Part shown: positions 1 to 64,000 of the stretch, in pieces | Layout: each line of letters begins with the position of its first letter | Numbering within the stretch: the first letter of the stretch is position 1 | From: Eledone cirrhosa | Lineage: Eukaryota | Length of the DNA: 64,000 nt | Direction: 5' to 3' | Assembly (NCBI GenBank): GCA_964016885.1 | Contig: OZ024741.1 | Coordinates: 266,290,001-266,354,000 of the forward strand | Program-made: the position numbers and the translations under genes | The notes under the pieces: model-generated | The model's database searches: none | What the model was told of the DNA's origin: nothing | What the model saw: only the letters and a program-made list of their open reading frames with translations

Positions 1-13280: not shown

Positions 13281-13320
13281 CTTATATGTTAACAAAGTTC
13301 CTTGTTTTGTTTCTTAACAG

Positions 13321-13422
13321 GTTTGCAGTTGTTTGTATTACAGCTAAAGGTAAAGCCCGAAGCCCAGGAAGGGACTGCTTTAAAAGACTTAATCAGAGAC
13401 CCCTATATTTTGGTAGCTGCTG
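13321..13422 (+). CDS. VMAT: VMAT internal exon
   Basis: ttaacag| ... |gtaagt, phase 1-1, 102 bp. Encodes (C)LQLFVLQLKVKPEAQEGTALKDLIRDPYILVAA(G), matching VMAT2 [35 protein letters not shown]. Confidence 0.95.
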
Positions 13423-13465
13423 GTAAGTTGACCCTCGATTTCTCACTGGCTTATGTATTTATTTA

Positions 13466-15497
13466 TGTGTGTGTGTGTCTGTGTGTGTGTGTGGGTGTGT
13501 GTGTGTGTCAGTATGTGTGTGTCTGAGTATGTGTGTGTGTGTCAATGAGAGAGTGTGTGTGTATGTCTGTGTCAGTGTATGTGTATGTGTGTGTGTCAGT
13601 GTGTGTGTGTCAATGAGAGAGTGTGTGTGTGTGTGTGTCTGTGTCAGTGTATGTGTATGTGTGTGTCAGTGTGTGTGTGTCAGTGTACGTATGTCAGTGT
13701 GTGTGTGTCAGTGTACGTGTCAGTGTGTGTATGTCAGTGTGTGTGTGTCAGTGTGTATGTGTGTGTCAGTGTGTGTGTGTATGTGTGTGTGTTTATGTGT
13801 GTGTGTCAGTGTGTGTGTATGTCAGTGTGTGTGTGTGTGTGTGTGTGTCAGTGTGTGTGTCAGTGTGTGTATGTCAGTGTGTGTGTGTATGTGTGTATGT
13901 CAGTGTTTGTATGTCAGTGTGTGTGTGTATGTGTGTATGTCAGTGTGGGTGTTAGTGTGTGTGTGTATGTGTGTGTGTGTGTCTGTCTGTGTGTGTCAGT
14001 GTGTGTGTGTGTAAGTGTGTGTGTCAGCGTGTGTGTGTCTGTCTGTCTGTGTGTGTCAGTGTGTATGTGTCAGTGTGTGTGTGTCAGTATGTGTGTGTGT
14101 ATCTGTCTGTGTATGTTAGTGTGTATGTGTCAGTGTGTGTGTATGTCAGTGTGTGTATGTCAGTGTGTGTGTGTTTGTGTCAGTAAGAGAGTTATGTGTC
14201 TGTGTCAGTGTGTGTGTGTGTCAGTGTGTATATGTCAGTGTGTGTGTGTCAGTGTGTGTGTCTGAGTATATGTGCGTGTGTGTCAGTGAGAGAGTGCGTG
14301 TGTCTGTGTCAGTGTATGTGTATGTCTGTGTCAGTGTGTATGTGTCTGAGTATATGTGTGTGTGTCTGTGTGTGTCTGTGAGTATATGTGCGTGTGTCAA
14401 TGAGAGAGTGTGTGTGTGTGTCTGTGTCAGTGTATGTGTATGTGTGTGTGTCAGTGTGTGTGTGTCAATGGGAGAGTGTGTGTGTGTCTGTGTCAGTGTA
14501 TGTGTATGTGTGTGTGTGTCAGTGTGTGTGTGTCAGTGTGTGTGTGTCAGTGTACGTGTGTCAGTGTGTGTATGTCAGTGTGTGTGTGTCAATGTGTATG
14601 TCAGTGTGTGTGTGTCAGTGTGTGTATGTCAGTGTGTGTGTGTCAGTGTGTATGTGTCAGTGTGTGTATGTCAGTGTGTGTGTCAGTGTGTGTGTGTGTA
14701 TCAGTGTGTGTGTTTATGTGTGTGTTTATGTCAGTGTGTGTATGTCAGTGTGTGTGTGTCAGTGTGTATGTGTCAGTGTGTGTATGTCAGTGTGTGTGTC
14801 AGTGTGTGTGTGTGTATCAGTGTGTGTGTTTATGTGTGTGTTTATGTGTGTGTGTCAGTGTGTGTGTTAGTGTGTGTGTGTTTGTCAGTGTGTGTATGTC
14901 AGTGTGTGTGTGTGTCAGTGTGTGTGTCATTGTGTGTATGTCAGTGTGTGTGTGTATGTGTGTATGTCAGTGTTTGTATGTCAGTGTGTGTGTGTATGTG
15001 TGTATGTCAGTGTGTGTGTGTATGTGTGTGTGTGTCTGTCTGTGTGTGTCAGTGTGTGTGTGTGTAAGTGTGTGTATCAGCGTGTGTGTGTCTGTGTGTG
15101 TGTATGTCTGTGTGTGTCAGTGTGTGTATGTCAGTGTGTGTGTGTGTGTGTGTCTGTCTGTGTGTGTCAGTGTGTGTGTATGTGTCAGTGTGTGTGTGTC
15201 AGTGAGAGAGTGCGTGTGTCTGTGTCAGTGTATGTGTATGTCTGTGTCAGTGTGTATGTGTCTGAGTATATATGTGCGTGTGTCAGTGAGAGAGTGTGTG
15301 TGTGTGTTTCTGCGTCAAAGTGTGTGTGTGTGTGAGTGTATGGGTGAGGGGATGAGCGTATGTGTATGTGTCTCTGTGTGGTGTTGGTGGGGGTGTGAGC
15401 GTGTCTGTGTGAGTGAGTGTGTGTATGTATGTGTCTGTATGTGTGTGGATAGGGGTGTGAGCATGCGTGTGTATGCATGTGTGTGTGCGTGTGTGTT
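13466..15497. repeat. Long (TG)n tract punctuated by TCAG/TATG
   Basis: Direct reading. Confidence 0.95.
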
Positions 15498-15644
15498 ATT
15501 GTTTTGTTTTTCTTGTGTGGAGGGTTATTTCTTTTTTACACAAGTGACCCAGAGAAAAAAAAGAGCTTCATTCAGTCATGACTGAACGAAGCCCCACAAC
15601 ATTACAGTTGTGAGCCCAAAACCCTAACTACTGGGCCTCACCTG

Positions 15645-15997
15645 TCATTGGTACTTTTATTTTATCAACTCCACAAGGATGAAAGACAAAGTTGACCTCA
15701 ACAGGATTTGAACTCTATGTGCAGAGATCCTGAAAAAATACTACAAGGACATTATTTTTTCCCCCTACAATCGCACGACTCTCTCAATTCACCACCTCTA
15801 GAAATAATGATGTGGGGGGAGGAGAAAGTCGATTAAATCGACCCCAGTGCATTACTGGTGCTTTATTTTATTGACCCCATAAAGATGAAAGGCAAAGCTA
15901 ACCTCGACGGGATTTGACCTCAGAATGTAAAGGGCCATAACTCTATGCTACAAAGCATGGTGTCTGACGCTCTACCGATACTACTAATCCACCACCC
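15645..15997 (-). mobile_element. Two adjacent SINE copies
   Basis: Reverse-complement consensus matches. Confidence 0.75.
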
Positions 15998-16029
15998 TAT
16001 CGCCTCTAGTAATAATAACAACAACAGCC

Positions 16030-16730
16030 ACGACAGGCCCTTAATTTCTTATTGAGTCGTAGGGACGCCATAGTTATAATACAGCTTGGCATGGGTACAT
16101 AAACCTGGTGAGGTCCTTCCTTCTCCAGGCCTTAACACAACCTATTTGTTCCAGAGAAGGAGAGAGTGAGAAAGAGATATAGAGGAAGAATCAATCCCTG
16201 TACTTGCCTGGTACTTTATTTATCGACCTCAAAATTGATCCCTGTACTTGTCTGATACTTTATTTATCGACCTCAAAATTGATCCATGTGCTCGCCTGGT
16301 ACCTTATTTCTCGACCTCGAATTTGATCCCTGTACTTGTCTGGTACTTTATTTATCGACCTCGAAATTTATCCCTGTACTTGTCTGGTACTTTATTTATC
16401 GACCTCAAAATTGATCCCTGTACTTGTCTGGTACTTTATTTATCGACCCCGAAATTTTCCCCTGTACTCGCCTGGTACTTTATTTATCGACCTTGAAATG
16501 TATCCCTGTACTTGCCTGGTACTTTATTTATCGACCTCAAATTTGATCCCTGTACTTGTCTGGTACTTTATTTATCGACCCCGAAATTTTCCCCCTGTAC
16601 TCGCCTGGTACTTTATTTATCGACTTCGAACAGGTGTAAAGCTAAGTTGATTTCGGTAGGATTTGAACTCAAAGAGCAGAGCGCCGAAACGAATACCGCA
16701 AAGAATTCTATCTGAGGTTTTACCACCTTA
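16030..16730 (-). mobile_element. SINE with an internal 44-bp tandem amplification (~10 units, 16195-16625)
   Basis: The unit tccctgtacttgtctggtactttatttatcgacctcaaaattga is the SINE central segment. Head at ~16640-16730; tail homologous to ~11860-12172 and ~20070-20340. Confidence 0.8.
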
Positions 16731-17116
16731 ACAACTACTACTACTACTACTACCACCACTACTACCACTACTACTACTACTAATAATAATTCCAATACTA
16801 CCATTACTACTACCACTACCACTACTACTACAGCAACTGTACGAAATATAGCCACTCCCTTCTTCTCACCTCACCCACGACAGACCTAGGCTGTGTAAGC
16901 AATTCCGAAGTAAAGAAAATACCGTTGATATCATTTCTGGCTGATCACATTTCTATTAGAGAACTTAATTCTGTGTTTTTACGGAATAATTTCGCCCAAC
17001 TTTTTACTTATTTATGAGGATTGGTTGGAGTTTGTCGGTTGGATTTTTTTTGTCTTTGTTGATTACGTTTGTTTCATATATATATATGTGTGTTTGTTGT
17101 GCGTGTGTGTGTGTAT

Positions 17117-17185
<69 letters not shown>

Positions 17186-17205
17186 CGTACGTACATACAT
17201 ACATA

Positions 17206-17259
<54 letters not shown>

Positions 17260-17275
17260 CGTACATACATACATA

Positions 17276-17325
<50 letters not shown>

Positions 17326-17395
17326 TATGTATGAAGGTATATGTATATATATAAAGAGTAAAGAGAGAGGGGGAGAGAGAGAAAGAAATTATGTG

Positions 17396-17442
<47 letters not shown>

Positions 17443-17676
17443 GTGAGAGTATCTATGTGTGTTTGTGTGTGTTTTTAGTTGAGTGGAAATTTTCATTGAG
17501 TGTAGTTTTTACTGGTTCATTTAGTTGGTCCATTTGTATAGGGAAATTAGAGAATTGGTAGACTGATTGGTAGAATGGTAGATGGTTGGATGTGGGGTTG
17601 GATTGATTGAGAGATAGAGGGATGGATAGATAGCGAGAGAGAGGAGGGAGAAAGAGACAAACAGACAGACATATAT

Positions 17677-17728
<52 letters not shown>

Positions 17729-18169
17729 TTTCAAACATACGTACATATAGACCTACATATAGGTACATAGTTGGTTAGATAAATAGGTAGATAGATGTGT
17801 GTGCATTATATATAAGACATTCAGATTTAAATAAAAAGAAACGATAGATGAGATAAGTAGAAAAGAACGCAAGAGAAAAATATGCAATAAATAAGATGTA
17901 AACTAGTTTCTATATTTTTTATAGAAGCAATTCACATGGAAAGACAATTACAGTCAACTAATTTAACAAGTTATGATGGCGGCAGAGTGGGCGAGGGAAG
18001 GGGAGATAATTCATGATAGATGAATTGAATAAAGTATCTGTGTCTCGACTGGACTAACGGTTGCCGAGTTCATATCTCGTTACTGGCATACTTTATAACA
18101 ATGTATATAAGCTATGTATAATTAATAAATACCTTAATGTGAAGGTATTGCTTTGTGTTCAATTTATAT

Positions 18170-18432
18170 TTATTAAATGTAAAGGATGCAATGAAGATTA
18201 TATAGGACAAACTAAACTCACACTCAGAAACAGAATGACAGTTCATCGCCAACAATTACGAGATCCAACCACGAGACGGATACCACATCTAGACATTTGC
18301 GCAAGTAATAAGACACCCAAATTCCAAGTCTTCCCATTTTACCTTTGCGCTAACAATACAACAGAACAAATGCGAATAAATAAGGAAAATATGTTTATTC
18401 AAAAATATAGACCAACATTAAATAAGGTTTAA
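18170..18432 (+). pseudogene. Penelope-like element GIY-YIG endonuclease C-terminal fragment
   Basis: IKCKGCNEDYIGQTKLTLRNRMTVHRQQ...HLDIC...KENMFIQKYRPTLN: CxxC, YIG, R..H, E..FI...P.LN. 5'-truncated, no RT. Confidence 0.88.
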
Positions 18433-18913
18433 TATACATTATGTCAACACCACAATATGACATACACACACACACATAACACCTTCTACTTTAGAAAATA
18501 AAAACCCGAACTAAATAAACCTTAACATACGTTTGCACTGGCAATACAACAGCAAACACGAAAAAGTAAGGAAAATATGTTCATTCAAAAATATTCCTAC
18601 TAAAGGAATCACTTTCCTACACACACACATACACACACACACAATATATATATATATATATTCTCTTCATCTTAACATGCTAACCATACTCCCACACACA
18701 TAACACCCATACACACACATAACAACCCCCACACCTACAACTCCCTCCCCATTTCTACTAATAGAACCACTTTCCTACACACATATATATATACACACAC
18801 ACAAAATATATATTCTCTCCATCTTAACATACTCGCACACACACACATAACACCCATATACACACACACACAACTCCCTCCCCAATCTCTACTAATAGAA
18901 TCATCTTCCAATA

Positions 18914-18952
<39 letters not shown>

Positions 18953-19474
18953 ACACACAAGCACACAAATAAACATACATATCTTCAGTCTCAATAGAAA
19001 ATCTGAACTCTGACACCCCGGCGAGCTGGCCATATTCACTGAACCAGAACATTTCTCCCAATCCCTTTTCTCTTGACCACTATCTCTCCATTGTCATAAC
19101 ATTCACTATAAAGACTACAGAATAGTTTTCCAAATAAGGGCGCAAAAATGTAATAAAAACTTGTTCACGTGACAGCCAAATTTCATTTATAACCAACCAA
19201 AAAAAAGCCTTCGTGAGCCTCCTTTTTTCAAGTAAAAAGAAATTCAAACACTCGTATATGAAAAAACAACCTGTGACAACCCCCCCCCCCCCCTCTCTTA
19301 TTTGAAGAACTATTGTAACGCGAACTGGCGCGAAATTTATTATAATTATTGACAAACCAATCAAATTACTTCTCGAAAAACCTGGAATTTCGAGCCACTT
19401 TTTCCATATAAAACAAGTAACATTCAGAGACCAACCAGATGTGAGAAAAACCACAGACCCTCCATCTCAACTCA

Positions 19475-19512
19475 CCTTTTGAAAAGCAGAAGAACTGCGA
19501 AACCGGTAAAGG
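19475..19512 (+). ncRNA. Minimal hammerhead, U3-A8 core variant
   Basis: cctt-TTGAAAA-gcag aagaa ctgc-GAAA-ccgg-TA-aagg. Perfect stems I and II. Confidence 0.78.
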
Positions 19513-19757
19513 AACCAAATAAATATATATATTTTTAAAAAAAATAAGACTTCAGTTGCATTTTCGATTTCATCCCTTTTTCTTTATACTTTCACTCGTG
19601 TAGGACACCTCGGTTATTTTTCATTTTGTAAAAAAAAAAAACCTCACTTTCTAATATATATATATATAGGAAAAGACTCTTTTCTTATTACCCACTTTAC
19701 AAACAACTTAAGTATCGAGTACTCTGGTGTGTTATGGTCTACCTGGTTTCTTACCAC

Positions 19758-19800
<43 letters not shown>

Positions 19801-19875
19801 GTACCCTTGGATATTTCTACCAAACTTTTACTACAGTGTATATATATATATATATATATATCGAACATCCTCTCT

Positions 19876-19943
<68 letters not shown>

Positions 19944-20424
19944 TGTGTGTATACAGTGTAGCGCAGATAAATCCGGAATGGCAACAGCTCTGTAACATCA
20001 CAGCATAATGAGGTTTCAAGAATGCCATTAGAAAGAACTACATCTCAGTAGCTGTCTGGTCATTGACACACATGGTCTCGTAACTCCTAAGGGAGTCGTA
20101 CATGCACCGTGTTAACATACGGTGTATCTAGGGCACTTTTTAAAATCTGACAAAGCCTGTCCCCTCTCCTGGGTCTGAATACACCAGATTTCTTATATAG
20201 AAGGATAGAGAGTTAGAGAATGGAAGTGAGAAAGATATACAGAAGTATCAACGCCAGTACTAGACTGGTACTTTTTTTTTTTATCAATCTCGAATGGATG
20301 AAAGGCAAAGATGATTTCGACGGGATTTGAACTCAGACAACAGAGAGCCCGAACGAATGCCGACGTCCTAACGACAATTCGACCACCCTTGATGTCACAA
20401 TAGACACCATTTATCGCAATGTAA

Positions 20425-20640
20425 GGTGGTGTGTTGGCTGAATCGGTAAAGTGTCAGGACATATCTTGTGGTATTTAGTTGATTAACTTTACGTTCTGGG
20501 TTCGAATCCTACCGACGTAAACTCTACCTTCCGGGGTGAATTAAATAAATTACCAGTCAAATACTAGAACAAAAATATAATCAACTGTTCCCCACCCCGC
20601 CACATTAAAGATTATTGTCATTTACCCACGTTAGAAAAGA
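20425..20640 (+). mobile_element. Diverged tRNA-derived SINE
   Basis: ttggctgaatcggtaaag...gggttcgaatcc A/B boxes and a body similar to the other SINEs. Confidence 0.65.
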
Positions 20641-20671
20641 TTCTTTATCGAAAACTCTGCAGAATAAATAA

Positions 20672-20732
<61 letters not shown>

Positions 20733-20741
<9 letters not shown>

Positions 20742-21349
20742 AATATGGGTGAGAAGAATACTGCTGGTTGCACATGGATAACATGTTATAAAATGAGTCC
20801 CTCATCAGTGATTTACCAAACGATCATGGGTATTTCATCGCATTAAAAATCATATACCTCACGTTGGAGCGATAATAACTAAAATAAGTTATTAGGACAA
20901 TAGAAACGCGTAAAGCGAGTGAGACAAGTAAACAACACAGGGGGAAGCTAACCGAAGATGGAAATAAACACAAGCAACATAGTTATTCTTTCAGCATAAG
21001 CTGTGTGAATATATGCGCGAGTCGAAAACAGACCTTTCGCTAGTGAATCCGGTGTTAGAAAGAAGGAAAACCGTTTTCACAGCGAACGGGAGGAAGAAAG
21101 AAGGGGAGAAACAGGGACTGAGTGAGTGGGAGTGCGAGGAAGAGGTCAGTAGAGAGAAAATGTTAACTGACATGGCAGAGGGGACAAAAGAAATTAAGAG
21201 AAACAGAGAGAACGAGGGAGCAGTAAGAGAGAAAGAGAGAAACACAGAATTGCAGTTTGGGTAAATATATGAAAAATATGGGTGAGAAGAATACTGCTGG
21301 TTGCTCATGGATTACATGTTATATTGGTAAATCACTGATGAGGGACTCA
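20733..21349 (-). mobile_element. ~530-nt non-coding (TA)n-inserted element, copy B, with tail duplication and fold-back
   Basis: Homologous to 21915-22575 and 35489-35950. 21265-21323 repeats 20733-20790; 21324-21349 is an inverted copy of ~20794-20819. Confidence 0.8.
20797..20898 (-). ncRNA. Candidate non-cyclically permuted (pseudoknotted) hammerhead, copy B
   Basis: gtcc taataact..agttatta tcgc t ccaacg tga GGTAT A tgattt ttaat gcga t GAA ATACC catgat cgtttgg t aaatca CTGATGA g ggac. Confidence 0.75.
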
Positions 21350-21373
21350 CTATATATATATATATATATACAC

Positions 21374-21640
21374 ATAACGAAGGAGTTGTGGTAAGGAACC
21401 AGATGGACCATAACGCACCAGAGTACTCAATACTTAGGGTAGTAGAGTGGGTAATAGGAAAATGTATGACCCCGATGGCAGAGCTCAAGCCATTTCGACG
21501 TCTATTTCTGGACTAAATTAGAATTTTTAGCGTGGTAAAAAAAAGGGTATTTTTTTACCACGCTAAAAATTCTAATTTAGTCCAGAAATAGACGTCGAAA
21601 CGGCTTGAGCTCTGCCGTCAGGATCATACACTTTCCTATA
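21374..21640. mobile_element. Fold-back PLE-like 3' fragment carrying the 3' half of a type I HHR
   Basis: Arms 21455-21544 and 21550-21638; gtc-GAAA-cggc-ttgagctct-gccg-TC. Same family at 19670-19762, 22873-23135 and 26750-26950. Confidence 0.78.
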
Positions 21641-21655
21641 TATATATATATATAC

Positions 21656-21760
<105 letters not shown>

Positions 21761-21801
21761 ATATATATAAATATATATATATATAATATATATATATATA
21801 T

Positions 21802-21845
<44 letters not shown>

Positions 21846-21846
21846 T

Positions 21847-21918
<72 letters not shown>

Positions 21919-21970
21919 AGAAAAATGGAGAGCTGCGTGGTTACACATGGGTTACATATGAATAAAATTA

Positions 21971-22072
21971 GTCCTTCATCAGTGATCTTCCAACTTTCAT
22001 TGGTATTTTATCGCTTTAAAAATCATATACCTCTAGTTGGTGCGAGCAATAACTAAATAAAGTTATTGGGAC
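21971..22072 (-). ncRNA. Candidate permuted hammerhead, copy A (G12 mutated to A)
   Basis: gtcc caataact..agttattg c tcgc a ccaact aga GGTAT A tgatttt taaa gcga t AAA ATACC aatgaa agttgg aagatca CTGATGA a ggac. Confidence 0.65.
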
Positions 22073-22474
22073 AAGTAAAATAGGGTGAAACGAGCGAGAC
22101 GTGTAAACAAACAACGATGGTATTGCAACGGAAAGATAGGAAGAGACAAGTACATGATATCTGTAAGCTTAAGTTTGGTGAAATCATGGACGAGAGATAC
22201 AGACCATCCGACATGGGTGAGATGTGAGCGAGAAAAGGATTTCACACAGGTCAAACGGAAGGAAATGAGAGAGGGGGAGAAGAAGAGAGTGAGTGAGTGG
22301 AAGTGTGGGGAAGAGACCATCCGAGAGAGAGTGTGACTGGCAGAGGGGGTAAAAATAAGGTGAGAGATACAGAGAGAGGGGAAGCAGTAAGAAAGAAACA
22401 GACAATCGCAGCTGAGGAAAAAATATAAATATGAGAAAAATTGAGAGCTGCGTGGTTGCACATGGGTTACATAT

Positions 22475-22568
22475 AACTTTATTTAGTTGTTGCTCGCACC
22501 AACTAGAGGTATATGATTTTTAAAGCGATGAAATACCAATGAAAGTTGGAAGATCACTGATGAAGGAC
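22475..22568 (+). ncRNA. Candidate permuted hammerhead, inverted partial copy with intact core
   Basis: GGTAT(22508-12) A tgatttt .. gcgat GAA ATACC(22533-37) .. aagatca CTGATGA(22557-63) aggac. Lacks the 5' gtcc strand. Confidence 0.65.
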
Positions 22569-22599
<31 letters not shown>

Positions 22600-22872
22600 T
22601 AAAATAACAGATTAAAGTTTAAGCAAAGAATCGCTGCTTTCACCCTTAACGGGATCTTGGACTAGAACTATTTCATTCGTGAGAAATAATCAGGAAGCTG
22701 ACTGTCCAAGTAATATGGCGGTATTTATATATTTTCTGGTGGTAGGAGAGGGTGGTGATTGGGATGGGTGGAGGTCATTCGTTGAGGGGTTTTTCTATAT
22801 TAAATATTTATACTCTGCCTTGTATTTACTGTGGTTACCCTCGATTGAACCCGGATAAACTTATATATATAT

Positions 22873-23130
22873 ATAACGAAGGAGATGTGGTAAAGAACCA
22901 GATGGACCATAACACACCAGAGTACTCAATACTTAGGGAAGTAGAGGGGGTAATAGGAAAAAGTATGACCCCGACGGCTATTTTTGGACTAGACACAACA
23001 GATTCCTACAACAACTCCATAGCAAAATAACATGGTATGAAAACACCAACGACATCATGGTGCACTCGAACAAAACTAGTCCAGAAATAGCCGTCGAAAC
23101 GGCTTGAGCTCTGCTGTCGGGGTCATACTT

Positions 23131-23135
<5 letters not shown>
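22873..23135. mobile_element. Fold-back PLE-like 3' fragment (family of 21374-21640)
   Basis: Sequence homology; flanked by (TA)n. Confidence 0.75.
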
Positions 23136-23193
<58 letters not shown>

Positions 23194-23199
<6 letters not shown>

Positions 23200-23766
23200 C
23201 AAGAAGTATAAGTTAACATTTCATAATTTACTTCTTTCATTACTGTTAAATTTCTGTGATAGCCGCAATTCAACAACTATGACCTCTTCATACAGGTAGA
23301 AGCAGCACAGAAAACATTTTTTTTTTTTTTTTTTTTTTTTCTTGGAGGAAAAATAATTGTTTCTACTTTTGGCACAAGGCCAGCAATTACCCAGTGCATT
23401 GCTGGTACTTTATTTTATCGACCCCGTAAGGATGAAAGGCAAAGTCAACCTCGGCGGGATTTGAACTCAGATCGTAAAGGGACGTAACTATGCTGGAAAG
23501 CATGGTGTCAAACCCTCTACCGATACTGCCAATCCACCGCAATTTTCTTGGAGGAAAAATAATTGTTTCTACTTTTGGCACAAGGCCATCAATTACCCAG
23601 TACATTACTGGTACTTTATTTTATCGACCCCGTTTTTTACTTCCTATGTGTTGCTTCTAACTGTCGGAAGAGGTCATAGATGTTGGATTGCAACTATCAC
23701 CGAAATATATATAACTGTAATGAAAGAAGTAAATTATGAAATGTTTCCTTATACTTCTTGTTTATA
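23194..23766. mobile_element. Old fold-back element (arms ~23194-23312 and ~23642-23766) with a degenerate HHR in each arm, interrupted by SINEs (23352-23632, -)
   Basis: Arms are reverse complementary. Their consensus restores ctgt-CTGAAGA-ggtcatag..ctatcacc-GAAA-tatata-TA-acag. Confidence 0.7.
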
Positions 23767-24293
23767 AATTTTCTCCGGAGTTAACAGACTCTGTTGTGGC
23801 TTTCGTTGTTCTACCCTCCATGCTGAAGTGTTGGTGTTAAACTAACACATAATCTGATTAATATGTGTGCAAAGTAACTTTAACAGACAAACTTTAAAAA
23901 CACACACACAACAACCCCACACATATACACACACGTATTTATGCATACACATACGCGCACACTCACATGTGTGTACTGTTGTATATACACCCTCACACTC
24001 TCTCTATACATGTGTGTGTGTATGTGTGTGTGGGGGGGGGGGGGTATGTACACGTAGCAACCTACCACAGTGTTCAGCTCTTACAACCCCCTATTCCCTT
24101 TTGAACTATTGACCACTAGATTAAACAATACAGTCACAGCATATTTTTCACATCAACAAAACAACTTGTTCTCATTCCCAACCAACTTTTCAGGAAGCAT
24201 GATGGAAGAAATTTTACTCCAACATTCGATTTTGATTTTAATTTTAAATCTTTATTTACTCCTACCAACTCTTTTTAATTAACTTTTTTCACT

Positions 24294-24336
24294 GAATTTG
24301 ACAAGAGGGTTCTTAATACTTCGAAACCGGTAATTT
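24294..24336 (+). ncRNA. Minimal hammerhead, U3-A8 variant
   Basis: gaat-TTGACAA-gagggt..acttc-GAAA-ccgg-TA-attt. Confidence 0.6.
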
Positions 24337-24424
24337 TCTCATATACTTTATATACTTCATACAAAAAAATTTTTTAAAGAATTGTCCCTCTTTTTTTTAA
24401 TAACATTATCTTTTTAATAACATG

Positions 24425-24611
24425 GCAGTGGATTGGCAGTATCGGTAGAGGGTCGGACGCCATGCTTTCCAGCATAGTTACGTCCCTTTACGATCTGAGT
24501 TCAAATCCCGCCGAGGTTGACTTTGCCTTTCATCCTTACGGGGTCGATAAAATAAAGTACCAGTAATGCACTGGGTAATTGGTGGCCTTGTGCCTAAAGT
24601 AGAAACAATTA
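24425..24611 (+). mobile_element. tRNA-derived SINE
   Basis: Consensus match. Confidence 0.9.
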
Positions 24612-24714
24612 TCTTTTTAATAACATTATCATTTTAATAATGTCACTTTGACGAATCAAAAAAGAAAAACAGACCCTTAAATATATCTCCCGTGCTATTT
24701 CCAACTTCATCTTT

Positions 24715-24764
<50 letters not shown>

Positions 24765-24770
<6 letters not shown>

Positions 24771-25754
24771 GAAGAGAGAAGAAACATTTAGATATAATTA
24801 GTAATAAAATGTATCATACCTAAACTGCTCCTAAATTCCTCGACTACGTAGTTTCGTGGCATAAACAAAAACAATATATCAAAGATATAGAGTCCTTGCG
24901 AGGTCTGCCGACATATCAAGAGGATACCTCATTTTACTAGTCTCAAGAACGCGTCTACACGACGTGAGAAAGAATCCCAAAAGGCGGAGGGGGAGATAGT
25001 CACGCGATATAACGGTCGAGAAACAGAGCTAAGCCTCTTATAACCCCGAAGAAAATACCACGGAGGCGGAGGGGGTATTTATATCGAGGCCGTAGAAGAG
25101 GTGGTGAAGAAGGCGAGAAGTATGAGTAATGGAAGCTTTCCAGCTGTCCCCACACTTCAAAGTTTGCTCGACCAGAGGGAGTTATTAACAATATATTTAG
25201 AAACACACAGATACATGCGGACACACACACATATATACATGAATGCATCCGCACCCACCTCTTCTACGGCCTCGATATAAATACCCCCTCCGCCTCCGTG
25301 GTATTTTCTTCGGGGTTATAAGAGGCTTAGCTCTGTTTCTCGACCGTTATATCGCGTGACTATCTCCCCCTCCGCCTTTTGGGATTCTTTCTCACGTCGT
25401 GTAGACGCGTTCTTGAGACTAGTAAAATGAGTTATCCTCTTGATAAGTCGGCAGACCTCGCAAGGACTCTATATCTTTGATATATTGTTTTTGTTTATGC
25501 CACGAAACTACGTAGTCGAGGAATTTAGGAGCAGTTTAGGTATGATACATTTTATTACTAATTATATCTAAATGTTTCTTCTCTCTTCATAATGTATTTT
25601 TAACTCTGATACTGGTTCAGTCTAGTTCAACTGAATTGGTCTGTCCCAGTCATTCATTGAGCAACATCGGTGAAGTTGGCACCCTTAACTCACAGTTGGG
25701 TGCGGATGCATTCATGTATATATGTGTGTGTGTCCGCATGTATCTGTGTGTTTC

Positions 25755-25765
<11 letters not shown>
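24765..25765. mobile_element. Young ~600-nt non-coding HHR element in an inverted plus tail-to-head arrangement between (TA)n tracts
   Basis: ~24767-25103 is the near-perfect reverse complement of ~25256-25593; 25191-25257 is the reverse complement of 25697-25763. Confidence 0.88.
25435..25522 (+). ncRNA. Type I hammerhead, U3-A8 variant with an enlarged stem II
   Basis: tcctc-TTGATAA-gtcggca..~45 nt..tgccac-GAAA-ctacgtag-TC-gagga. The minus-strand twin at 24836-24924 has TTGATAT. Confidence 0.75.
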
Positions 25766-25798
<33 letters not shown>

Positions 25799-25843
25799 TT
25801 CAGACATGACATCCTTAATATTGGTACTATATATATATATATA

Positions 25844-26743
25844 TACGAGGTGGGTCAGAAAAGTTCCAGGACTGATGTCACAAAAGATTTATTTCAAACC
25901 CAAACTTCACACTAAGAGTTTTCTCCTGCAAAGTAATCCCCCTGGAGTCTAATGCACTTTTCCATCCTTTTCTGCCACGCTTGCATGCACTCCTCGAAGG
26001 ATTCTTCCGGGATCCACCGCAGTTCCGTCGTCACGGCTTTTTTGATGTCGTCCACGTCTTCAAAACGGGTCCCCTCCGGGTCGTACTCGAAGATCCATGA
26101 CTCATCATCGGTGATGACTGTCCCTAGCAAGTCTGGTTCGGTTTCAAGACGCTCGAGGATGTCCTGGCACACTTCCATGCGTCGACCCTTCTGGTCATCG
26201 TTCAGCAGGTTTGGCACCATCTTCGCGCAGACTTTCCGCATGTCCAAATCTTCAGTGAGAATCTTCCAGACGCTGTCCCGATTCATGCCCAGCTCATTTG
26301 CCATCAGTCGAACAGTCAGCCGACGATGGCTACGCACCATCTGCCTGACGCGCTCAACGTTGACCTCAGTCCTGGTTGTTGAGGGTCTTCCGCTCCTGGG
26401 GTCATCTTCCACGTCCTTGTGTCCTTCTTTAAACCTCTTGCACCACTCAAAAACACGTGAGCGTGACATCGTCTCATCTCCATACACTTGCTGCAGCAAT
26501 CCCAGTGCTTCTGGCGGAGTTTTCAAGTTTGTTCGTTGCTCTGTGCTCATTGCTTGACGGCCTGAAACAGAGGACATGTATATAAAATGATGTAGAAAAA
26601 AGTTTGATCGCTGCAGAGAGCTAAGATTACAGTTACATATTCCAGGGGGATTACTTTGAAGGAGAAAACTCTTAGTGTGAAGTTTGAGTTTGAAATAAAT
26701 ATTTTGTGACATCAGTCCTGGAACTTTTCTGTCACACCTCCTA
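25844..26743 (-). mobile_element. Mariner (Tc1/mariner) element, internally deleted, with ~100-bp inverted ends, inserted in (TA)n
   Basis: Ends tacgaggtgggtcagaaaagttccaggact / agtcctggaacttttctgtcacacctccta; contains a transposase remnant. Confidence 0.93.
25912..26550 (-). pseudogene. Mariner transposase remnant
   Basis: HTH region SRSRVFEWCKRFKEG..DDPRSGRPST, AKMVPNLL (WVPHEL-like), VITDDESWIFEYDPE joined directly to GTRFEDVDDIK..W.KR..KCI..QGDYF. The segment with the 2nd and 3rd catalytic Asp is deleted. Confidence 0.92.
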
Positions 26744-26749
26744 TATATA

Positions 26750-26950
26750 TGACAAAGAAAGTGTGGTAAGGAACCAGGAGGGACATAACGCACTAGAGTA
26801 CTCGATACTTAGCGTAGTAGAGTGGGTAATAGGAAGAGTCAGGACACCGACGGCTGAGCTCCGGCCGTTTCGACAGCTAGATCCGAACAGTTCGGATCTA
26901 GCTGTCGAAACGGCCGGAGCTCAGCCGTCGGGGTCCTGACTCTTTTCCTA
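26750..26950. mobile_element. Fold-back PLE-like 3' fragment with half an HHR
   Basis: Hairpin centred on ccgaac-a-gttcgg (26889); gtc-GAAA-cggc-cggagctca-gccg-TC-ggggtc. Confidence 0.78.
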
Positions 26951-27379
26951 TATATATACTCACCCATATTTTACACTTGCCACAACTTCACCATCTACAA
27001 GTCTTCATATGTTATTATAGCTGTTATTGTTGTTATTGTTCTGTCGTTCCACATCAGTCCTGCTGATCGATTACCTATAATAAAAATCACTTTAGCCGTG
27101 ACCATGATCAAAGTCAGTTTAGATGTAGCCATCTTGTGATTTTATATATATATATATCAAGTAAGTATGTTTTGAAACAGTGAGCAAGTTTGAAATTAGA
27201 AAATATATAGCTTTCACCGTATTTTTTACTAAAGAAATTTTAGCCTGATAATGGGGTTTAGAACCCTCAGATAAATGGAAAAAGATGAGTATTGACGTAC
27301 ATGTACGTCATCAGGCTAAAATTCCTTTAGTCAAAAATACGAAAAATACTCTATCTAAAAATACTCTATCTCAAAATTA

Positions 27380-27417
27380 TTTTTGAAAAGCATTTAGAAA
27401 TGCGCAACCGGTAAAAA
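27380..27417 (+). ncRNA. Degenerate U3-A8 hammerhead
   Basis: ttt-TTGAAAA-gcattt ag aaatgc-GCAA-ccgg-TA-aaa (GAAA mutated). Confidence 0.5.
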
Positions 27418-27534
27418 CTTAAAAACTTAAAACCACAACTGAATACTAACCCATACAATCACTAATACTCTTTTATTCCTAATTAAACCTTTTTTCAACT
27501 GTGAACAATTTGTCAGCATTTTCTATTCCGTTTA

Positions 27535-27599
<65 letters not shown>

Positions 27600-27632
27600 A
27601 ATAAGTGGAAACTATCTTTATAAAACCATATT

Positions 27633-27693
27633 TATTTTATTATATATATTTCAAGGGTACCAGTATTTTGGTACGCTCCCATCAGATAAAATA
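27633..27693 (-). ncRNA. Minimal hammerhead (A9 mutated)
   Basis: tattttat-CTGATGG-gagcgtacca..tggtaccctt-GAAA-tatata-TA-ataaaata. Confidence 0.6.
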
Positions 27694-28205
27694 CAAAAAT
27701 TAGTTTACAGATCGTGACATAAGAACTTAATGTTGTGAGTTTTGTGTGAACAAAACTTCAAACTTCGAGATGAATATGCTAATGAGGATAACGTTAAAAC
27801 TGAAAAAGACCGTTATTTTTACACGCTAGGTATATTTAAATAATTATTATAATTATTTTTTAATAAGAAAAGGAAAGCGAGGTTACTATTAAGGTGGAAG
27901 AAAAATTGAAGAAAAGATTTTAAGAAAAAAATATTTAAAGTTACTTACAGAATATTTATAGGAATGTACGTATATAAGTGTCCGAAACATATTTGCAAGG
28001 GTGTAGAAAGAATGAAATAATTATATTTATTTTTATTTATTTAATTATATATTTTGGAAGTATTTATAATATAATGTGTGAATTATAAATAAATGTATTA
28101 AACTGAGAAACTATTAATTCATTTTTATATTTATATATACGATTGGATGTATTCTACGGGTGTGATTTAATATTATGAAGATTGCAGTTATAAGTATATT
28201 TTATT

Positions 28206-28670
28206 GTGAATTGGCAGTATCGGGAGAGGGTCGGACACCATGCTTTGACGCATAGAGTTACGGCCCTTGCCATTCTGAGTTCAAATCCCGCCGAGGTTAA
28301 CTTTGCCTTTCATCCTTACGGGGTCGATAAAATAAAGTACCAGTAATACACTGGGAAATTGCTGGCCTTGTGCCAAAAGTAGAAACAATTAATTATAATC
28401 CCTACGGGGTCGATAAAATAAAGTACCAGTAATGCACTGGGTAATTGCTGGCCTTGGGCCTAAAGTAGAAACAATTAATTATAATCGGTGAATTGTCAGT
28501 ATCCGTAGAGGGTCGGACGCCATGCTTTCCAGCATAGTTACGTCCCTTTACAGTCTGAGTTCAAATCCCGCCGAGGTTAACTTTGCCTTTCATCCTTACG
28601 GGGTCGATAAAATAAAGTACCAGCAATGTACTGGATAATTGCTGACCTTGTGCCAATAGTAGAAACAATT
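28206..28670 (+). mobile_element. SINE cluster (two full copies, one partial)
   Basis: Consensus matches. Confidence 0.9.
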
Positions 28671-28811
28671 AATTATATCTATGTATAAATTTGATGATAT
28701 TAAGTATTTGTATGTATGCATTTAAAAGACTTATAAAGGCTATTAGAAAAATGTTCAATAACCATCAAAAATAGCTTCAAAAAATCATTATATATATATA
28801 TATGTATATAC

Positions 28812-28863
<52 letters not shown>

Positions 28864-28870
28864 AGAGCTC

Positions 28871-28950
<80 letters not shown>

Positions 28951-29036
28951 GAGCTCTTCTTTTATATATATATACAATATGTTGAAAAGGTAACACACCA
29001 GAGAGAGATATACAGTCTATGGCTCCGTTAATTTAT

Positions 29037-29072
<36 letters not shown>

Positions 29073-29112
29073 ATATATATATATAATTATGTAATAAACA
29101 ACATAAGACAAT

Positions 29113-29184
29113 TATTCCATTTACCAAAGGTTTACGAAGACAGACGAGCTCAACAGAGACGTCTGAAATCGTTCATCAGAATGA
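29113..29184 (-). ncRNA. Degenerate hammerhead
   Basis: ttcatt-CTGATGA-acga..cagacg..cgtctg..tcgt-AAA-cctttgg-TA-aatgga (G12 missing). Confidence 0.5.
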
Positions 29185-29359
29185 AAAATTTAATATGGAC
29201 GTAACATAGGCTAAAAACAATTGAAAGCGAGGCTGATATAAAATAAAATAAAGATGAGAAATAAAATAAAATAACGGGGAAAAAATATACACTGTAGTAT
29301 ACATAGAGCACTCTCCTTTCCTTTACCCTTCCTACGGAAATACTTCACATATATATATA

Positions 29360-29759
29360 TTAGAAATATAAGCTATCGCCGTATTTTGACTAAAGAAATT
29401 AAAGAAATTATTTAGCCTGATAGTGGGGTTAAGAACCCTCGGAGAAATGGAAAATGATGAGTATTGACGTACATGGGTGTCGAACCCACATCTGCGGTTA
29501 TCCAGGCTACTGTGCTACCATTACACCAACACATCACCCGTCTTCTTCCATTCAAATTAGAAGCTATAATCTTAGCAAGTGTAATATGTCAAGTAAGAAT
29601 ATTTTCGAAACAGCGAGCGGGTTTGAAATTAGAAATATAAGCTAAGTTCTTAACCCCACTATCAGGCTAAATAATTTCTTTAATTTCTTTAGTCAAAATA
29701 CGGCGATAGCTTATATATCTAATTTCAAATCCACTCGCTGTTTCGAAAATATTCTTGCT

Positions 29760-29762
<3 letters not shown>
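29360..29762. mobile_element. ~275-nt (TA)n-inserted element with an internal tRNA-like segment, tail-to-head plus fold-back
   Basis: Minus strand 29465-29535 reads tggtgtaatggtagcac...gtgggttcgacacccat. 29645-29762 is inverted relative to the left part. Related copy at 27157-27340. Confidence 0.72.
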
Positions 29763-29820
<58 letters not shown>

Positions 29821-30080
29821 ATCATATCGTTCAACGCGTCCCTCGTTTCATTTTTGAGACAGACACATGAGAAAGATTTAGCTATTATTTCTAGCTTGTT
29901 GGTCAATGACTAGGTGGAAAGGAAGTTGACTTTTCTGCTTTCTTCAAACTGGCTTAAATATAGACATATACAAACATAGACACATATGACACACATATAT
30001 ACAACTAAATATATATATATACTGCCACTATTGGAATTGAATAATCAAAACCGTAGCGGTCTGTCGCATATTAAATCTTA

Positions 30081-30143
30081 TATTTTATTTGATGAAAACG
30101 TACTTGAACACCATTGTACCTTTGAAATATGTATAATAAAATA
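30081..30143 (+). ncRNA. Minimal hammerhead (C3 mutated to U)
   Basis: tattttat-TTGATGA-aaacgtac..gtaccttt-GAAA-tatgta-TA-ataaaata. Downstream sequence is homologous to the 8670-9061 family. Confidence 0.62.
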
Positions 30144-30305
30144 TATATTTTGATTATGATAATATTTCTCATTTATTAATATTTTGAATAATATTAAATA
30201 TTCCAGGAAAATTCTTTGTCGAATGCTTCTAATCTATTGTAAAATTGTATTCGTTGAATAATCAACGAACCATATTAATCTTTGGTTATATATATATATG
30301 TATAT

Positions 30306-30861
30306 AAGGAACGCTTCCTGAACCATCAGTCGACCTTTAAGTACCCGGACAAACGATCAGCCACGAAACTCTCGAGCCACGTATAGTCCCTCAAAGACTC
30401 AAGTATAGACTACTCCATTCAATGGAAAGCCATCACTAAGTCCAAGCCATACGCAAGGGGCAATCCGTCGTGTGGACTGTGTATTGAAGAAAGGATAAAT
30501 ATTCTAAGGTGATTACGCAATAGCGATTGCCTAAATTGAAGAAATGAAATCTTCTCACGTTGTCCACATGTCTGGAAACACCTCTTGAATAACAACATTC
30601 TAATTTTCTTATCAACTCGAACATTTTTTTCAACTTTTGCAGTTAACTGCCTTACACGTTTCGCCCGTGGCTTTGTATCGCTTGGGTGAAGTGACCGTTT
30701 CTGCGCATGCACGTTCATACGGTTGTTCTTTCTGAAGATCCGCTAAGGTGAAACAATTGTTCTCGGTATGGTGAACTAACTGTTGTGTTACCACTTCTAC
30801 CTAACTTGTGCCATGGACTGAGTGCTCTACCACTACGGATAATACCTTCCAGTGTTCTACC
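30306..30861 (+). mobile_element. 5'-truncated Penelope-like element (GIY-YIG C-terminus, 3' UTR, HHR at 30732-30766)
   Basis: Frame from 30306: KERFLNHQSTFKYPDKRSATKLSSHV*SLKDSSIDYSIQWKAITKSKPYARGNPSCGLCIEER..CLN*RNEIFSRCPH, then CTGAAGA-tccgctaaggt-GAAA-caattg-TT-ctcg. Confidence 0.85.
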
Positions 30862-30885
30862 TCTCTCTCTATATATATATTTATT

Positions 30886-30992
<107 letters not shown>

Positions 30993-31099
30993 TATTTTTG
31001 GCAATATGCTGTGTTTTAATTAAAAACATTTTGAAGACCATTCGCTATCAGTTTTAAAGTAGTGACTGTCACTTACTTATTCTCGGCAAAAACAACAGA

Positions 31100-31167
<68 letters not shown>

Positions 31168-31408
31168 TACCGAGAATCGTATTTCGGGTATTGGAAATTA
31201 GCGAAAAAAACAACTTCCGAGATGTGTGGCAAGCACTCCATAGAAGCTAATGAACTAGAGCTACAACATAAGTTAAAAGGCCAAACACACTGAGACGATG
31301 GTTAAACCATTATCCGAACAGCCATAGAAACGACCAAGTAATTCGGGTCAAACAAATAAAAAAAATGTGATTGAAAAATTTACATGGAACCTTGGATGGT
31401 TGGTTAAA

Positions 31409-31452
<44 letters not shown>

Positions 31453-31461
31453 CACACACAT

Positions 31462-31518
<57 letters not shown>

Positions 31519-31754
31519 ATATATATATATTATATACGTAATATGACAACTGTAGTGGTTTTTGTACCTTATATATGTTCGTAACAGTGTATAAAGTTTC
31601 GTTGAGAAGTTAAATAAAAAACGCTCTTTTTATTATCCATTAATTTTTTCCGGATTTACCTGTGCCACACTATGAGTGTGTGTGTGTGTCTTTGTGTATG
31701 TGTTTGTGTGTGTGTGTGTGTGTGTGTGCGTGTGTTTGTGTTTGTGTGACTGTG

Positions 31755-31821
<67 letters not shown>

Positions 31822-32331
31822 CTGTGTTTCTGTGAGTGTGTGTCTATAGAGAGAGATGGAGATGGACGTAAATGTCTGCTGTTTTTTATTGATGTCACCA
31901 CCACTACCACCACCAACACCACACCCCCTCCCGATCACCAACACCACACCACCACCAACACCATCCCCATTAAAAACACTACCACCACCACCAACACCAT
32001 CCCCATTAAAAACACTACCACCACCACCAACACCACCCCTATTACCACCATTACCACAACCAACACTAACACCACCACCACCACCAACACTACTACCCCC
32101 CCCCCCCCAGCATCATCACCCCACCACCACCACTACCACCACCAACATCACCACCAAGTATTTATTTATTTCCTTTCCTTTTTTATATATTAATTCTCCT
32201 CTAATCTAGTTCTTTGCACTCGTCTTCTTCTTCTTCTTCTTCTTCTTCTTCTTCTTCTTCTTCTTCTTCATACGTCAAGTTTGTTCATGTTCTCTTTTTA
32301 ACAACTTTCTATGACATTAAAACTGGTCTAG

Positions 32332-33288
32332 TAAGGTGTCCCACTCTAACTGGTCTGGATTAGGGGGTGGAGGGTCCGTTAAGGTGTCCCACTCTAACTG
32401 GTCTGGATTAGGGGGTGGAGGGTCCGTTAAGGTGTCCCACTCTAACTGGTCTGGATTAGGGGGTGGAGGGTCCGTTAAGGTGTCCCACTCTAACTGGTCT
32501 GGATTAGGGGGTGGAGGGTCCGTTAAGGTGTCCCACTCTAACTGGTCTGGATTAGGGGGTGGAGGGTCCGTTAAGGTGTCCCACTCTAACTGGTCTGGAT
32601 TAGGGGGTGGAGGGTCCGTTAAGGTGTCCCACTCTAACTGGTCTGGATTAGGAGGTGGGGTGTCCGTTAAGGTGTCCCACTCTAACTGGTCTGGATTAGG
32701 GGGTGGAGGGTCCGTTAAGGTGTCCCACTCTAACTGGTCTGGATTAGGGGGTGGAGGGTCCGTTAAGGTGTCCCACTCTAACTGGTCTGGATTAGGAGGT
32801 GGAGGGTCCGTTAAGGTGTCCCACTCTAACTGGTCTGGATTAGGGGGTGGAGGGTCCGTTAAGGTGTCCCACTCTAACTGGTCTGGATTAGGGGGTGGAG
32901 GGTCCGTTAAGGTGTCCCACTCTAACTGGTCTGGATTAGGGGGTGGAGGGTCCGTTAAGGTGTCCCACTCTAACTGGTCTGGATTAGGAGGTGGAGGGTC
33001 CGTTAAGGTGTCCCTCTCTAACTGGTCTGGATTAGGGGGTGGAGGGTCCGTTAAGGTGTCCCACTCTAACTGGTCTGGATTAGGAGGTGGAGGGTCCGTT
33101 AAGGTGTCCCTCTCTAACTGGTCTGGATTAGGGGGTGGAGGGTCCGTTAAGGTGTCCCTCTCTAACTGGTCTGGATTAGGGGGTGGAGGGTCCGTTAAGG
33201 TGTCCCTCTCTAACTGGTCTGGATTAGGAGGTGGAGGGTCCGTTAAGGTGTCCCACTCTAACTGGTCTGGATTAGGAGGTGGAGGGTT
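32332..33288. repeat. 48-bp G-rich minisatellite (AAGGTGTCCCACTCTAACTGGTCTGGATTAGGGGGTGGAGGGTCCGTT), ~20 copies
   Basis: Nearly identical tandem units. The 492-aa ORF is its translation. Confidence 0.97.
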
Positions 33289-33338
33289 CGTGTTATATCA
33301 CCGATACTCATTGTTTCCGGTTGGATTTGACCCCCGTT

Positions 33339-33404
33339 GTCATCATCATCATCACCATCATCATTCTCATCCTCATCATCACCATCATGGCCGTCATCAT
33401 CATC

Positions 33405-33436
<32 letters not shown>

Positions 33437-33875
33437 CACCACCATCATCATCATCATCACCACCATCATCACCATCATGGCCGTCATCATCATCATCTTA
33501 ACCATCGCCGTCATCATCACTGTTCCCCTAAAATACTAGATACCCACAATCCTCCTCCTCTTCCCATTGTAGCTTTCATAATCAGTTGTGGTTGGGTTAT
33601 TAGCCCCCTACCACCACCATCTTCGTCGCTATCTTCCTCATCATCATTATCGCCGTCGCCACCACCGCCACCATCATCATCCTCAACAACGTCATCATCA
33701 ATGTCATTATCATCATTATCATCATTATCATCATCATCATCATCTTCGTCATCATCATCATTGTCATCATTATCGTCGTCATCATCATCATCATCATCAC
33801 CACCATCGTCGTAGTCATCATCATCATCACCACCATCGTCGTAGTCATCACCACCATCATCATCATCATCATCAC
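33339..33875. repeat. (CAT/CAC/CGT)n tracts
   Basis: Direct reading. Confidence 0.9.
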
Positions 33876-34012
33876 ATGGTCGAGAGATTTGTCCCCTGGC
33901 CATCGATAGGACTTGAATCGCTAGACGGAATTTAAGCTCACAATGCAAGCAGAATGCAGGAACAGATACCTCAAGACATCTTGCTGTGGTCCCGTAAAAA
34001 ATAAAACAACAA

Positions 34013-34055
34013 TATTCCTGATGAGGAGACTGCGAAAGTCTAGAGACGTCGAATA
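34013..34055 (+). ncRNA. Degenerate minimal hammerhead
   Basis: tattc-CTGATGA-ggagact gcgaa agtcta-GAGA-cg-TC-gaata. Confidence 0.55.
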
Positions 34056-34673
34056 AATTATGGATTTAGGGACTTATTCCAAACGAGAAACAAGAGATTT
34101 ATAAGAACATATTAGAAAAATCTGTTCAAGCTTAGTCGTATCTTTAACAATCATAATATAATAAAAGAAGGAGTGCGGGACTGCGTCCTGAATAACTTTT
34201 TTTTATCCCGTTTGTAAAATAAGTTGGATTACTTTGAATAAATAATGAATGAATATTACATAATTTATCTACTAAATTTCGTAACTCTTGATTAACTATA
34301 AATAATTTTGTTGCTTATTTTAAGATTCACTTCTTTTAAATTTTCAAATGGCAACTCTTCCGGTTAGCGTTGTTATATTATAACACTTATTACATCCTTA
34401 TACAAACGCTCATATTTCCATCTCTAATTTTCTCCTAATGTAGTTTATATATAATATCGTCTTTTTTAAATGTACCATGGATTACGTTACTGATTACATA
34501 AGACAGTGTAACGCAGTCTCTCTTCAATTTCTGTGTATATTGTTAATTACGATTTTATTTGATGTATCATATCTAAATGTATATATACTTGCGTATAATA
34601 TCAATATGCACACTACTACACATGCTAGCAGAAAAACCACCCTTCGGGTACTCATAAGAAAAGCTGTTCCCTA

Positions 34674-34874
34674 TACGAGGATAGGCTGAAAGATTCATAG
34701 GCTGACCAAGATACTCTCATGGAATGACCAAATGAGGTTTATCTTTCACCATAGTCCCTGGAAAGAAACAATGTAGTTATTAATAAGAAGAGTTGAAATT
34801 AATGCATGCAAGATTTCACAGCTCTAGCACCAATCCTTCATAGTCAGCCTATGAACTGTCAGCCGATCCTCGCA
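34674..34874. mobile_element. Mariner-type MITE (~200 bp)
   Basis: TIRs tacgaggataggctgaaagattcataggctgac / gtcagcctatgaactgtcagccgatcctcgca with TA flanks. Confidence 0.8.
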
Positions 34875-35188
34875 TATACAAATATTTGTGTGCGCGCCTG
34901 TGGGTGGATGTGTGTGTGTGTGTGTATGTGGTTGAGTGTGTGTTTCGGAGTTGTACTTGTCTAGCAAGTGACTTGATCTGAGACCGTGAGTTGAGATTAA
35001 AATAGTTACTACGTGAAAGAGCCATTTTCGCCATTAAAAAACATACAAAAACCATTAACTTTACTTTCAATGACTGTTAGTGACCAGGTCGCATAGAGAG
35101 CGACGAACATTTTGACACCAAGAAATAAATGATAAATGTAAAGAGATTTTCTGTGTTTTTAAAATGACTAAAATGACAAATCCACGTG

Positions 35189-35315
<127 letters not shown>

Positions 35316-35406
35316 GTATATTGATAGTCTGCGGTACTTGAACCGGGAAGATAGCAAATTAGAGCAGTAGTCGATACATGGTATGATGCAGTGCTCAGGA
35401 TAGTTA

Positions 35407-35485
<79 letters not shown>

Positions 35486-35488
35486 AAA

Positions 35489-35950
35489 TATGAAAATAAT
35501 AGGCTGCCCGTTGCAAATGGTGGGGCATGTGAAAAAGTAGGTCCTTCATCAGTGACCCTCCAACCGTCCCAGGCATTTCATCGCTTTAAGGGCCATATGC
35601 CTCAGGTTGGTGCGAACAACGGCTAAAAAAAGTCGTTGGGACACGTAAACAAAGGGGACGCCAGGGTAACAAACAAAAAAGTTTAAGCAACGGAAAGTGA
35701 GAAGAAATAGACAAGTCCCAGATCTCTATGAATATAAACTCGGTGAAATCGTGAACAAGAGACAAAAGACCATCAAACCTGGTTGAAATGTGAGCAAGGA
35801 AAGAATTTCGCCCAAGTTTGACGGGGGGGGGGGGGGGGAGAAAAGAGAGGAGAAGAAGAAGAAGAAGAAGAAGAAGAAGAAGAAGAAGAAGAAGAAGAAG
35901 AAGAAGAAGAAGAAGATAAAGGGGTCTGGTCTACGAATTCGGTAAACATA
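35489..35950 (-). mobile_element. ~460-nt non-coding element, copy C of the permuted-HHR family
   Basis: Homologous to copy A across the body (e.g. gctcacat, gatggtc, gatttcacc, acttgtct, tttccgttgc); pyrimidine tract expanded as (CTT)n. Confidence 0.8.
35541..35642 (-). ncRNA. Candidate non-cyclically permuted (pseudoknotted) hammerhead, copy C, complete
   Basis: gtcc caacgact..agccgttg t tcgc a ccaacc tga GGCAT A tggccct taaa gcga t GAA ATGCC tgggac ggttgg agggtca CTGATGA a ggac. Confidence 0.78.
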
Positions 35951-36182
35951 AGTTTTGTGAAGTCATATATATATATATATATATAAACTATATATTGAGA
36001 AATAAATGTTATACTCTGCAGTTGTACAAGTGTTTAAATGCATCGATGTATTTTAAAGATGTCACTTCATTTCGATTCTGTTTGCAGCTAGCCACCATAT
36101 ATATGTGTGTGTTTCTGTGTTTCTGTGTTTCTGTGTGCAAATATATATATGCATGTGTGTATGTGTGTATATATGTCCGTCG

Positions 36183-36250
<68 letters not shown>

Positions 36251-36330
36251 GCCCACAGATGTGTACATATTTATATCTGTTTATATGTGTGTGTATGATC
36301 GTTTTATATAAAGAGTAGGTGTTTTTGTCG

Positions 36331-36370
<40 letters not shown>

Positions 36371-36699
36371 TACACATACACACATACGCACACGCACGCG
36401 CGCACACACGCACACACACACACACACACACCTACACACACACTCTTACATGCAGGATGTAACATTGCAGAATTTTGTTGGGTGGTGGGTTGTGGGTGAG
36501 GTATTGAAACGCAGCAGGAAATGAAAGCTAAATTGCTACGCATGCCCAAGTGAATATCTAGTTGTTAACCTTTTCTATGCTGTGTTTACATACGCCATGT
36601 TAACTTCATTTTTTTATTACGTTTTTCTTTTGTTTTTTTTTTTGTTAATACGAGATTTATCCCTCACTAATATGTAATTTTTTTTTACCATTAAATAGG

Positions 36700-51960: not shown

Positions 51961-52272
51961 ATCACCAACAGCCCTAAGAGCAACACCCCACCAGGGTGCT
52001 CTTGCCGTAAGCCCGAAGCTTGTCCCCTTCAACAGCAATGCAACACACCCGCTGTAGTTTATGAAGCTGTGGTCACTTCCAACCGACCAAATCAACAACA
52101 GGAGGTCAAATCCTATGTGGGTGGCTATGGCGGAGAGCTGATTAAAGGAACGCTTTCTGAACCACCAGTCGACCTTTAGGTACCCGGACAGGACCCGGAC
52201 AGGACCCGGAAATTCGCGAGCCACGTATGGTCCCTCAAGGACTCAAGTATAGGGTATTCCATTCAATGGAAA
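51961..52272 (+). pseudogene. Penelope-like GIY-YIG endonuclease fragment (same family as 30306)
   Basis: GCSCRKPEACPLQQQCNTPAVVYEAVVTS..KSYVG/frameshift/..KERFLNHQSTFRYPD; flanked by (TA)n. Confidence 0.85.
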
Positions 52273-52306
52273 TATATGTGTGTGTGTGTATGTGTATGTA
52301 TGTATG

Positions 52307-52426
<120 letters not shown>

Positions 52427-52610
52427 CATATATATATATGCAGAGGTTATATTTAATTTGTTGGGATTCAACAAGCTTAAAAATGTTTATAACTGATATA
52501 AAGCACTCAACAAATTAGTGGAGTAAATAGTAAATAGTATCCAGGGAGCTCCAACCGTTAAGGTTGTCTTTTTTCCGGGTATGTCAATATTTATTTATAA
52601 AACAAATCTG

Positions 52611-52676
52611 TATTTTATCTGATGAAAGCGCACCATAATTTGCCTTGGTTGCCCTTGAAATATGTATAATAAAATA
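52611..52676 (+). ncRNA. Minimal type I hammerhead motif
   Basis: tattttat-CTGATGA-aagcgcacca..tggttgccctt-GAAA-tatgta-TA-ataaaata. Confidence 0.75.
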
Positions 52677-52738
52677 AATATGGTTTTATAAATATAGTTT
52701 CCATTTATTAATATATTGTATATATATATATATATATG

Positions 52739-52774
<36 letters not shown>

Positions 52775-52812
52775 ATACATATATATATGTATATATGTGT
52801 GGGGGGGGGGGG

Positions 52813-52843
<31 letters not shown>

Positions 52844-52851
52844 GCATATAG

Positions 52852-52956
<105 letters not shown>

Positions 52957-53086
52957 GAGGACTGGTCCTATCGTAATTACACTGATATATAACTGTCAAC
53001 CACCAACAACAATATATCCACCATAAGACCACCACCATCTATACATCAACAGCCAGTCCACCGGCCAACCAACCAGCCAATCGCCT

Positions 53087-53118
<32 letters not shown>

Positions 53119-53394
53119 GAAACCTATCTCCGTCCGCCATTTTAACTCAGATATTGGCCCAAGTATGTCTCGGTGGCTTTTCGCCTTTTATTAGAATTTT
53201 TCCGTTCGTCTCCCTTGGTTACCGTGATTCAAGTCACTGGGATCGATAGACGCTACTGCTCATTAATATTCATTAAGCGAAAGGGGAGGGGACGGTGGTG
53301 AAAAAGGAGGGGGAGAGACGTACTTTTTTGTGAAAGTAGGAAAAGTGAAGAATTTTGTTATAACATTTTGTGGTGTTTTATCTGTCATTTTCTC

Positions 53395-54680
<1,286 letters not shown>

Positions 54681-55259
54681 TTATTTGGAAAGTTAGTTGG
54701 AAGGACTGTTTTGTTGTTGTTGCTATTGCAATATATATATATATATATATAGTATAATATAATATAATATATGTATATATAGAAAGAGAGGTGGGGGGAG
54801 GGCATTTTGTCGAGGGGGCGTAGAACTCGATATAGTTTCATGTTTTGATAAACAAAAAGCGGTGTTGGTGTTGGTGTTGGTGTTGTGGGGGGGGGGACAG
54901 TGGCGGCGGCGGTGAATATTGGAGGAAAGAATAAGAAAATAAAAAGAAAGGAAAAATAATAGTGATATGAAAACGGAATAAGTTAGAAGAAAACTAGTTA
55001 GAAGAAGAGAGGGAAGGAGAGGATAACGAGGCGAGAAACAGATGGAGGAGAGAAGGGAGGAGGAGGAGGAGGAGGAGGAAAGAAGAAGGAGAGAGAGGAA
55101 GTAGAAGATAGAAGGCGGGAAATTGAGTGTGAGGGATATATAGGGAGATGGTGAAGAAATGGCGAGGGAAAGAGTGAATAAAATGAAGGGAGGGGGTGAG
55201 AGAAAGAGTGTGAAGGAAGAAAAAGGCGACTTAAATGTAGAGAGGGGGAGAAACATTGC

Positions 55260-55276
55260 GAGAGAAAGAAAAAGGG

Positions 55277-55319
<43 letters not shown>

Positions 55320-55435
55320 GAGAGAGAGGAAAGAAGAAGAAGAAGAAGAAGAAGAAGAAGAAGAAGAAGAAGAAGAAGAAGAAGAAGAAGAAGAAGAAGA
55401 AGAAGAAGAAGAAGAAAAAGAAAAAGAAGAAGAAG
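55260..55435. repeat. (GA)n and (GAA)n tracts
   Basis: Direct reading. Another (GAA)n lies at 61376-61478. Confidence 0.95.
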
Positions 55436-55966
55436 TGAATGAAATAGAGGCAATAAAAGAGGCGAAGAGGAGAAGGAGGAGAAGGAAAGCTTAAGCTCAA
55501 ATTGATGGTAAGGATTGATAGGTGGGAATTAAATAGGGTCTATGATGAAGTAGAATGAGAAAGAAGGGAAAGGAAAGAGAGCGAATGGTTAACAAAGAAA
55601 CGGGGAGAAGAGGATGTGGGGTGGGGGTATTATTGACAAAGATAAGTTGAGTTATTTCCCTTTCCCTACATTCGTTTCTCGCCACCAGACGTCTCCACCC
55701 TTCCGTCACTCCTGGTTTAGATGGTCGTGGCACACCACCTGTTTGCCTCCAATGTACATTAATAGAAGTCATTTTAGTTTGTATTCTACATCTAGTGACA
55801 TCTATGGCGGTGGTTATTTATTTGTGAAAAGACCGGGGTCTTTTTGTTTTTGGTTCTTTATATATATATGTGTGTGTGTAGAGAGAGAGGGGGTTTAGTT
55901 AGATTTACTAGATATAGATAGATGGATAGATAGATAGATACATAAATACATAGATAGATAGATATA

Positions 55967-56620
55967 TTTCTTTATTAGCCACAGGGGCACAAAAGAAGGG
56001 GACAAATACAAAGGGGGAAGTTTACATACAATAAAAACGTGTAAAATGTTATCACAGATGGAATTTAAAAGTTAGTCGATTTTCCCCAATAGAGGGAGAC
56101 AGTTTATATGGGTAACACAGACCCCCGAAAAAAATGTGCAACCCTCATCTCCAGGAGTACGAAGAGCTTGTACTCCTTTCCTCTCCTCCTCCTTTTCCTC
56201 AACCTACAGGCTGATATAGAGAGAAGGCCCATTCACTCGGGCCATTCTCGCCACTTTCACCCACCTTTCATAAAACTTGCTGGGGTACAGCACCTCTCTC
56301 TCCATCCTGATTCTTCTTCCAAAGTGGTATTTGAAAAAAAGAATCAGTTGTTGGCCGGAGAGAAAGGTGTCTGACCTCAGCCCTTTCAACCTTGTCCACC
56401 ATACAACCTCTTTCGCCATAGCTATCACACAAAGGAAAACCGCCTCTCCTTCGTTTTTGAAGGAGGGTGGCGGTTTGATCATGACAATGGACTCGGTGGT
56501 CAACTGGATTGGTCCCACCCGCGACAATAGTCGTTCTACATAGCCCCACAGGTCAGTGACGCCCGGGCAGTGTATGAATGCGTGCGCGACGGTTTCTTCG
56601 TCTCGCACGCACCTCGGACA
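55967..56620 (-). mobile_element. Tx1/L1-like LINE, 5'-truncated copy 1
   Basis: CPRCVRDEETVAHAFIHCP zinc knuckle through the 3' UTR ..gtggctaataaagaaa; bounded by (TAGA)n. Confidence 0.9.
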
Positions 56621-56664
56621 TAGATAGATACATAGATAGATAGATAGATACATAGATAGATATG

Positions 56665-56915
56665 TTTCTTTATTAGCCACAGGGGCACGAAAGAAGGGGA
56701 CAAATACAAAGGGAGAAGTTTACATACAATAAAAACGTGTAAAAATATTATCACAAATGCAATTTAAAAAATTAGTCGATTTTCCCCAATAGGGGGAGAC
56801 AGTTCATATGGGTAACACATACCCCCGAAAAAATGTGCAACCCTCATCTCCAGGAGTACGAAGAGTTTGTACTCCTTTCCTCTCCTCCTCCTTTTCCTCA
56901 ACCTACAGGCTGATA
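56665..56915 (-). mobile_element. Tx1/L1-like LINE, copy 2 (3' UTR only)
   Basis: Same 3' UTR; bounded by (TAGA)n. Confidence 0.88.
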
Positions 56916-56937
56916 CATAGATAGATAGATAGATATA

Positions 56938-58431
56938 TTTCTTTATTAGCCACAGGGGCACAAAAGAAGGGGACAAATACAAAGGGGGAAGTTTACATAC
57001 AATAAAAACGTGTAAAATGTTATCACAGATGGAATTTAAAAGTTAGTCGATTTTCCCCAATAGAGGGAGACAGTTTATATGGGTAACACATACCCCCGAA
57101 AAAAAATGTGCAACCCTCATCTCCAGGAGTACGAAGAGCTTGTACTCCTTTCCTCTCCTCCTCCTTTTCCTCAACCTACAGGCTGATATAGAGAGAAGGC
57201 CCATTCACTCGGGCCATTCTCGCCACTTTCACCCACCTTTCATAAAACTTGCTGGGGTACAGCACCTCTCTCTCCATCCTGATTCTTCTTCCAAAGTGGT
57301 ATTTGAAAAAAAGAATCAGTTGTTGGCCGGAGAGAAAGGTGTCTGACCTCAGCCCTTTCAACCTTGTCCACCATACAACCTCTTTCGCCATAGCTATCAC
57401 ACAAAGAAAAACCGCCTCTCCTTCGTTTTTGAAGGAGGGTGGCGGTTTGATCATGACAATGGACTCGGTGGTCAACTGGATTGGTCCCACCCGCGACAAT
57501 AGTCGTTCTACATAGCCCCACAGGTCAGTGACGCCCGGGCAGTGTATGAATGCGTGCGCGACGGTTTCTTCGTCTCGCACGCACCTCGGACAGATCTTTT
57601 TTGCAGGGTCCCTGCCCGGGCGCCCATGTCTGTAGAGCTTGTGGGAAGGCTCGCCTCACGAACGGGGCCCACACCGGTTGTCCGGTGAGGAATACGTAGA
57701 GATGCCGCAGCCTGAGCGCGTGTTTGCGCATCGCCAACCACGGCATCCCCAGCCCTCCGTTAGAAGGGTGTTGGCAGCAGATGGATCTTCTCACCAAAGG
57801 AGCCCGCCTCTTCCAAAGGAATCGGAAGAGCGCGCGCTCCATTTTGGCGAGCGTTTTGGCTGGACAAGGCACGACGGTCAAGCGGTAGTAGATGGCGGAC
57901 GCTATAAAAGTGTTCGCCACCTCCGCTCGACCTTTCAAGGATAGTTTGCACTCGGCCCACTTCTGGGTGAGTGCAAACACCTTGGCCGTCACTTCGTTCC
58001 AGTTCTTCTCCACCTGGAGGTCCGGACCAAACCAGACCCCGAGCAGCTTTACCGGTCCTTCCGTCCAGCGTCCGACGACGCCATCGGAAGGTATCAGTCT
58101 GCCTCTCCACGATCCGAGTTGCAAACCGATGGACTTGTCCCGGTTCAGCTTCGCTCCTGTGAGACTTTCGTATTCCTTTAGTAAGGTGCCGACTTCCTCG
58201 ATTTGCGAGGCGCTCGACACCATTACTGTCACGTCGTCGGCGTAGGCCGACGCCGCTTTCCGCAGTCCCGGTTCCAGAGGGATGCCCTGCAATAGCTCCA
58301 GCTTCCGCAGTAGTGGCTCGAGAGTCAGTACGTACAGAAGGGAGGAGAGAGGGCATCCCTGTCGAATGGATCGCGTAATATGGAACGGCTCCGAGAGGTA
58401 ACCGTTCACCTTGACCCTTGAGCAGATGTTG
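56938..58431 (-). mobile_element. Tx1/L1-like LINE, copy 3 (partial RT to 3' end, internal deletion)
   Basis: RSIRQGCPLSSLLY, AYADDVTV, KLLGVWFG, GGLGMP motifs. Confidence 0.92.
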
Positions 58432-58460
58432 ATAAATAGATAGATAGATAGATAGATAGA

Positions 58461-60666
58461 TTTCTTTATTTGCCACAAGGGCGCACAAGAAAAGGGGACA
58501 ATACAAAGACACATGCCGAGGATTTTACATGCAGTCGTGTAAAAAAAAAAAAAAAAACAATTATAACAATCGAAATCCCTAATAGGGGGGGAGATGTCAC
58601 AAATGGGTTGTTTAATACCCCGTCGATAGAACAACCCTCAACTTCAGGAACGTGTTGTGGAAGTGCTCCCTTCTTCCTTTTGCTCTCTTCTTTAACCTAC
58701 AGGCTTATAAACAGAGAAGGCCCAATCACTCGGGCCATTTTCGCTTCATTCACCCACCGTTCAGTAAATTTACTGGGGTGCAGTGCCTCTCTCTCCACAG
58801 CGAGACAAGTTGTGGGAAGGCCTGTCTCACAAACGGTGCCCACACCGGTTGGTCGGTGAGGAATACGTGAAGATGCTGTAGCCTCAGCGCATGTTTGCGC
58901 ATCATTAGCCACGGCATGCCCAGCCCTCCGTTGGAAGGGTGTTGACAGTAACTGGAAGTGCATGCGTTCCATCTTGGTGAGGTATTCACGGGGACAAGGC
59001 ACGACAGTCAAGCGGTAGTAGATGACGGACGCTATGAAAGTGTTCGCCACCTCTGCTCGACCTTTCAAAGACAGTTTGTACTCTGCCCACTTCTGGGTGA
59101 GCGCAAATACCTTGGCCATGACCTCGTTCCAGTTTTTCTCCACCTGGAGGTTTGGACCGAACCAGACCCTGAGCAATTTTACCGGTCCTTCCGTCCAGCG
59201 TCCCGACGACGCTGTCAGACGGCATCGGTTTGCCTCTCCACGTTCCGGGTTGCAAACCGACAGACTTGTCCGGGTTCAGCTTTGCTCCTGTGAACCTTTC
59301 GTATTCCTGTAGTAGGTTGCCGATTACCTCGATTTCCGAGGTTTTCGACACCATTACCGTCACGTCGTCGGCATAAGCCGACGCCACTTTTCGCAGTCTC
59401 GGTTCTAAAGGATGCCCTGAAAAATCTCCAACTTCCGCAGTAGTGGCTCTAGAGTCAATACATACAGAATGGAGGAGAGAGGGCATCCCTGTCGAATGGA
59501 ACGCGTGATTGCGAACGGCTCCGATAGGTAGCCGTTCACCTTGACCCTCGAGCAGATGCTGTTGTGCATTGCCTTGATCCAGCCTCTGAAAACGGAATCG
59601 AAACCGGCCGCCTTGAGAACCGCTTCCAAGTATCGGTGGTCGACCCTATCGAATGCCTCAGACTGATCTAAATTGACCAGAGCCCCACCGAAGCCGGGTT
59701 TACACCTCACCCTCTCTATGATGCATCGCATGAGGTGGAGTTTGTCGTGTATGGACCTGGTCGGAATTGCACACGTTTGCGCTTTCCCTACCAGGTTTTC
59801 GACGACAAGCGCCAGCCTCGTTGCTAGCATCTTGGCCAAAATCTTTAACTCTGTGTTGAGCAGAGTTATAGGCCTGAAATTGTTTATTTCGTCCCCCTTG
59901 TTCTCGTCTTTCCTGATCAGCGTTACTACGCCCTTGCCTGCAGAACTGGGAATTGTCCCGTTCTACTGCCAATTGCAGTAGACGGCTTCGAGGACGCCAG
60001 AGAACAAGTCCGGCATGCCTATGTAAAACTCATAGGCTAGACCAACTAGACCGGGTGACTTGCGTTTACTGCAGCGGCCCAGAACGTCCCGTATCTCAGT
60101 GTCCGTGATCGGTCTTTCGCAGAACTCGGCGTCCGTGTTCGAGAGACGCGGCAGGCCGTCGAGGTATGAACTAAAGTCCATTGCCCCGTTCCGCTCACCG
60201 TCGTTCTGCTCAAACAGTCGTGCAAAGTGCTGCTGAAAGGCCACGCACATTTGCTTGGGGTCATGTAGCACGCGTCCGTTTTGGTCTTTCAAAGACCAAA
60301 TTGTGGACTTGTTGCCACTTTTTGCCTCCGCCACTCGGGCCCAGTTGACAGCTTTCGCTCCTTCGTTTCCTAGAGCACGTGTTTTGCTTCTGACCACGCA
60401 GCCTTCGTGTTTCGCGTCGAAGAACTCGTCCAGTGCCGTTCTCGATGCTAGCACTCTAGCTGCATTGCCACTCCTAAGCGCCTCTTCTACTTTGGCTACT
60501 AGTTCTGTTTCTGATTTGTTTTTCTCTAAAGCTAATTCTCTGCTAAACCCTATCGATTGAGAGAGTACCACCATCTATTGTTGACAATGGCTCCCGTCAA
60601 CTCTTGCTTAACTAATCTACTTATCCGTTCATTGTAGGCTTTTCGTGCCGGCAACGACACGTTCAA
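58461..60666 (-). mobile_element. Tx1/L1-like LINE, copy 4 (sister subfamily; frameshifted ORF2 from post-endonuclease linker through RT)
   Basis: KSPGLVG, LDQSEAFDRVDH, IRQGCPLS, AYADDV motifs across frames; different 3' UTR; bounded by (TAGA)n. Confidence 0.92.
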
Positions 60667-61912
60667 TAGATAGATAGATACACACACAAACAGAGAGAGA
60701 GGGAGAGAGAGAGAAAGGGTGAGAGAGGGAGAGAGGAAGAGAGAGAACTCACTTTTGGAATTTGAAAGATACACAGTTCGACTCTACGTAACGGCTGCTG
60801 GACACTTTTTCCGTCAATGGGGGTATTTTACCCGATTTTGTAAGCTATTATTTGTAGCAGCGACTGTGTTTACATTATTTTGGGGATTCCTACATTTTCT
60901 AAGAATATATATATTTGCGTGTGCGTGGGGAGGGGGGTGGGGTCTGATCTGAGTCCAAACCCAAGCGAGGTGAACAATGCCTTATACATTTTCAGAATCG
61001 GTGAGATACCAGACCAAGGAGGGGTGTTGGCGAAACGTCGTGGGGAGTGGCTTGCGGTATCTATTCTACGTGTTTGCGTTCTGACGATAACACCTACGAT
61101 GAAACGTCTGCCAAGCTATATTGGCATTTGAGTTTAACTCAAATCACACTCAAAGCATAAAACACATTGAGTAATGTAGTCCAAGTTATATCTACTAGAA
61201 TGTGATAGTAAACGATTGTAACTCTTTTGATCATAGCTCTGCATAATCAGAACCTACTATTTGTACTCGTGGAGCTTGGCTGGCTACACCTGAAGATCTA
61301 GCCGGGTTAGTTGGAGACGGTTGCTTCTGACAGGAAGTTGTGTTCGAGGGCAGTGCCCTACGACCCTCCCAGGAGGAAGAAGAAGAAGAAGAAGAAGAAG
61401 AAGAAGAAGAAGAAGAAGAAGAAGAAGAAGAAGAAGAAGAAGAAGAAGAAGAAGAAGAAGAAGAAGAAGAAGAAGAAGGGGTGGAGAGGGGCAACGTTCG
61501 CCCAAGTTGAGGCGAGCCATCTCCTACCGGTGTACCTATAGACAACATTGCAAGTGATGGCCGCCCATTCACGGCCATTACAGGCACCTGGTGCAGATAT
61601 TATCAGCTAATCACGGTTCTGTGGGGACCAGGCATTACCTCAAGATCTGACTTGATTGTGACAACCTGTTTTCGGCTGTCCACATCATAGTTTCGTGAAC
61701 AAAGGTGGCCCCTATATATGTTGAACACAGAGATGTTCTCCACAGATATTGTTAGCCAGTCAGGATTTTAGCGACGGACTCCAGGGGTTATGGGATGGGG
61801 TTATGCCCCCCCCCCCCCCCCCCCCCCCCGCAATGTATTGTTGATGAGTTCACAAACAGAATTGCAAGAGGGTTTTTTAATAATAACATTTTTATTATTT
61901 CTATATTTAGTA

Positions 61913-62660
61913 GGGCGGTGGATTGGCAGTATCGGTAGAGGGTCGGACGCCATGCTTTGCAGCATAGAGTTATGGCCCTTTATGATCTGAGTTCAAATAT
62001 CGCCAAGGCTAACTTTGCCTGTCATCCTTACGAGGTCGATAAAATAAAGTACCAGTCACGCACTGGGGTCGATTTAATCGACTTTCCCTTCCTCCAAAAT
62101 TGATGGCCTTGTGCCTTTATAAGAAACCAGTATTTCCACATTTAGCACAAGGCCAGCAATTTGAAGGAGTGTGGAAATTGATTAAATCGTCCCAATGCGT
62201 TACTGGTAGGTTATATCATCGAGTCCGTAAGGATGACAATTCTGCCAATTCGACACCTTCAAATACGATATTTTAAAACTAATAAATAGTTTCTGATTTA
62301 GTCACAAGGCCAACAATTTTGGGGGAGGGGGAATTCGATTAAATTAATCCCAGTGCATTACTGGTACTTTATTTTATTAACTCTGTAAGGATGACAAGTA
62401 AAGCTAACCTGACGGGATTTGAACTCAGAACGTAAAAGGACGTAATTTTATAGAGTAAAGTATATTGTCCGATGCTCTACCGATTCTGCCAATCCACCGC
62501 CCTACTAGGGTTTAATAGAATAGTGGTTTCTGATTTAGGCACAAGACCAGCAATTTTGGAGGATGGGAAAGTCGATTAAGTCCCCAGTGCAATACTGGTA
62601 CTTTATTTTATTGACCCCGTAAGGATGAAAGACAAAGATAACCTCGTTGGGAATTGAACA
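61913..62660. mobile_element. SINE cluster: + copy 61913-62130 followed by - copies to 62660
   Basis: Consensus matches in both orientations. Confidence 0.85.
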
Positions 62661-62667
62661 GGTTCAA

Positions 62668-63160
62668 TACAACAACTACAGCAACTACAACAACTACAAC
62701 AACAACAACAACAACAGTAACAACCACCACCACAACAACAACCAACCACAACAACCAACCACAACAACCACAACAACAACAATAACAACAACCACAACAA
62801 TAACAACAACCATAGCAACAACAGTAACAACCACAACAACCACAACAACAACAACAACAACAGTAACAACCACAACAACAACCACAACAACCACAACAAC
62901 AACAGTAACAACCACAACAACAACAGTAACAACAACAGTAACAACAACAACAACAACAACAGTAACAACCACAACAACAACAACAGTAATAACAACAGTA
63001 ACAACCACAACAACCACAACAACAACAACAGTAACAACCACAACAACCACAACAACAGTAACAACAACCACAACAACCACAACAACAACAGTAACAACCA
63101 CAACAACCACAACAACCACAACAACAATAACAACAATAACAACAACAACAGTAACAGTAA
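62668..63160. repeat. (CAA/CCA/CAG)n tract
   Basis: Direct reading. Confidence 0.95.
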
Positions 63161-63620
63161 ATTATACAATAATACAATGATCGCCGCCCCCGCCTCAACA
63201 ACCCCCTCCTCCCTCATCCATCATGTTAACAATCGATTCCATGTTTGAATAGTAAACAGAAACAATTTAGCAATCAATAATAAATCAATTAAGACGCCAT
63301 CATTTATCGCTTTTATCGTTTTCGGCAATTGGTGAGTGGCTGACATTTTCTCTCTTTTTATTTTATAGTTTTTTACTGGGTTTTATTTTTTGTTATTGTT
63401 CTTTTTCCTTTTATTTATTATTTATTTTATGTTAATAATGGGTGAGAGGGGATGGTGTAGTGGGAGGCTGTTTCGTTCTTTATACGGTTGTTTCTTATTA
63501 AGGAGAGAGGGGTGAGTTTTACTGCTGTTTATGTTATTGTTGTTGTTGTTGTTGTTCGTGGTTTTGCTTGTTTCTTAACAGTCGTTAAAGCTACGTTTGT
63601 TGTTATGACTAATTGTTCTG

Positions 63621-63788
<168 letters not shown>

Positions 63789-63831
63789 GTGTGTGTGTGT
63801 GCATATATATATATATGTATGTGTATGTATA

Positions 63832-63865
<34 letters not shown>

Positions 63866-63867
<2 letters not shown>

Positions 63868-64000
63868 TGGTAGAACACTGGAAGGTAATATCCGTAGTGG
63901 TAGAGCACTCAGTCCATGGGACGAGTTAGTTTTACGAGCTGAGGATCCGCTAAGGTGAAACATTTGTTCTCGGTATGGTGAACTAACTGTTGTGTAACCA
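63866..64000. mobile_element. PLE 3' end in inverted-then-direct arrangement (family of 30306-30861), running off the right edge
   Basis: 63870-63929 is the reverse complement of ~30800-30861; 63939-64000 matches 30732-30793. Confidence 0.85.
63935..63972 (+). ncRNA. Minimal type I hammerhead motif
   Basis: cgag-CTGAGGA-tcc gctaa ggt-GAAA-catttg-TT-ctcg. Confidence 0.7.

Follow-up and report, generated by a model that had tools for sequence, protein, structure and literature searches.

The window, as we call the whole 64-kb stretch of DNA analysed here, looks like repeat-rich animal DNA, and its minus strand carries between 20797 and 20898 the parts of a hammerhead ribozyme in an order that does not correspond to types I-III. 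This raises the question of which structure these parts form and to which kind of element they belong. In the framework of Eckert et al. 2023 (PMC10085705, consulted in part), a hammerhead is split into the blocks S, G, and C, whose orders CGS, GSC, and SCG represent types I-III and whose orders SGC, CSG, and GCS are non-circular; the blocks are assumed never to be interrupted. On the minus strand of the locus, hereafter copy B, the site is followed by GAAA and then by CUGAUGA, i.e. SGC, which excludes types I-III (CGS, GSC, SCG). Reading the plus strand was rejected because the core is present only on the minus strand, and tandem copies cannot restore the cyclic order, since S-G-C repeated gives only SGC, GCS, or CSG.

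The first-pass annotation had described the locus as a complete permuted hammerhead, and we recovered every feature it named in the place it had assigned. Read from its 5' end, the domain (20797..20898, minus strand, as for all parts below) opens with the P1 strand GUCC (20895..20898), whose partner GGAC (20800-20797) lies immediately 3' of G10.1; this helix holds both ends of the domain together and is unchanged in 3/3 complete copies. It is followed by P2 (20873..20894), the junction hairpin that had been called a perfect 8-bp helix, and indeed UAAUAACU (20894-20887) pairs with AGUUAUUA (20880-20873) over 8 bp. Three of its eight pairs are changed on both sides among the copies, and its closing pair is U-A in copy B versus C-G in copies A and C. 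Next come the 5' strands of P3 (UCGC, 20869..20872; partner GCGA at 20841-20838, just 5' of U11.1 and GAAA) and of P4 (20862..20867; partner 20822-20816, with one bulged U in copy B). Block S (20847..20858) comprises the stem III 3' strand (20858-20854, reading GGUAU), A17 at 20853, which is the H17 of copy B, and the stem I 5' strand (20852-20847). Block G (20829..20837) contains U11.1, GAAA (20836-20833), and the stem III 5' strand, with stem III formed by 20858-20854 and 20833-20829. Block C (20801..20814) consists of the stem I 3' strand, CUGAUGA (20808-20802), and G10.1. Stem I pairs UGAUUU (20852-20847) with AAAUCA (20814-20809), as annotated. A 5-nt linker separates the stem I 5' strand from P3 and a 6-nt linker separates stem III from P4.

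The domain thus has SGC order with a four-way junction in place of stem II. Stem II itself is reduced to one pair, in which G10.1 (20801) faces U11.1 (20837) as the annotation had stated, and this pair is set in a junction of the core, P1, P2, and P3. The 10.1-11.1 pair is G-U in copy B and A-U in copies A and C; the strands flanking it then join different helices, one P1 and the other P3. The register of the junction varies, as copies A and C favour the 10.1-11.1 pair and copy B can slide by one step with unchanged pair types. P3 is predicted to substitute for stem II. If P3 is counted as stem II, P4 takes a position equivalent to that of the contact helix between stems I and II, and we infer this role for it. 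By likeness to known hammerheads, cleavage is predicted between 20853 and 20852.

This domain sits at the 3' end of a repeated element, where it is followed by a tail of ~55 nt and then by (TA)n. Insertion B (20737..21357, minus strand) is a ~530-nt non-coding unit composed of body, ribozyme, and tail, with (TA)n on both sides. Two further pieces lie at its 5' side: a second tail (21272-21323, 50/52 identical to 20739-20790) and, in inverted orientation, a piece of the ribozyme (21324-21356, 31/33 identical to 20787-20819). Insertion A (21916..22579, minus strand) is built in the same way; its main domain (21971-22072) carries a G12 to A change at 22009. An inverted piece of insertion A (22476-22579, plus strand), which lacks the 5' strand of P1 and spans a predicted cut site at 22513, keeps GAAA, so that the G12 change represents decay after insertion. 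Insertion C (35487..35820, minus strand) has a complete, GC-rich domain (35541-35642) with H17 at 35596. These three insertions and two inverted part-copies are the only related copies in the window. No reading frames of at least 120 aa were found in insertion B, and the 139-aa frame of insertion A gave no Pfam match. The predicted cut site occurs twice in insertion A, at 22026 (minus) and at 22513 (plus, in the inverted piece). Since a linear monomer cut beforehand could not template such a doubled site, either the template was a circle or had not been cut, or its copying involved jumps; the doubled site fits a circular or an uncut template and does not choose between them.

The partial tandem terminal repeat, inverted 5' piece, tail, and microsatellite target of insertions A and B follow the build of Penelope-like elements (PLEs); the consulted parts of PMC8557442 describe the same features for PLEs, Naiads included, with (TA)n as the target. 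No autonomous partner element was found in the 64-kb window. Separately, a GIY-YIG endonuclease fragment lies at 18058-18429 (plus; Pfam PF01541, E 9e-06). It probably stems from the C-terminus of a canonical PLE, and as its frame ends like a C-terminal endonuclease, it would not be of Naiad type.

We asked how well the structure is kept among the copies. The hammerhead core (CUGANGA, GAAA, and UH) is complete in copies B and C and in the inverted piece of A, and the linker lengths are nearly constant. The annotation had held that copy B retains core, spacing, and strand order, and in agreement with this, 0/11 fixed core positions differ between B and C. In a four-row alignment of the window copies, pairing holds in 132/134 cells (98.5%), and 7/35 pairs show changes on both sides, located in P2, P4, stem I, and stem III. 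None of 500 shuffles matched the observed pairing and covariation, and control structures slid along the alignment were paired to 30-47%; the pairing test may lean upward, as the sequences are related and supplied the structure that they score, and only three independent lineages are represented. Between B and C, 20/68 paired non-core sites differ, and yet copy C forms 34/35 pairs. When the same number and kind of B-C changes were scattered at random, a mean of 25.5 pairs was left and 0/100,000 trials reached 34; the corresponding p values were 0.008 for A-to-C and 0.00006 for B-to-A. Eight pairs are altered on both sides between B and C. For example, the P4 pair 56-96 is G-C in B, U-A in A, and C-G in C, all of them Watson-Crick. 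Stem I (6-7 bp) shows two and stem III (5 bp) one such two-sided change. P1 and P3 are invariant across the window copies and thus provide no covariation of their own; because they never vary among the window lineages, their support comes from the Naiad ends described below.

An architecture descriptor comprising the core, stems I and III, P1, P2, and P3, and leaving P4 free, matched only copies B and C in the real window, compared to one match in 40 shuffled windows and 0/29 metagenome loci. Rfam at gathering thresholds identified no hammerhead in the window; its single match was tRNA-like (29465-29535, minus, 36 bits) and is possibly a SINE head. Folding restricted to nested pairs gave the domain a z-score of only -1.6, which is expected for a structure with several pseudoknots. 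The minimum-energy fold of copy B is a different rod (-22 kcal/mol), and in nested folding, P4 and stem III reach a mean pair probability of 0.11 in copy B. Minimum-energy nested folds were dropped as a model because they ignore covarying pairs. Overall, we are highly confident that the structure of the domain is real.

Selection on structure in the source elements, which the annotation had proposed, is supported by the compensatory changes, the B-to-C scatter test, and the absence of core differences (0/11). The contrast between domain and body is moderate. Domain identity over all columns is 86/103 for B-A, 75/103 for B-C, and 79/102 for A-C (83, 73, and 77%), compared to 122/196, 109/202, and 123/188 (62, 54, and 65%) over the neighbouring 180-190 nt of body. 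The respective Fisher p values are 0.0001, 0.002, and 0.04 in tests that count gaps and take columns as independent. On aligned columns only, domain and body differ less (85 vs 70% for B-A, 74 vs 66% for B-C, and 77 vs 71% for A-C); gaps make up much of the contrast, with 0-2 gap openings in the domain versus 4-14 in the body. In addition, the far, low-complexity end of the B body agrees with copy A at 74-83% of the aligned columns. The statement that the body is much more diverged than the domain is therefore right in direction for the adjacent body and somewhat overstated in size, given the gap effect and the far end. Copy B had been set apart as AT-rich from a GC-rich copy C. The GC contents of 0.35 and 0.52 agree with this, but copy A is AT-rich as well (0.34), so that C and not B is the compositional outlier.

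The element family is abundant, as judged from the matches to 20745-21260 in sequencing data (1207 contigs in X1, 9 in X4, 46 in X5, and 2449 reads in X8). Two contigs whose labels name two other organisms (X4 record 12, 148 nt; X5 record 18, 93 nt) match copy B letter for letter, so that its letters are not an assembly error. Among the best 24 of 194 loose ends, one X8 group of 194 reads has C-G as the closing pair of P2, another X8 group of 215 reads has a block C like that of copy A, and a third of 213 reads carries CUGACGA, in which the core is altered only at the free position 7. Among the best 40 of 144 variants, a selection from which the absence of core variants cannot be read, a frequent change at 20871 converts a C-G pair of P3 to U-G, which still pairs and may be due to CpG decay. 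Nine X1 contigs among the matches listed contain CUGAUUA and are presumably dead copies, and two X5 contigs among the matches listed contain head-to-tail joints. Depth in X8 was roughly 390-830 per bin over the ribozyme end versus 8-60 in the mid-body, a contrast to which we give little weight, as 5' truncation and RAD cut sites can produce it. Searches with family patterns gave 29 matches in metagenome contigs, and neither BLAST nor the architecture descriptor connected any of these with the element; in viral contigs and in prokaryote genomes, the patterns gave 0 matches. Five of the metagenome contigs (L003, L005, L026, L028, and L029) are related to each other and show CUGAUGA followed by a hairpin, with GAA or GAAA within the printed stretch in 4/5; they are perhaps an unrelated family of ordinary hammerheads.

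How does this form compare with published hammerheads? According to the consulted sections of PMC10085705, natural non-circular RNA permutations were first described in 2023 in environmental sequence without a known host. Type SGC was known only from metatranscriptomes, and apart from one weak bacterial GCS, no non-circular form came from the genome of a known organism. SGC RNAs cleave in vitro, at rates of 0.007-0.19 per min, and depend on a helix that connects stem I with stem II; those with short linkers cleave during transcription. With type SGC as published there (HRIMA-1 and variants), the window form shares the S-G-C order, the complete core, the short linker from stem I to the strand before GAAA, and a further helix that bridges stems I and II on their other sides, which would here be P4 with 6 bp. 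In contrast, stem II of type SGC runs without a break, its ends are open, and it lacks a multi-stem junction, whereas the window form has a stem II of 0-1 pair in a four-way junction; the 5' strand of this stem II now lies at the front of the RNA, and a closed link leads from the contact helix to stem III. Block C is not uninterrupted either, as the strand pairs with the 5' end (P1) after 10.1. Since the stem II strand is split off block C, a descriptor demanding a continuous stem II would miss the domain. The window form shares the anti-cyclic ring of type CSG, known there from two metagenomic sequences, but is opened inside block C and not between G and C. It would work like SGC and yet is a distinct form.

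Single features of the domain have precedents. Natural hammerheads with a stem II of a single pair and with U-U at 10.1-11.1 have been reported, and no junction at stem II is described in the consulted part of that source (Perreault et al. 2011, PMC3088659). The window element resembles the carriers of type I hammerheads in PLE terminal repeats and animal non-LTR retrozymes in being a non-coding, ribozyme-bearing, tandem-prone PLE satellite with the ribozyme at the same element position, but their hammerheads have the ordinary cyclic order, a weak stem III, and often act as dimers (PMC4209133 and bioRxiv 10.64898/2026.07.22.740005, both in part). Animal PLE hammerheads often cleave poorly in vitro, and dimeric action has been described for them (PMC4209133). 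Tandems in the window are only partial, as opposed to the tandem units of non-LTR retrozymes with a ribozyme in each, and the retrozyme survey, in its consulted part, covered type I only (bioRxiv 10.64898/2026.07.22.740005). Elsewhere in the window, there are seven ordinary type I (CGS) hammerheads (8954+/8872-, 10686+, 40503+/40349-, 52619+, and 7573-). They belong to another short Penelope-like family, with two sets arranged as inverted pairs, and provide an internal control for the usual order. In a literature search that ran mostly outside subscription journals, non-circular hammerheads were not tied to Naiads, PLEs, or animal genomes, and the term "type-SGC" was found only in PMC10085705. 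A 2026 NAR paper merely cites the permutations (PMC13725137), and nothing comparable is shown by Forgia et al. (PMC10162972), both as far as their consulted parts extend. What is new here is a hammerhead of an animal retroelement in which the order is non-circular and a four-way junction takes the place of stem II.

Naiads are 3.4-4.4 kb retrotransposons that encode GIY-YIG and RT domains. Craig et al. 2021 reported them to be without canonical hammerheads, yet many are marked "HHR_core" or "HHR_half_core", and according to the methods, some own a core that fits no stem descriptor (PMC8557442, in its consulted parts). We parsed the CUGANGA matches and the Naiad 3' ends in File S5 of that paper by eye. 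Anti-cyclic hammerheads were recognised in 20/54 Naiad consensus sequences, a count that covers 38/54 3' ends and in which motifs broken across line ends escape the search. The junction form, with the order P1, hairpin, P3, P4, S, G, C, is present in nine Naiads (Chem-3, Amil, Aacu, Anas, Movir-2, Plae, Obim, Ovul, and probably EuTe; the names EuTe, Smim, Parc, and Asuum are taken from the file order), whose hosts are jellyfish, coral, acanthocephalan, crustacean, and octopus. Every letter pattern differs between these ends and the helices persist. Esco and Bfor appear as SGC with P3 and P4, with P1 and P2 not clear. Two arachnid ends are also SGC, Naiad_Ptep without any stem II and a second one, probably Smim, with an odd stem II. 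Seven nematode Naiads (Nbra-1, -2, -3, Hcon, Hpol, Parc, and Asuum) read as CSG with full stem II and contact helix. Five ends, three of them probably from Darwinula and the others Ppla and Skow-2, have a core for which no fold was found by eye, and the core is absent in 13 viewed 3' ends, several of which are incomplete. The ordinary hammerhead order was not seen in any of the viewed ends. The 3' ends of Naiad-1_Movir, Naiad-4_Chem, and Naiad_CGi lack a hammerhead core and appear to resemble twister ribozymes. Another structured-looking motif is common to Chem-1 and Chem-2 (File S5). Naiads may thus swap ribozyme classes.

Closest to the window form are Naiad_Obim and Naiad_Ovul, which have the layout 60-80 nt before the end and, by eye, short stretches like the hairpin loop of copy B. 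Judging from this likeness to Octopus Naiad ends, the window may come from a cephalopod. In Plae and EuTe, both 10.1 and 11.1 are C, each paired to a G of the front strand, which results in a perfect four-helix junction without a 10.1-11.1 pair. The window element shares with Naiads the partial tandem, the inverted 5' piece, the tail, and the (TA)n target, and with the nine junction-form Naiads also the ribozyme layout at the 3' end, but is ~530 nt long without an ORF, versus 3.4-4.4 kb with GIY-YIG and RT. An ORF with N-terminal GIY-YIG, the CxC motif, and RT, as expected of a Naiad, is lacking in it, so that it is at most a non-autonomous Naiad dependent. Such a dependence is probable, and the anti-cyclic hammerhead apparently represents the ribozyme missing from many Naiads.

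Taken together, we consider it fairly likely that the locus is a hammerhead core in SGC order whose stem II is a single pair set in a four-way junction, that the PLE ending 3' in this core is short and non-coding, that the core cleaves itself after A20853, and that it was inherited from and moved by a Naiad. Self-cleavage as such is probable by analogy to known hammerheads. In the proposed fold, stem III, the core, and P3 would stack as one column, with P3 under the core where stem II would sit. Stem I would lie alongside, tied to P3 by P4 in the contact-helix role proven for type SGC, and P1 would stack on P2 as the other junction arm. The RNA would be cut 3' of A17. The form can be pictured as an SGC/CSG ring in which no link is left open and the RNA ends have shifted into P1; because of this shift, the CUGAUGA block is split from the stem II strand, which places the form outside the six orders of Eckert et al. 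as given in the consulted text. Cleavage might serve to trim read-through or tandem transcripts to unit length, as the consulted part of PMC4209133 proposes for PLE hammerheads. After the cut, stems I and III, P1, P3, and P4 would hold both products and favour re-ligation of the monomer to a circle, and the enzyme would probably be supplied by a Naiad.

Several other readings were weighed against this one. Pattern fitting, in which chance short helices in AT-rich repeat DNA surround a CUGAUGA, could appeal to helices of only 4-8 bp, the nested-fold z-score of -1.6, and the scoring of the structure on its source copies. The shuffled windows (one descriptor match in 40 versus two in the real window), the compensatory changes, and the recurrence of the order in Naiad ends whose letters are unrelated have largely refuted this reading, and we give it next to no credence. 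The fold might also be real and the nuclease lost, with the 3' structure kept as a docking signal for the reverse transcriptase or endonuclease of the element. Its location at the 3' end, where such signals are expected, the near loss of stem II together with the missing 10.1-11.1 pair in some Naiads, and the success of Naiads in multiplying while thought to be ribozyme-free (PMC8557442, in part) would agree with such a role. However, it is the catalytic bases (CUGANGA, GAAA, U16.1, and non-G at 17) that are fixed while the stems turn over, both in the window and in the 20 Naiad ends, and the one variable core position is the free position 7. We consequently regard a docking signal as unlikely.

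Cleavage as a dimer, in which two copies swap strands and the crossed helices form between molecules or tandem units, appears about as improbable, perhaps slightly more so. In the monomer, P4 has to span the far ends of stems II/I and III once both linkers are closed, and such a geometry was already hard to explain for Eckert et al. (PMC10085705, in part); dimeric action is on record for animal PLE hammerheads (PMC4209133, in part), and head-to-tail joints occur in run X5 among the matches listed. On the other hand, stem III has its full length of 5-6 bp and is no palindrome, the copies hardly differ in linker length, and the published short-linker SGC RNAs cleave during transcription (PMC10085705). 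The alternative to which we concede the most, while still doubting it, concerns not the fold but its carrier, namely a non-autonomous element of another Penelope-like clade that gained the ribozyme module by template switching. No coding trace in the body ties the element to a clade, (TA)n is also targeted by elements of the Hydra clade (PMC8557442, in part), and the ribozyme is better conserved than the body, as for a swapped module. Yet the Hydra and Chlamys hammerheads tabulated in File S2 of PMC8557442 are, in the consulted part, all of the ordinary order, as are the other PLE hammerheads of the window, and the anti-cyclic order was seen only in Naiads, with the closest layout by eye in the two Octopus Naiads. 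A Naiad-derived, self-cleaving domain remains our preferred reading.

Extended beyond this locus, the results lead us to lean, with some reserve, towards a wider view: Naiads of animals as different as comb jellies, cnidarians, nematodes, arthropods, and cephalopods would carry active non-circularly permuted hammerheads, including a seventh topology with the core on a four-way junction and no stem II; CSG, SGC, and the junction form would mark steps along a single lineage; and the RNA, once cut, would close again to a circle that is reverse-transcribed more than once around. If true, non-circular RNA permutations are old and abundant in animal genomes and sit in animal chromosomes, within a named, very abundant retrotransposon clade that has a protein tree. 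Whether they originated by rearrangement or convergence, posed as an open question in PMC10085705 (in part), would thereby become testable on a phylogeny. It would also reverse the published claim of hammerhead-free Naiads and make less convincing the inference drawn from that claim, namely that PLE hammerheads may be mere passengers (PMC8557442, in part). A core on a four-way junction, sometimes without the 10.1-11.1 pair, would represent a new variant of the fold, of use to structural studies and to the engineering of ribozymes. As the domain was missed by standard descriptors and Rfam, invertebrate ribozyme counts are probably too low.

The window contains further repeats. A short, (TA)n-flanked family (21378-21635, 22873-23130, 26750-26950, and 19700-19760) has head-to-head inverted ends and a GAAAC...GUC hammerhead half, to which the CUGAUGA half at 34018 may belong. 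A mariner-type transposase remnant (HTH_32, HTH_48) lies at 25915-26808 (minus), and broken reverse transcriptase frames of a non-LTR retrotransposon (RVT_1) at 56200-60600 (minus). Finally, an inverted repeat at 24757-25602 has 348-nt arms that are 99% complementary and separated by a 150-nt spacer.

Follow-up and report, generated by a model that had tools for sequence, protein, structure and literature searches.

The 64,000-nt stretch of Eledone cirrhosa DNA analysed here (the window) contains three copies, A, B and C, of a short repeat that is read on the minus strand. Copy A comprises a full 515-nt non-coding unit (21916..22430, minus strand), delimited by sequence alignment and composed of a pyrimidine-rich head, a ribozyme domain and a 3′ tail. 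Directly upstream lies a 44-nt repeat of the unit's own 3′ tail (22431..22474, minus strand; alignment), corresponding to the "tail" of PLEs, which has 3 mismatches in 44 positions against the 3′ tail and 2 nt in common with the adjoining inverted piece. The tail-to-head junction thus formed (22431|22430, minus strand) was also found in other copies in sequencing runs. The inverted piece is a 105-nt fragment (22473..22577, plus strand; alignment) derived from 21962-22066, with 98% identity over the 105 nt, which spans the predicted cut site and keeps the core residue G12 but is devoid of the helix strand d′, as described below. A repeat scan placed (TA)n flanks at the 3′ end of the copy (21637..21915), the likely target, and at its inverted end (22575..22599). 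The order on the minus strand is consequently (TA)n, inverted fragment, tail, full unit, (TA)n.

Copy B is organised likewise, with an inverted 26-nt fragment containing the CUGAUGA block (21324..21349, plus strand), an upstream tail and junction (21267..21323, minus strand), a full 530-nt unit with an intact core (20737..21266, minus strand; ribozyme domain at about 20797-20898) and (TA)n. The initial annotation had placed the parts of copy A (inverted piece, tail, unit and (TA)n), which proved correct to within 2 nt, and had attributed the same layout to copy B, which the coordinates above bear out. Units A and B are colinear from end to end, with 382 of 544 alignment columns identical (70%) and both boundaries in common, and both start with ATTTA right after the junction. 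Copy C (approximately 35480..35850, minus strand) is truncated at its 5′ end into a CTT/C tract and terminates in (CA)n(TA)n. Its alignment to copy A covers 339 nt with 70% identity; the core is intact, and compensatory changes are found in stem I, stem III and helix e. At 35480-35490, copy C ends with ATTTAC before the (CA)n, the first six bases of unit B, a weak hint at a start a few bases inside the next repeat. A model built on the window copies (R2) gave no matches in the window beyond the five known pieces.

The unit has a GC content of 41%, and pyrimidines make up 71-74% of its first 330 nt. The longest ATG-initiated frame on the ribozyme strand spans 133 codons in copy A, where it runs across the junction, and 60 codons in copy B; there is therefore no conserved ORF, and the 133-codon frame, not being kept in B, was ruled out as a gene. 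The unit accordingly has no coding capacity, and its layout includes no LTR pair. Between the predicted cut site (22026|22025) and the 3′ end of the unit there are 110 nt. A pyrimidine tract, the lack of a credible ORF and a ribozyme about 110 nt from the 3′ end, all previously described from the sequence, were thus recovered.

The distribution of the family was assessed by comparing the unit with four DNA sequencing runs at 80% likeness, which yielded matches in 2654 contigs of run X1, 24 contigs of X4, 4203 reads of X10 and 3810 reads of X12, showing that the unit belongs to a multicopy non-coding family. Depth was highest on the ribozyme domain and fell steeply toward the head. Unrelated simple repeats may contribute to the peaks in the GA-rich middle, and the depth of RAD data is influenced by cut sites. 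Tail-to-head junctions were found in seven X1 contigs, with periods of 515, 515, 515, 514, 516, 510 and 499, and in four X12 reads, with periods of 515, 515, 515 and 514; one of the X1 contigs matches the window junction without a difference and may derive from this very locus. Randomly differing junctions, named in the initial annotation as an observation that would speak against its reading, were thus not what the runs contained, since five of seven X1 contigs fall within 514-516 and all four X12 reads within 514-515. No step in depth occurs at the predicted cut site (1344 then 1227 in X10, counting both mates; 1421 then 1359 in X12). A (TA)-rich loose end at 21956, representing copies without the tail, was present in 32 X1 contigs and fits a second start site. 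When the unit's own family pattern was used against viral and prokaryote collections, no matches were returned.

The ribozyme domain can be modelled as a predicted type-SGC hammerhead with a split stem II (21971..22072, minus strand). In copy A, read 5′ to 3′ on the minus strand, strand d′ (22072-22069) is followed by hairpin e (22067-22048), a′ (22045-22042) and b (22040-22035), then by stem III (22031-22027), N17 (22026) and stem I (22025-22019). Further downstream come a (22014-22011), U11.1 (22010), the G12 position (22009, an A here) and III′ (22006-22002), and finally b′ (21995-21990), I′ (21989-21983), CUGAUGA (21982-21976), A10.1 (21975) and d (21974-21971). The blocks thus appear in the order cut site (GGUAUA), GAAA, CUGAUGA, abbreviated S-G-C, which is a non-circular permutation; canonical type I, II or III readings were rejected, since no circular rotation of S-G-C yields any of them. 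By analogy with the hammerhead core, self-cleavage is predicted after AUA, between 22026 and 22025 on the minus strand. The full core (CUGAnGA, GAAA, A15.1-U16.1 and H17) is present in B, C and the inverted piece, and the full unit of copy A carries G12A.

The CUGAnGA and GAAA blocks are not joined by a direct stem II, at most one pair (10.1-11.1) being present in the window copies. Instead, the predicted pairing is between the strand that follows CUGAUGA and an upstream GUCC (helix d), and between the strand that precedes GAAA and an upstream UCGC (helix a). Hairpin e sits between the upstream strands of a and d, and helix b forms an extension of stem III. In the predicted structure, stem II would thus be replaced by a four-way junction. 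The motif is therefore regarded as a candidate hammerhead variant, having the type-SGC order and core without the corresponding stem II, and its predicted self-cleavage is an extrapolation from known hammerheads, given the abnormal stem II.

The full unit of copy A is predicted to be inactive in its present form. Position 22009 is A in this unit and G in the inverted piece, and is one of only 2 differences between the two in 103 nt. The G form was found in 1328 of 1342 reads of X10, 1409 of 1417 reads of X12 and 122,736 of 122,882 units of contig depth in X1 (about 99%). The loss of G12 is thus private to copy A, which agrees with the earlier suggestion that this mutation likely arose after insertion.

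Pairing over four window sequences was complete in 98.4% of 122 cells, as opposed to 32-50% in controls with slid partners, where the four sequences represent three independent copies, the structure was derived from these same copies, and helices a and d are invariant among them. Two-sided changes occurred in 6 of 33 pairs over the four sequences, including two in stem I and one in stem III; the covariation of the modelled helices in the window is thus supportive, not a test. At the helix b positions 22035/21995 (U-A to C-G), the two changes occurred at matching, unphased frequencies in the runs (87% and 88% in X1, 69% and 71% in X10). An S-G-C descriptor demanding at least 4 bp in each of stems I and III gave three matches in the window, all of them family copies, and 100 block-wise dinucleotide shuffles of the window gave six matches to stems I and III and none with the full structure. 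An automatic full-structure filter was passed in the window by copy C only, copy B failing on helix e and the inverted piece being without helix d. Pseudoknot-free folding of five sequences, a procedure that cannot show helices a and I together, recovered helix e in all five, b/III in four and d in four, with z-scores of -0.9 to -1.5 for the window copies and of -3.0 and -3.9 for two metagenome loci. Searches for Rfam hammerheads gave none in the window at the gathering threshold and none over 20600-22700 at E up to 10; weak Rfam snoRNA matches in the region reflect CUGA/UGAUGA words.

The S-G-C order pattern was also searched in metagenomes, where 120 loci were drawn of an estimated 230. Since this pattern fixed the core bases and four stem III pairs, the recurrence of these features there is no evidence. 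A motif filter sorted 99 of the 120 loci, nearly all from two assemblies, to one repeat family, from which one was later dropped. Stems I and III are formed by 70 of the loci drawn, and the full structure by 39. Two subfamilies swap a stem I pair (C-G in 45 and U-A in 41 of 98) and a helix d pair (A-U in 35 and U-A in 28 of 71), and positions 10.1-11.1 are A/C, which do not pair. A looser, generic S-G-C pattern applied to viral contigs gave 120 loci with one weak structural match, which was taken as chance.

The metagenome copies are 5′-truncated and have a common 3′ end about 130 nt beyond the site. Two of the longest, L194 and L125, contain an ORF whose end is separated from the downstream motif by about 325 nt. 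The L194 ORF shows 59% identity to the C-terminal part of P0023, a protein of 954 aa with an N-terminal GIY-YIG match (E 7e-4), a DKA motif and a C-terminal RT; the Pfam GIY-YIG and RT scores for P0007 and P0023 are below the curated cut-offs. Judged by these motifs, the protein order in L194/P0023 is the Naiad layout. The R2 model did not detect the metagenome family, meaning that there is no detectable common sequence, and the link between the two families is therefore one of architecture, with helices kept by different sequences. The search for an autonomous PLE with the same 3′ domain, which the initial annotation had recommended, led to a Naiad-type element whose 3′ architecture is the same and whose sequence is not detectably in common. 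No coding Naiad with the window family's own 3′ sequence was seen among the metagenome contigs or the published Naiad consensi inspected, and a search of the viral collection with the Naiad protein gave no locus.

Published Naiad 3′ ends were compared by eye; the comparison took in roughly the final 330 nt in 44 of the 54 consensi, together with CTGATGA matches. In seven of the 44, distributed over four phyla, the S-G-C order could be fitted by eye with helices I, III, a, b, d and e (Obim, Ovul, Amil, Aacu, Anas, Plae and EuTe), the hosts being three Acropora, Pomphorhynchus, Eulimnadia and two Octopus. The fit includes mismatches in Aacu and an imperfect helix d in the Octopus consensi, and the Naiads of Beroe and Euprymna fit partially. 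The octopus consensi, for which a (TA)n preference is on record, agree with copy B in the 8-nt loop of hairpin e; their stem sequences and cut triplet differ from those of the window copies. In four nematode Naiads (3_Nbra, Hcon, Hpol and Asuum; PMC8557442 File S5), near-perfect stems were found in the order C-S-G, for which the available text of Eckert 2023 (PMC10085705) gives only two sequences, both from metagenomes. The remaining Naiad 3′ ends, inspected by eye over the last ~330 nt, showed no such hammerhead-like motif. Among the File S5 sequences, the 3′ ends of the mussel, clam, Limulus and Morbakka-1 Naiads carry what we take to be a motif resembling the twister ribozyme. Oyster Naiads have a different conserved motif of their own, and Darwinula Naiads a C-then-G core with unusual pairing (PMC8557442 File S5).

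According to the accessible part of the original description, canonical hammerheads were undetected in Naiads, and some elements were marked "HHR_core" or "half_core" (PMC8557442); the other half of these half cores lies 35-50 nt away from the mark in the same source (PMC8557442). Among the entries listed and the openly available texts on Naiad and PLE ribozymes, type-SGC hammerheads, non-circularly permuted hammerheads in retrotransposons (from 2023 on), four-way junctions in PLEs and cephalopod retrozymes, no report of a link between Naiads and type SGC was found.

The locus has much in common with Naiad PLEs as portrayed in the available text of PMC8557442, namely (TA)n targets, partial tandems, an adjacent inverted 5′-truncated copy and a tail of 30-40 bp. 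It differs in that the unit is without an ORF and 515 nt long, compared to 3.4-4.4 kb; the ORF of an autonomous Naiad (N-terminal GIY-YIG, CxC, DKA and C-terminal RT) is not in the unit, which has no conserved ORF. The non-autonomous elements that appear in the accessible text of that paper are Chlamys and not Naiads (PMC8557442). With type-SGC hammerheads, the motif has in common the order of site, GAAA and CUGAnGA, the full core, stems I and III and a linker of 3-4 nt between stem I and GAAA (PMC10085705). Those hammerheads, however, possess a true stem II and an I-II helix, whereas the strands here pair upstream around a hairpin, and in the available text they come almost only from metatranscriptomes, with none in the genome of a known organism, whereas the present motif lies in an animal retroelement (PMC10085705). 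Poseidon PAc, finally, resembles the locus in its AT-rich target, in two internal RT starts that bound the tail and in the extension of both strands, and differs in being autonomous, with a C-terminal endonuclease and a canonical hammerhead (PMC11167929).

Taken together, our preferred explanation, which we hold with moderate confidence, is that the unit is a non-autonomous Naiad-type PLE carrying a predicted S-G-C hammerhead whose stem II would be a four-way junction. RNA longer than one unit would arise when transcription reads through head-to-tail copies, and a Naiad GIY-YIG/RT protein acting in trans would nick (TA)n. One DNA end would then prime inside the RNA at the end of the tail, about 55 nt past the ribozyme domain, leading to a copy of one unit plus tail, while the other end would prime immediately 3′ of helix d, at an AU-rich stretch, and give, by backward copying of 26-105 nt, the inverted piece. 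In A as well as in B, the inversion breakpoint is no more than about 10 nt 3′ of helix d, and 2-3 nt further on the direct part starts again. In Poseidon PAc, two internal RT start sites bound the tail in vitro and both strands are extended (PMC11167929), this in vitro mechanism coming from a Poseidon and not from a Naiad (PMC11167929). The copied RNA was intact at the cut site; in other cases the ribozyme would reduce tandem transcripts to single units. This mechanism does not require a circle, though one may occur. For the Poseidon RT, unprocessed RNA was the main template in vitro and the hammerhead was not needed (PMC11167929). We consider it fairly probable that an uncleaved tandem transcript, as the simplest source, provided the template.

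Counted from the start of the tail, the boundary 22431|22430 is interior sequence and the template is one unit plus tail, and the junction alone therefore shows no circle. As a ligation site the junction was ruled out, since it lies 110 nt from the predicted cut site. The original interpretation as a mobile RNA of the retrozyme kind can thus be retained for the non-coding multicopy family, the PLE-type mobilisation and the non-random junction, whereas the circular or self-cleaved template that it proposed would be no more than a possibility, tail and inversion being ordinary PLE features for which an uncleaved tandem transcript can account.

A true retrozyme would arise if tandem transcripts self-cleaved, the 515-nt monomer were ligated to a circle, and a Naiad RT copied one unit plus tail from it. 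The period of ~515 nt is nearly fixed across copies, and about 99% of reads retain the core. In addition, had the upstream repeat served as the priming site for the inverted piece, copy A would stem from a template that ran through two uncut sites, both of which an active ribozyme would have cleaved in linear RNA. Animal non-LTR retrozymes form such circles (PMC7229834) and have been argued to derive from PLE ends (bioRxiv 2026.07.22.740005). The unit resembles them in being non-coding, head-to-tail, ribozyme-bearing, low in GC and likely PLE-dependent (PMC7229834; bioRxiv 2026.07.22.740005). Their hammerheads, in contrast, are of type I, their arrays range from dimers to long ones, and their circles are proven and highly self-paired (PMC7229834). 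The unit contains no type I hammerhead, its order being S-G-C without an Rfam hammerhead match, and on this ground we file it as a likely non-autonomous PLE and not as a retrozyme. Furthermore, two complete ribozymes in direct tandem occur nowhere in the window, tail-to-head junctions being present in other copies in the runs, the unit folded as a circle is weakly self-paired (39-41% of bases; z of -0.7 for A and -2.7 for B), and its 515 nt exceed the 170-400-nt circles of PMC7229834, though they are inside the 51-972-bp range of bioRxiv 2026.07.22.740005. Poseidon insertion in vitro also proceeds without a need for cleavage (PMC11167929). Overall, the formation of a circle appears rather doubtful to us.

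The copies might alternatively be what 5′ truncation left of the 3′ UTR in a longer, coding Naiad family, with no separate element. This would agree with the motif being a Naiad 3′ UTR feature, with the steep fall in depth from ribozyme to head, as expected from 5′ truncation, and with the truncated copy C. The head, however, joins its own tail and not coding sequence in A and B (30% diverged from each other), in the seven X1 contigs and in the four X12 reads, and random truncation would not produce a single period, which makes remnants a most improbable explanation. Another possibility is that the motif serves as a protein-recognition element, a landing site for the RT or the endonuclease, whose hammerhead-like core no longer self-cleaves. 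The abnormal stem II and the copies made with the site intact would suit such a role, as would the Poseidon hammerhead, which was cleaved only when protein was added (PMC11167929). Against it stand CUGAnGA, GAAA and A15.1-U16.1, which are in exact register across unrelated stems in four phyla (the metagenome set being excluded), and we deem such a recognition element with a non-cleaving core very unlikely. A more far-reaching proposal would be that Naiad hammerheads were missed because they are non-circularly permuted, the nematode ones having the order C-S-G and those of octopuses, corals, a crustacean and an acanthocephalan the order S-G-C plus a four-way junction in place of stem II, and that the unit is in addition a retrozyme whose 515-nt circular RNA is copied by a Naiad RT; this combination we regard as tentative and, as a whole, unlikely.

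In the accessible text of their work, Craig et al. 2021 (PMC8557442) concluded that canonical hammerheads are dispensable for the success of Naiads, and raised the question whether hammerheads are no more than parasites of PLEs. If true, a conserved, covarying and rewired hammerhead at Naiad 3′ ends would reverse this argument, and could be tested with short transcripts. It would also place non-circularly permuted hammerheads, so far almost only environmental, in animal genomes, give Naiads a non-autonomous partner family, and offer ribozyme structure work a hammerhead fold with a junction as stem II. The part concerning a retrozyme circle would matter less until such an RNA is seen.

Several other repeats were observed in the window. 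A second family lies between microsatellites at 8672-9057, 40251-40620 and 52440-52720, with fold-back copies at two of the sites, and CTGANGA also occurs at 10686 and 7573. Its cores are hammerhead-like and in canonical order, with CUGAnGA, a long stem II insert, GAAA and a short palindromic stem III, and it probably represents a further non-autonomous family of the PLE type. At 30732 and 63939 (also 61081) there are small motifs that resemble type I hammerheads and have a palindromic stem III, as known from PLEs. A third, (TA)-flanked family with long fold-backs is located at 21363-21639, 22862-23135 and 26742-26951, one copy lying between A and B, and contains a GAAAC-hairpin-GTC half motif with no CUGAnGA nearby. 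The same fold-back style is seen at 24757-25602, where inverted arms of 348 nt, 99% complementary and 150 nt apart, stand beside (TA)n. The segment 25850-26720 presumably represents a decayed mariner-like transposase, and a decayed LINE RT with RVT_1 homologues lies at 57000-60600 on the minus strand. A tRNA-like match is found at 29465-29535, and a dispersed, frequent SINE-like repeat of 190-300 nt occurs in the window, for example at 23350-23633.
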